DNA of 64,000 nucleotides from Pseudogymnoascus verrucosus (GCA_001662655.1 KV460206.1); one strand, 5' to 3'; positions 1 to 64,000 are shown, counted from the first letter of the stretch. Made by a program: numbers and translations. Notes: generated from the letters alone by a model not told the origin.

Positions 1-180
1 GGTTCTCTTTGTCAACAACAGAACGGCGTGCTAGCTGAAGTGAATATACAGCTCTGAAATTACTTTGTCTGCCTAATTCGTGAGTGTGAGCGTAGGGATA
101 AAATTCTAATTCATGGGCGGCTGCGGCGGCGGGGGCGGTGTCGGCGGCAAACGCGTCACATACGTATATAGCCCAGGCGC

Positions 181-830
181 AATAGTGAATTTGTCTAATA
201 TTTACATGTTTACATTAATTTATTTACGTGTTGTTTGTGGGTGAACAACTGACGCCCTAATCTAGGGCGCATGATATGCTTAGTCGTCGAACGTACGTAC
301 GGGGGTGTTGTTTGTATGATAATCGTCCTAGCAATAGTCCTAGGCGTGTGATGCGCTTAGTCGTCGTTAAGGGGTTGCTTATATAATAATTGCTACGGCG
401 ATTGCTTGTTGTGGTGCTAGGAACACAGTTTATGGGGTAACAACTAGACTGTCTGTTAGTCTCACTCTAGGTCTATACGACTGTTTAGAGAATATATTTA
501 TGGGATTAGGTTTAATAGAGTATTATCACGTACAGTTGAACTATTCATAGGGGTAGGTTCTAGAGGGTGAAAACAATTGTGGGGTTTGGGGGGTTGTTCA
601 CTTCGTAACTAGGGAACCAGAATTATTTAAAGGCAGCATTCTTATATTATTCTGTAAAATATTTAGACTTGAGGAATGTTCTGTGGAACAGTTCGCATTG
701 TTGTAGTTTTCTTTTTGTAGGAATCCTTTATTTGAATAATAAGAATATATATAGAACTTCCTAGAAATATTTACTAACAAAGCCACCATTCAATCAACTC
801 TCCCTGAAATTACTTTAAACTCTACTCTGC
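181..830. repeat. AT/TpA-rich relic with degenerate ~78-bp tandem duplication, probable RIP-mutated repeat
   Basis: ctagggcgcatgatatgcttagtcgtcg (~262) recurs as ctaggcgtgtgatgcgcttagtcgtcg (~340), with mostly transition differences; TA-rich and without a credible ORF. Confidence 0.45.
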
Positions 831-1440
831 ATTGATAGTGAATCTAAACAGTACAAAGTCTCATATTCGCGGTCCCCTATTTCAAAACGTTGGTGGATAT
901 TTGATTGGCCCACGTTCATTTGCGAGAGTTGACTCTGAAGCAACGCCAAGAATCGAACGCCGGTGCCAAATTAGGCTTAGTGCATATTGTCAGCCTCAAC
1001 TCTTCGCCTGTCGCCTTTTTCCATCGAGACCACCTCCTGGGCGACCAAGATCACCATCAACACCGACCCAAACAACATCACCATCGTGGAATCGCGCGCT
1101 CGTCACCGTGCATTCCTAGTCGCTGAACCTCCTTCGAAGGAAGAAGGCTCCCATACTCATCTCCCACGAAAACCCCGGCGCGCCAACAACCCCGAGATCA
1201 CGGCTACCTAAAAGGCGAGGCGGACTCAAGAGGCCCTCGGCCTGGGTTGCCGCTCGCGACCATCGCGACTGCGCCGTCTGCGCATCGAGCCCGTTCAGAT
1301 TCACTCTCGAGAGTCGATAGACAGTTTGCACTCACTCATACAGAGCGGAGATCGCGACTCGCCTCAGTTTCACGCTCGACCTCACCCACAGATCAGATTG
1401 CCACTGCGATTTTCGTCAATAACGCGATAACTACTTCATC

Positions 1441-4400
1441 ATGGCGAACTTACACTTTGCGCACTCGGATGCGCCGTTGCGCACGATCCAGGAGATACAG
1501 TTCGGCCTGTTGTCCCCGGAGGAGATAAAGAACATGAGCGTGGCTCACATCCTGTACCCCGAGACGATGGACGAAGGCAAGATGAAGCCACGCGACCAAG
1601 GACTCAACGACCCGCGCCTCGGCTCTATCGACAGAGGCTTCAAATGTGCGACCTGTGACGCAGGCATGGCGGAGTGCCCTGGCCATTTCGGACACATCGA
1701 GCTGGCCAAGCCAGTCTACCACCCCGGTTTCCTGAAGAAGATCAAGAAACTCCTCGAGATTGCCTGCCACAACTGCGGCAAGATTTTACTTGACAGAGTT
1801 AGTTATCCCGCACGGGATGGCATCTTCTTGTAATTGCGTGCTGACATTAGTGATTTTTCCCAGAGTAATCCACAGTTCAAAGCCGCTGCCTCGATGCGCG
1901 ATCCCAAGCGCAGATTCGAAGCCATCTGGCGTCTGTGCAAGCCAAAGATGATTTGCGATGCCGATATTTCGGTCGATGACGACGAGTTTGCTCAGGATCC
2001 GAAAGCAGCTGCGAAGAGGCCCAGCCACGGCGGTTGCGGAAACACACAACCCGAAGTCCGACAGACGGCGTTGCAGCTGTGGGGAACGTGGAAGGTTCCA
2101 AAGGACGAGGATAACGAGAACGGACAACCGGAGAAGAAGCTGATTACACCAGAAATGGCGTTGCAGGTATTCCGTAATATCTCCACTGACGACATCTACG
2201 ACCTCGGCCTCAACAGCGACTACGCGAGGCCAGAGTGGATGATCATCACAGTGCTTCCCGTCCCACCACCACCTGTCAGGCCGAGTATTTCCATGGACGG
2301 AACTGGCCAGGGAATGCGTGGAGAGGACGATCTGACATACAAGCTGGCAGAAATCATTCGCGCAAACGGAAATGTGCGTCAAGCTCAATCTGAGGGCTCC
2401 CCTGCTCACGTTGCGCTGGAGTTCGAGTCTCTCCTCCAATACCACGTTGCTACATACATGGACAACGATATTGCTGGTCAGCCACAGTCGCTGCAGAAGT
2501 CTGGACGTCCCGTGAAGTCCATTCGTGCTCGTCTAAAGGGAAAGGAGGGTCGTCTCCGTTCTAACTTGATGGGAAAGCGTGTCGATTTCTCGGCCCGTAC
2601 TGTCATTACAGGTGACCCCAACCTGGAGCTTGATGAAGTTGGTGTTCCCCGCAGTATCGCCAGAATTTTGACGTACCCTGAGACGGTTACGCCCTATAAC
2701 ATTGGCAAATTGCACCAGCTTGTCCAGAACGGTCCCAACGACCACCCCGGTGCCAAGTACATCATCCGCAACGATGGTAGCCGTATCGATCTGCGTCATC
2801 ACAAGCGCGCCGGAGCTATCTCCCTGGAGTACGGCAACAAGGTCGAGAGACACATCGTCGATGGTGATTTCATTATTTTCAATCGTCAACCCTCGCTGCA
2901 CAAGGAGTCCATGATGGGACACAGAGTCCGCGTTATGCCCTATTCGACTTTCCGTCTTAATTTGTCTGTTACATCGCCTTACAACGCCGATTTCGATGGT
3001 GATGAAATGAACTTGCACGTTCCCCAGACCGAAGAGACGCGTGCGGAAGTCAACCAACTCTGCATGGTGCCGCTGAATATTGTGTCCCCACAGCGAAACG
3101 GTCCCCTCATGGGTATTGTCCAGGATACTTTGGCTGGTGTTTACAAGCTCACACGTCGTGATGTCTTCTTGACCAAGGAGACAATGATGAATGTGCTGTT
3201 GTGGGTCCCTAGCTGGGATGGAGTCATCCCCCAGCCGGCCATTATCAAGCCTCGCCCAAGATGGACTGGCAAACAGTTGATCAGCATGATCATCCCCAAG
3301 GAGGTTAACCTGCACACTGCAAATGATAACCGCGAGGACGCTCCTCTTAAAGATGATGGTCTTCTCATTTCTGAGGGAGAGCTTTTGTTTGGGCTGGTTA
3401 CGAAGAAGGTCGTCGGAGCTACCAGTGGTGGTATTGTCCACATCATTTTCAATGAGCTTGGATGGCTGGAGGCTCGCAACTTCTTCACTGGTTGCCAGAC
3501 CGTGGTCAACTATTGGCTCTACCACAACGGCTTCAGCATTGGTATTGGAGACACAATTCCAGATAAGGCGACCATTGATAAGATCGAGGGCGCTGTCAAG
3601 GAGCAGAAGGACATCGTTGATGGGTTGGTTCTCGAAGCTACTACTAACAAGCTCGAGTCTCTTCCCGGTATGAACGTTCGTGAGACTTTCGAGTCGCTTG
3701 TCTCGAAGGCACTGAACACGGCTCGTGATAAGGCCGGTACGCGTACCGAGCAGTCTCTCAAGGACATCAACAATGCCGTTATCATGGCCCGATCTGGTTC
3801 CAAGGGTTCCACTATCAATATCTCCCAGATGACTGCCCTTGTCGGACAGCAGTCTGTTGAGGGTAAGCGTATTCCTTTCGGATTCAAGTACCGCACCCTG
3901 CCACATTTCACAAAGGATGATTACTCTCCCGAGTCTCGTGGCTTTGTTGAGAACTCGTACCTGAGAGGTCTCACTCCATCTGAGTTCTTCTTCCACGCCA
4001 TGGCTGGTCGTGAGGGTCTCATTGATACCGCTGTCAAGACTGCCGAAACTGGTTACATTCAACGTCGTCTCGTCAAGGCTTTGGAAGATGTCATGGTCAA
4101 GTATGATGGAACCGTCAGGAACTCTCTTGGTGACATTGTTCAATTCATCTACGGAGAGGATGGTCTGGATGCCGTCTACATTGAGAAGCAGAGAGTTGAC
4201 TCGATCAACATGTCCGACTCAGCATTCGAGGAGAGATACCGCCTCGACGTTATGGACCAGGCCAACCCGCTTCCTGCGGACATGCTTGAGCACGCTAGCG
4301 AACTCATGAGCGATGTCAAGGTGCAGCATCTTCTTGATGCCGAGTGGGAGCAGCTGAAGGTTGACCGAAAGATGCTTCGTGAGGTCAACTTCAAGAAGAA

Positions 4401-6746
4401 GGATGATGAGTCTATGCAGCTGCCGCTGAACGTTGTCCGCATTCTCGACAGCGCAAAGCGCCTCTTCAAGCTTGATGACTCGCAACGTAGCGACCTTCAC
4501 CCAAAGCATGTGATTGAATCTGTCCGAAACTTGCTCGACAAGATGATGATTGTCCGCGGTGAGGACAGCTTGTCTATTGAGGCCCAGAAGAACGCAACTC
4601 TCCTCATTAAGGCTCAGCTCCGCCAGCGCCTGGCCTTCAAGCGTGTGGCTATCCACCAGAAGCTCAGCAAGCTTGCGTTTGACAAGGCTGTCGGTGAGTT
4701 GGAGTCGCGCTTCACCCATGCTCTGGTCAACCCCGGCGAGATGGTCGGTATTCTTGCCGCCCAATCTATCGGTGAGCCTGCTACGCAGATGACGCTCAAT
4801 ACTTTCCATTTTGCCGGTGTGTCGTCCAAGAACGTCACACTTGGTGTGCCGCGTCTAAAGGAAATTCTTAATATCGCGACCAACATCAAGACACCATCCA
4901 TGGTTGTGTACCAGGAAGGAGACAACCCCAGTCAAGAAACCGCCAAGCTTCTTAGAAGTGCGGTCGAGCATACCAACCTGCGCTCTGTCACTGCGGCGAC
5001 TGAGATCTACTATGATCCAGACCCAGAAAACACCACTATTGAACAAGATCAAGATATGGTTGACTCGCATTACATGGTTCCTGACGAGAATTCCGAGTCG
5101 CACGACAGCCTGTCGAGATGGCTCCTACGTATCATTCTGGATCGCCAGAAGATGCTTGATAAGGGCCTCAACGTTGACGATGTTGCTGTTAGGATCAAGG
5201 AGGAGTATCCAAAGGATCTCAATGTGATCTTCTCTGATAACAACGCCGAGGAGCTGGTCATTCGTTGCCGCATGATCACTCGCATGGAGGGCAAGTACGA
5301 GGACGGCGATAACTCGGAGCAGGATGTCAGCTTGAAGAAGCTTGAGAACCACGTTCTGGACAGCCTCACCCTTCGTGGTGTGCCTGGTATTGACCGTGCT
5401 TTCTTGAACAAGGAGACGAAGCTCGTCGAGACCGAAGATGGAGCTTTGATTGCCAGCAAGGATGATCCCAAGTGTCAAGAATGGTACCTTGACACTAGTG
5501 GAACCGCCCTTGGCGCCGTTTTGTCTGTGCCCGGTGTTGACACTACTCGCACATACTCCAATCACTTCGTCCAGATTCTTGAAGTCTTTGGTATTGAGGC
5601 TGTCCGTTCCGCTTTGATGCGTGAATTGACCCAGGTGTTGGCTTTCGATGGTTCGTACGTCAACCATCGCCATTTGGCTCTCCTGGTCGATGTCATGACC
5701 TCGCGTGGTCATCTCATGGCCATTACCCGTCACGGTATCAATCGTGCGGATACTGGTGCCCTGATGAGATGTTCTTTCGAAGAGACTGTGGAAATTCTTC
5801 TTGAAGCTGCCGCCGTTGGTGAGCTTGATGATTGCCGTGGTGTTTCCGAGAACGTTATTCTTGGCCAGTTGGCTCCTCTTGGCACTGGCGAGATGGAGCT
5901 CATGCTTGACCCAAAGATGCTCGAGACCGTTGTCTCCGACAACGGCAGAATGGGTCTCATGTCTGGCCTTCCCGTCAAGGGCGGCTACGAGGGTGCCGCT
6001 ACTCCCTATGGCAGCGACTCCCCAATGGCGGACAGCGGGTACATCGGAACTCCCGACTACGCTGCTGGATTCTCTCCAATCAGCAGTGGTGGAAGCGAGA
6101 GTCCAAGTGGCTTTGGCGGTCTTACAGAGTACGGTGGTATTACTCCAGGCTATGGCGCGGCTTCTCCATACAGTGGCGCGCGCAGCCCAGGTGGCTACTC
6201 CCCAACCTCGCCATTCGGCGTCAGCTCTCCTGGATTCAGTCCTACCTCGCCACGCGGATACTCGCCTACTTCTCCAGCTATGGGCATGACCTCTCCCGGC
6301 TTCGCGCCAACCTCCCCATCGTTCTCGCCTCAGAGTCCGGCTTTCACTCCCACTTCTCCAATGTACAGCCCCACTTCGCCATCGGGTATGCAGCACTACT
6401 CCCCAACCTCGCCATCTTTCTCTCCCACCTCGCCCAGCTACAGCCCGTCGTCGCCACAGTTCTCGCCGGCTAGCCCTCTTTACTCTCCTACATCACCTGT
6501 TTTCGGTGGCGGCAAGAGCAAGACTAGTCCTATGAGCCCCAACCAGACTAGCCCGACGAGCCCGGTGTACAGCCCCACGAGTCCAAGCTGGAGCCCGACA
6601 AGCCCGAGGTACAGCCCGACTAGTCCAGCGGCCTTCTCGCCAACCAGCCCGCAGTACAGTCCTACGTAAGTCAACTTTTCTAGCCGCGCAAATAAGTACA
6701 AAAACTGACAGTCAATAGATCCCCTACCTCACCTAAGCAAGACTGA
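1441..6746 (+). CDS. RPB1: DNA-directed RNA polymerase II largest subunit
   Basis: Exons 1441-1797, 1864-6665, 6719-6746 (GT-AG introns). Motifs: [19 protein letters not shown] catalytic loop, TQMTLNTFH trigger loop, C-terminal YSPTSP heptads. Confidence 0.99.
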
Positions 6747-7580
6747 ACGGCAATTCGCGATTCATGATCTGCTTTGTACCATCAACCCATACACCAAAAG
6801 AAAGAACGATGGGCGTGGCGATACCTGGTTTCGCCCTGTCCATTTCCCCGCGTCGAGATCTTGATTTCTTCGTTATTTGCTATTTTTTGTATTTTGCGCG
6901 TTTTCAGAAAACGGGGGCGTTAATTGCGGGGTGCATCTGCGTCTTGCTGTTGTTTATTTATTGAGGGCCGACCAGAATGGAGTGCATGAAAGGAAGCGTG
7001 GGTGGAGCGCGATTAGTGAGAGGAGGGAGACGAGACGAGATGAGTTAAATTGCTTTCAATAGATGGCTGCGCATGCATTCGCGGGAGAGGAAAAAATTGA
7101 GATGCGATGGGGCCTCAGTGGAGTGGTTTGATGGTGGAGCCTCTTTCGATTACTTGCTTTGGGGGAAAGCGCGAGAGGGGCTGGGTTGTTTGTGTAGCTG
7201 TGTATAATCTAGAGTGCGTATGTGGGGCCTACGAGGGGAGTTAGTTCGTGGTCCATCGCTGGACGTGGCGGATGGAGCGGCAGAGGTCGACAGATTCCAT
7301 AGCATATGAGTCCAATGAGATGAATATAATCACTTTGATGTGCTCATTGTGGATGTGATTTGTTTGCTGGACCTTTTCTTATATGGGTCAATCACAATGC
7401 TGTTCTTCGTGTGGGTAAACATAAGTGGGAGTCGAATGTCACCGACCCTTCTGTCTCTGTCGCTATCACGAAAATTACATATACAGCACCAAAGTACAAG
7501 CTAAGTCTCAAGGGATAGTAGTAAGAGTATCATTAACCACATGTATTCTATCATAAAATCTACATAACAAACTAGACCGC

Positions 7581-8630
7581 TCAATCGCTGTCCAAAACAA
7601 TAACCTCCGCCTCCACCTCCCCAATGCTCTCAAAGGCAAGCACATCACCAGCCTGGACACCAGTGACAAACGCACCATCCCCCTCTGCCAAAACAGAGTC
7701 TTCCCGACCATCCAACCTGATCTTGGACTTCCCCTCATTCGTCATCGGGACGTGGATATACACCTTCCTGTCTGTCCTGCTCTTCACAACAGTCTTTGCA
7801 TCGCTTTCACCGCCGACGGTCCACTCGAATTTCTTTCCGACGCCAATGATACCTGCGGCCATGACGAAGTCGGCGTGGATGGGTATCGTTCCTGGTAGTG
7901 CTGGGACAGCCGCGGCCTCTTCCTCGGCACTGGCGCCCTTGCCTGCCGCAAGCGGGGACAAGATAGGAACAAAGGCCTCTCTCTTCTTCGCCTCGTCAAA
8001 TGTCTTTGTGTGGTATCGTGGAGTCAGGCCCCTCGACCATGGCAGCGCCCAGATCTGTAGGAAATGCACCGGCTTGTCGCTCTCATTGTTCTCCGAGTGC
8101 GCGATCCCTGTTCCGCCCGTGGTGAATTGGACGTCTCCCCTCTTCATGCGATAGAAGTCATCACCCTCCTTGCCCTCCTTCCCTTTCTGGATCGTGCTAT
8201 CGCGGTGCGTCAGCTCCCCGGAGAGGATGTAGCTGAAGATCTCGGCATCGCGGTGGGGATGCGTCGGGAAGCCGTTGTGGGCCGCGACGCGGTCTTCGTT
8301 GAGGACGCGCAGGGAGCCGAAGCGCTCGAACTTCGGGTCGTGGTAGGAGGCGAAGGAGAAGGTGTGGTGGCTGTCGAGCCAGCCGTGGTTGGCGTGGCCG
8401 CGGGCGGCGGAGCGGCGCGCGAGGATCTTGGCGTGGGTGAGAGACTTGGACATGGTGGATTTGAGGGTTGGTGCTGTGTTCATGAGTGTTTCGAAGGAAT
8501 TGGTTGGTTGTGGGTGGCCTGCGGGGGAGGTTTTGGAGATGTGAGATCTGTAGAGTTCAAGCAGTAAGTCTGAATATGTGATTGAAATTGTTGCGATGAG
8601 GAGGGACGACAGGAGGAGGAAGAGCTTCAT
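7581..8630 (-). CDS. Pirin family (YhhW/quercetinase-like) bicupin protein
   Basis: RGHANHGWLDSHHTFSFASY, LRVLNEDRV, GFPTHPHRD.EIFSY, HSE.N and FLQIW pirin motifs; intronless. The start may be 8630 (hydrophobic N-terminus) or the internal ATGs at 8483/8453. Confidence 0.92.
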   Translation of the reverse strand: MKLFLLLSSLLIATISITYSDLLLELYRSHISKTSPAGHPQPTNSFETLMNTAPTLKSTMSKSLTHAKILARRSAARGHANHGWLDSHHTFSFASYHDPKFERFGSLRVLNEDRVAAHNGFPTHPHRDAEIFSYILSGELTHRDSTIQKGKEGKEGDDFYRMKRGDVQFTTGGTGIAHSENNESDKPVHFLQIWALPWSRGLTPRYHTKTFDEAKKREAFVPILSPLAAGKGASAEEEAAAVPALPGTIPIHADFVMAAGIIGVGKKFEWTVGGESDAKTVVKSRTDRKVYIHVPMTNEGKSKIRLDGREDSVLAEGDGAFVTGVQAGDVLAFESIGEVEAEVIVLDSD

Positions 8631-8885
8631 ATAGGGATATGGGCTGTGGAACTAGGTGGTTCGAGAACAGAAAAGAGGAAGGAAAATCACTAGAGAAACA
8701 TAAGAAAGTTATTTGCAATTCCTTATACATCGCTATAAAGCACGCCGATGACGTTGCTTGGTGATGCTTAGTGTAGATTGTGAAGATCTGACGGGAATTG
8801 TTTACATCCAATAGAAATCATTTGTGAGTGATTACAAGCTGCTGACAATATCACAGTAATCGAAAAAGTGGGCACAAATAAATCA

Positions 8886-8899
8886 ATATCACGTGATAT
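8886..8899. promoter_or_regulatory. Perfect 14-bp palindrome ATATCACGTGATAT (bHLH E-box) upstream of pirin
   Basis: Palindrome seen directly; the CACGTG core is the bHLH/SREBP/Cbf1-type E-box. Function is inferred. Confidence 0.35.
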
Positions 8900-9061
8900 A
8901 CATTTCTTATGTGAGAACTCTCATTTGTGAAAGTGAGATTGTTGAGTCCCTTTAAAGCATATCCTGCCCCCTACATAGGTAAAAACCCAAGTGCGAAGTG
9001 CGGAATTACAAAGTTTAACAGAAATACATTATTATATGAGCCTCGACCTCCATCTCTCACC

Positions 9062-10193
9062 TCAAATTACCTCAACAACAAACTTCCCAACCCCACCCTT
9101 GGCACTGTACACCTCCTCATAGCCACTCTTCACCGCAGCCTCATCTTCAAGCTTGGCCGTTCTCCCCACCAGTGGCTTAAGTTTACCTTCTCCTACCCAT
9201 CGTCCCAAATCATCAAGCCCCTTGGCGTCAGCTTCCATCCACAAATAGCTATAGTTGACCCCATTCCTCCCGGCTCTCCACTTAGTAACCTGATCCATGA
9301 GGTTCAGCACCACCACCATAAACCACGGCGGAGAGCCAAACTTTTTCTTAAGCTCTTCCCCTGATGGTGTTCTGCTGATCGATACAATGACCCCGCCTTT
9401 ACGGATCAAAGGCAAGCTCTCAATCGCACCATTCATGGTATCGAACATGAAATCGACGTTTCCAGCGCCAATTGCCGAGCTCACGTTTTCCTTTGTGTAA
9501 TCAATATACACTACCTCACCCTCTCCTCCCTTAAACAGATCCTTCGCCCGCTCCATTTTCCCTGTCGACAGCGTCGTGATCACCTTCTTCACACCAAACA
9601 CATTCTTCAGCAGCTGTACAGCTACGCTTCCTACGCCGCTTAGACCACCTGGCACATACGCCGTTTTCCCCTTCAATCCGCCTAGCTGTGTCTCTGCGCG
9701 CCGTATCACTTGGAGCACCGTCAGGCCCACTAGCGGGATGGATGCAGCATCGGCGAAAGACATGAACTCGGGCTTCAGCGCTGTTGCCGAGGCAGTTGAG
9801 AGGCAGTACTCGGCCATTGTGCCGGCATCATGGATTGGCACACGAGTAAAGACCTGATCCCCGACCTTCAGGCTATTGACGGCGCTGCCCACGGCAACAA
9901 TGGTTCCAGCGGCATCGTGTCCAAGAACGAGAGGAAACCTGGTGATATGTGAGTATATTTCTGAGCATCTAGAAAGCCAAATCTGGCGAATCCTACGTGT
10001 ATTTGTGTGCCATTTTTAAGGCTCCTTCGGCCACTTTAGTGTCAATTGGATTCACGCCCGCAGCGTGAATTTTGATGAGCACTTCGTCTGGCTGCGTGAT
10101 CTGGGGCGTTGGCACGTTCGCAAGACCATAGGTGGATGGCTTTCCGAATGACGGAATTGCCAGAGCGCGCATTGTAGGCGGTATTGTTGCCAT
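9062..10193 (-). CDS. MDR superfamily NADPH:quinone/enoyl reductase-like oxidoreductase (zinc-independent)
   Basis: Exons 10193-9997 and 9938-9062. Motifs: EVLIKIHAAGVNPID, FPLVLGHDAAG, GGLSGVG, GKFVV. Confidence 0.9.
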
Positions 10194-10712
10194 GTTGAAT
10201 CTGTATAACTTGGACTGGCCTGACTAAAGTTAATGGTATGATAGACTGTTAATGTGAATAGCTTTTTTTTCTCTGATAGATATCTCTATATATGAGGAGA
10301 GGATATCGCCTTTGCACATGAAAATGCGATTATTGATAGTCTCTAGTAGGCTATGAGAATGGGGTGTTCTTACTTCGCCTCCTCTCCACAACGGATAGAT
10401 AGTCGGGCCGTCGGGTTTGATGATGTAACGCCGAAACCTCCGATTCCATTTCTGCTTACTAATTGCTACTGACATTAGCTTGGGGAAAACCTGTGATTAT
10501 AAAGATGTTATAAATATTACTAGTTGAGGCTCGTCTGAACTGTCAACTTCTGTACTAACTAATATAATACTCGCCGCTTTAACTTTCACGACTATATAAA
10601 CTCTCCGCGACTAAAATATCAAGCTTACATCTATAAAAAACACAGTCAGCCTCGATACCAATCTCACGGGCTGACTTGCGAAAGAACTCGGCGAAGTTAT
10701 TGCACCTTGCTA

Positions 10713-11568
10713 ATGCGTCCTGCCTCATTTATCTTACCTTTTTCCATTCTACATCGTCAAAGCATTGCTACCACTGCACGTTGCACTCCGGCATTAAGAT
10801 ACCCTGTACTGCCCAGTACCCCACACATATACCCCACGTGTAGATTGCGTGCACAGCCATACTCATCCACCATGTCGGATACAGGGGCTGCGAATATATC
10901 CGCAGAGCCAATGAAGGCGACACAAGAAGAGTCAAACAGCAAAAATGTAGCTGTAGAGAAAAACGAAGCAGCAGCGGCCGAAGCGCCACAAGAAGAGCCA
11001 AAATTACCGCCACTTAGCGCAGCGGACTTCGCGGCCTACAACGGCATGGCGGAACACATGGAATACTTCGTAAGTGCATTATCACTCCCGCCACTTCTTG
11101 TATTAAGCTAACACGTTCTAGCACAATAATTTCCGAAGGACCTGGAACCTTCTATATGGTGCCTGCGAGTCTAATCAACGCCCAAAGAACTTGTCCATCA
11201 AGCAGTTCATCACCACTGGCCTGCAATTTTGTGGGCATCTCACGGCGCATCACTCCATCGAGGAGATGCACGTCTTCCCTGTTCTGGCCAAGAAAATGCC
11301 AGAGTTCAAGAACGGCCCTAAGTACAAGGGTGCTGCGGAGTTGCTAAGGCAGCACAAGGAGATTCACGATGGCCTGGACGTGTTTAAGGAGTACTTACAA
11401 CAGTGCCAGACTGGGGAGGCCGACTTTGATTTGAGGGTGCTCAAGACGAAGATGGACTCTTGGGGAACAGTGTTATGGACTCATCTAGACCAAGAGGTCA
11501 AGACATTGGGTGCCGAGAATATGAGGAAATACTGGACTGTAGCAGAGATGAGGCGGATGCCAATGTAG
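10713..11568 (+). CDS. Hemerythrin-like (HHE cation-binding domain) protein
   Basis: Intron 11070-11121 joins MAEHMEYF to HNNFRRTW. His/Glu motifs: HLTAHHSIEE..VFP, HKEIH, HLDQE. In-frame ATGs at 10713 and 10872. Confidence 0.85.
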
Positions 11569-11696
11569 ATATCCATATATAGAACAACAGAATTTGATTT
11601 TAACAACAATATTAATACTTGACTCTCCCTCCCCCCTTCCCCTTTACCCCCTGGGTTTCTAATCCAATATATGATGTTTTTGCACTCTGGACGAAA

Positions 11697-12965
11697 TCAC
11701 ATAAGCAATGTCATCCCCTGCGCATTCTTGCCCGCGCCAGTCGAGCTGACATCGAAATACTGGACCTGTTTCACCTTTCCTCCTGAGACGTCCAAAACTG
11801 TCACTGTCGCCTTGGCCTTTCCATCCCCCGCGCTCAAGGCATATAAAAAGTTCCCTCCCGACGCAATGTCGGTAAGTCCAGTGCCGCCGTTCGCAGATAG
11901 ATCAGTAGAGCTGATGATGCTAGCATCCTTAGTGCTCATCTCAACAATGTGGTTCACAGCAATATCGGTAACATAAGCATTTCCAGTGACGTCGGATATG
12001 GCGACCCAGCACGTAGCAGACTGATCGGCGATGACGCCCTTCCCTGTCAGGGTGGTCTTGTCGCTCGAGTCAACAGCGAGGACGGCGGCACCGAAGGAAG
12101 CGTCCGTCACAAAGAGTGAGGTGCTGCCAGGAATTGCTGCGGAGCCAAACAGGACAGCGGTGCCGGCAGGGGAGCTGCGCGTTTCGGTCGTCGACAGAGT
12201 AGTAATTGCGCCTCCACAGGGAGATTTGGCGTTGACTGGGAATGCAGAGATAAAGCCTGTGTTGTTCGCAGGAGGGTTGCCCTTGACAGCTGTGAAGAGG
12301 ACAGACTCGTCACCGGAGAAGAAAACTTGGGAGACAGTGTTGAATGGGCCGACGGGTGGTGTGGTCTGGCCGAGGCCGAATGGGCGAAGGGCGTCCATCT
12401 TGCCGAGGCCCTGCGAAGAGAAAGATGTGCAAGAGACTCCCGATTTGGCTCCTGTGGTGCCAACACACACAAGGTTGTTCTTGGCGGAAGCTGCGACGGT
12501 GACAGGAAAGTCGCCTGGGACGGAAGCAGACTGGCCTAGTGCGGTGAGTTTTGTTGGGTCTTTGGCGGAAATCGAGAACATAGTGAGGGAGTTGGAGCCG
12601 GCATTCACAGCAAACAAATACTAAGCAGCGTTAGAGCCTGAAACCGCATCGATGCAGTACTTCCTTACCTGTCCGGACACTTTGAGTGCAGACTGGCTAC
12701 TCAATGCGTCTGGGCCAGCGGGCAAGTTTGTGCCCATATCAATTGAGTTTGATCCTTTACCCCCAGTCCCGGTGACGGATCCACGAGATAGCGTTCCATC
12801 GCATCCGACTGGTAGCGCAACGACAGCATTTTGAGCATTGTTGGTTAGGAAGTAAATGGCTTTCGGGCCATTGCCCTGCTGCTTGGTTGCTGTGCTTGGA
12901 GCGCCTTCAACTGCCAGCCCGAGCAGGGCAGCTGATAAGAGAATCTTTTGGAAAAGGCCTGGCAT
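11697..12965 (-). CDS. Secreted beta-propeller protein (lactonase/3-carboxymuconate cyclase-like)
   Basis: Signal peptide MPGLFQKILLSAALLGLAVEG; one intron at ~12621-12668; repeated propeller strands (LFAVNAGSNSLTMFSI, ATCWVA, FLYALS). Confidence 0.75.
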
Positions 12966-13616
12966 GGTGATGGAATGGAAGATAACCGAAAGTGATCAAT
13001 ATTTAAATGCTGATAGGAAAGGTAAAGGCAAGCTTATTGGTATACAGAAGGGTTTAGAAAGAGCGAAATCCATATTACTTATACTTGATGTCCCCTCCAC
13101 CTACCTTGCCATATTGGGAAAGATGAAGCACTCATGGTCCTACTATGAGCACTCTGCTACCGATTATTCAATCAATTTCCCTCGCTTTGGACAAAACCTG
13201 CGCGTCCGAAACAGACTCTTGTTGGTGGAGGTTAACATTGCATATTGTTGGTGAAGTTAGTATTCGAAGGCCACGCTAGTCTCAATTAGGGAATTCTTGA
13301 TCAGGAATCATTGTGACAGGGGTAAGTGGGATCGCCAAACGAGACGTCGCATCAGGAACAACCCTCATATGGAACAGACGGAACGAGCACAAAGTGAGGG
13401 GATATGGCTTATCTGACACCGTAGTCTCAATAAAGACTGAGTTTAAATGGAATAGCCTCTTTATTTCCGTGAAGCGTTACTACACTATGAGAAGAGCTAT
13501 GTAACACAATTCAGACGGGAATTGACCAATCCCCGGTTCAATCCCCGATTCAATCCCCGATACTAAGTAGAACTCACGCACGCCCCAGCTTTTGTGTTCA
13601 AAATACCAACTAGCTT

Positions 13617-15014
13617 TTAAGAAGCCTGTCCAACTACCAGTGTATCGAATACCAGACCCTCAAAAGCCCCTTGTTCGACAACAGCGCCAAACCTATATCG
13701 GAGTTAATTCAGCAATCAAGCCTTCCTTACCACCATTGCTGGAGTGGAGTACGATAAACTTACCCATGGCAGCTAACTTCCTTTAGCAGCCTCTCTGTCA
13801 GGGCCCGCAATCTCTCCACCTCAATGCCCTGGGGACCCACGCGCTGCCTGATGTAATTCCACGCTTGAACTGGCGTGACCTCGCCATCTAGTACCAAACC
13901 CTGAGATAGGTTCAAGAGCCGTTCAAGCCCAGAAGCGGGTGCCTCCCAGGGCGTGGTGGTGCAGATGTGGGGACCTGTAGCTATGCTGGGAGCTCTGAAG
14001 AGGAGAGGCGCAGAGACTGTGAGAACGTGGCCACTGGGGGCTTCTGGGTCGTCGGGATTTCCTTGCATATGACCGAGACAGGGACTCTCCAGGCTGTAGT
14101 CGAGTATATTAGATACAGAGTGGCTGGGGATCTCTGTCCGAAGGGGGACATGGGGGAACTAACGTTAATACAAATTCTACCCCGATACTCTCCATGTCGA
14201 TGTCAGCGGTGCTCTCGGGGCTTGTCACAGACTGTCCCGATTCGTAGGCATTGGGAGACGACAATACCCCTCCAGAGGCAGCTGAGTAGCAATTAGCGGG
14301 CGAGAAGACGTAAACAGGGTGCCTTCTAACTTACGAGATTGAAAGCTGCTAGTGACATTCGATGCCTGGCTATCTTCTCTATGAAAAACACGCTGAGCCC
14401 CGCCTGTAGGAGGGGCTGCGGGTAAATGAGATCCGTCGTTGCGGTGCCTTGTATCTGCCGCTGAGTGACCCACGTGTATCTGTGGTCCTATGCTGCCTTG
14501 CCGGATACTCACCACGGAGTTGGTGGGGAATGCGGTAGATCCATACTCTGCCAGGCCTGATGCACCCACGATGGGCAACTGGACACCAAGTTCGGTGAGG
14601 ACGCTCTTAAGTTGGTCAATCTCTGCGTACAGGCTCCGGGTTTCCTGCAGTAAGTTGGCTTCGTTGGTGCGTAGCAGTAGTACCTCTGTTTCTAGCGACT
14701 TCATGTAAATTTCTTTGCGCTCGCGATGTGTCCTGTAATTGATCAGATTTCAGCTCTATTGGGCACCACCGCAGCAGTAACCCTCTTGAGTACCGTCTAG
14801 CACGCGAATCACAATCCACGCGAAGTCCAGCCGCTAGGGACATGGAGTGATGACATCTGGGGACATACCGTTGAGCTTTCCGAACTTGCTCTCTCCGCTT
14901 CGAGGAAACAGCTTGCTTGTCACTTGATGATGACCCTTGCTCTCCTCCCGAATCTGATGTGATATTCTCAGTATGTGTGCCGCCCAGTGATACGAATATT
15001 TCCCATTCACACAT
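13617..15014 (-). CDS. bZIP transcription factor, multi-exon
   Basis: Splicing intron 14733-14868 gives basic region KRREQVRKAQRTHRERKEIYMKSLE followed by a leucine zipper. C-terminal segment GEVTPVQAW...CHG|FGAVVE ends at TAA 13617-13619. The start and the middle exons are approximate. Confidence 0.8.
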
Positions 15015-15651
15015 GAGGGTTAGATAGTCGGATTAAATACCGAGAAGGTATTAAAACAGAAGAGGCTAAAAGGCAATGAATCGAGGCATATCCCAAGTAG
15101 CCACACATGGGATCCTCCCTCATGCCTGCCACGACCACGGTGTAGGAAGTAAGTAACGTACCTTTTGACGGCCGGAACGTGCGGAATGAAAACTTCTTCA
15201 TGTTGAATCTAGATTGCGGGCTATCAATTCGAAAACAAACAGGGACAAGGGACCAACTCTTTCCTTGGCCTTTGTTATGAACAAAAGATAATGTGGCTGC
15301 TCTGCTTACGTTCTAAGAGGAGCTGAGTATGGGAGGCTTAGTAAGCGCGAACGAGGCCGGTTTAAGTCGCGGAGTTCACCGAAAGATCGCCTGTTGTAAA
15401 TATAATCGACTAAAGAACTACTGGAAGAAGTTATTGGTGTCACCTTTGAGTAAATTATCGATTTAAACATCATCTGTATTTGGCAGTGCGGAAGCGTGAC
15501 CCTGGCACCCGGGGTTGAAACGCTAAAGGTTCCAAGAGCAGTGGATGTGGACCTGGCTAACGCCATTTGAATTGAGTATATCTCTGCCTACTATGAACGA
15601 TATTTCCCCATATGTTTTCCCTATCAAAAATCCCTCCGAAGTATATCATCT

Positions 15652-18312
15652 CTACCTATACCCCCCGTTGGGGCCACCATGCACCTCGATTCTCTCAACC
15701 CTCTCGATTCTCTCGACCTTATCAAACCGCTTCACTTCATCTCCCACTCTCTTCACGCATAGCTCCTCGCAGAATTCGCCCCACGCACCCTTCGTCCCCT
15801 CTCGTACTGCCTCTTGAAGCTCCTTGCCGTATCGGTTCCGGTATTCTCTCTTGATGGCTTCCATATGAGGTCGGTCCCAGTGGTATCGAACTAGGCGCGA
15901 AATAAGGAGGTCGACACGCAAGCTGTCAGACTTGGTGAGAGTGAGCGCATGGTGCAGTAACAACGTGTCGCGGACAGGGCGGTTAATGATGCCGTTCAGT
16001 ATATGTGCCAGCATTTCGCCCTGGGTGAGTGTTAGCTTCTATCTTCAATTAATAGCCAGCGGGATAGTACATACCACCAAGTTCCCACTCTTCTTCAGCA
16101 TCTCTCTCGCGAAATTCGAGCGAAATGAAGCCTCATAAACGCGTAATATCTCACGGATATGACTGTCAGACCTCTGTACGACAATCCCAATCATCACGCT
16201 CTCACCACCTCGCTCCGACTTAATGGCACGATTCAAGTCTCTGACATCCTGCTCTACTAAGGAGCGGTCGAGCGACCGGCCCGGGCGCTCATCCATTCTC
16301 TTCTCCTCCAGCACCATCATGACTGCCTTTTTGAATTTATCTTCCTTGAGCTCCTGCTTCATGCAACGGGTCAGGCTGTCGGAGTACTTCTTATCACGGA
16401 AAGCCTCTTTGATTTGACGGATCTCGGCGTTGGTCCTTCCCATCAAACTCTCGATCAGCAGCTCTCTACTGGTTTGCGAGCCCTGGTAGTACGAGTTTGC
16501 CCAGTACGCTTCGGACTCCCACCGACCCAGCGCAGTGGCGTAGCAGGCCTTGAGGAAGAACTTATCCTCCTTTAGACGCACCTTGATGTGCTTTGCGATA
16601 TTCACACCTTTCATGTCAGGTGTCTTGACTTGCTTCTTGTACTCGGCGCGGAGATCAAGAATCTGCTCATGAGTGAGCGCGGGAAGAATCTCAATAAAGG
16701 GCCGCGGATCAGGGTAGGCCTTTGACTTCGTCTCACGAAGCGCCTTTTTCAAGATCGAGGCTTCATTCTCGAGATCATGGAACCGCGCGTGTCTGCGCTT
16801 GGAGGTAGGTGAGGCAGGTGGTGCAATCTCTAAGATATCCACGTCTGCATTGTCAGCATACGGCTTGGACGTAATCGTGAGAGGCCCCATGGACTGGTAA
16901 GTTCCCTTGTATGCTTCCAACATGGGCGAACCAGGGGCGTTTGCTAGAGAGGCACCGACGCCAGCAGCGGCTGCGACACCAAGCATGCCGGCTCCAAGTC
17001 CACCTGGCCCGAAGTTGGATGAAGCTCGGTTTCTTCGACCAGGCTCTACTGTAACGACCTGAGTCTGACCAGGACCATTTACGGGGGCCCTCGGGTCAGG
17101 CTGGCGGCTTGATGACGGCGGTGCATATGGCCTGTCATAAGCTGGCCTGCCGTAAGCATTAGGTTCGGGGTTTGCCGTGTATGATTCGGTCTTGCTTGTG
17201 TAGGTAATCTTCTCCTCAGGGTGAGCATACTCCCACCTCTTCGGCTCGGCATACCTCGATGAATCCGTTGTGGTGGTAACAAGCGCAACTTCGTTATACT
17301 TTGGCGACTCGTGGTGGTGCTTGTGCTTCTCGCGCTTCCTCACTGTTGTATCGTAATGGTCGTGCTTGATCTCAAAGTCAATATCTATCCTTCGATCGCC
17401 AATTGGGCCATCCTGCTCGTCGCTATCATCGCTATCCGAGTCCGAGTCTTTGTCTTTGTCGTCCCAGTATTTCGGATTCCCTCCTCTCTGACTGGGGTCT
17501 GCAGTTACGTATTTCGGCTTGGCGTCTCGCTCTGGAGCGGAGTACTTTGGCTGTTGGGGTGCAGCTGGCGCAGCTGGCGCAACTGGCGCAGCATATTTCG
17601 GTTGTGGAGGAGAATCGGGAGCTGCGTACTTGGGCCGTCGCGGTGGACTTTCGTCGTCGTCGTAGTATTTGCGCGGCTTGTACGCTTCTGGCTCGTCGTA
17701 TTTGGATTTTGATGGAGGGCTCTCATCCTTGTACCGCGACTTTGGTTTGCGCTCTGGTTCAGGTTCTGCATACCGCGGTTTGCGCTCTGGCTCAGGTTCC
17801 GCATACCGCGGCTTGTACGCCGGGCTCACATCCCTCTTGTATCGACTCTCAGGTTCAGGGTCCGCATAGCGCGGCTTATCGCGGGGCGGCGGGCTGTCAT
17901 CTCGCCTGCTCAGGGACGAGCCCTTGTCGCCGTAGTAATCCTTCTCCTTCTTGCCATATTTACTAATTTTGGGATCCTCCTCATCGTCGCTGAACCCGCC
18001 GGGCATCGCGAAGCTAGCTGTCTTTTTATGCGACGCGGGAGGGCGGTATGGAGCCTCGGCGTACCGCGGGCCGTCGTCTCTGTCGCGGGGCTCCCGCGGA
18101 GCGCGCGCCGAGCTCCTATCGTCATAGTCATAGGGGTCTCCGCGCTTGCGATCGCGGTGGTCGTCGTCGTCGTCGTCGTCGTCGTAGTATCGCGAGCTTT
18201 TGGGCTCAGCGTAGCGGGATGATCGAGGTGGAGAGTAGTCATCTGGTGGGGAAGGTGCACGACCCGGGGACTTAGAAATGCGACGCCGCCGCTCCTCTGG
18301 GTTTAGAGACAT
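15652..18312 (-). CDS. Fungal annexin (ANXC4-like) with long low-complexity N-terminus
   Basis: C-terminal annexin repeats (LLIESLMGRTNAEIRQIKEAF, DLLISRLVRYHW, AIKREYRNRYGKEL..AV...TKG); intron at ~16021-16074. Confidence 0.85.
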
Positions 18313-18746
18313 TGTCGGGGACGAAACTCGATCGCTCACATCAGTGTCGTCAATTAAGGGCGCAATGAGAGGGTTTGCCCATCCGCGGAATTGAATATGG
18401 AGGTTGGTAAGGTTGAGCCAGCTTACTGTCAGGGCAAGAATGGGTTCAGTATGGGGGGGGTTGGGGTTTCATGCACAGACCTGATCCTTACACCCATATG
18501 TGGGATAGTGCGGTTTCTTGTTCTCAGCTTGCATGCAATGCAATGTAAACAATTGGTGTATTAATAGATAACTGCATTTGGATCTGGGCGCGAAGCTGGA
18601 ATATTTGTGACCACTATTCACTATTTATTCACTATTCGAGGACAATAATGCATTAATGTATACAAAGGATCAAGAGTATAACTGGCTGATGCTGCTGTGC
18701 TCGTTTTGTTATCCTAAAAATACATTAAATGCATATCATATGGTAT

Positions 18747-20251
18747 CTAATAATCCTCCCAGTGCCGGCGTATGATCGGCCTCGCCGGGTCCCATGGCCC
18801 ATGTATCTCATTCTTATACCTCTGGAGCCCAATTAACCACCAACTACATCCCCCCATAGCCAGGCCTGCGATGAGGTTCCCTAGCGTCATCCCGACAACA
18901 GCTGCCTTCCATCCCCCGCGAGTAACCACCATCCCAACTCCCCCACCGGCCCCCATTACAAGAAGTGCCGTAAGAGCGACGTGCCAGCGCCAAGACACGT
19001 GGCGCAAGTGTCTGCGAAAGACGGGGAACAGTCCAAAGACTTCGATCGAGAAGAGCGTAAGAGAGAAGACGTGCTGGGTGGATGGGAGGCGCGAGGCAAG
19101 CACAGTCGATGCCATGAGAGCGGCATTTGTGGAGAGGGAGGCCTGGAACTTCACGCCGACATTGCCGCCGTAGTCGAAAAAGAAAACATTAATTATCATC
19201 AACCACGTGCTGAGCGCCCAAATCGAATCGCTCGACGTCGACCGTGTTAGGGATTTGAGGATAGGGCTGAGCCCGAGGAGTGCGCAATAGATAAGGACAG
19301 CGGATTTCGCAGTCGCTAGTCGCTGTTGATTTCGCGGGGAGAAGGATGACCTTGAGCCATAGGGGGCAACGGGGCTGTAAGTTACAAAAGTAGATGATCC
19401 GTTGGGTTGGCCAACTATAGGGGATGTGGTGGAGGTCTGAGAGTGGAGGGATGAGGCACTGGCACTGTGCGAATGTCGTGGGCTGAGTGGCAACGCTGCG
19501 AGGCCAGGTCCAGCCCCTTGTGGCTTGGTATCACTCTTGACAGCGCCCGAAACTGAGCTCGCTATAGACGGCCCATCAATGGGACGCGGTGGATGATTGG
19601 GGCGAGAGACTGATTGCTGTTCTTGCCCAACCCATCTGTCCCACGCTACCCAACCGAGAACTGTGCTGAGTGTGCCTGTCCCAACAACGGTGACAGGAGA
19701 AACTCTTTCTTGGAAGATCCCCACAAAGCAGACAATGAAGATTATCACGGAACAGACCTGCTGGACGATGACGGTCGAGTCTGCGACAAGTGGCCAGAAG
19801 TCGTATGGTTGAAGCCGTGGGTTTCGCTGAAGGTGCTCGAGGAATGTTTCTTGGTCGGTGTAATTATCGGGATCTATGAGGGTCAGCGCATGATCTGGCG
19901 ATAGTCACAATTGAGAGACAAACAGGACTGCTTCACCCAGAGCAGCTTCTTCCAAATAACCTTCCGCCTCCTGCTGCTGCTCATCCTCTCCTTATTCCTC
20001 CCGCGCCGGTGACCCCTCGAACTGTCATCTCCTGTCGTGTCGCCGTTGGACATGCGCAGATTCGCCTTGTCCGCTGCCCCCCTCCTATGCGGTGGCGACC
20101 CGAGATATATTGCATCTTCAGGCGCGAGAAGCGTTCTGTCGGTAGGAGCGGACCATGTGCGCGGGGGTATGGGAAGAGTAGCGCTGCGCGTTGGCGGAGG
20201 GAATTTGGTGGGCGTAGTTGGGGAGATGGGGGATGGTTCGTGAGGCATCAT
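18747..20251 (-). CDS. GPI2: GPI-GlcNAc transferase subunit GPI2/PIG-C
   Basis: WKKLLWVKQS|YPDNYTDQETFL across an intron at ~19874-19923; LSPILKSLTRSTSSDSIW, LSTNAALMASTVLASRL, YKNEIHGPWD. Confidence 0.93.
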
Positions 20252-20459
20252 ATTGATGCAGGTAGTGCTATCGATATCTCATATTCGTGGTCACGTAGGT
20301 CGTTGTCGATGGTAGACGAATGATATGATGGGAGTTGTTGGATTGAATTGCGAGGCGCCAAGCCATATTAATATGTGTTCACCAGCTCCTCCCCCTACGT
20401 AGCTGCCTCAGCCTCGCCACCAGTTTGTTCAGCCTTGCCAGTTCACAACCCGGAATAGC

Positions 20460-20780
20460 ACGTGTTTAAGTATGAATATTTATTGCATACTTATAATAAC
20501 TATAATAATTACCACTTTCACAATAAATGTGATATTACTATGGTAAGAGTAGAGGAGACAAGCCAAGCAAGTAGCTCCTTCGCGTACGTAAGTGAAGCGC
20601 TGTACTATCCATATATAGATAGCATAGTCACATTTATATATCTCATAAATAGTATGGTACAGAGTATGGTATATGGCAAGAGGAGACAAGCCAAGCACCT
20701 ATATAAATGTACGTAAGTGCATACAACTAGTAGAGAAATATATGTATAATCCAAGCAATTCCAGATTCTAGAGCTATAGC
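20460..20780. repeat. AT/TpA-rich relic with internal direct duplication, probable RIP-mutated repeat
   Basis: agaggagacaagccaagca occurs at 20551 and 20679, each followed by gtacgtaagtg; TA-rich with no credible ORF. Confidence 0.45.
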
Positions 20781-21626
20781 TGATGCTCCCCAGGTTCTTA
20801 TTTCCCCACAGGAGCTTGCTTGTATGGTGCCTCGACACTGTTCAGCCCTTATACTGCCGCCTAGCCACGAAAAGTCAGGGACCGAGCCGAGGTGAGCCCT
20901 GTCGTCGTACCTTGGTATGATATGACCCTTGATCGTCCTAATATTCTTTGTTTTGGCTTTAGTAGAGAACGGCGGCTCTTCCACAGATCGCTTTTCGGTA
21001 GCTACCATATCAAACTGAGTAAGCTACCGGCGGAATAAAGGACGAAAGAAGAGAAAGTAGAGAAGAAAAGACGTGTCTATGGAACATTATTAATCCCCAG
21101 CCTCGGACTGACTTAACGAGGTCGACATATTTATGCATATTATGGAAATTATGAGCGGTTTTGCCTCGGGTGCGGCGCCAAGCACGGTAGGAGACGGGGA
21201 ACGGTGGGGAAGGATGGAGTCGTCGTTCTCCAAGCGACCTCTATTTGCCTCGGGTAGAGCTCTGTCAGTGCATTTACCCCGCAAAACAGAGTCAGTGTAA
21301 AATACTCGCCGACGCTCCAGCCAATAATGAAACCCCAAGCTCTCCTCAAATGGATCTAGTCGAATGGGGAGACTGCTATTCATATGATCCCTCCTCGGCA
21401 CGTGCAGGGGGGGTATTATACATAACCAAGACCAAGAAGGAGCGTCAAGAAGAAGAAAGGACTCTACTGCAACTCTGTCCCTAGCATCTGAAAACCTCAC
21501 CCTTGAGGCTTGCTGCTGTCAACTGTTATTTGTTACCTCTGCGGGCGTTATTATTTGCGCGCGCGAAGGAAAGACGAGCCACGCGACAATACAGACACCC
21601 CCAGTGTTCTCACATTAACCGCCAAA

Positions 21627-23531
21627 ATGGACAAGAAGCTACTCAAAGCGTTCATCGCGCAACAGGAGCTCGCATCCGTCGCGGTCTTGACCCCGGATTA
21701 TGACAAAAGTGATCACTCAGCTTCGCGGAAGAGCCATGCGAATGCGGCTGTTGTAATCATCGGCGCGGGTATCTCAGGTACGTTGCAGGGTGTACAAATG
21801 GACCTGAGACAAGGCAGGTACTGACTACTCTCAAGGAATGTGCATGGCCATCGATATGATCCGAAAGAACAAATCGAGAGATTTCATAATTCTCGAGAGG
21901 GGAAGCCAGGTTGGGGGGACTTGGGCTGATAATAAATACCCAGGAGCATGTTGCGATGGTAAGGACCTTGAATAGAGTGCTGACGAGGCGCATTGCTGAC
22001 AACTGCCCCAGTTTGGAGCCACTTATATTCTTACTCGTTCGAACCCAACCCAAACTGGTCGCGCCAATACCCTGGCCAGGAGGAGATCTATGCCTACCTC
22101 GTCGGTGTCGCAGAGAAATGGGGCTTGTTCAAGCATATCCGATTCAACACGTCTGTTGACGAGGCAGTCTGGTCGGACAAGGAGAGCAAATGGACGGTTA
22201 ATGTCAGCGTCTCAGGCGAGAAGTCGGCACAATACGGCGCTGCGTACTCGATTAAGAGCGATTTCCTCGCCTCTGGTGTAGGCCAGCTGAACACCCCGCA
22301 ATACCCTGACATCGAAGGGCTGGATACCTTCGAGGGCAAGATGTTGCATTCCGCGAGATGGGACTGGAGTATCGACCTTGAAGGCAAGAAGATCGGGATT
22401 ATTGGCAACGGCGCTACTGCCGCACAGATCATCCCGGAGGTGTCCAAGGTGTGCAAGAATTTAACGATATTCCAGAGGACGCCGAACTGGGTCGTTCCTC
22501 GTGCCGACGAGGTTCTTGGCCCAATCATTCGGTCAGCGTTTAAATACGTACCTGGCCTACGCGCGCGATACAGAGCTATCCTCATGGATGTTAGAGAAAA
22601 CTTCTTCGACTCGAATATGCGAAAGAATACGGAAGAGAACGACCACGTGCGCGAGTGGGCCATTTCTCTGTTGAAGAAACAGATTCCTGGCCGGCCCGAT
22701 CTGTGGGAGAAGCTTACGCCAAATTACTCCCCTGGCTGCAAGAGAATCCTGATGACCGATAATTTACTTCCTTCTTTGGCTCAGCCGCAAGTCTTCATTG
22801 AGACGACGCCCATCCAGCGCATCACACCCGCAGGTGTTGAGGTGGAGGGGAAGCTACACGAGTTTGACATTCTCATCCTCGCGACCGGTTTCCGCGCAAC
22901 TGAATTCATGTACCCAATCAAGATTCGCGGTGCCGACGGCCGCTCCCTCGAAGACATCTGGAGGGGTGGTGCGCGCGCCTTCCGCGGCGTGACGGTCGAG
23001 TCTCTACCTAACTTCGGCATGACATACGGACCAAACACGAATCTCGGACACACGTCCATTATCCTGATGATTGAGGCACAGTCGCGGTACATCAGCAGTA
23101 TGATTGGGAAGGTGCTCAAGGCCAAGAGCCTCGGAAAGCAAATAGCCATCAAGCCGCGACCAGAGGTGGTGCAGGCTTACAACGACATGGTCCAGGAGAG
23201 GATGAAGGACTTGACGTTCTCCGACTCGAGCTGCAAAAGTTGGTACAAGACTGGAGACGGCCTGGTCACCAACAACTGGTGCGGAACTGTCGTCGAGTAC
23301 CAGAAGAGGCTGTCGCAAATCGACTGGGTTGGCGAGTACGACATCTCTGGATCGGGTAGCGACGTGGCTGTGAAGCGTGGCAAGGAGAACATCGGAAGAG
23401 TTGTGGAGGAGACCGTGGTTCCTGTGATTGCGATTACGACCTATGTGACTCTGGCGGCAGCACTTACCCTGGGCTACAAGGCGGCATCGAAGTCGCCGGC
23501 TGTGCAGAAGTTTGTTGCGAACTTGTTTTGA
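21627..23531 (+). CDS. Baeyer-Villiger-type flavin monooxygenase (class B)
   Basis: GAGISG, GGTW..NKYPG..CD, fingerprint FEGKMLHSARWD, GNGATA, QRTPNW, ATGF; two 5' introns; hydrophobic C-terminal tail. Confidence 0.93.
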
Positions 23532-25281
23532 TCATAGGTGGTGGTGTAGGCAATAGTTAATTTCCCAACTTCCTGAGATATGTAGATTATTTTTGTGTTA
23601 TTCGCTGTGTGCTTTGACACTTCGACGAGGGAAGCAATTGATAGACTTTAAGACACTGAAGCAAGCTTTATTTGTGGCTTGTGACTGCCGATACCCCGCA
23701 TGAACTTCTGATCCCCTTAACTGCCGACCTTTGATATGGTTGTCGTAATTGGCAATGCTCGACAAAAGTTTGGTATCAAGCCTCAGAAACATAACTGACT
23801 TACAGCCGAGGTCATCATCCTTGCTACAAAAAGGGAAGAGTCTCTATTTGAAACCAAAATAAAGGCTCAGTAGGAAGATCTTTGCCATGGGTATTTCTAC
23901 TGCATTATCCGGGGTAGTAGCCGGTGAGACCAAAGTTCAGCAAGGTTTTGAATTGTGATATTATTGGCCGTCCGTGACGTGGAATCGTGTAGAGTTATTC
24001 TGGCTGCACTGTTCATGCCACTGAAGTCTTCAGCGGGCAAATAATGATGTTAATGGAGTCTATATGTGAAGCTATTCAGATACAATTGTGAGAACTCTGT
24101 GGTCTCCTCCAAGTCTCATATTTTGATATCCGCCACGCACGTGCTTGGCATCCTTATTACCCGTACACCCCGCAAACACCCCATCCTAACAGAATTGCGC
24201 TAGGCCCGGGTATGCCCCCCGCATACTGATGTAGCCCCGGTTATAACAATTCCATTATTGGAGTAAGATGCGGGTCATGGCAATCCCAATGAAGGTAAAC
24301 TCAAAAATCACCTGAAGTTTCGTGTGTGGCACACGGATATCGTTACGTGAACCCAGCTGCTAGCTGCCCCTTTTGAGCTCTTATCTGCTCCGTGTGAAAC
24401 CTGCAGGCACGCAATAGTTGCCCCGTTTTTATTTACCAGGGATAAGCATTATGTGATAACGACCACCATCCAGTAAGGTGTACCTAACTACGAGATAACA
24501 CTGATCCCCCCCAGTAAGATTCTGTCACGGCATACGAGTACGAAAACTTTAGTTTGTTATGCCGAACCCACTAACCTTATAGTAAGTAGGTCCGGCAATT
24601 CCCTGTCGGACACTGACGCCCAAAGCCAAGTTTGGTTAAAGTCGCCAAGTTTGTCTATTGGAGTCTCACTCCCCCCTACAGGTGAAAATAGAACGACTAA
24701 GGCCTTATAGGAACAGTTTGTTTACTGGTACCTGTTTCCGTTACCCGCAACCGAGATGGATTTGATAGTTCAGGCACGCGAATGCGATAGCTCGCAAGAC
24801 GTCAGTGACATATGACATGTCGCCTTAAATAGGTTGGCGAGGCTGTCGAGGTGGAGCCTCTACCTCTTTAACTTTGAGCCTGACCATAAGGGCCTATCCA
24901 AGATAGGCAATCCCCTATGTCGGGAAGCCCTTATATTTAGGGAAGGGCTGCCGAAGTAAGACCCCCCGCTTGCTCAGCTGTGATTATAACCATGTAGCCC
25001 CACCTCTCACTCAGCTGTGATCATAACCATTAGGCCCTATTCAAGATGATCGTCCGAGCAAGGAACTCATCCCCGGAATATATGTGAGTTTACATTCCGG
25101 AAAACGCTGCCGAGGCGAAGCCCTCTTCTTCATCGCTTGTGATCGTGCCATACAGACGTATCCGGGATGGGCGTTCTCCTATATTGGGGGGCTTTATATG
25201 GAGGGCGCCGCCCGCTGCGGAAGTGACAGGCAAGAATTTGTGGCGTTGAATCTCGTATATTTTCTCTCAATCACTTAAGCT

Positions 25282-26913
25282 ATGAGGTCCTCTACCAGCT
25301 TCGCTGCTGCGATTGGGATTCTTGCAGCGGCGCCTGCGCTTGCAGACATTTGTCAAACACTGAAGGCTTCCGGCCGAAATGTGGACAAGCCTTTCAGTCT
25401 CGCATACGAAACCGAACAGAACAACTACTGGTCAACAGCATGCGCAAGTCTTCGTCCGAGATGCATGCTCTCTCCGAACAGTACCCAAGAGGTGGCCGAC
25501 ATTGTTGCAGCGCTGCATGAGACCAATGACCAATTCGCTGTCAAGTCAGGAGGCCATATGCCCAACAATGGTTTTGCCAGTATTGCCAATGGGATTCTGA
25601 TCTCTACCCGAAACCTCGACCAGGTCGTATACGACCCTGATACTACAAACGTTGTTGTTGGTCCTGGTCTCAAATGGGAGGAGATCATTGAGGGTATTGA
25701 GCAGACCGGCCGCACTGTTGTCGGTGGGCGGATGGGCGCCGTTGGAGTTGGAGGATATCTTCTTGGAGGTGAGTTATATTGCACCAACTTCTCATTCGTT
25801 CCTGCTAACTTTTAAGTAGGGGGTCTCAGCTTCCTCAGTGCACAGTACGGATGGGGGGCGAACAACGTTGTCAATTATGAGATTGTCCTTGCAAACGCCA
25901 CCATTGTCAATGCCAATGCAACGGCAAACCAAGGTCAGCATGGGATCTTAAAACTGTCGAAATTTGCTAACAGGCTTCAGATCTCTTCGCATCCCTCAAG
26001 GGTGGTGGTAACAACTTCGGAATCGTGACAGCGTTCACAATCAAGACGCATCCACAGGCACACAAAGTCTGGGGCGGAAACTACATCATCGATGGTAGCA
26101 AGACTGACCAGGTGCTCGCCGCAATCCGTGATTTCACCGAATATAATCTGGATGATAAAGCCGCAATCATCGCGACTTCAGAACGTAGCACCCTCCTCAA
26201 CACCTGGATCTTGTTTCTGTTCTACGATGGTCTTGAGCCTCCGGCAGGAGTCTTCGATAACTTCACGCACATTGGACCCATACTCAAGACAACTAAGACA
26301 AGGAGTTACCTTGAGCTCGTAAAGTTTAACGACCAATTTATCTTGGAGGGTCAGCGATACGTTATTGCCACAGAAACGATGCCTCTCCCGAACAAGACTG
26401 AGGGTGCCGTAGTCATGAGGTCGATATATGACCACTGGACTGATGTTACCAAGTCAATCATCTTGGAGCCAGGACTGCTCAGTTCGATCGCTTTCCAGCC
26501 AATGCCGCGTTCAATCACGAGCAAGGCTAAGGCACTGGGAGGAGTAAGTACAATCTCAAAATAATAAAGATACGCTGTCTAACCGTGCCTTACAGGACTT
26601 GATGGACTTTGAGACGACCCACGACTACATCGTTATCGAACTTGACTTCTCCTACCTCTTCGCAAGCTCCGACACTGCAGTTGACGCAGCGACCCAGAAC
26701 TTGTACAGTGGCATGCGCAACATCGTTGACCAGCACGTGGATAACGGACTTCTTCCTGATATATACCGCCCATTGTTCATGAACGATGCGTATTTCAGAG
26801 AGGATTACTGGGGTAGATTGCGCACGGCCGAGAAGGCTCGCGTGGTCAGACACGCAGTTGATCCTGAGGGATTCTTCCAGACCAGAACTAGTGGAGGATT
26901 CAGGTTGTCGTGA
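25282..26913 (+). CDS. Secreted FAD-linked oxidase (VAO/PCMH, berberine-bridge-like)
   Basis: Signal peptide; FAVKSGGH flavinylation motif; VGVGGYLLGGG, LKGGGNNFGIVT, C-terminal VDPEGFF; three introns. Confidence 0.9.
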
Positions 26914-27157
26914 TTTTGAAATGTATATAATAGTGGATATCATAATGGAAACCGCACATAGCGTACGTATTACATATGGCAGCTAGAATATTTCCCGGGG
27001 GCGGAAGTTATATAAATTTATCAGCACGAATCAAGCTGCCCTATATCCCGTGTGCGGAGAATCAAGGAATTGAAATGTTTGTAATCGCCTGATTTTGATG
27101 GGGAGGAGGTGCATATAATGCCGGCCGTGTTTGATTTTACCCTGGTGAGAGGTGCAT

Positions 27158-27188
27158 CTCCGCGGTGAGGCGGCAGGAGGCTCCGCGG
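27158..27188 (+). promoter_or_regulatory. Two NirA/NIT4-type nitrate-response boxes (CTCCGCGG x2) upstream of P450nor
   Basis: CTCCGCGG at 27158-27165 and 27181-27188 both match the Aspergillus NirA consensus CTCCGHGG; a HGATAR (AreA-type) site lies on the minus strand at 27018-27023. Confidence 0.65.
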
Positions 27189-27485
27189 GAGCGGCTGAAA
27201 CCTCAACGGGTACGACGCCACCAGGCACTATGACGATTTAATATTCCGATCGTTCTCGTAACTTGTGTTGCAAATTTGATATTGACTCATTTTATAGCTA
27301 CAATCATGCGTTGTAAGAGTCAAAGCAAAAGGCTGACTGAGCCATACGATACCCGGAACAGGCGGTTTGCCTAGTTGTCGACAAGGGAACAAAAAGTATA
27401 TGAGCTCGTGCAGGTCGCTGGTAACTGAAATTTTTGTAGACCATCACCCATCTCTATTACTGCACTTTGAATCATACCTTTCAAG

Positions 27486-29229
27486 ATGCTTGCCTTCAGA
27501 CCCATTTCCTCCTTGAGCTCTTCGAAGTCGTCGGTCTTCAGAATCTCCAAAACTGCCCTGAAATCCATGTCTACAACTGCAGGTAAGAAAGAGTCCGTTT
27601 ACCTCCGTCACTCTGATAATAATTATGTTGGTTGATAGGCACGCCAAAGTTTCCTTTCTCTCGCCCCCGCGGAGCAGAGCCAGCAGAAGAATATGCCCAC
27701 CTCCGAGCCACCGACCCCGTATCCAAGGTCGAGCTCTGGGATGGAAGCCAAGCATGGCTCGTTGTTAAACACAAAGATATCTGCAGTGTCCTCACTGACG
27801 AGCGCCTTTCGAAGCAACGCAACCGTCCTGGCTTCCCAGAGCTCGACCAGGGTGGAAAGGAGGCAGCGAAGCGAAAGCCGACATTTGTTGATATGGACAA
27901 GCCGGACCACATGAAGTCAAGGTAGCAAATCCGATAATCCAATACTAGAGCTGGGCTAATATGTTTTGATCTCACAGGGGCATGATCGAAGACATTTTCT
28001 CGCGCGAGGCTATTGAGAGAATGCGTCCCAGCATTCAGAATACTGTTGATACTCTTCTTGACGAGATGATAAAGGATGGCTGCAAGAATCCGGTTGATGT
28101 CGTGGAGAAGCTGGCTCTCCCGGTTGCATCTTACGTGAGTTTTCTATCTCTTGCAAAAAAATCGAATGCTGACATATTTGGTTGCTTTCTTAGACCATTT
28201 ACGGAATCCTTGGTGTACCATTCGAAGACCTCAAGTTTCTCACACACCAAGCCGCCATCCGCAGTAATGGAAGCGCTACCGCAACAGCCGCATCCCAAGC
28301 AAACCAGTGAGTTTCACGTATTTCCTCATTGGCGTTCGTTTCTAACGAACCATTTAGGGACCTCCTCGACTATATCGGGGGGTTGGTTGACAAGAGAGTT
28401 TCTGAGCCGAATGGCGATCTCATCAGCAAACTTGTAACAGAACAGGTGAGTAAAACTCCTCCTGTCTATTGACCAGATAACTCTTACTAATATTCTCTGC
28501 CAGCTCGTGCCGGGTCACATTCAGCGAGACGACGCCATTCAGATGGCGTTCTTAATGCTCGTTGCAGGAAACGCTACCATGGTCAACATGATTAATCTGG
28601 TTAGTCATTCCACAAACTGTTCAGAGAATTAACTGACATGCTCGATTTTCTGTTTCATAGGGAATAGTTACCTTGTTTGAGAATCCCGCCCAACTCGCGG
28701 ATCTGAAGAAAGCTCCATCTCTCGCACCAATTTTCGTCGAGGAGCTATGCCGTTTCCACACTGCCTCTGCCCTAGCCACTCGACGTGTGGCCAAGGTTGA
28801 CATCACCCTAGGTGGCAAGGTAAGGCTCATTTTCCACAGTTTTGCATCTATTACTGACTCGTGAACCCCGCAGACAATTAAAGCCGGCGAAGGAATAATT
28901 GCAGCCACACAATCCGGAAACCGCGATGCCGACGTCTTCCAGAACCCCGATACATTTGACATGTACAGGAAGCGCGGGACCGAATCAGCCTTCGGTTACG
29001 GATATGGAGAGCATCGTTGTGTTGCGGAGGGGCTTGCTCGCACTGAGTTGGAGATCGTCTTCTGTAAGCAGTTTTCCTCTTGCATTCTAACTTTCACGGC
29101 TAACAAATGATTACAGCTACTTTGTTCCAGAGGCTCCCAAATTTGAAGCTGGCAGTTCCGCTGGATCAGGTCAAGTACTCACCTCCAGAGCGTGATGTTG
29201 GCATTACTGAGCTCCCAATCACTTGGTAA
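27486..29229 (+). CDS. CYP55: Cytochrome P450nor (CYP55) nitric oxide reductase
   Basis: Nine exons: 27486/27567-27582, 27639-27921, 27978-28134, 28194-28306, 28358-28445, 28504-28599, 28661-28819, 28874-29063, 29117-29229; 404 aa from the second ATG. CYP55 motifs: PKFPFSR, RPGFPEL..GGK.AAK.KPTFVDMD, AIRSNGS, LVAGNATMVNMI, EELCRFHTASALA, heme GYGEHRCVA, RDVGITELP. No N-terminal membrane anchor. Confidence 0.96.
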
Positions 29230-29671
29230 TACGATATGAGAAGTTCATTCATAACCCCTCGAATTAGACGAGCGCGGCTGTCATTAGATTTCATGTTATC
29301 TGGGGGAAAAAGTTAACATGTGGAGACAATCCCCACTGCTGTATTTTAACAAACGGAGTTCAGGTTTTCTTTTGTACTTTTCTCTTTCTGTAGAACTACC
29401 TTTCGCCGATCATAGAGGCGGCTTAAAAAAATATAAGAAGGCCACCAATAATATGATTATTATACGGCTAGGGCCTCATCTGCCTAAAACATCTTCCCCT
29501 TACATGTGCATGTTTAACTTTAACCAGTTTGACTGGCTGAAGTGTGGGGATATTAACCATCTATGTAATCCGTGTAAGGTTTGCCAAACACTTAGAATCG
29601 GCAAAAAATAGATCAAAAACAAAAACAAAAAAAATTGACTGGTCTACTTAAGAGTAGATGGTTCTGAAATA

Positions 29672-29764
29672 TTCCGAACCGGGGAGTCGAACCCCGCGCA
29701 ACCGCGGATTCATAATTCTTTCGAATGGTGAGAGGCGGATATGTTACCGATACACCAGTTCGGA
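29672..29764 (-). tRNA. tRNA-Glu (CUC) with 22-nt intron
   Basis: Minus strand reads TCCGAAC...TCCGC-CT-CTC-A-[CCATTCGAAAGAATTATGAATC]-C-GCGGT...GGGGTTCGACTCCCC-GGTTCGGA. The acceptor and T stems pair, and the intron is at canonical 37/38. Confidence 0.92.
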
Positions 29765-30204
29765 GTGGGGTTGTTGTGCCGAACTAGTTATTAGGGTTGC
29801 AGTAGTTCTCGGTAGCATTTGTTAAATCTTCGGTATATGGCTCCGGCTGTAATCCTTGTTTAAACTAGGCAAGTATCCGCATTCCTAATTATCGACGGTT
29901 TCCCACGTATCATGAGATGATTCCTATAGAATCAAGAAGCTGATTTTCCATGAATTCCGCAATGGTGGCTGCAACAATTGCAATTTCATTGAGAGATTTT
30001 CAGGGATTTTCACTTACAGAATCATTCATTTAAAACGGAAATGAATGTTAATATGTCCCCACCTATAAGCCCATGAGCAACGGGCCATAGGAACGGCACA
30101 AAAAGTATATAATAATCATGTCTAGTCCACAGAGTATGTCGTGAGTTTCATCTGTCCATATTCTTCAGGCCGCCCGTTATTTGTCAGATTTAACTTAGTT
30201 CAGT

Positions 30205-31610
30205 ATGATATCCAAGGTCGCAGCTCTCGCCGCTGTTGTGACCGCTGCTCACGCCCAGTCAGCATGCACCCTCACTGCCTAAACTCATCCTTCCATGGCC
30301 TGGTCCAAGTGCGCCATGGGAGGCACTTGCACAAGTCAACAGGGATCCGTCGTCATCGACTCAAACTGGCGCTGGCTTCACACCACTGACGGGTATGTCA
30401 ACTGTTACACCGGCAACGAGTGGGATGCAGCGCTCTGCCCTTCCAATGCGGAGTGTGCTACGACATGCTGTCTTGATGGCGCCGACTAGGGGGCACTTAT
30501 GGTGCTACGACTAATGGTGATGCGTTGACATTGAAATTTGTCGCTGAGGGCGAATTCAGCACGAATATCGGCAGCCGTCTGTATCTACTTGAGTCGGGGA
30601 GCAAGTATCAGGGCTTAACTCTGCTGGGGAATGAGTTCACCTTTGATGTCGATGTATCTAATCTGGAGTGAGTATAATTTGCATGATTTCGTATCACATT
30701 AGCTAATAAGGGGAATTAGCTGCGGTATTAATGGGGCTCTTTACATCTCGTCCATGGACTTGGATGGTGGTGTAAGAAAGTTTTCTAGCAACACGGCTGG
30801 TCCAAAATGCGGAACTGGATACTGCGACTCTCAATGTCCGCGGGACGTCAATTTTATTGACGGTGAAGTAAGATGTTCATTCCCCAATTGAAGACGCTAT
30901 AAAACTAACTTGCAACCAGGCTAATGTGGAAAGCTGGGCCGCTTCCTCCAACGATGCAAACGCTGACATTGGCACCCTTGGTGCTTGCTGTGCCGAGATG
31001 GATATCTGGGAGGCCAACAAGGTCGCAACAGCCTAAACCCCTCATCCTTGCACCAATGGTGCATACCATTCACGCGTTGGAGATGCATGCGGCGGCACAT
31101 ATTCAACAGACCGTTATGGTGGCAACTGCGACCCCGATGGATGTGACTTCAACAGTTACCATCAAGGTGATCTGACCTTCTACGGCCCTGGCGACAGTTT
31201 CACCGTTGATTCTACAAAGCCCATGACAGTTGTCACCCAGTTTCTCACTGGGTCCAATGGCGCCTAAGTGATATCAAACGCTTTTACTCCAGGATGACAA
31301 GGCTCTCGCCAACTCGGAGAGTTTGATTACCGGTGTCTCTGGAAATTCCGTTACTGAAGACTACTGCGTGGCGCAAAGGGCAGCTTTTGGTGACAACACT
31401 TCTTTCATGGACAAAGGAGGCTTAGCCACACTGAGCGCGGCATTAGCTAAGCCCATGGTCCTGGTCATGTCCCTTTGGGACGACCATGCTGCTAACATGC
31501 TTTGGCTCGACTCCACCTACCCCATGGACAGTACCAAGCTCGGCGCTACTCGTGGCTCCTGCGCTACGAGCTCTGGTGTGCCCGCTGATGTCGATGCTGA
31601 GCAGCCTCGA
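30205..31610 (+). pseudogene. GH7 cellobiohydrolase I pseudogene
   Basis: Signal peptide [36 protein letters not shown], catalytic [24 protein letters not shown]. In-frame stops at 30280, 30487 and 31034; frameshifts near 30490 and 31262-31290; C-terminus missing. Confidence 0.9.
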
Positions 31611-31982
31611 GGTACGGTCACAGTCCAGGCCGGCAACAACTTATTTTCCAATATGAAGGGACATGCTTTCGATATATACGATAGCACTAGTGCCCTACTG
31701 GAAGGTAACATGTTTGGAAGCGTTGATTCACCAATGGCGAGTTACACTGGACTAATCTACAATGTCCCTGATTCGAGTAGTGCCTCGGCTTGTTCGAGTA
31801 CCCTTGGCCGGGCGTGCGAAGTCAACACAGTGACGGGCTCGGGCGGCTGGCCGAGCTTGACGAATACAGCTGCGTTGACTACAATTAACAGGTATACATC
31901 CAAGATGTATGTGGTTACGCCTCTTCCAGATAGTAGCGTTAAGAGTAAGTTTACGGGCAACGCTGGGGTTGGGGATATCTGA
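31611..31982 (+). pseudogene. Pectin lyase (PL1) C-terminal fragment fused in frame to the GH7 relic
   Basis: [18 protein letters not shown]...[24 protein letters not shown] and the NAGVG terminus resemble fungal pectin lyase C-termini; the N-terminal part is absent. Confidence 0.75.
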
Positions 31983-33630
31983 GAAATGAGACATGTGGAA
32001 TGAAGCTACTACTCCATAAGTGGAATCTGCTATAGTTCACCCTATGTGCGCAGAGCTGTATATAGGACTGCAAATAAGTTTCTATATAGGACTGTATATA
32101 TGTCAATAATGGCGCAGCAGTGTCAGCCGTACTCTCCCCTCCCCGTCAAGCTTAATATGATGTGCACATATACCAGCAAGGTGCCTCTGTGCTACAGATG
32201 TTCCCATACAGATTTCACGCAAAGATTGGGGGAACCTTACTTTACGGGCCGCAACTACACACCCTCGTGCCCACCTGTGCAAGGGTTCCATTGGTGCGAG
32301 ATTCGTATCGACAGGAGGGTATTCCCAGCTGATACTACAGTAATATATTACGCAGAGAAGCGGCCAAGAGAGCTGACACTTTGCGGGGAAACGGCGATGA
32401 GAACGTGGGGTACAGTTCAAACGCGTGGCAACGTTGTCTATATGTCAATAGAGTGTTGGTAATATTGGGCTGGGATGATAATATGGTGATCCGTTCAGCT
32501 CGCGGGCCGTGCTGACAGCACCAAGACAGTAGGAACTAACTCAGCTTATTTTGGTAAACCGCGCTGATTCGACGACGCCGCTCCAGCGGCCACCCCGGTT
32601 GGCGCTAATGGCGAGGTTGGAGGCTACTGCCAAGACGGGTCTATTCCGACCGGCCGGTCACTCTTCGACCGAGACTATGAACAACTAATATCTAACATCT
32701 AACATCGATGAAAGACAATATTGATGAGATGACTGTGGGTAAGAAAAGAAACATCAGCTCTCGGAGAACTCCATATATTTATTTTATCTTCTCAGCTCCC
32801 TCTATGGAATGGGGAATGGGGCAACTTGACCCCGGTGCCAAAAATGTATTCAACTGTCAGCCGCCCGCCGCCACTTAGCTAACGTCATCGTGGTGGGTTG
32901 GGCGTTTTCCGTTTCTGGAGACGAAGGCTGCGGGTTAACCGCCCACGCCCCCAAAGAAAATGTGTCTCGGTCCTGCGGGCCTTAGCTCTCTTTTTTGCCT
33001 TGTTCTAGACCAGTTACTCTAGCTTCTCCGCCCGACCGACCCTTAGAAAGCCACCCACCCGCTGTTTAGGTAACCAGGTCAGTCCACTTACACTGCCAAT
33101 TTCCAGTGTCAATCCCGAAGGAGTGCCTGAACCACAAGACATCTACATGGGGCCAAAAACGAGACATAGATGCGGAATGCGCCACTATTGATTCGTTCGG
33201 GGCAGTGCCGGTATCCATTGAACCTATCGGCACGCTGCTCCGGGGGTGTCAGCACTGCATTTGCTATTGCGGTTTGGCCGGCCGAGAGTGTGTGCAACCC
33301 CGTTTTCGGTGTGGGTGAACCACAAGTTCACTGCCTAAACGGGGTATCACATCACACCACGAGAGGCTGCTGTTGACGTCGAGGTTACCACCACATGTGA
33401 GTTTCTCCTGCTTCTCCTGCTTCTCCTGCCGCTTGACGCGTCTATAACCCTCTTTGTTCCTTCGTTCTTCTTTCTTCTTTTATCGTTTACGTTTGCTATT
33501 ATAGCAGACATAAACAACCTCATCTCTCTGTCTCACTCTCTCCCTCCCTCAAATTTCATAAAAGAGCCACTGAGGTGGACTCATCCTTGATATCATACCT
33601 GACTATCCTGCGCATAACCTCACTGCCAGG

Positions 33631-35091
33631 ATGAGCTACTTCCGCGCACCAGTGAGTGCGTCGTGGAGAGCAGCATCGTCGCAAAGACAGAATTTCATGC
33701 TCTCAAACAGAGCTCTCATCTCCTCTCCACTTCTACTCAGAGGGGCTGGATCGATTTCATCACGTGGAGTTGCAACGACAACAACAGCCGCCAATACCAG
33801 TCGCTTTGGAAAGCGAGCCCGTATTATTCTCATCGCGGTCTCCGCTTCTGTCTCTATCGGCCTGTCCATGTACACTGGAGGCAAGGATACAACTCGATCG
33901 AGCTTGGTCTCCTCAGACAAGAATCCAAACACAGCAGTTTCCGCCGTCTCGGGAAAGCAAGCAACTCGCCAAAATGATGGAAAACAAAAACCTGTAATGA
34001 CATTGGAGCCAGTCTCATCGCAGCCTTCCATCTCCTTCGTGCGACCAGGAGAAGTTACAGATGAGCACTTGAAGATCTACGATGCCATTGAGGACGGGGA
34101 CCTCGATATATCGAAACTGCCAAGAGAGAACGCGGTTCTCACAGCCGCCCCATTTGTCCCTCCGCCCATCACTCGCGACTACCCCGTTCTCCTCCAAGTG
34201 CCAATGGTGACGACGACCAAAGAAACACAGCTGACGAGCCAGTTCAAGTACGAGCAGTGGACCTTCAACGACATGGTTCCGGGACCATTTATCCGAGCAC
34301 GAGTTGGTGATGTGGTGGAGCTGTCGTTGACGAACAAGGACGAGTCGGGAAATCCACACAACATCGACTGTCACGCCTTTACTGGTCCCGGGGGTGGCGC
34401 CGCACTGACGACTGCCGAAGAGAACCAGACCAAGACGGCGAACTTCAAGCTCCTAACCCCAGGAATATACCTATACCACTGCGCCGCGGCCCCAGTGCCC
34501 GTGCACATCGCGAACGGCATGTACGGTCTCATCTACGTCCAACCAGCCGAAGGAGATCTCCCACCCGTCGACCGCGAATACTACGTCATGCAGAGCGAAT
34601 TCTACTACGAGCCCCCGGAGGTTCTCGAGAACGGACGCAAATCGGATACTGTCGAATTCTCATACCCAAATGCCATGCGCGAGGAGCCTGATATTGTTGT
34701 CTTCAACGGCCGCGAGTCAGCGATGACGCGTGATGCACCGCTCAAGGCGGAGGTCGGCGAATCTGTTCGTATTTTCTTCGGTAACGCGGGTCCTAATCTC
34801 ACGAGCTCGTTTCATGTCATCGGAGGCAACTTCAGGAAAGTGTATCGTGATGGCGACGTCCTCAGCCCGCCGGCGAACTTTGTGCAGACTATCAGCGTTC
34901 CACCAGGCTCTGCGTCGATCGTGGATATGAAGATGGCCGTTCCCGGGACATATGCGTTGGTGGACCATGCGATATTCCGGTTGGACAAGGGTGCGGTTGG
35001 GTATTTGAATGTTTCGGGGCAGCAGAAGACTGAGATTACGACGAGTAAGGAGCATGCGGAGCCGTGCGTGGGATGCAAGTTACACCCATAA
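33631..35091 (+). CDS. nirK: Copper-containing dissimilatory nitrite reductase (NO-forming)
   Basis: Intronless, 486 aa. Motifs WTFN..VPGPFIRARVGD, HNIDCH, YHC, HIANGM, SSFHVIG and YALVDH give full type 1/type 2 Cu ligands plus catalytic Asp/His. Arg/Ser-rich presequence followed by a hydrophobic segment. Confidence 0.97.
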   Translation: MSYFRAPVSASWRAASSQRQNFMLSNRALISSPLLLRGAGSISSRGVATTTTAANTSRFGKRARIILIAVSASVSIGLSMYTGGKDTTRSSLVSSDKNPNTAVSAVSGKQATRQNDGKQKPVMTLEPVSSQPSISFVRPGEVTDEHLKIYDAIEDGDLDISKLPRENAVLTAAPFVPPPITRDYPVLLQVPMVTTTKETQLTSQFKYEQWTFNDMVPGPFIRARVGDVVELSLTNKDESGNPHNIDCHAFTGPGGGAALTTAEENQTKTANFKLLTPGIYLYHCAAAPVPVHIANGMYGLIYVQPAEGDLPPVDREYYVMQSEFYYEPPEVLENGRKSDTVEFSYPNAMREEPDIVVFNGRESAMTRDAPLKAEVGESVRIFFGNAGPNLTSSFHVIGGNFRKVYRDGDVLSPPANFVQTISVPPGSASIVDMKMAVPGTYALVDHAIFRLDKGAVGYLNVSGQQKTEITTSKEHAEPCVGCKLHP

Positions 35092-35468
35092 GTTACCGGG
35101 GAGGGCATTCTGATGAAGTTCACGATTCATTTCGTTTTCTTTGCTTTTTGTGATTGTGCTTTTCCAGCGGCATTCCCTTTGTTTTTGCAAACTCGCGTCA
35201 TGGTGTGTGGTCGGTTGCTTGCACTAGAAATAGTGGATATTGCTTTTCTATTCGAGACACAACTATCAATCTTGATGGATAGATCAAGGCGAAATAGATT
35301 TTTTTCCGATGGACTCATTGAAATTTAATCTATGCTCATGTTTGCCAACTCATAATTGCACGCCCTACTCCTGCCGCATTCCTATCCTTACGTCATTGCC
35401 GTTGGTCCTATTTAACGAATCAGCATTGTTAGAGGTTGTAATACGGCGATTTAATATAACCCACAGTA

Positions 35469-35807
35469 TCAAAATAAATACATCCACAAAAAAACGATTC
35501 CCAGGACAGCCGAGAAAGCCATTATATAACGTGTTCTAAACCGTCTCAAATGTCCAACGAACGCCCGATAGTCCTCAGCCCGTCTTTTCTGCGCAAATTC
35601 GTCGGTGGCTTTTGCCATTTCTTTTTCAAGTTCGTATTCGTAGGCAAGGTTTTCTCGAAAGACGTCTGCCACGGCTTTGACGCGGCGGTCAAGGGCGGCT
35701 TTGGCGTTGGCGGCTTCGAGTTGATCGGGTGGAATGGAGGGAGCTTGTGGTGGTGGATTTGCGGGGCCTCCTTTCGTTTTGCTATTCATCATGGCTATAG
35801 ATGACAT
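35469..35807 (-). CDS. Small hypothetical helical protein with C-terminal hydrophobic anchor
   Basis: 112-aa ORF from ATG 35807; charged helical core and terminal YIMAFSAVLGIVFLWMYLF. No family recognised. Confidence 0.55.
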   Translation of the reverse strand: MSSIAMMNSKTKGGPANPPPQAPSIPPDQLEAANAKAALDRRVKAVADVFRENLAYEYELEKEMAKATDEFAQKRRAEDYRAFVGHLRRFRTRYIMAFSAVLGIVFLWMYLF

Positions 35808-36251
35808 TTTGAGTTTTGAGTTTTGAGTGTTGAGATTTGATGTTGTGGGAGGAATGTGCGACTTGCGTGTGTTCGGAGGGATCATACGTCTCGCTAGGTT
35901 TGTTTTCTAACATCTGATAAAATTCTGGTCTGATGAGACCCTTACTTAAGGGCTGTTGTATTACCTCACTGAGTAGGATGTTACCACCTCTTATTTGACA
36001 ATAACACTTCTTGCTGGTTGATAAACACACATTTCTATCCACAGATCTTGCTGTTTTAATATTTTGTACATTCGTCCAGTTATCGTACACTGAGTGGATT
36101 GGCATCCTCTATTCTTCATTTCCTCGGCGAATTCAAACTCACCGAAGTTTGAATTCCACCCTCCCTATCGCTTACCTCTCTCCCTTTCTGCTCCAGAGGA
36201 TAACAAATATCTTCAAGACTGTCCGTGATGCTGCAGAGCTCATGCGGGCCA

Positions 36252-37712
36252 CTATTTAGCAACGGGAATTGGCTCACAAACTGTTACATGTCCACCTAAG
36301 ACAGCCCCAAGGAAGATCTTCCCCGTCTTAGCATCGTGCACCGCGACCGTCGTTCCACTCGGCATGAACTTTCCCTCCCTGTCCTCTAACAACTTCGACA
36401 CACGATAATTGCCAGAACCACTCTTCTTCCCCTTTCCACTCTCATCATACTCCCCAACCACTTTCGTAATCTTCCACACAGTGCTCGGCAGTATGGTATC
36501 AGTAGCATACTTTACTACCTCCACTAGCTTGAGCGAGTCTGGGAAGGCTGCGGCGAAGATATCACCGTTGGCGTCGACGGATAGGTTATCCATCGGCATC
36601 CCGACTTCAATTTCATCGATTTTAGTCAGACCTGTCGAGGAGAGCGAGAAAACGCCAATGCGACCGGTTATGGAAGAAGGGACGTAGAAAAGGCCATCAA
36701 GACCCCGGACTAGGCCGTTGGGGAAGGAGAGGCCGTCAACTGCGATTTTGCAATCGTTGGAGCTAGTGCAGTGGGCGATGGATCCTCCTCCGAGAATAAG
36801 GTCGAGGGAGCGGCGCTGTGGGTTGGAGAGTTTGTTAGATACCAAAACAAATAAGTTTATCTTCATGCTCGGGGGTTTCATACCAGACCACCTGCGGCAC
36901 ATTGTTAGCGGCACGCACTATCTGAGAGTTGTTGCGGGGAAATGGCGACCACAACTTACTTGGAACGCTGTGATCGTTGGACACTACAAATCCTCCATTC
37001 AAATCCGCAGCAACCTTGTTCGTAGAATGCAGGACTCCGTCATTTGCACCAAATGTTCCCGTCCACTTTAGCTCGTTCTCACCCCTAACAAGTTCAAAGG
37101 ACTCGACGGTAGCATTGGCGCCGATGTTCATAGCATCCAGAAACTCTCCTGAAACAGCATCTACGGGCGGACGAAGGTTGGTCATCCAAAACCTCAAACG
37201 GTTATTGGGTAGGATTTCCACGTCAAATCCGTTGGGGTCGATGGCCTTGGATCCCGCTGGCCCAAGGTAGTTGCCGGTGATTTGAAGTCTGTGGGCTCCA
37301 TAGTTGCCGTCTGACCCCGGCGAATCAATGCTAAGGGCTACAAAGCGTCCATTTGTGGTTCGCCCTGACACGTTGAACTTGTCACCGCTGGCAAGGGGGT
37401 TAGATAAGGGCGGGATACAGTGAGGACACAAAAATATCGAAGCGCTTACCCTGGACTCCATTGATGGCGAGACTTCAGATCAACACACGCTCCATAGAGG
37501 GTGCGGCCTTCATCGTCAAGCCAGAGATCTTCGCAGCTTTCAAGTATATTTTCAGGGCCATATATTTTGTGACAGCTGTAAGGGAAATCCTCGATTGGCT
37601 GGATAGTTCGTCCTATACCAATCGCGATAAACAGAATATCTTTAAGGAAGAACTCATAAAAGAGCCCGATGACGACAGCACTGACGCCAGCAATGATGGC
37701 TCGGTCCCTCAT
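36252..37712 (-). CDS. Paraoxonase/arylesterase family six-bladed beta-propeller hydrolase
   Basis: N-terminal anchor; LESCEDL, DPNGFD, SNDH, FPNGL and MDNLSVD motifs; several introns (boundaries approximate). Confidence 0.85.
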
Positions 37713-38008
37713 AATGATTACGAAAACCCAATTATGTTGTTTGAATTGAGTAATCAACCCGTCCGGGTTGCTCGGCGATGGACCCATCACCGAGATAGTC
37801 GGAACAAAGGTTAGTCCGGTTTCGCATGTGATAATGAGTCTCCACTATCAGGGAAAATAAATCTGTTGGGAAATTCTTCCTGACCGCCGTGTGGTGCTTT
37901 GATTTATATTTCAATTAAATGGTTCTTTTCGCTGTTGCAAGATTGATATTTTTCTCCTGTTATTATTAAGATTTTCGATTGGTGCCTGGCCGTGGTCGCT
38001 TTTCAAAA

Positions 38009-39043
38009 ATGGAGCAGATGACTTTAGACCCCCTGTATTGGGCCCCGATTACTCGTTTCACGCGCCTGCGATATCTGCTCAGTATATATTTCACCAAGCT
38101 CATTCTCACGACCGGTTTCTTACTTCGCAAACTGGTTATCCGATTTGGCGGAAAATCATTATCAAGTGGTAAACCAACATTATCAAAGACCTACCCATGC
38201 AGGCCAAAGCTCACGCACCGGGTTTTCTTCCCCAAATCCTACGAGGCCGGAAAATCCCTCCCCTTGTACATTGATGTCCACGGCGGAGGGTTCGCCTTCG
38301 GCGTCCCGGAGCACGACGACGAGTTCTGCCACTTCTTCTCCAATCATTTCAACCTCATCGTCATCAGCGTCAACTACTCCCTAGCGCCGCGGGTCGTCTT
38401 CCCCGTGCCCTCCCAGGACGTGGCTGCCGTTGTGGAGGCCATCCTCGACGATGACTCGCTCCCCATCGATCAGTCCCGCGTTGCCATCGGTGGCTTCAGC
38501 GCCGGGGGTAACCTCGCCCTTTCCGCAAGTCAGTTCCCGGCTCTTCAGGGGAAGATCAAGGCCGCCATTGCGTGGTACGCCCCCGTTGACTGGAGCGTTG
38601 GTTATGACTATAAGTGCGCCTCGCGGCCGTACAAGAACGCTAAGGATGTGGATGGGTTGGCAGCGTTGGCGCCAATCTTCAATAACGTCTATTTACCAAC
38701 CGGCACGGACCAGAGAGACCCTCTACTCAGCGTGCTGTATGCCGATAGAAAGGTCCTGCCACCGTGGATTTATTCGATCGGTGCCGAGTATGATATGCTC
38801 TGTGATGAGTCCAGGAGAATGATGGTAAAGCTAGCCGGCATTGAGAAGCTTACGGAGAGTGAGAAATACGCATTCGAGAGGGAAGGAGGCAAGCTCCGGT
38901 GGACGATGGTGAAAGATGCGAAGCACAGCTTCACGCATTGGTGGTTAAGGGCGCCGAAGGTAGCGGCATTGAGGAAGCCAGTGGCGGAGGAAATGTTCAT
39001 GGAAGCGGGGAAGTGGCTGACGGAGCAGGCTTTTGCGGAGTAA
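38009..39043 (+). CDS. HSL-family alpha/beta hydrolase (esterase/lipase)
   Basis: HGGGF oxyanion motif, GFSAGG nucleophile elbow, EYD and HSF catalytic Asp/His; intronless; divergent from the paraoxonase. Confidence 0.92.
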   Translation: MEQMTLDPLYWAPITRFTRLRYLLSIYFTKLILTTGFLLRKLVIRFGGKSLSSGKPTLSKTYPCRPKLTHRVFFPKSYEAGKSLPLYIDVHGGGFAFGVPEHDDEFCHFFSNHFNLIVISVNYSLAPRVVFPVPSQDVAAVVEAILDDDSLPIDQSRVAIGGFSAGGNLALSASQFPALQGKIKAAIAWYAPVDWSVGYDYKCASRPYKNAKDVDGLAALAPIFNNVYLPTGTDQRDPLLSVLYADRKVLPPWIYSIGAEYDMLCDESRRMMVKLAGIEKLTESEKYAFEREGGKLRWTMVKDAKHSFTHWWLRAPKVAALRKPVAEEMFMEAGKWLTEQAFAE

Positions 39044-39926
39044 AGTTCAGTAACAGGTCCTAACTTTAACTTAATATAGAGAGACCTAATGTAATTAATG
39101 ATGTACCATAGAAACTATTAGACCCGACGCAATTGCACTTGTTCCCACGCTGCTCCCGTAGAAGGTTCGAAGCTGCTGTCTTTGATCCTCCTTTGTATTA
39201 AAAAGGCTCCTCCATTTACTAAGATAATTTGTTGGGGATTTTAATGTTTGCTTTCCAATCCATCAGTCTCTAACACCGCGTCAGCCACAATCTGAGAAGG
39301 TCAGATCGGATGCGGGGTTACTGCCAAGGAAGCCACGGTATAGTAGCCTCCGAAACATCTACAGGTGGGAAATTTCCAGGATCAGTTAGTCTCTCTCAAC
39401 ATTGCGGACTGGCATCATCTGAACAACTCCATGTCCAGTATAGTCAGCCACCCCCACATGTTGTCCAGAGGGGATGACGGAGATGGATGTGGGGTTTGGG
39501 TAAATTGCCAGCGTCCAGGCTGAACTTCCAGTATGCAGGTACAGTTGCGGACGGGAAGTACGTTTCTCCATCAATGATCGTTTCTTTATCTTCCCCTCTT
39601 GGAAATGTAAGACGGTGCTACTCCGCGTCATTAGACTACCTCAAGACTATTTTCATTTGTTCCCGCCCTACTCCATAATGGTATTCCACAAGGAAGCCCG
39701 GCGGCGCGCCGGCTGGGTTTATCCTTCGTGCATGGAGATGCATTCTAGCGTGCTATGCAGATGAAAAGCATGGGGTACTATACAAATGAAAAGCATGGGG
39801 AGCTTGGGGAAGAGCTCATATATCACGAGCCTTTCCTGGTTTCTGGATTGCTTCACTGTCCCCTCGAGATTTGACAGGAAGGATAGCTAAAGCGGTTACT
39901 CAAGCCAATCGCAGCGGCTTGTAATC

Positions 39927-42368
39927 ATGGGTAGCAGCAATGGCAGTTTCAAGCTGCGTATCTTCAGCGCTCTCCTCCTTGCGGCCAACTGCGTCACAGG
40001 AGTTGCCGCTGCTCCTCCTCAGCATGGCACGCATGACTACTCCCAGAAATTCAGCTCTGTGGCTATAACTGGGGGCGGCTATATCACTGGCATCGTAGCC
40101 CATCCCACGGAGAAGCATCTGATGTACACTCGCACTGATATCGGATCCACCTACCGCTGGAGTGAGCCCAAACAGCAATGGCTTCCTCTCACCGACTTCA
40201 TCGCCGCAGAAAATGTCAATTGGATGGGCACTGAGAGTATCGCTCTCGACCCTCACCACCCAAACCGGCTGTACCTCGCTCAAGGTCGGTACGTGACGGA
40301 CACGGATCCAGCTGCGTTCTTCGTGTCTGATGACCAAGGCGCGAGTTTCGATATTTATAAGGCGCCGTTTCCCATGGGTGCGAACGGTCTTGGGAGAAAC
40401 AATGGAGAGAGACTGGCCGTCAATCCCTTCAACTCAGACGAGCTGTGGTTTGGAACACGGACAGAGGGTTTATGGAAGAGTACGGACAGGGCGAAGACTT
40501 GGAAGAACGTCACAAATTACCCCGATGCAGCCGGAGACGGAATTGGCATCCTATTTGTGGTTTTCGATCCAAAGAACAGTGGCACGATTTATGTTGGCGC
40601 CAATGTTCCCAATGGGCTATACTACACAAAAGACAATGGCGCGACCTGGCATTCGATCCCTGGGCAGCCTTCAGCTTGGGACCCAGCATTGCTACATGCA
40701 GGCCACGAACCAGCCAGCACTGCACCGCTGCCCATGAGAGCTGTTCTAGCTCCGAATGGGATATTATACGTATCATTCGCCGATTTCCCAGGCCCATATG
40801 CTATCAATTACGGAATCTTCATGAAATACAACACGAAGACACAAGTTTGGACTGATATCACACCTGGGGCCTCCAACACTTACCCTGCGCCTTTCAAGCC
40901 CCAATCTTGGCCTCCAGGAGGGTTCTGCGGAATTTCGGTTGATTCCAAGGACCCAGACACCTTTGTTGTGATCTCGCTCGACCGTGATCCGGGTCCAGCA
41001 CTTGATAGCATGTATTACTCTCACGATGGAGGCAAGACATACAAGGACGTCTCCCAACTTTCGACACCCGAGGGAAGCGGTGGATATTGGGGGCACCCAA
41101 TTTCTCAAGCCAAGCTGAAGGACTCCACGCCCGTCCCATGGCTCAGTTTCAACTGGAACTCGCAATGGGGAGGATATGGAGCCCCATCCCCAGTTGTTGG
41201 CTTAGCAAAGTTCGGTTGGTGGATGTCGTCTGTTCTCATCTATCCGTGGGACTCCAACCATGTCATGTACGGAACAGGGGCGACTATCTGGGCAACAGAT
41301 GAACTCAACAAGGTTGACAAGAACAAAGCACCAGAGTGGTACATCCAGGCACAGGGAATTGAAGAAACGGCTGTTCTATCATTGATGAGTCCTACCAAGG
41401 GTGCTCATCTTTTCAGCGGTGTAGGCGACATCATGGGCATGAGACACGTAGATCTCACTGTCCCACAACCGATGTACGAAAAGCCAGTGTTCTCCAACTG
41501 CGACAATCTCGACTACGCAGGCCAAAACCCCGATGTCGTTGTCCGTGTTGGCTCCAGTGGAATTTCGTACCCCGACGGTTGCGGATCAGGGCTTTATTCA
41601 AAGGACAACGGAATCAAGTGGTCAATGTTCGGCTCGTGCCCGCCAGGGGTTGGCAACCAAACCCATCTCGCGGGTACCATCGCACTCGATGCTTCTGGCA
41701 AGTCCTTCGTCTGGGGCACCCTGCCAACAGAAGCTCCCTATAACGAAACTGGCCCTCCTTCTACACAGGATTTTGGCAAGACTTGGGTTGTGCCAAAGGG
41801 GCTCACTGTCTCGACAATGAATGTTGCCGCAGACAATGTTCAAGCGAAGACCTTCTACGCCGTTCACGGCGGAGTCTTCTATATCAGCAGGGATGGCGGC
41901 GTTTCTTACAAATCCAGCCCTGCGTCTAAGACAGGTCTTCCAGCTGATGCTGCCGCTGTCCCAGTGACGAGTTTCGACAAAGCTGGTGAACTCTGGCTTC
42001 CACTTGGCAAGTCCGGCCTGTGGCATTCCACCAACTTCGGCACTAAGTGGACAAGGATTGGACCCAAGGGCCTAGTTGCAATTTATTTTACACTTGGGAA
42101 GTCAGCACCTGGGCGCTCAAACCCCGCATTGTTCCTTTGGGGCAAGGTCTCACCTAGTGGGTCCGAGGCGTTATATAGGAGTGATGATGCGGGGGCAACG
42201 TGGGTGAGGGTCAATGATGATACTCATCAGTACGGAGGAGCGTCGATTATTCAGGGTGATCCGAGGATTTATGGACGTGTCTATATTGGTATGTTTGGGA
42301 GGGGGATTGTCTATACTGATATTGCAGGGAACAGTGGGAAGAATGTGCCCGGGACCTTTGGAATATGA
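39927..42368 (+). CDS. GH74 xyloglucanase, oligoxyloglucan reducing-end cellobiohydrolase type
   Basis: Signal peptide; GGGYITG, RTDIG (catalytic Asp), GRNNGERLAV, GIEETA, VGDIMG (catalytic Asp), GRVYIGMFGRG; insertion QWGGYGAP before FGWW; intronless. Confidence 0.93.
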   Translation: MGSSNGSFKLRIFSALLLAANCVTGVAAAPPQHGTHDYSQKFSSVAITGGGYITGIVAHPTEKHLMYTRTDIGSTYRWSEPKQQWLPLTDFIAAENVNWMGTESIALDPHHPNRLYLAQGRYVTDTDPAAFFVSDDQGASFDIYKAPFPMGANGLGRNNGERLAVNPFNSDELWFGTRTEGLWKSTDRAKTWKNVTNYPDAAGDGIGILFVVFDPKNSGTIYVGANVPNGLYYTKDNGATWHSIPGQPSAWDPALLHAGHEPASTAPLPMRAVLAPNGILYVSFADFPGPYAINYGIFMKYNTKTQVWTDITPGASNTYPAPFKPQSWPPGGFCGISVDSKDPDTFVVISLDRDPGPALDSMYYSHDGGKTYKDVSQLSTPEGSGGYWGHPISQAKLKDSTPVPWLSFNWNSQWGGYGAPSPVVGLAKFGWWMSSVLIYPWDSNHVMYGTGATIWATDELNKVDKNKAPEWYIQAQGIEETAVLSLMSPTKGAHLFSGVGDIMGMRHVDLTVPQPMYEKPVFSNCDNLDYAGQNPDVVVRVGSSGISYPDGCGSGLYSKDNGIKWSMFGSCPPGVGNQTHLAGTIALDASGKSFVWGTLPTEAPYNETGPPSTQDFGKTWVVPKGLTVSTMNVAADNVQAKTFYAVHGGVFYISRDGGVSYKSSPASKTGLPADAAAVPVTSFDKAGELWLPLGKSGLWHSTNFGTKWTRIGPKGLVAIYFTLGKSAPGRSNPALFLWGKVSPSGSEALYRSDDAGATWVRVNDDTHQYGGASIIQGDPRIYGRVYIGMFGRGIVYTDIAGNSGKNVPGTFGI

Positions 42369-42865
42369 TGTGAGAATAGCACTCGTATAGCCTCTAGTCT
42401 TAGGAACTTATTACCAAGCCACAGGCTGTAACCAGTTATAAACCCACCATGCATGATCAAACTGTAGGTAGATCCGGCGATCACTGTAAACAGCTATTGC
42501 GGATGGACTTAGCGCGAATCCCCGGATGTCTGTCACCGAAATTAGGCTATTGAAGCCGAACACCGCTTGTCCCGTATAGTGGTAACCCCGCAAAAGACTA
42601 TTACTATAGAGTGCAAGATAGACACAACTCCTCCCGCTAGAGTACGATAAAGCATGCCATTTGGGAGATCGCCTTTCTGTTTCGTGGAAAATATCCTAGC
42701 ATGCGTAGGAGCTGGTCTAGAGGACCTTGATATCGCCATGGAGAGCTATATACTAAATAATAGCTTTGGTCCATTTACCCGGAATGCCGTTCCTCGGCAT
42801 GTCCATATAAAGACAGTCAGATCATGAAGAATTGATACTTATCTTCAAGATTGTCATCGTTGAAA

Positions 42866-45571
42866 ATGGCATTGAGGCACGTAACTAATGCATGGGGACT
42901 CATCTTAGTGTGGCTTTTCCTCAGCCACCAAGTTGTCCAAGCCAATCTGATACTGCCGAAGCCGCCCAGCACGGACGGCGGGCGCGTTAAGCTTAACATC
43001 AATGCCGGCTGGAAGTTTTGGCGCTCGGAGTTCAATCCGGACGGGCTGATTTATGACCAGCGCCCCGACTTGGGCGAGGCGAATTTCACGGCCAAAATAC
43101 TGAAGCCGTGGATCCTCCCTTCGGGGAATGACTTTATCAGTGACCCTGCCAAACACCATGTGCGCCCTGCTGGCAACCCTGGTGGCGATGTCAAATATGT
43201 GCAGAAGACTTTCGATGACAGTACGTGGGATGCGGTTGATTTGCCGCATGACTGGGCTATCAATGGTCCGTTTTACACTGAGGAGAATCCCATAATTGGT
43301 GGTGGGATGGGCCGGCTTCCTGTGCATGGAGTTGGCTGGTATCGCCGCAAGCTGTCGGTTGCCCCAACAGACGCAGGGAAATCAATTTACCTCGACGTTG
43401 ATGGCGCTTTGTCCTATGCTATTGTCTGGCTTAATGGCAATCTAGTCGGCGGGTGGCCTTACGGATACAACTCGTTCCGTCTGGATCTCACTCCATATCT
43501 TAAGCCGGGCAATGATAATCAGCTGGCCATTCGAGTCGACAACCCCCCTAATTCAGCTCGCTGGTATCCCGGCGGTGGTATCTACCGAAACGTCTGGCTC
43601 ACAAAGGTCAGCCCGACGCACATTGGTCAGTCAGGAACATATATCATATCGAAAGACGTGTCCACCAAATCAGCCACTCTGGACCTCGTTGTCCAGGTTG
43701 AAACCAAAGCAAAAGACAGCCAGAAAATCGATGTACAGACAGACGTGCACATCTTCGATTCCGTTACTGGACGCACTGGGGCAAAAGTAGTCTCGTTCCC
43801 AAAGGCGTCAGCGAGTGTCCAAGCCAGCGAGAAGCAAACTGTCAAGGCTTCGGTCAAGATCAACAACCCGCGACTCTGGGGTCCAGTCCCAGCGCAGAAG
43901 CCCAATCTCTACGTCGCCGTGACGCGTCTCCTATCTGGCCGTGATGTGATAGACACCTACGAGACTCGCTTTGGTATCCGCACCGTAGTTCTAGACGGCA
44001 CTAACGGCCTCTCCGTCAACGGTAAAAAGGTAGTCATCCAAGGAATCAACAACCACCACGACCTCGGCGCCATCGGCGCAGCCTTCAACACTCGCGCCGC
44101 TGAACGCCGTCTCGAGCAACTCCTCGAACTAGGCTGCAACACCATCAGGATGTCGCACAACCCCCCCGCGACCGAACTCCTCGACCTCGCTGACCAGATG
44201 GGCATCCTTGTGTTGGACGAGATCTTTGACTCCTGGGAGATCGGCAAGACAGCCTCGGATTTCTTCCTTATCTTCAAGGACTGGCATGAGCAAGATCTCC
44301 GCTCCTTCGTAAGGCGCGATCGCAACCACCCTTCTATCTTTGGGTGGAGCTACGGCAATGAAGTTGGCGAGCAGTATACTGATGAGGCTGGGGCGGCGAT
44401 ATCGCAGATGCTGAAGGATATTGTTCATGAAGAAGACCCGACGCGGATGTCTACTGCATCGGAGAACTACGCTACCCCTGACATGCCGTTCCCACGCATC
44501 GTGGACTTCCTCTCGATCAACTACCAAGGCGCGGGCATTCGAGACACAGAAGCATATTCCAACCTCGCGGGAATTGCTAGACAGCCGCTTTACCCCGCCT
44601 ACCACGCCAACTTTCCCAATAAAATGATTGTAGGCTCTGAGACCGCATCAACGGTTAGCACGCGCGGGACGTACGTCTTCCCAGTAACAGGCTACAGCAG
44701 CGCCCCCGTCAACGACACCTCCGGCGGCGACCCCGTCGGCCAAAAAGTCAGCGCCTACGAGCTCTACACCGCTGGCTTCGGGTCATCCCCCGACAAAGTC
44801 TTCGCCGCAGATGACAAGAACCCCTACGTAGCTGGCGAAATGGTCTGGACAGGCGTCGACTACCTCGGCGAGCCTACCCCCTACTATTCTGCTCGCAGTT
44901 CCTACTCCGGAATTCTCGACCTCGCAGGCTTCAAGAAAGATAGATTCTACCTCTACCAATCGCGCTGGCGTCCTGACCTCCGCACCGCGCATATCCTCCC
45001 CCACTGGAACTGGCCAGACCGCGTAGGGAAGGTGACGCCTGTGCATGTCTTCACGGCGGGTGATGAGGCGGAGTTATTCGTTAATGGGAAATCCCAGGGT
45101 AGGCAGAAGAGGGCGGCGTATACGTACCGGTTTCGGTGGGATGATGTGGTTTACCAGCCTGGGGAGGTGTATGTGGTGACTTATAAGAACGGGAAGGAGT
45201 GGGCGAGGGATGCGGTGAGGACGACGGGGCCGGCGGCGCAGTTGAAGATGACTGCTGATCGGACTTCTATCAAGAACGACGGACTTGACCTGTCGTTTAT
45301 CACTGTCGAGGTTGTTGATCGCAAGGGAGACTTCGTGGCGCAGGCGGATACGAGTATTACCTTCTCCGTCAGCGGTCCGGGGGAGATTGTCGCTACTGAT
45401 AATGGGGATCCTGCTGATATGGTATCTTTCGCGTCTAAGGAGCGGAAGGCGTATAGCGGGCTCGCGCTGGCTATTGTGCGCTTTAAGCCAGGACAGAAGG
45501 GAGCAGTAACTGTTACAGCTACTGCTGATGGACTTGTGCGTGGGAAGGTGGTTTTGACACCGCATCCATAG
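42866..45571 (+). CDS. GH2 beta-galactosidase-like glycoside hydrolase, secreted
   Basis: Signal peptide; LPHDW, GWYRR, RWYPGGGIYRNV, NHHDLG, IRMSHNP, RDRNHPSIFGWSYGNE (acid/base), GSE nucleophile, WTGVDYLGEP; intronless. Confidence 0.93.
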   Translation: MALRHVTNAWGLILVWLFLSHQVVQANLILPKPPSTDGGRVKLNINAGWKFWRSEFNPDGLIYDQRPDLGEANFTAKILKPWILPSGNDFISDPAKHHVRPAGNPGGDVKYVQKTFDDSTWDAVDLPHDWAINGPFYTEENPIIGGGMGRLPVHGVGWYRRKLSVAPTDAGKSIYLDVDGALSYAIVWLNGNLVGGWPYGYNSFRLDLTPYLKPGNDNQLAIRVDNPPNSARWYPGGGIYRNVWLTKVSPTHIGQSGTYIISKDVSTKSATLDLVVQVETKAKDSQKIDVQTDVHIFDSVTGRTGAKVVSFPKASASVQASEKQTVKASVKINNPRLWGPVPAQKPNLYVAVTRLLSGRDVIDTYETRFGIRTVVLDGTNGLSVNGKKVVIQGINNHHDLGAIGAAFNTRAAERRLEQLLELGCNTIRMSHNPPATELLDLADQMGILVLDEIFDSWEIGKTASDFFLIFKDWHEQDLRSFVRRDRNHPSIFGWSYGNEVGEQYTDEAGAAISQMLKDIVHEEDPTRMSTASENYATPDMPFPRIVDFLSINYQGAGIRDTEAYSNLAGIARQPLYPAYHANFPNKMIVGSETASTVSTRGTYVFPVTGYSSAPVNDTSGGDPVGQKVSAYELYTAGFGSSPDKVFAADDKNPYVAGEMVWTGVDYLGEPTPYYSARSSYSGILDLAGFKKDRFYLYQSRWRPDLRTAHILPHWNWPDRVGKVTPVHVFTAGDEAELFVNGKSQGRQKRAAYTYRFRWDDVVYQPGEVYVVTYKNGKEWARDAVRTTGPAAQLKMTADRTSIKNDGLDLSFITVEVVDRKGDFVAQADTSITFSVSGPGEIVATDNGDPADMVSFASKERKAYSGLALAIVRFKPGQKGAVTVTATADGLVRGKVVLTPHP

Positions 45572-45811
45572 GAGATCATGCTCTAGTTTTGCAGGCTGTC
45601 CAGACTGGGCTTCTGATAGGGGTACGCACCCCCTGGAGGTCTTTGGGAGCCTACATACCTTCATATATAGCATCTAAAATATAGACAATAATCGAAGAAG
45701 ATATGCTATAGATTAACCAGCTGCTCACAAAGCCCTCACATTCATCACAATACCAAACATCAAATAGAGTAGGAATCAACTCATCATTACTAACTCACAT
45801 TCACTACCCCC

Positions 45812-48800
45812 CTACCTCCCCCTCCCCTCATCCTCCGTCCCCTCCGCCTCACTAGCCCTCTCCATATCCTCACTCACCCTCCCCCTCTCCTTCTTCTTAA
45901 TCCCAAACCTCCCCCAATTAACACTCATTCTCCCCTCCCGTCCCACTCCCTTCCCATCTCCGCTCTTCTCCCCCTTCTCCACACCCTTCTCCTTATCCCC
46001 CTTCTCGGCTCCACCAGCAGGCGTAGGCGGCATAGGCGAGCTCGTAACACTCACCAAGCCCACACCACCGGAACCAAGTGCCAATTCCTCCTCACCCTCC
46101 CCGAAACTGCTCGAGCGGTCCGCACTAGCGTTCCTCTCAGGTCTCTTGCTGAACAAGCCGACTTCCTTTCCGCGGAACGAGGAGATGGAGAATTTACTAC
46201 TCGACCCCTTCCTAAGAAGCTTCTGGAACGAGTTCTCGCCTCTCCCGACACTGCTCCCACCAAACGAGCCAGAGGCAACCTCGCTAAGCGCAGTATTGCT
46301 CACCGCGCCCTCGAGGGAATCGTAGCTCTCCGCCACGCTGTCAGCGGTGTGAACACTAGCGCGGCTGATACTGCTAGGGTAGTCATCGATGTGCTCGTCG
46401 TGCTCGTCTGAGCCATGGCGGGGACGATGTGTGCTATCCTTTGCGCGGCTGAACATGGCCTTGAATGTCGGCGCCGCGGGGTTCAGTTTAGCAGTCGCTG
46501 ACATCTGGGAGGCGGGACGGGTGCCGATGACGCCTACGGGTGGCGGCGAGGCGGTGGATAGAGTGTCCGGGGGGAGGAAATCGTCATCTTCAGTTGCGAT
46601 GCCGGTGGTGAGTTGGGTGGTTGAGGCGTATTGGATGGAAGGTCGGCGGGAGGGGGTGCGTGACCAGGGCTGGGCGACGGACAGGGACCAGTTGGTCGCG
46701 AGGGGGGAGTTGCGGGTTAGGATGTTGCTATCCGATGGGGCCCAGCCGAAGGGTGCACTGTCGGTGGATGGGCGTGGGAGGTCGGAGGAAGCGATCGATG
46801 CGGGGCGGGGACTGGTCGGGTCGCGGTCCGTGAGGGTCGGGTCGTCGATGCTGGAGCCGAACATGTTGAAGCCCCGGCGGCGGCGGGGGAGATTGCGGTT
46901 TAGTGCTGGGGCGTTGCCTTCGGTTATCTCGGAGACGGTGCTCGCGCGGTTGAGGAAGGGGATTCCGCCCCAGCCGGAGGTGAAGCTCGTGCGGCGGTTC
47001 TTGATGGCGGCGGCGGCGTCGACGTCTTCTTGGCGTGGGAAGGATTGACTCTGGCCCGGTTTGAGGGAGCCGAGGGGGTGGCCAATGTCGCTGGTCAAGG
47101 TCTTTGCGCGCTGCTTGCCGGTGAAGGCGAAGAGGTCGCCAAAGCGCTTCGTTACGGGTGGTTGGGGGGGTTCGGAGGTTGGGGAGCCAATAACGCCGAA
47201 AGCACCGCCAGTAGAGCTGCGGGAGCCAACAGGGCGTCTGTCCGAATCAGGGTAGCTGTCTTGCGATTGCAGCGAGAAACGCAGGTTCTGCTGAGAATTC
47301 CGCGGGCTGGAGACCAAACTGTCAGAGTGGCTTGATGATCCTGGAGATTGCTGCTCTTCAGCCTCGTAGATTGACGGGCCAAGGGTAGGGAATTGGGCGG
47401 GACCAAAAGAGGAACGCATGGGTCTCTCCATCGGGTCATCGTCCATAAATATATTCGATGGCAGTAGAGATGTCGCCGTCGGACTGAGTGGTGCACCAGC
47501 AGTGAGGGAACGGATATCCGCCTCGCTCATGCCATGGTGGTGGTCAGGGGAAGTGCCAGCACCAGAATTAGCGCTCATGTCGAAATACGGCCCCGGAGCA
47601 AAGCTTGGGGCCGCATTTAGAGCCATGTTATTATATACACTCGCGCTGGGAAACGCCGAGTCGGTAATTGGATACGCATCGACCGGCGAGGATATCGTGT
47701 TCGTACGTGACTTGCGCTGGCGATTCCTACGCTTCGGCCTTGGCTGTCCGCTGATATCAAACGACACCCCAGAGCTGTCGCCCATTGGAATGAGGGGGTT
47801 GGCTATTTGACGTGCGTTCAGTATTTGAAAGTGCGCCTGTGCCTTGTGGAGGTCTGTCTCGAGGTTTCGAACGGTGATGCTCTGCGCGTTGTATCTTGTC
47901 ATTAATTCCCGTTCCGTATGGTCCCATTGTAAATCCCGAAGCCTGTCAGCAGCCTCCAGGGCTTTTGCTTCCTCGTCCTGAGCGCCAGGGAGTTTTTGTC
48001 TCTCCTCTTCCAGCTCTTTAATCTGTAGTCCCTTGACACGGATTTCCTCCTCCATAGAATTAAGCGAGTTTTGCCGTTTCCTCAGGATCTTCTTCAACTC
48101 GTCCACCTTCTTGGTTGCATCCGACGCAATCTTATCCTTTTCCTTCTCCCACAGCTCTCTCTCGGCTTGCATCTCCTGGATCTCCTTCTCCCACTTCTTC
48201 ATCTCATCATTCATCTTCATCTTCTCCGCTTCCCGCTCTCTCACCGCCTTCTCCTTCTGAGTCTTCCTTGTTTGTGCCTGCCGGTTCACTCGCTCTGACG
48301 AATGCACCTCCTTCTTCAACCTCTCGCTCGCATCCTCCTTCTCTTTCAACATCTGCCTCTTCTCGTCTCTCTCCCGTATCAGCTCTGCCATCTGCGCTTT
48401 GAACTCATCCGCATCCTTAGCCACCTGCGAAATCACCTCCTCCGTCTCGCCGCGTATCGATTCAAACCGCTCCGTAAGCTGCAGCATTGATCCTTCCGGT
48501 AAATTCGACGGTAAGGGTGGATGCTCACTCGCCGTCGACGGCGAGTGTTTCCGTGCACCTGTGTTCCTCCGCGAGCCAGCACGACTGTTCGGCTCTCGCG
48601 CCAACGCCGATAAGCCCTCGGGCATCGAAGCTGCCTCAATCCCAACTCCATGGCTGCGGACGCCCGCTGACTCGTCGCTGCTGTCGACTACGGCGCCTGC
48701 TGCGTCTTCGCTCGCGAGGTTGTTCAGTATGCGCCCGCCTAGGTCCGGTCGTCCATCGCGGTTGTAGGTTCGTAGGCGAATGACTCGGCTGCCGGCTTGG

Positions 48801-49320
48801 AAGTTGTTGTTTCCCACGGCGATAACTCTGACGTTGTAGAAATGGCCTGGCTTAAGCCCAGTTACGGTGATGGCGGTCTCGAGACGTGATGATTCACCAA
48901 CTGTAAAACGAGAGTTAGCAATATGCCTCAGCGGTGAGGAGCGGGGTTGTAGTTACCATTAACACCGTTGACCTGGATCAAGTACTTCTTGAGCACCACC
49001 TTCGTGTGTCCAGGCCCAGCCCAGTGAAGAGTGACCGCATCGGCCTTTATGCCCGCCAACGAGACCTCCGGAGGCTCTGGGACTTCGACGCCGAGGATAG
49101 TGATGAGATCTGGGACCGGCTTCCAGAGGGTGAGCCATGCGCGATGGAGGAGCCTGCAGGGTAGGGTTAGTTTTTTGCCTCTCTAGGTATTTGCTCGCGT
49201 GTGGACTGACCAGAAGAGGGCGCCGCAGGTCACAATCGACTGCACGAGAGACATATCGGTGTCGGTGGCATGGCTCAACAGCCAGCGCGTGAGCTCACTG
49301 TAGTAAGTGATCGCATTCAT
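45812..49320 (-). CDS. Membrane-anchored fibronectin type III / coiled-coil protein
   Basis: Two 5' introns join a hydrophobic N-terminus to FN3 (VTLHW...YLIQVNG...VTGLKPGHFYNVRVIAV); long EK-rich coiled coil and S/P-rich tail. The start is uncertain. Confidence 0.85.
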
Positions 49321-51658
49321 GCAGATGGCTCCGAGGGCTGGAGTGGGTGATGAGGGAATTATGAGGGCGTGAGGATGGGCGAGGAGTATAGTGAGTCGGG
49401 GGAATTCCACTCAGGCTATACGTTAAGAAGTGAGGAGTGAGTGAGGAATGAGGATAAGTGGTGGATAAAACAACGTTTGGGAGGATCGAGGCACACGGCA
49501 CAGAGTACAGTAGACAGCAGAGACACACAAACACCCTTTCGGTCCCGCTTTTGCAGCTTGATTAAAGACCTGTCGGCCGTCTTTCGCCCTCGCATTTTCT
49601 TTTTTCCTTTCCCTTTCACTGACAAGCAACGGTGACCCGGACGAGTGGGGCGGGGCGGAATGGTCTTGGCGGATATTCTTGGCAAAATATATATTCTTTG
49701 ACGGGAATTCTTGGCGAGTAGGAGAGAGGGAAAAGCGCCTCGCGCGGCTGTCGGACCGACAGGATAAGTTAGAGGATATGCAGGAAGCAATATAAGTGAA
49801 TGCGGGATATATAGATTATACATGGACTACGGTTGGGGGGAGAGAAGGAGAGGAGGAGGAGGAGGAGGAGAGGGCCGTTTGAGGAGTATCTGATCCACCT
49901 CTTGATTAGATGGCTTGCAGCTGCTATGGCGTTTAGAGCTTGAGCTATCTCGCCATGAGGAGGAGCATGCATCTATGGGGGGAGGAGCATGCATCTATAG
50001 TGGGGGAGGTGAGAGCGATATTGCAAGTCGAGCCGGCGGTGACCAGCTAGTATCTGGAATGATATGAGCATACCTGGCATGAAGATATTCTCAACGCCAT
50101 GAACGGCCCGGAACGGCTCAGGCAGCAACGACCCATTACATGTTGTTTGTATATCCTAGTAGGGAAGGCACGACGGTGGTCCATCGCGGCTTCCCGTTAA
50201 GGAGGATAACACCCCGAGGGCGGGCTACTCGTTAACAGCAAGGAGTTTATGCGGCGGTATATCCTGGTCTATGGAGATGGTAAGCTGCAGTGCTATCCCA
50301 TATCTTGTTGGTCCTATCCCATATCCCGTTGGAGCCTTAATACTACAGGTCGACTTCCAACAGTACACACGGCTGGAGAAGCGATATATCGGGAGGAGTC
50401 GGCCTGAGGAAGTAATCGTGTAGGTAAAGTGTAGGTAAACTGACGTAACCATCTATATGCAGGTATGTATGTATGCAGAGGATGGATGGCCTTCTATGCT
50501 TCTATGAAGTGAGGGGAATGCATAACTATAGGACAGTTAGTTATAGTTAGTACAAAACGGGCAAACATAACATGGGAGAGAGAGTGCATGTGTTGGAATG
50601 TATGGCGACTAAACAGCTTGAGGGTGGTAACAGGCACAGTACTCTTAAGATACACTCTACTTAATACTCGAGTACTCTTCTCCAAGGCTTGTTCTGCTTA
50701 GAAGACTTGTTCCTGTATCTTACTGTACATGCGAAAGTGAAAATCTCCCATTATGAAAATCCAGTCACCCGCCACTGACACCAACTCACACTATTGGTGT
50801 CTGAGTGAACTGAAAACAGACGGGGATAGCTAGGGATAGTACCTGCTGCATACTTTTCAGGCAGCAGTAATCATATGCTACCCCAAAGTATCTCACCTGT
50901 ACTATCCCACACCATCCCACACCATCCCCACGAGCCGAGGCAGCGCGGAACTAGAGTAGCATTTCCACAGGCATTTTCCATGTAAACCACCCCGCTGGCC
51001 CTCGTGGCTCACGGAACGGCCGCTGTTTGCCCCGTAGAAGAAAGAAAAAGGCTAACACAGGCTGCAGGATGCAGGGCTACTACTGGGCTATTACTGTCCT
51101 TTCCAGCGTGTTTAGCGTATCACAGTCCACTATCGCTGTTCCGCTCCAACCAAAATCCTAGACAGCGCCCAGACACCGACCGGACCATCTCATCGGCCTC
51201 GTCACAGGGCAAATAATCACAAGTGACGTCTCCCCCAAGCAAATCCCCAACTTCCCAACCCTCCCCCCAACCTTCATATCCTCCCTCAACTCCCCTCAAC
51301 CACGACCATACCGACTCTCCTTACCCTTCGGCGTGCTTTATTACTTTCTTTCAAGCGGTGCAATACTATAATAGAAGACTCAACAATTAATATTCATCCC
51401 CCGAGCGTCCGAGTGCATACATTCCAAACCCACCAAAAAGCGAAGACCACATCTGTATCCAACATCCATCACAATCACACGTCGCATACATACGCATTGA
51501 CGCCCTCACCCTTGCTCAACAGACCCTCCAGCACACTACCTCTGACCTGACCCATAAGCAAAGGTCCCTACGACCGCTCGACCTCATACTCCAACAACCC
51601 ACGCCACTCTCCTCCCGACCAACACACACCCTCCTGATCACCTCCTCCACAGCACACA

Positions 51659-54121
51659 ATGCAGTACGTGCGGAGCATCAGCGGCTCCGTCTCGACGACA
51701 TGGAATTCGATCAACCCAGCCACTCTCAGCGGCGCAATTGACGTCATCGTCGTCGAGGGAGAGGACGGCTCGCTGGCCTGCTCGCCCTTTCACGTGCGAT
51801 TTGGCAAGTTCTCGCTACTGCGGCCGTCGGAGAAGAAGGTCGAGTTCCGCGTGAACAACGCGAAGCAGGACTATGCTATGAAGCTGGGAGATGGGGGCGA
51901 GGCCTTCTTCGTCTTTGAGACTAGCAACGATATCCCCGAGGGGCTGCAGACGTCGCCGTTGGTGTCGCCGACGTCGAGCCCGCCGCTTGAACCGGAGGGG
52001 TCTGTGGTTGTTGGGCTGCAGGAGCCGGATTTCCTGGACCTGACGACGGATGAGAAGGGGAAGAGGCCGCCGCCGTCAGTGTTGCAGTCTCCGGCTCTCG
52101 GGAAGGGCGCGAACAACTTAGGTGAGCAGGTCTTGCTGGGGGTGTTGAATAGTACTAATATCACCCCAGATATATACGGACAGCTTGCGGGACCTCCAGA
52201 AGTCACACTCGAGAGGCCGCGATCAGGGGACTGGTCGGGGCTGTCTCTCGAACGGCGCGCCGCCAGCGATAGATTTGTCGAGAAGCGAAGGACATATAGC
52301 AATCAAGAGACTAATCCAGTAGACCGCCAAGGCCGATCTGTGGTACCACCTCCTGGACAAGATGGGCCCTCCGATACATTTACCGAACGCTCACAAAGCC
52401 CTCCTCCATTGCCTACACGCGAGGCGATCGAACGGGCGATTTCGCTCTCGAAGCAGCTGGCCGTGTCGAATATCCCCTCGCATGTGACAGACACAGGAGA
52501 TCTGATGCTGGATATGACGGGATACAAGAGCAGCGACGACGATGCACTACGGGCAGAGGTTATTGCCCGCAAACTACTGTCAGAAGAGCTAGAGGGGAAC
52601 TACGACATCGGAGCGCTCATCGGAGCCGACGAACAAGGAAACCTATGGATCTACAGCAGCGAAGAGGCAAAGGAAGCAGCTGTCCACCGAGCCCAGCTCG
52701 CCGGAATCCGTCCTGCCCCTGGCATTCTGACGAGCGACGTCGCGTCCGACCCCGGCTACCACAGCGACGGAGGCGACAGCGACTCGGCCGAGATCAAGGC
52801 AATGCGCCTCCGCTCTGACTCTGACCAATTCCCCGGCCTCGAAACCCCGCTCCTTCCCCTCTCAGAAGCTAGCACCGCCGGCGACCCGAACAGGAACTAC
52901 GCCAAGACCCTGCGCCTGACCTCCGATCAGCTCAAGGCGCTGAATCTCCAGCCCGGTCCCAACATGATGTCCTTCACGGTCAACCGCGCGACGTGCACGG
53001 CATACATGTACCTCTGGCGCCACGATGTCCCAATCGTCATCTCCGACATCGACGGCACGATCACCAAGTCCGACGCCCTGGGCCACGTGCTCAACATGAT
53101 CGGCCGCGACTGGACGCACATCGGCGTTGCAAAGCTCTACACGGAGATCGAAGCGAACGGGTACAACATCATGTACCTAACCTCCCGCTCCGTCGGACTC
53201 GCCGACACCACGCGCGCCTACGTCGCCGGCGTGGTGCAAGACGGGTACCGCCTCCCCCGCGGCCCCACAATTATGAGTCCCGACCGCACGATCGCCGCGC
53301 TGCGGCGCGAGCTGTACATCCGCAAGCCGGAGGTATTCAAGATGGCGTGTCTGCGTGACATCAAGAACCTCTACGGCGATGGGCGGACGCCGTTCTACGC
53401 GGGTTTCGGGAACAGGCTCACGGACGCGCTGTCCTACCGCAGCGTGAGCATTCCGAGTAATCGCATCTTCACGATTAATAGCTATGCGGAGGTGAGCTTG
53501 GATCTGCTGTCGCTGAATAAGTTGAAGTTGAGCTATGTCAATATGAGGGAGGTGGTGGATCACTACTTTCCGCCGGTGAGTATGCTGATTAAGGGGGGTG
53601 GGGAGGAGTTTACGGATTTTAATTATTGGCGCGATAGGCCGATGGAGATGGAGGATTTTAGTGCGTCGGAGGATGAGGATGAGGATGAAGATGAGGATGG
53701 GAATGAGGGGGGCTCGGATGATGGGGATGACGATGGGGATGATGGGGATGAGGATGTGGGTGATATGGGGGATAGCTATATCAGCCGCGACTCGATCGAT
53801 GAGTACGATGAGGAGGATGGGGAGGAATACGACGAGGAGGACGATACGGCTGATATCAGTAACATCAACGAAGACGCTGATGAGAGCGATGCCCCGATCT
53901 TAGAGGACATGCCGACGCCGGTTCCTCACGGGGATAGGGATGCGACGCCTAGCGCCGCGGCGTCGAGGGCACCTAGCAGGGGAGGATACACTGAAGATCC
54001 GGATGCGGATGTCATCTCTGGGATGAAGGGGCTGATGAGGCAGGAGGAGAGTCCGCATGTGGAGCGCGAGGACAAGTCGAAGGGGTATGGAAAGGATTAT
54101 GACGTGCACGGGGTGAGGTAA
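51659..54121 (+). CDS. PAH1: Lipin / phosphatidate phosphatase (Pah1/Ned1)
   Basis: N-LIP (INPATLSGAIDVIVV, SPFHVRFGKF) and C-LIP with DIDGT catalytic motif, GFGNRLTD and acidic tail. Probable 48-nt intron at 52122-52169. Confidence 0.96.
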   Translation: MQYVRSISGSVSTTWNSINPATLSGAIDVIVVEGEDGSLACSPFHVRFGKFSLLRPSEKKVEFRVNNAKQDYAMKLGDGGEAFFVFETSNDIPEGLQTSPLVSPTSSPPLEPEGSVVVGLQEPDFLDLTTDEKGKRPPPSVLQSPALGKGANNLGEQVLLGVLNSTNITPDIYGQLAGPPEVTLERPRSGDWSGLSLERRAASDRFVEKRRTYSNQETNPVDRQGRSVVPPPGQDGPSDTFTERSQSPPPLPTREAIERAISLSKQLAVSNIPSHVTDTGDLMLDMTGYKSSDDDALRAEVIARKLLSEELEGNYDIGALIGADEQGNLWIYSSEEAKEAAVHRAQLAGIRPAPGILTSDVASDPGYHSDGGDSDSAEIKAMRLRSDSDQFPGLETPLLPLSEASTAGDPNRNYAKTLRLTSDQLKALNLQPGPNMMSFTVNRATCTAYMYLWRHDVPIVISDIDGTITKSDALGHVLNMIGRDWTHIGVAKLYTEIEANGYNIMYLTSRSVGLADTTRAYVAGVVQDGYRLPRGPTIMSPDRTIAALRRELYIRKPEVFKMACLRDIKNLYGDGRTPFYAGFGNRLTDALSYRSVSIPSNRIFTINSYAEVSLDLLSLNKLKLSYVNMREVVDHYFPPVSMLIKGGGEEFTDFNYWRDRPMEMEDFSASEDEDEDEDEDGNEGGSDDGDDDGDDGDEDVGDMGDSYISRDSIDEYDEEDGEEYDEEDDTADISNINEDADESDAPILEDMPTPVPHGDRDATPSAAASRAPSRGGYTEDPDADVISGMKGLMRQEESPHVEREDKSKGYGKDYDVHGVR

Positions 54122-54721
54122 TGGGTTGTGTGGTGGAGATAGAGATGTATGATGGGTAGGGTTTGGGGGGCGGAATGGGATATACCCTGGAGTTGAATGA
54201 AGCATTGTGGGTGCGTATGGCGGATGGATGGATGGGGGTGTAATACTAGTCATGGGGTAAAGGCGTTTTAGATGGGATATTTTGTCAGGAGATATACAGA
54301 CGCATAGCGAGAGAAAGGGGGGTTACTGTTATTGTTATATTACCTATATATTAGATATGAATTTCGTTGAACTTTTCACCCATATTCTGTTCTCATTTTT
54401 TTGTTCCCTTTTCTATTACAGACAGCCTAGACATCCATGATTTTCGCTGAACCTTTTCCCCCATATTCTGTTCTCCTGTTCTGTTGTCGACAGCCTGAAC
54501 GCTACGGTTTCTACGGACCTTCCAAAAACAAAAACTCTTGGCAATATCTCGGGCCATTTTTCACTATCCTGTTCTAGCCGCCCACAGGGGTTCCGACCGC
54601 CCCTTAACCATTAGCCACACCATTAGCCAACCTGTACTACCCCCAACCAAACCAACCAAACCACTCCCTAAAATGCAGGTGAGGAGTACATGCACCTTCC
54701 TATAAAAACCACACTTCGGCA

Positions 54722-57194
54722 ATGTACCGCTCCTCCCTGCCCCGCACTCTTAGCGGTGGTGCGACAGCAACACCCCGCGTCAGCCTCGCACTTCGTAAGC
54801 TCGTCGGTCTGGGTTCCCCGCCTACCCCTCTGTCGAGGAGCTTCGTCTATCAGCACAGCAACAACTCCAGTTTGGATACAAGGAAGTATTATTACTCTAC
54901 GAATATAAATACCACATCATCATTACGACGATTACGGCCGCGAACGACGCTGCTTGCTCTTAGCATACAACAGACACGCCAGAATCATATCGACACGATG
55001 GACGCAGCCGAGCTGGCGAATTATCTGGCGGACTCGCCGCCGACGGTTGTGCCGTTGGAGATTAAGAAGCATTTTGAGGCTTTGACGGCGAGGCAGAAGA
55101 GATATGCTCATTATATCTCCAAGTTCGTCTTCCTCCCTCTTCCACTCCTTCCCGCCCTCACCACCGCAACCCGGCTAACCTCCCTCACCCCCCAGGGCCT
55201 CCTTCGCAGGCACACGCATCATCCTCCGCCAAGTCTCCCCCGAAAGCGAATCCATCTACGACTTCATCCTCTCTCTCTACCGCGCCAGCGCTGGCGACTG
55301 GTCCGCGTACGCCACCAAGGCCGGAGTGAGCGCCCAAGACCTCCAGTACTTCCTCGAGTACGCCGCGCAGTTCCTCGGGAATAGCGGGAACTACAAGGGA
55401 TTCGGGGACGCGAAGTTCATCCCCCGGGCGCCGGAGGAGGCGTTTGCGAAGCTAGCGGCGCAGGATGAGACGGCTAAGAAGCATTATGAGGCGACGAGGG
55501 GGGGGATCTTTGCGACGGAGAGGCAGGATTTGATGCACCTTGGCTTTACGGAGGAGGGGCATATGACAACTTATTATCCCGATAGTCCTTCGATTACGAA
55601 GGTGGAGATTGAGGCGGTGAGTGCGTGGATGGTTGGTGTGGGGTTACTGCCTGAGAATACGCGGTTGAGGAAGAATGAGGCGGGGGAGTTTGAGATCTTG
55701 ATCGCGTCGGCTGTTACGGAGGTCCCTGCTGAGGGTGGGGATATCGGGAAGGAGACGCAGTTTGTGGTTAAGGAGGGGCTACTGGAAGGGAAGACGATTA
55801 AACTCGTGTATGGCGACCATGCGAAGGAGATGGCTGCCATTGCGGGGTGGCATGCTAAGGCGGCTGAGGAGGCGGAGAATGAGAATCAGAAGCTGATGCA
55901 GCTTGCGTATGTTAAGTCGTTTGAGACCGGCTCGCTGCTGGCGTTTAAAGATTCGCAGAGGTTTTGGATCCGCGATAAGGGGCCGATGGTTGAGAGTGAT
56001 GTTGGGTTCGTGGAGACGTACCGTGACCCCCACGGCGTGCGTGGTGAGTGGGAAGGTTTCGCAGCGACGGTGAACCTTGAGCGCACCGCCGCCTTCACGG
56101 GGCTAGTCGCCAGCGCTGAGACGGAAATCCCTAAACTCCCGTGGGGTCCTACATTCGAGAAAGACACCTTCCTCAGCCCCGACTTCACGAGTCTCGAGGT
56201 CCTCGCCTTTGCATCCTCCGGTATCCCAGCGGGTATCAACATTCCCAACTATGACGACATCCGACAAACCGAGGGATTCAAAAACGTCTCATTAGGTAAC
56301 GTCCTCAGTGCCGTTGCACCGCACGAGAAGATCCCCTTCATCCGCCCGGAAGACCTGGCGCTGTACGAGAAATACCGTGGACAGGCGTTTGAGGTGCAAG
56401 TTGGCGTGCATGAGCTCCTCGGTCACGGAACCGGGAAACTCCTCCAGGAGACTGCGCCGGGGCAGTTTAACTTTGACCGCGCGAACCCGCCTGTGTCGCC
56501 TATCACCGGGAAGGCAATCGAGAGCTACTACAAGCCCGGCGCCACCTTCGGCGGGGTCTTCGGGGCGATCGCGTCGAGTTACGAGGAGTGTCGCGCGGAG
56601 TGCGTGGCGATGGCTTTGGGGTGCGAGTTTAGCGTGCTTAAAGTGTTTGGATTCGGCAGTGGGGAGGTGGACATGGATGGTGAGGCCGGTGACGTGCTAT
56701 ACGTGAGCTACCTCAGCATGGCGCGTGCGGGCATCGCGTCGTTGGAGATGTGGGATCCTAAGAGCAGGAAGTGGGGTCAGGCGCATAGTCAGGCGCGTTT
56801 CAGCATCCTTAAGTGCTTCCTTGAAGCTGGTGATGGGTTCTGCGAGCTTGCGTATAAGGAGGGTGGAGATATGAGTGATTTGGCGGTTAAGATTGATCGC
56901 TCTAAGATCCTGACTGTAGGGCGTAAGGCGGTGGAGGAGTACCTGCTGAAACTGCACATCTTCAAGTCCACCGCCGATGTGGTGGCGGGGACGGAGTTGT
57001 ATGAGAGGATGACGAGGGTGGAGGAGGGGTTCTGGGCGGAGAAGGTTAGGGGACAGGTGATCAAGCAGAAGCAGCCGAGGAAGGTGTTTGTGCAGGCTAA
57101 TACGGAGCTGGGAGAGGATGGGGAGGTGGCGATTAAGGTGCAGGAGACGAGTTTGGAGGGGATGGTGGCGAGTTTTGCGGAGAGGGGGAATTAG
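54722..57194 (+). CDS. DPP3: Dipeptidyl peptidase III (M49 metallopeptidase)
   Basis: Intron 55123-55195 joins YAHYISK to ASFAGTRIILRQVSPES; ETYRDPHG, GINIPNY, HELLGH and EECRAE zinc motifs. In-frame ATGs at 54722 and 54998. Confidence 0.96.
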
Positions 57195-57919
57195 AGGGGG
57201 GTTAAGGAGGGATGGGATAGGGGGTATTTGGATTTGGCGATATAGGATAGGTAGTGTAGGTGGAATTTACAGATTTTAGTCTGGTGTTTTTTTTTTATGT
57301 CTTCAGAAGCATCTTTGACAGTGACAATATGGGAAGACGGAAGGGTGCGATGCGTTCAACAAACAGTTCATGTATTACCCCCGCCCATCTGTGGGCCCAT
57401 CTTCGAGGACTACCTTACCGGCGCGCCACATAAATTTGGTACGGTCCGAAGACGGTCCCAAAAGTGAGGAAATTGCTCCTACTCACTTGGACTGTCTGAA
57501 CTACGGATGGAGCTAGGCGGGGTCTCATAAGAGTCCGAGAAAATATCATGGTTTGCAATTGAAAGCTCGGGCGTGCGGAATTCGGGGGACAAGCATCGAG
57601 GCAGAAATTCAGCGACTTACTGTCGCAATCAGTAGTGCGAGGACTAGGCGCCGAGGCATTATCTCCTAAGAATACTGAGATGAATATTTCTGCTGCTGTC
57701 TAATAGAAGACATTAAGAGGCATAACAATTTGATAGCACGGGGAAGAGCACGCCAGGTTGGCGGTTAAGCATTAGAGGACGTAGTTAGTCGATCTTATCT
57801 GTCCTCGCGTTATAGATATCACACTATAGAATGCTATTAAGCGTTGCATTTAGGTCGCCGGACTTATGCTAGCTATCTGCAAATGCCATGAGGTTCCCTC
57901 ACGATACCATCTTTACATT

Positions 57920-58570
57920 AGCATTCATCTACTAAGTATCTTCAAATAAGAGTCCCCTAAGCTCAGACCCCTTAATCCCATTTCCCCCCTTAAATACACT
58001 AAGAAGTAGTGCGTATTCTATTTATGAAATAGATAGGTACTTATAGGCCCATCTAATTTGTTATTAGCTACTCTCTAGCTATAAGAAATTAGGCGCTAGG
58101 AACGACCCCTCATTTAATACATAGTATAATAGAACCCCTTAGCCTATAGTACTACTATAAGCTCTTATTACTCTAAATACTTATAAGAGAGTCCTATCTA
58201 AGCTTTAAAGCCCTACTATAATAAGGGAGATTGTTATTAGCCTTATAGCAGCTATATAGTGTAAATTTATACATGGTTACTACAAAATTAATACCTTAAG
58301 CTAACGTAACTAACGATTTTTAGTTAGTGTAAAATGACCTAGATGTAATTTTACTTATGTTATTATAAGAGTGCTAGCCTATAGCTTATATAAAGCCTTT
58401 AGTCTTTAAGGAGAAAAGCTGTAGTAATTAACTAGCTATAGTCCCATAAAAAAGGCAATAATAGAGTGGTTATTTAGCAAAAACACTTAAAACCACGTGA
58501 TTATAACTATATATGTTTATTGTTTAAAGTAGTCATGCTTAGCTAGAGGAGTTATTGTTAATAGATGAAA
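57920..58570. mobile_element. Heavily RIP-like mutated repeat/transposon relic
   Basis: Abrupt AT-rich block with many TA/TAG/TAA and few CA/TG dinucleotides by eye; no ORF of 60 aa or more in any frame. Family not identifiable. Confidence 0.55.
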
Positions 58571-58934
58571 GGAAGAAAAATACAAATAATTGCGCCTCCT
58601 AGATAGCCTGCGATGTGGTTGAAGAGTGCAAAGTCGTCTCGAATGACACTAGTCATGTGTCTATTTGAATCATCTCCTCCTCTTACGTGGAGTGATTAGG
58701 TCCCTACCTCAGCTCAGTGAACCAGAGAAACCTAGCTGTAACCTCCATAATTTTAGTAATCAGGCGATGTAATACATGGCGTGTAGTAGCATTCTACGGG
58801 GGGGAGCATCAGAAGGCAGACTAGAAGATTCACAAGAAAGTGTGTGTTCCGAAGGGGATTCTCAACGCCCCAGCATGGAATTCATTGAGTACAAGTAGTT
58901 TTACTATATAGTAGTGTGTACTATATAGTAAGTT

Positions 58935-59073
58935 ATGCTCGGAAGGCTTTCTAAGCCTGAAGAATTTAGGGGCGCGGGTCTTTTTATGTTAAGTGATGCG
59001 AGTAACTTCATGACAGGAGCAACATTGGTCATCGATCGTCATTGGCAATCGATAGGGACATACCGCTTGCTAG
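58935..59073 (+). pseudogene. Short-chain dehydrogenase/reductase C-terminal relic
   Basis: MLGRLSKPEEFRGAGLFMLSDASNFMTGATLVID, then a short duplication and a frameshifted remnant of IDGGHTAW; no N-terminal Rossmann part found upstream. Confidence 0.75.
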
Positions 59074-59534
59074 AACTTAGGAGCTTTTGATAGTTTGATA
59101 GCAATTCACTCCATGGCACAGTTTTGGTGTTTTCAAAGTAGCATAGATGTGCATACAGTACAACCCCACTGAGACTTGGTTGATAAGGCCAGATCGCACC
59201 GACTAATGGCATTGCTTTGTCAATAAGTGACAGGTATGGGTCTCGAGTACGCCGGCAACTGGGAAGCTAGCTATCTGCTAGAAATCTAAAAGTATGTGAT
59301 TCACTAACATATCGAACATCACAACGACGGATCGAAAATTCCTATACGTTCCTATACGTACTCTTAACCACGCGCTGTAGGATAAACTGCATGCTTCCTA
59401 AGATCACAACGCCGCCATATACTCACAATCGAATCGCAAGCAGCACCGTCCCATTCTCATAGCCTTTTCTCATCACCCACTACTCTCATTCTCCTCCTGC
59501 ATAAAGGGTATAATCGTCTTAATCCTACACGCAC

Positions 59535-61001
59535 TCAGCCACACTGCAGTTCAATTTCCTCCAACGGCCACTGCAACCATGGTCGCCATTCTTCATCCAA
59601 CTGGCCATAAATACGAGTTATCAATCTCCTACTATAGCTACTCATGTACCAGTTTACCTTTAGCGGTAGAAGCAATATGCAATAATGTGCTAGCAAAATA
59701 AGCGCGATCGGATGCCTCTGTTTCAAAAGATTCAAATATTCCTGTGAAACTCGCACCGGCCATACATGTAGTGCAACCCACAGTGAGTAGGTGTTTCGCG
59801 ACTGGGCCACCTGTGCCTTTGTAAACGCCCTGGAGAGAAGACGCAGAGTCGATAGTAAATGGGAGAAACTGCCCTCGACGTTCTCTATGTTTTGCGCCAT
59901 GTTAGAATTGATTAAATCGAAGAGTCCGCGGAGACGTCTATCATAATCTGACCTCTCGGGGCTTCGGTCTCGGAGATCGAGTTCCATCATCGCAGCTACA
60001 TTGGGTAAGCTTGCGACATATTGCGATACTGGCTTAAAGATGTCACAACTGCCACGGATAACATGCAGCCAGTCTGGGAGAGACTGGTCGTCCCGCCCTT
60101 GTACGAGTAGGAGGTCCTCATCGTGCTTATCCGCGGCAAAGCAGTGTATGATGAGGAGCTGCGTAAATGCCAGCAGCGCAAGGTAGTTGTTAATGTTTGC
60201 GTCCTTTATTTCAGAGCGGAATTCTGGTAACGCTATGTTCTGGTGATGTGCTGCTATTAGCTGGTACCGTTGCCCTTCGGAGGGGTTAAGAAATGCGAAA
60301 TGCAGTGCTGCGCAAGCTATAATGCCATGTTGTAAAAAGGCGTATTTGGCTGCTAGTTCTGGGACATCCGACTGCCAACAGGATATATTAATTGCACTAT
60401 CTCCAAGTTCGAAGCACGTGGAGCTCTGAAAATGCTCGAGGAGCCTGGAGTCTTCAGGAATGGCCACGGGAGATTCGCAGCTCAACGACGTGTCTAGTGT
60501 GCTGATTCCAGAAGTGGTGGTCTTGCTGCCGACAACTGAGTGTCGTTCTGGCTGGGACTGGGCTGTACGCGAATGGCGTACTATAAAGTATCTCAGCTGG
60601 TTGCCTCGAAAGAACGTCTGTAATTTAACCAGATAGCACTGAGTATCGCCCGCTACAACCCCACTATGCTCTGCGCTCCAGTGCATCTTCATGCGCTTGT
60701 CAGTGGCACAGAGATAATGGCATCCGATAACCACACAAGCGAGGCCACCTATCGTGGGTAAGAAAGGCACAGGGCCTTCGTTGGGTCCTGGAAGAATAAC
60801 ATATGCCGGGTCGGCAAGATCCAGCCCCTCAGCATATTTCATGAACTTCTGGCGGTTAGAGCGATATATCCTGTGGAGCTCTTTCAGGTGGCGGGAAATA
60901 GCCGATGGCTGGATTGCATATTGGCATTCCTTGCAAATTAAAACTCGGTGCTGTGGGAGGTAATGGAGCAGTTCAGTTGGCTCAGTTGGAGCGGCAGGCA
61001 T
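59535..61001 (-). CDS. Putative transcription factor: DUF3505-type Cys/His zinc-finger N-terminus + Upc2-like C-terminal domain
   Basis: LICKECQYAI..SAISRHL..LH, C..IGC.Y..MKMHW..EH, VKLQTFFRG..LRYF; C-terminal FLQHGIIACAALHFA, WP..VSQEYL.LL..RHP.ALILLAHY, W.PWLQWP. No Zn2Cys6 cluster. Confidence 0.8.
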   Translation of the reverse strand: MPAAPTEPTELLHYLPQHRVLICKECQYAIQPSAISRHLKELHRIYRSNRQKFMKYAEGLDLADPAYVILPGPNEGPVPFLPTIGGLACVVIGCHYLCATDKRMKMHWSAEHSGVVAGDTQCYLVKLQTFFRGNQLRYFIVRHSRTAQSQPERHSVVGSKTTTSGISTLDTSLSCESPVAIPEDSRLLEHFQSSTCFELGDSAINISCWQSDVPELAAKYAFLQHGIIACAALHFAFLNPSEGQRYQLIAAHHQNIALPEFRSEIKDANINNYLALLAFTQLLIIHCFAADKHDEDLLLVQGRDDQSLPDWLHVIRGSCDIFKPVSQYVASLPNVAAMMELDLRDRSPERSDYDRRLRGLFDLINSNMAQNIENVEGSFSHLLSTLRLLSRAFTKAQVAQSRNTYSLWVALHVWPVRVSQEYLNLLKQRHPIALILLAHYCILLLPLKVNWYMSSYSRRLITRIYGQLDEEWRPWLQWPLEEIELQCG

Positions 61002-61083
61002 GACGTTTACGCCGTAAACGATTGCAATGCCTTTTGGGAAATACGAGCAGCGGAATGAACAAGGCGCTCTTTTCAGAACGACG

Positions 61084-61357
61084 GGTGCCGTTCTAGATAA
61101 GTAGTGCAAAGCAAAAGTTCATCCACTTATTAAGGTGGCGATAAAGAAGCAAAAGCGACGGTGCCGTGCTCGATGCTTATTCGCGGTGTTGTTAGCTGCT
61201 CGCCTATGGAACCGTCGGTTTTGGTAGCTGTACTCCTCGGCCAATTAAAGATTTAGCTGAAATGCAGGAACGGCACCAGCCGTTCCCATGCTTTCTAAAC
61301 GAAAGGAAAACGAGGTTTCTCAAGGTTATATCCATTATTTGTTGGTGCCGTGCTCGA
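61084..61357. promoter_or_regulatory. GGTGCCGT motif repeated four times in a divergent promoter
   Basis: GGTGCCGTTC at 61084; GGTGCCGTGCTCGA at 61160 and 61344 (identical 14-mers); reverse copy inside the inverted repeat GGAACGGC-acca-GCCGTTCC at 61267-61286. Confidence 0.6.
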
Positions 61358-61714
61358 CCCTAAGTGGCTGTATTGGCCCTGCCACATCCCGCCAGGATTT
61401 GTATCCAGCGTGCCAGACCATAGTCAAGTGTCAAGGGCTTGTTGAAACCCATTTTTATATAGTTACCAATTTTCAGAAATGTCAGACAGTATTTCTAAGC
61501 CTGAGTGAAGGGTCAGTAGTTGTAAAGAGCTGCTCTTGCGCGTCCACCAGAGTCTGCGTCCTCGCAATATATAGTCGCTCCACCCTCCCTCCTCCGTTTT
61601 GGACATTTGGCAGACTAAAAATTTCAGATACATCCTCAAGATACTTGTTTCCCTTCCTTTTTCCTACTACTTCAATTTTCCGCGGGTAAACCTCCGACCG
61701 ACACTACCGATTAA

Positions 61715-62978
61715 TATGCATAACATAGTGATTCTCGGCGGAAACTGGGCTGGCGTTTCCACAGCACATTACCTCCTTCGACACGTGTTGCCTCTGCTGA
61801 GGAATGAGAAATCGCAATACATGGTTACGCTCGTATCCCCATCTACTCAGACCTTCTTCAATGTGGGAGCCCCGCGAGCTTTAGTATCGGAGAAAGTCGC
61901 GAACGCCAAGCCGTTCGCCTCCATCCTTGATGCTTTCAGCGAATACAAGTCTTCCGAGTTTACCTTTATCCAAGGCGAGGCGGTGGGAGTAGATGGGCCA
62001 GCCAAGACGGTGTCCCTCAAAAGCGTTGTGACGTCTGACAGGCAGTTGATTCGATACGACTCATTGGTAATTGCTACAGGGTCAACAAGTGTACGTAGAG
62101 TCTCACTTACTTCTCCCTCCGGTAGTTGCATACTAACCAAAGAACTTTTACAGGCCAGTCCACTATGGACATTGCACGGTGACCACAAAGTCACCCTTGC
62201 TGCATTTCAAGACATCAAAACGAGCCTGCCCTCCGCAAAAACAATCCTGATCGCCGGAGGCGGTCCCTCGGGCGTTGAAACAGCAGGCGAGATAGCCTAT
62301 CTATACAGAAACAAAGATATCACACTTCTGTCTGGAGGTATGCGTCTGCTACCAAGGTTTCAGAATGACAAGCCGGGAAAGAAGGCAGAGCAACAGCTGG
62401 CATCGCTGAACGTGCGAATATTGCATAATGTTCGCATCACATCGTCAAATACGGCCCATGGGGATGAAGTGTCGGTAGTTTTAAGCGACGGCACTGCCAG
62501 AACTGTGGACATGTTTATCGACGCAACGGGCGGCGCGCCAAATACCAGCTTCCTTCCAACAGCGTGGCTCGATGGCAGCAAACGTGTCGCAACGGACATG
62601 GGTACTCTTCGCAGCACCAAGGCTCCTGCTGGCGTTTACGCAATCGGCGATGCCGCATCGTATTCTAAAGGAACCGTCCCGGACGCCACTTGGGCAGTTC
62701 CCGCTTTAGGGTATTCTATCTGGTCAGATTTACACAGGGCTGCAACGAAAGACGGATCCCTAAAGGAAGATACCGTAGGAATGGCAACGTTGAAGGAGAA
62801 GAAATACAAGCAGTTTGAGAAAGATATGGGGATTGTTCCCGTGGGGCCGGAAGGTGGTGTTGGTGTACTCTTTGGGTGGAGTGTTCCGAGCTTTTTGGTT
62901 TGGCTGTTAAAGGCGAGGACTTTCACGTTAGACAAAGCAGCGGGATTAGCTAATGGGTCGGACTTTTTGAAGCCTTAA
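61715..62978 (+). CDS. AIF/AMID-like FAD-dependent pyridine nucleotide-disulfide oxidoreductase
   Basis: MHNIVILGGNWAG, YDSLVIATG, IAGGGPSGVETAGEI, VYAIGD; probable 63-nt intron at 62091-62153. Confidence 0.9.
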
Positions 62979-63748
62979 TAGAACTTAGAAGCTTAAAGAA
63001 TTGATACGAAATAAAGGTGACCAGGGTGCGCATTAACATTTTTGTGACCGCTTTCTACGTATGGGTTATTTTAGACCACTGCCTACCCCATTAAGTTTTT
63101 TTATGTTCTACCAAGGTGATCTTGATATGCTACCATCTATACTGGGCTGTTCTTTAGGTAATAGTGCAGCCCGACTTCGTCTTCGGGTTCTCTCAGCGGG
63201 CCTTTACAAGCAGCCAGGTTGCAAGTATTCTCAATTTAGTCGACAAAGCAATTACAATCGGAAAGGAAGAGTTTCGAGCGCCAGGGTATTTTCCTGTCAC
63301 CACAGAGCTGTTGCTGTCGTTTGTTTCCCACAGTTGGTCTCCAATATGGTGGAGAGTTCTTGTCACCGCAAGCCTGTTCTGTTTCTTGAAAGGAGACCCT
63401 TCCGACAACCCAACGCTCCTTCTCCTCGCCCTAGCATTATTATCACCCTGACATTGTCCTCATCAGTCTTATCCTCCTCTGTCTTCCTCTTTGCCCTCGA
63501 ATAATCCCTCGTTCGGCTCGTAACAAATGGGATCTGCGCACTCTCTGCGCTGTCATTTGGCCCTTCACATATGAGCAGGTCGCACGGTACTCACCACATC
63601 CAGAAGACCTGTGAACTACAAAGTTTTATGCCCATTGCCATTGTTTCTTCAATACCAGAATATAAATCTTGGAGCTTGGAGTATAGGTCTTAAACTTCTG
63701 AATAAGGAATCTGATGCTTGAGGTCTATGAGACATGCGCATTCGATAC

Positions 63749-64000
63749 GGGAAAGAACGACTGGCCAAGGTAAACGGGAAGGAGCGATCAAGGTAAACAG
63801 GAAGGAGCGATGAAGGCAAATAGGAAGGAGCGAGAGAGAGGAAGCAGGAAAGAGCGAGGTAAGAGACGAGGAAAGAGCGACCCATGGAAAGAGAGTGGGA
63901 AGGAAGGAGCAATGGGGCCCGTTGGGATTCGGGAAGGAGCGATCAAAATAAACAGGAAAGAGCAATCGGGGGAGATAGGAAAGAGCGAGGTAAAAGAAAA
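63749..64000 (+). repeat. Degenerate ~23-bp purine-rich minisatellite (core GGAAR-GAGCRA)
   Basis: Units such as ggaaggagcgatcaaggtaaaca, ggaaggagcgatgaaggcaaata, ggaaagagcgaggtaagagacga, ggaaggagcgatcaaaataaaca; runs to the window edge. Confidence 0.7.

What the first reader, a model, noticed from the sequence alone, without database searches (positions are those of the whole stretch)
27158..35091. Linked fungal denitrification module: P450nor and NirK about 4.4 kb apart on the same strand
Seen: intact CYP55 (ends 29229) and intact nirK (starts 33631), co-oriented, with no recognisable intact protein gene between them. Established: NirK reduces nitrite to NO and P450nor reduces NO to N2O, the Fusarium oxysporum-type pathway. 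Inference: this is a gene cluster coupling an NO producer to its NO sink, possibly inherited or transferred as a unit. I do not know tight linkage to be the general arrangement in fungi, so it may be an undescribed denitrification cluster. It predicts that this fungus produces N2O.
Basis: partly seen in the sequence, partly recalled or inferred. Interest (0 to 1): 0.88.

Follow-up and report, generated by a model that had tools for sequence, protein, structure and literature searches.

The report
Linked fungal nitrite and NO reductase genes
A soil fungus of the genus Pseudogymnoascus carries intact genes for the two enzymes that turn nitrite into the greenhouse gas nitrous oxide only 4.4 kb apart, a linkage seen again in one unrelated uncultured fungus but absent from most fungi examined.

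Summary
An intact P450nor/CYP55 gene (27486-29229, 9 exons, 431 aa) and an intact single-exon nirK (33631-35091, 486 aa) lie on the + strand, 4,401 bases apart. No intact protein gene lies between them. The gap holds a multi-copy tRNA-like element, a GH7 cellulase pseudogene with five lesions, and the last third of a pectin lyase gene.

Both proteins keep their catalytic residues and carry mitochondrial-type N-termini. This fits the Fusarium-type route nitrite -> NO -> N2O.

- Contigs of related strains are compatible with the same arrangement.
- In 7 of 70 metagenome loci (1 of 10 fungal nirK lineages with usable flanks), an unnamed ascomycete has the two genes head to head, about 0.6-0.8 kb apart. 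The pairing is therefore not a one-off and is hard to put down to chance alone.
- It is not general. In 7 of 9 named species with both genes they lie on different contigs.
- The two gene trees disagree, so transfer as a unit is not supported.
- The ancestors had two unrelated genes in between, and I found no shared promoter motif.

No paper describing the linkage was found. Expression and N2O production remain untested. I rate it a modestly interesting new member of the fungal metabolic gene clusters.

The parts
27486..29229 (+). P450nor (CYP55) gene. Exons: 27486-27582, 27639-27921, 27978-28134, 28194-28306, 28358-28445, 28504-28599, 28661-28819, 28874-29063, 29117-29229. Product 431 aa. The N-terminal 27 residues are presequence-like, and a second Met lies at residue 28.
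   Evidence: Spliced model with 8 GT-AG introns and no stop, 410/431 identical to P0121. P0121 aligns over residues 31-430 with F. oxysporum CYP55A1 structures at 546 bits. The heme-Cys motif FGYGYGEHRCVAE starts at residue 371. It sits inside the fungal P450nor tree.
29672..29764 (-). tRNA-like, multi-copy 93-base element
   Evidence: ARAGORN calls a tRNA with an odd anticodon loop, probably an intron. In 4 of 4 runs a 93-base contig at 2.4-4.9 times the neighbouring depth covers exactly these coordinates, and all long contigs end here. Rfam does not confirm a tRNA.
30206..31605 (+). GH7 cellobiohydrolase/endoglucanase pseudogene
   Evidence: Pfam PF00840 in six frame-shifted pieces covering model positions 8-422 of 435. 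Against intact GH7 proteins P0247, P0299 and P0334 it shows a TAA after 'QSACTLTA' (30280-82), a frameshift after 'CCLDGAD', a stop between 'KVATA' and 'TPHPC' (31034-36), and a frameshift near 31262-75. Homology ends at about 31605.
31613..31982 (+). Pectin lyase (PL1) remnant, C-terminal third only, in the same open frame as the GH7 tail
   Evidence: Matches residues 247-358 of the 359-aa Aspergillus pectin lyase A (1idk, E 9.5e-13). Relatives carry 318 (X3, X4) or 958 (X6) extra letters at 31604/31613. A related strain's annotated protein, P0122, fuses P450nor to this same remnant.
31983..33630 (.). Non-coding spacer and nirK 5' flank
   Evidence: The ORF of 100 aa or more tested here (32004-32459) has no Pfam match. 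Relatives differ here by indels of 1, 20, 1, 2 and 1 bases, none a multiple of three (table 4).
33631..35091 (+). nirK, copper-containing nitrite reductase, single exon, 486 aa. It has a basic, acid-free N-terminus and a hydrophobic anchor at residues 65-83.
   Evidence: Pfam Cu-oxidase_3, Cu-oxidase_2 and Cu-oxidase. Best hits are 86-89% to Pseudogymnoascus proteins and 'copper-containing nitrite reductase' of many fungi. Copper-ligand and catalytic positions are invariant in 18/18 fungal NirKs. 304 bits to Neisseria AniA, 1kbv. N-terminal composition.

Best explanation
This is a real pair of functional genes for the two-step fungal route nitrite -> NO -> N2O.

NirK is a trimeric copper enzyme. 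Here it has a cleavable-looking presequence and a membrane anchor, and it is expected to make NO from nitrite in the mitochondrial intermembrane space, using electrons from the respiratory chain. P450nor is a heme-thiolate enzyme that takes electrons directly from NAD(P)H. It is expected to turn two NO into N2O. One gene would give a mitochondrial form from Met1 and a cytosolic form from Met28.

The two genes became near neighbours in this Pseudogymnoascus lineage because the two unrelated genes that once lay between them, a GH7 cellulase and a pectin lyase, decayed and were partly deleted.

The linkage is lineage-specific and was not inherited or transferred as one unit across fungi. Because the same pairing arose in a second, unrelated ascomycete as a head-to-head pair, it is probably retained by selection. 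Keeping an NO maker next to its NO sink would allow joint inheritance or regulation.

Shown: gene integrity, family membership, the linkage here and in the second lineage, and discordant gene histories. Inferred: localisation, co-regulation, the selective benefit and N2O output.
For: - Gene models and catalytic motifs are intact.
- Both N-termini lack acidic residues. In P450nor the first D/E is at residue 46, with 5 R/K and 13 S/T in residues 1-32. In NirK the first D/E is at residue 86, with 10 R/K in residues 1-70. NirK has a hydrophobic stretch at 65-83, mean Kyte-Doolittle 1.76.
- Related strains: X2 and X3 each have one contig covering 24000-29680 or 29603 and one covering 29750/29755-38000, both ending in the multi-copy tRNA-like element. 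X6 has a single 7.5-kb contig, about 85% identical, that joins P450nor, GH7 and the pectin lyase remnant.
- Second lineage: P450nor lies directly upstream of nirK on the opposite strand in 7 of 70 metagenome loci (L006, L010, L012, L014, L020, L021, L063). Predicted starts are about 0.57-0.79 kb apart.
- That second lineage is 1 of the 10 fungal-like nirK clusters with at least 5 kb of flank on one side, out of 32 fungal-like and 44 clusters in all.
- My estimate of chance linkage is about 6e-4 per lineage for 20 kb of flank.
Against: - Linkage is not general. By the contig lengths given, NirK and P450nor lie on different contigs in 7 of 9 named species that appear in both lists. These include Pseudogymnoascus sp. 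WSF 3629, with locus tags VE00_08050 and VE00_07730. In the other 2 species they share a multi-Mb contig at unknown distance.
- 9 of 10 metagenome nirK lineages with usable flanks show no P450nor. This includes L001, the nearest relative outside the genus, with 10 kb of upstream flank.
- The window's flanks share no synteny with L001, L002, L005, L022, L008 or L012.
- The two upstream regions share no more 8-10-mers than shuffled sequence does.
- In one of the three linked variants (L020/L021) nirK has two in-frame stops.
- I obtained no expression data.
- Both genes may simply sit in gene-turnover regions, which would raise the chance of accidental adjacency.
Confidence: 0.5

Rival explanations
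1. Accidental neighbours. Both genes work, together or separately, but their closeness is a by-product of local gene loss and rearrangement. It has no selective or regulatory meaning.
For: - Two unrelated carbohydrate-enzyme genes lay between them and are now decaying.
- A multi-copy tRNA-like element, a likely rearrangement point, sits in the gap.
- No shared promoter words.
- Linkage is absent in 7 of 9 named species and 9 of 10 metagenome lineages.
- The gene trees are discordant.
Against: The same two genes are adjacent in a second, distantly related lineage, in a different orientation and with a much shorter spacer, across three sequence variants 4-6% apart in DNA. Two independent hits for one specific gene pair are unlikely by chance, unless both genes are confined to a small part of the genome. 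The window itself is a core-looking region with RPB1, GPI2, lipin and DPP3.
Confidence: 0.33
2. P450nor here belongs with its upstream neighbours, an FAD-linked oxidase at 25.2-26.9 kb and a flavin monooxygenase at 22-23.5 kb. Together they would form a secondary-metabolism-type set, as Higgins et al. 2018 proposed for many p450nor loci, and nirK would be unrelated.
For: The FAD_binding_4 and FMO-like ORFs lie just upstream on the same strand. X2 and X3 carry the oxidase and P450nor on one contig. Higgins et al. report that 19 of 167 p450nor regions are predicted clusters (PMC6161760, abstract and section 17).
Against: No PKS, NRPS, terpene cyclase or prenyltransferase domain appears among the 66 ORFs of 100 aa or more that I scanned, out of 155 such ORFs across the 64-kb window. 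P450nor carries a mitochondrial-type presequence and is 546 bits from the NO-reducing F. oxysporum enzyme via a 95% identical proxy.
Confidence: 0.07
3. The pair is a mobile two-gene unit that spreads between fungi by horizontal transfer, possibly on a giant transposon.
For: P450nor has clearly moved between classes. Dermatophyte sequences nest inside the Pseudogymnoascus clade (99% SH-aLRT), and one clade of all Onygenales is rejected (p-AU 5e-74). In L012 the pair lies about 3 kb from a DUF3435 fragment and next to AT-rich DNA.
Against: NirK did not follow. A joint Pseudogymnoascus-plus-dermatophyte NirK clade is rejected (delta lnL 72.4, p-AU 3e-55). In the metagenome fungus a 1.85-kb nirK-only segment sits in a second context without P450nor. 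The window region is flanked by housekeeping genes and shows no transposase.
Confidence: 0.08

Closest known systems
Fusarium oxysporum denitrification enzymes: NirK and P450nor/CYP55A1
   Same: The same two enzyme families and the same expected chemistry, nitrite -> NO -> N2O. The P450nor proxy aligns over 400 residues with CYP55A1 structures. The presequence plus second Met resembles the two-isoform arrangement I recall for F. oxysporum.
   Different: The pathway is known as two separately described genes. I found no paper stating that they are physically linked in any fungus. Linkage in F. oxysporum itself was not examined here.
Neisseria aniA-norB divergent gene pair
   Same: A truncated denitrification pathway encoded as a nitrite reductase gene and an NO reductase gene transcribed divergently from a shared spacer (PMC3032703, passage read). 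AniA is the closest solved structure to the window's NirK. The metagenome pair of the L012 type has the same head-to-head layout.
   Different: It is bacterial. The NO reductase is a membrane heme-copper-type NorB, not a soluble P450. In the window the genes are in tandem and 4.4 kb apart, not divergent.
Fungal nitrate assimilation cluster (crnA-niiA-niaD of Aspergillus, recalled, not checked here)
   Same: A small fungal cluster of consecutive steps of inorganic nitrogen metabolism, with a divergently transcribed reductase pair.
   Different: It is assimilatory, uses different enzymes, is conserved over many genera and has known regulators. None of these was shown for the nirK-p450nor pair.
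p450nor genomic regions surveyed by Higgins et al. 2018 (PMC6161760)
   Same: The same gene family. That study included 16 Pseudogymnoascus genomes, 15 of them with p450nor (preprint passage; supplement row), and it examined about 50 kb on each side of p450nor.
   Different: The text I read (abstract, section 17, passages) discusses secondary-metabolism neighbours and low co-occurrence with nirK. It does not mention nirK as a neighbour. Its figshare neighbour tables could not be seen and may contain it.

Membership tests
CYP55 / P450nor | P450 fold with a cysteine heme ligand in the FxxGxxxCxA-type motif | tested here: met
   FGYGYGEHRCVAE at residue 371 of the spliced product. Pfam p450 on the exon at 28865-29110, E 6e-7.
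CYP55 / P450nor | Full-length colinear similarity to the solved NO-reducing CYP55A1, well above that to CYP105-type bacterial P450s | tested here: met
   P0121, 95% identical to the window protein, scores 546 bits to 1xqd/1rom-type entries against 281 bits or less for the best non-CYP55 P450. This was tested on the proxy, because a spliced sequence could not be submitted.
CYP55 / P450nor | Conserved I-helix AGNAT, HTAS and RDVG segments. Their role in proton delivery is recalled, not tested. | tested here: met
   AGNATMVN at 267, HTASALA at 311 and ERDVGI at 419, aligned with the same segments of CYP55A1.
CYP55 / P450nor | NAD(P)H-dependent reduction of NO to N2O | not testable with these tools
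   Needs an enzyme assay.
NirK (copper-containing nitrite reductase) | Two cupredoxin domains | tested here: met
   Pfam Cu-oxidase_3 (E 6e-11), Cu-oxidase_2 (E 3e-10) and Cu-oxidase (E 2e-5).
NirK (copper-containing nitrite reductase) | Type-1 and type-2 copper ligands and the catalytic Asp/His. The assignment of roles is recalled. | tested here: met
   H243, D246, H248, H283, C284, H292, M297, H395 and H446 are invariant in 18/18 fungal NirKs and match the corresponding AniA segments.
NirK (copper-containing nitrite reductase) | Nitrite reduction to NO; trimer | not testable with these tools
   Needs an assay or a structure.
Fungal metabolic gene cluster | Physical adjacency of genes for consecutive steps of one pathway | tested here: met
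   4,401 bases apart with no intact gene between.
Fungal metabolic gene cluster | Linkage kept across species or recurring independently | tested here: inconclusive
   For: compatible contigs in X2, X3 and partly X6, and a head-to-head pair in 1 of 10 metagenome lineages. Against: different contigs in 7 of 9 named species.
Fungal metabolic gene cluster | Co-regulation | not tested
   No RNA data were laid. A shared-word test of the two upstream regions found nothing beyond shuffles, but this test has low power.
Horizontally transferred unit | Congruent histories of the two genes | tested here: not met
   Dermatophyte P450nor lies inside the Pseudogymnoascus clade. The matching NirK clade is rejected, p-AU 3e-55.
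GH7 glycoside hydrolase (the gene in the gap) | Uninterrupted reading frame | tested here: not met
   Two in-frame stops, two frameshifts and a lost 3' end. It is a pseudogene.

The most novel reading that the evidence does not exclude
NirK and P450nor form a recurrently assembled eukaryotic denitrification gene pair. Selection against NO self-poisoning would have brought the NO maker next to its NO sink at least twice in ascomycetes. One case shares a roughly 0.6-0.8 kb bidirectional promoter, mirroring the bacterial aniA-norB pair. This would tie P450nor to nitrite-derived NO in these fungi, against the view that it is mainly a secondary-metabolism enzyme.
Probability: 0.4. Interest if true: 0.65.

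Novelty: new member of a known kind. Interest (0 to 1): 0.42.

Why it matters
There is an open debate on whether fungal P450nor really serves denitrification. It rests partly on the weak co-occurrence of p450nor with nirK (Higgins et al. 2018, abstract). Physical linkage of the two genes in two unrelated lineages is a new kind of contextual evidence that, at least in some fungi, the enzymes work as a pair.

It also gives concrete test systems:
- a culturable soil genus whose nirK makes up 4.9% of fungal nirK placements in global soil metagenomes (PMC10269876, passage);
- a compact bidirectional promoter for reporter work.

The linkage is patchy, so it does not change the general picture of fungal N2O sources by itself.

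Tried and rejected
- **Tools unavailable.** The window's whole genome is not held.
- **Earlier scan notes.** Nothing relevant.
- **Promoter words.** The P450nor and nirK upstream regions share 19, 5 and 1 words of 8, 9 and 10 bases. Shuffle means are 11.2, 2.8 and 0.7, with maxima 28, 13 and 5. Only one 8-mer is also present in L012 and L021. No signal.
- **Synteny.** tblastx of the window against L001, L002, L005, L022, L053, L012 and L008 found only the two genes themselves.
- **tRNA check.** Rfam gave no tRNA match at the gathering threshold or at E <= 1. The element is therefore called 'tRNA-like' on ARAGORN and copy number alone. My by-eye reading as an intron-bearing tRNA-Glu is unverified.
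- **Run X4.** It has no contig on 24000-29600 but has 29750-35701. Missing cover cannot be counted as absence of P450nor there.
- **RNA.** There is no expression evidence.
- **Taxon of the linked metagenome fungus.** A flanking S28 peptidase from L017, a nirK-only locus of the same nirK cluster, has best named hits of only 54-57%, to Pseudogymnoascus VKM F-103 and Xylographa. The taxon stays 'unnamed Pezizomycotina'.
- **Gene models of the linked P450nor copies.** These are rough, with some introns left in. Intactness is inferred from open, colinear exons and an intact heme motif.
- **Secondary-metabolism reading.** No core biosynthetic domains among the ORFs scanned.
- **Supplements.** The figshare neighbour tables of Higgins et al. 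could not be opened. The one held supplement gave only genus counts.


Full report
**What is there**

The window comes from a Pseudogymnoascus-type fungus. The nirK product is 86-89% identical to proteins of six named Pseudogymnoascus strains, and an identical 486-aa protein is on record from a 1.77-Mb contig.

nirK is one uninterrupted frame at 33631-35091 on the + strand. It carries three multicopper-oxidase/cupredoxin Pfam domains. In an alignment with 17 other fungal NirKs, the positions I recall as copper ligands and catalytic residues are invariant. These are H243, D246, H248, H283, C284, H292, M297, H395 and H446. They also match the same segments of Neisseria AniA, the closest solved structure at 304 bits.

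P450nor needed a gene model. Using a full-length relative (P0121) as a guide, I obtained nine exons from 27486 to 29229, separated by eight GT-AG introns of 51-61 nt. The product has 431 residues, no stop, and 410/431 identities to P0121. P0121 aligns over residues 31-430 with the solved F. oxysporum CYP55A1 at 546 bits, against at most 281 bits for any other P450. The heme-cysteine motif and the AGNAT, HTAS and RDVG segments are present.

Its other coordinates are right, and the distance between the genes is 4,401 bases.

**What lies between**

- At 29672-29764 on the minus strand, ARAGORN calls a 93-base tRNA-like gene. Rfam does not confirm it.
- From 30206 there is a GH7 cellulase gene with a signal peptide. 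It is broken by a TAA at 30280-82, a frameshift near 30490, a stop at 31034-36 and a frameshift near 31262-75. Its 3' end is missing.
- Its last open frame runs straight into the final third of a pectin lyase, residues 247-358 of the 359-aa Aspergillus enzyme.
- The remaining 1.65 kb before nirK has no Pfam match. Relatives differ from it by indels that are not multiples of three.

Related strains carry 318 or 958 more letters at the GH7/pectin-lyase junction. Annotated proteins of relatives show the same junction with more linker sequence (P0241, P0242). One strain's annotation even fuses P450nor to the pectin lyase remnant (P0122).

So the ancestral order was P450nor, GH7, pectin lyase, nirK. 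The two carbohydrate-enzyme genes have decayed.

**Is the linkage real and shared?**

Logan contigs of four other runs were laid on 24000-38000.

- In X2 and X3, one long contig covers the left block (FAD oxidase plus P450nor) up to 29680 or 29603. Another covers 29750/29755-38000 (GH7 remnant, nirK and beyond).
- Both contigs stop in the tRNA-like element. This element appears as its own 93-base contig at 2.4-4.9 times the neighbouring depth in all four runs, so it is multi-copy and breaks the assembly graph. This is compatible with the window's arrangement but does not prove it.
- In X6, a single 7.5-kb contig about 85% identical to the window joins P450nor, GH7 and the pectin lyase remnant. 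That part of the order is therefore older than the window's own species.
- X4 has the right block but no contig on the left block. I do not count this as absence.

**Is it general?**

No. NirK and P450nor lie on different contigs in seven of them:
- Pseudogymnoascus sp. WSF 3629
- Uncinocarpus reesii
- Polytolypa hystricis
- Thyridium curvatum
- Malbranchea cinnamomea
- Fusarium nematophilum
- F. decemcellulare

In the other two, Arthroderma uncinatum and Venustampulla echinocandica, they share a multi-Mb contig at unknown distance. These fields describe clusters of near-identical proteins, so this is indirect evidence.

**A second linked lineage**

A scan of metagenome contigs with a fungal NirK alignment returned 70 loci. 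A tblastn search with eight P450nor proteins hit 7 of the 70. In every one of the seven, P450nor lies immediately upstream of nirK on the opposite strand.

- Predicted start codons are about 0.57-0.79 kb apart.
- The seven loci fall into three sequence variants, 4-6% apart in DNA.
- Their nirK is only about 61% identical to the window's, and their P450nor sits in a different part of the tree.
- The organism has no close named relative. A flanking peptidase from a related nirK-only locus, L017, has best named hits of 54-57%.
- Grouping all loci at 90% protein identity gives 44 clusters. Of these, 32 are fungal-like and 10 have at least 5 kb of flank on one side. This is the only one of the 10 with P450nor in the flank.

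Points against a strong constraint:
- In the L020/L021 variant, nirK has two in-frame stops.
- A 1.85-kb nirK-only segment, 96% identical, also sits in a second context without P450nor.

**Histories of the two genes**

In a 56-row P450nor tree, the dermatophyte sequences (two Trichophyton, one Arthroderma) nest inside the Pseudogymnoascus clade (99% SH-aLRT) as sister to P. australis. Other Onygenales group elsewhere. Forcing all Onygenales together costs 156.8 log-likelihood units (p-AU 5e-74).

In the 47-row NirK tree, the dermatophytes form their own clade away from Pseudogymnoascus. Forcing the P450nor-type grouping costs 72.4 units (p-AU 3e-55).

P450nor has therefore moved between classes without nirK. 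This argues against the pair travelling as a unit. Both trees are 'quick' searches with midpoint roots. The direction of transfer is not established.

**How it most likely works**

Both products start with basic, serine-rich, acid-free stretches. NirK follows this with a hydrophobic segment at residues 65-83, and P450nor has a second Met at residue 28.

By analogy with what I recall of F. oxysporum:
- NirK would sit in the mitochondrial intermembrane space and reduce nitrite to NO with respiratory electrons.
- P450nor, in mitochondrial and cytosolic forms, would reduce NO to N2O with NAD(P)H.

Localisation, induction and gas production are inferences.

The rest of the window offers no further denitrification gene among the ORFs of 100 aa or more that I scanned. 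The neighbours include RPB1, pirin, a hemerythrin-domain ORF, GPI2, an FMO, an FAD oxidase, a hydrolase, GH2, lipin and DPP3.

**Chance or selection?**

For one named gene pair, adjacency within 5-20 kb has a probability of about 3e-4 to 6e-4 per genome (my estimate). Seeing it in the window's lineage and again in 1 of 10 sampled lineages is hard to explain by chance. The exception would be if both genes are confined to a small, fast-turning part of the genome. The decayed genes in the gap and the transposon-like and AT-rich surroundings of L012 make that a live alternative.

I give retained, probably selected linkage about 0.5, accident about 0.33, and the secondary-metabolism and mobile-unit readings under 0.1 each.

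**Comparison with what is known**

The enzymes and the pathway are textbook. The closest layouts are:
- the divergently transcribed aniA-norB pair of Neisseria (PMC3032703, passage read);
- the fungal nitrate-assimilation cluster (recalled).

Five literature searches found no statement that nirK and p450nor are physically linked in a fungus. Neither did my reading of Higgins et al. 2018, which covered the abstract, section 17 and the passages. That study looked about 50 kb either side of p450nor in 167 genomes, including 15 Pseudogymnoascus. Its figshare tables, which I could not see, may well contain the neighbour.

I therefore class the finding as a new member of a known kind, of moderate interest.

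Noticed in passing
window 27486-29229; proteins P0123, P0124, P0127, P0130: P450nor of the dermatophytes (Trichophyton, Arthroderma) is 88-90% identical to the window's second exon. It nests inside the Pseudogymnoascus clade, which looks like inter-class horizontal transfer of P450nor alone. One clade of all Onygenales is rejected (p-AU 5e-74).
   Followed up: yes
window 30206-31982: A GH7 cellulase pseudogene is fused in frame to a pectin lyase remnant. The window and run X2 lack 318 letters that X3 and X4 have at 31604/31613, and X6 has 958 letters there. This is stepwise decay of two plant-cell-wall enzyme genes.
   Followed up: partly
window 29672-29764 (-): A 93-base tRNA-like element is present in several copies per genome. 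All long contigs of four runs end in it, so it is a possible rearrangement point. Rfam does not call it a tRNA.
   Followed up: partly
L007, L008, L009, L011, L013, L017, L050 versus L012 9367-11581: A nirK-only segment of about 1.85 kb, 96% identical to the linked copy, sits in a second, unrelated genomic context. That context holds an S28 peptidase, a NACHT-ankyrin gene and a GMC oxidoreductase. It is a duplicated or transposed nirK.
   Followed up: partly
L012 3868-4407 and 16000-21000: A DUF3435 fragment (tyrosine-recombinase type, as in large fungal transposons) lies about 3 kb from the linked P450nor. DNA with 30-38% G+C lies about 4.5 kb beyond nirK.
   Followed up: no
L020 1253-2740, L021 3125-4612: In this variant of the head-to-head pair, nirK has two in-frame stops in its N-terminal region, while P450nor looks open.
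   Followed up: partly
protein P0125 (P. destructans VC83_00187, 226 aa): The annotated P450nor of the bat pathogen stops being colinear after '...VVEKL' and continues in what is an out-of-frame reading in the window. It may be a broken gene or a poor model. No P. destructans NirK appeared among the best 120 NirK hits listed.
   Followed up: no
window 35062-35088 (NirK residues 478-486): A C-terminal P-C-x-G-C-K-L-H motif is conserved in all 18 aligned fungal NirKs (one has A in place of the usual V) and lies beyond the end of the alignment with bacterial AniA. Its function is unknown to me.
   Followed up: no
window ~29033-29035 (P450nor residue 384): The window has Gly in 'CVAEGLAR', whereas the six relatives printed with this region have Trp (CVAEWLAR) and F. 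oxysporum has His. This is two residues after the heme-ligand motif.
   Followed up: no
window 11122-11565 (+): A hemerythrin HHE-domain ORF lies 16 kb upstream of P450nor. Such domains can bind O2 or NO. No link to the pair was examined.
   Followed up: no
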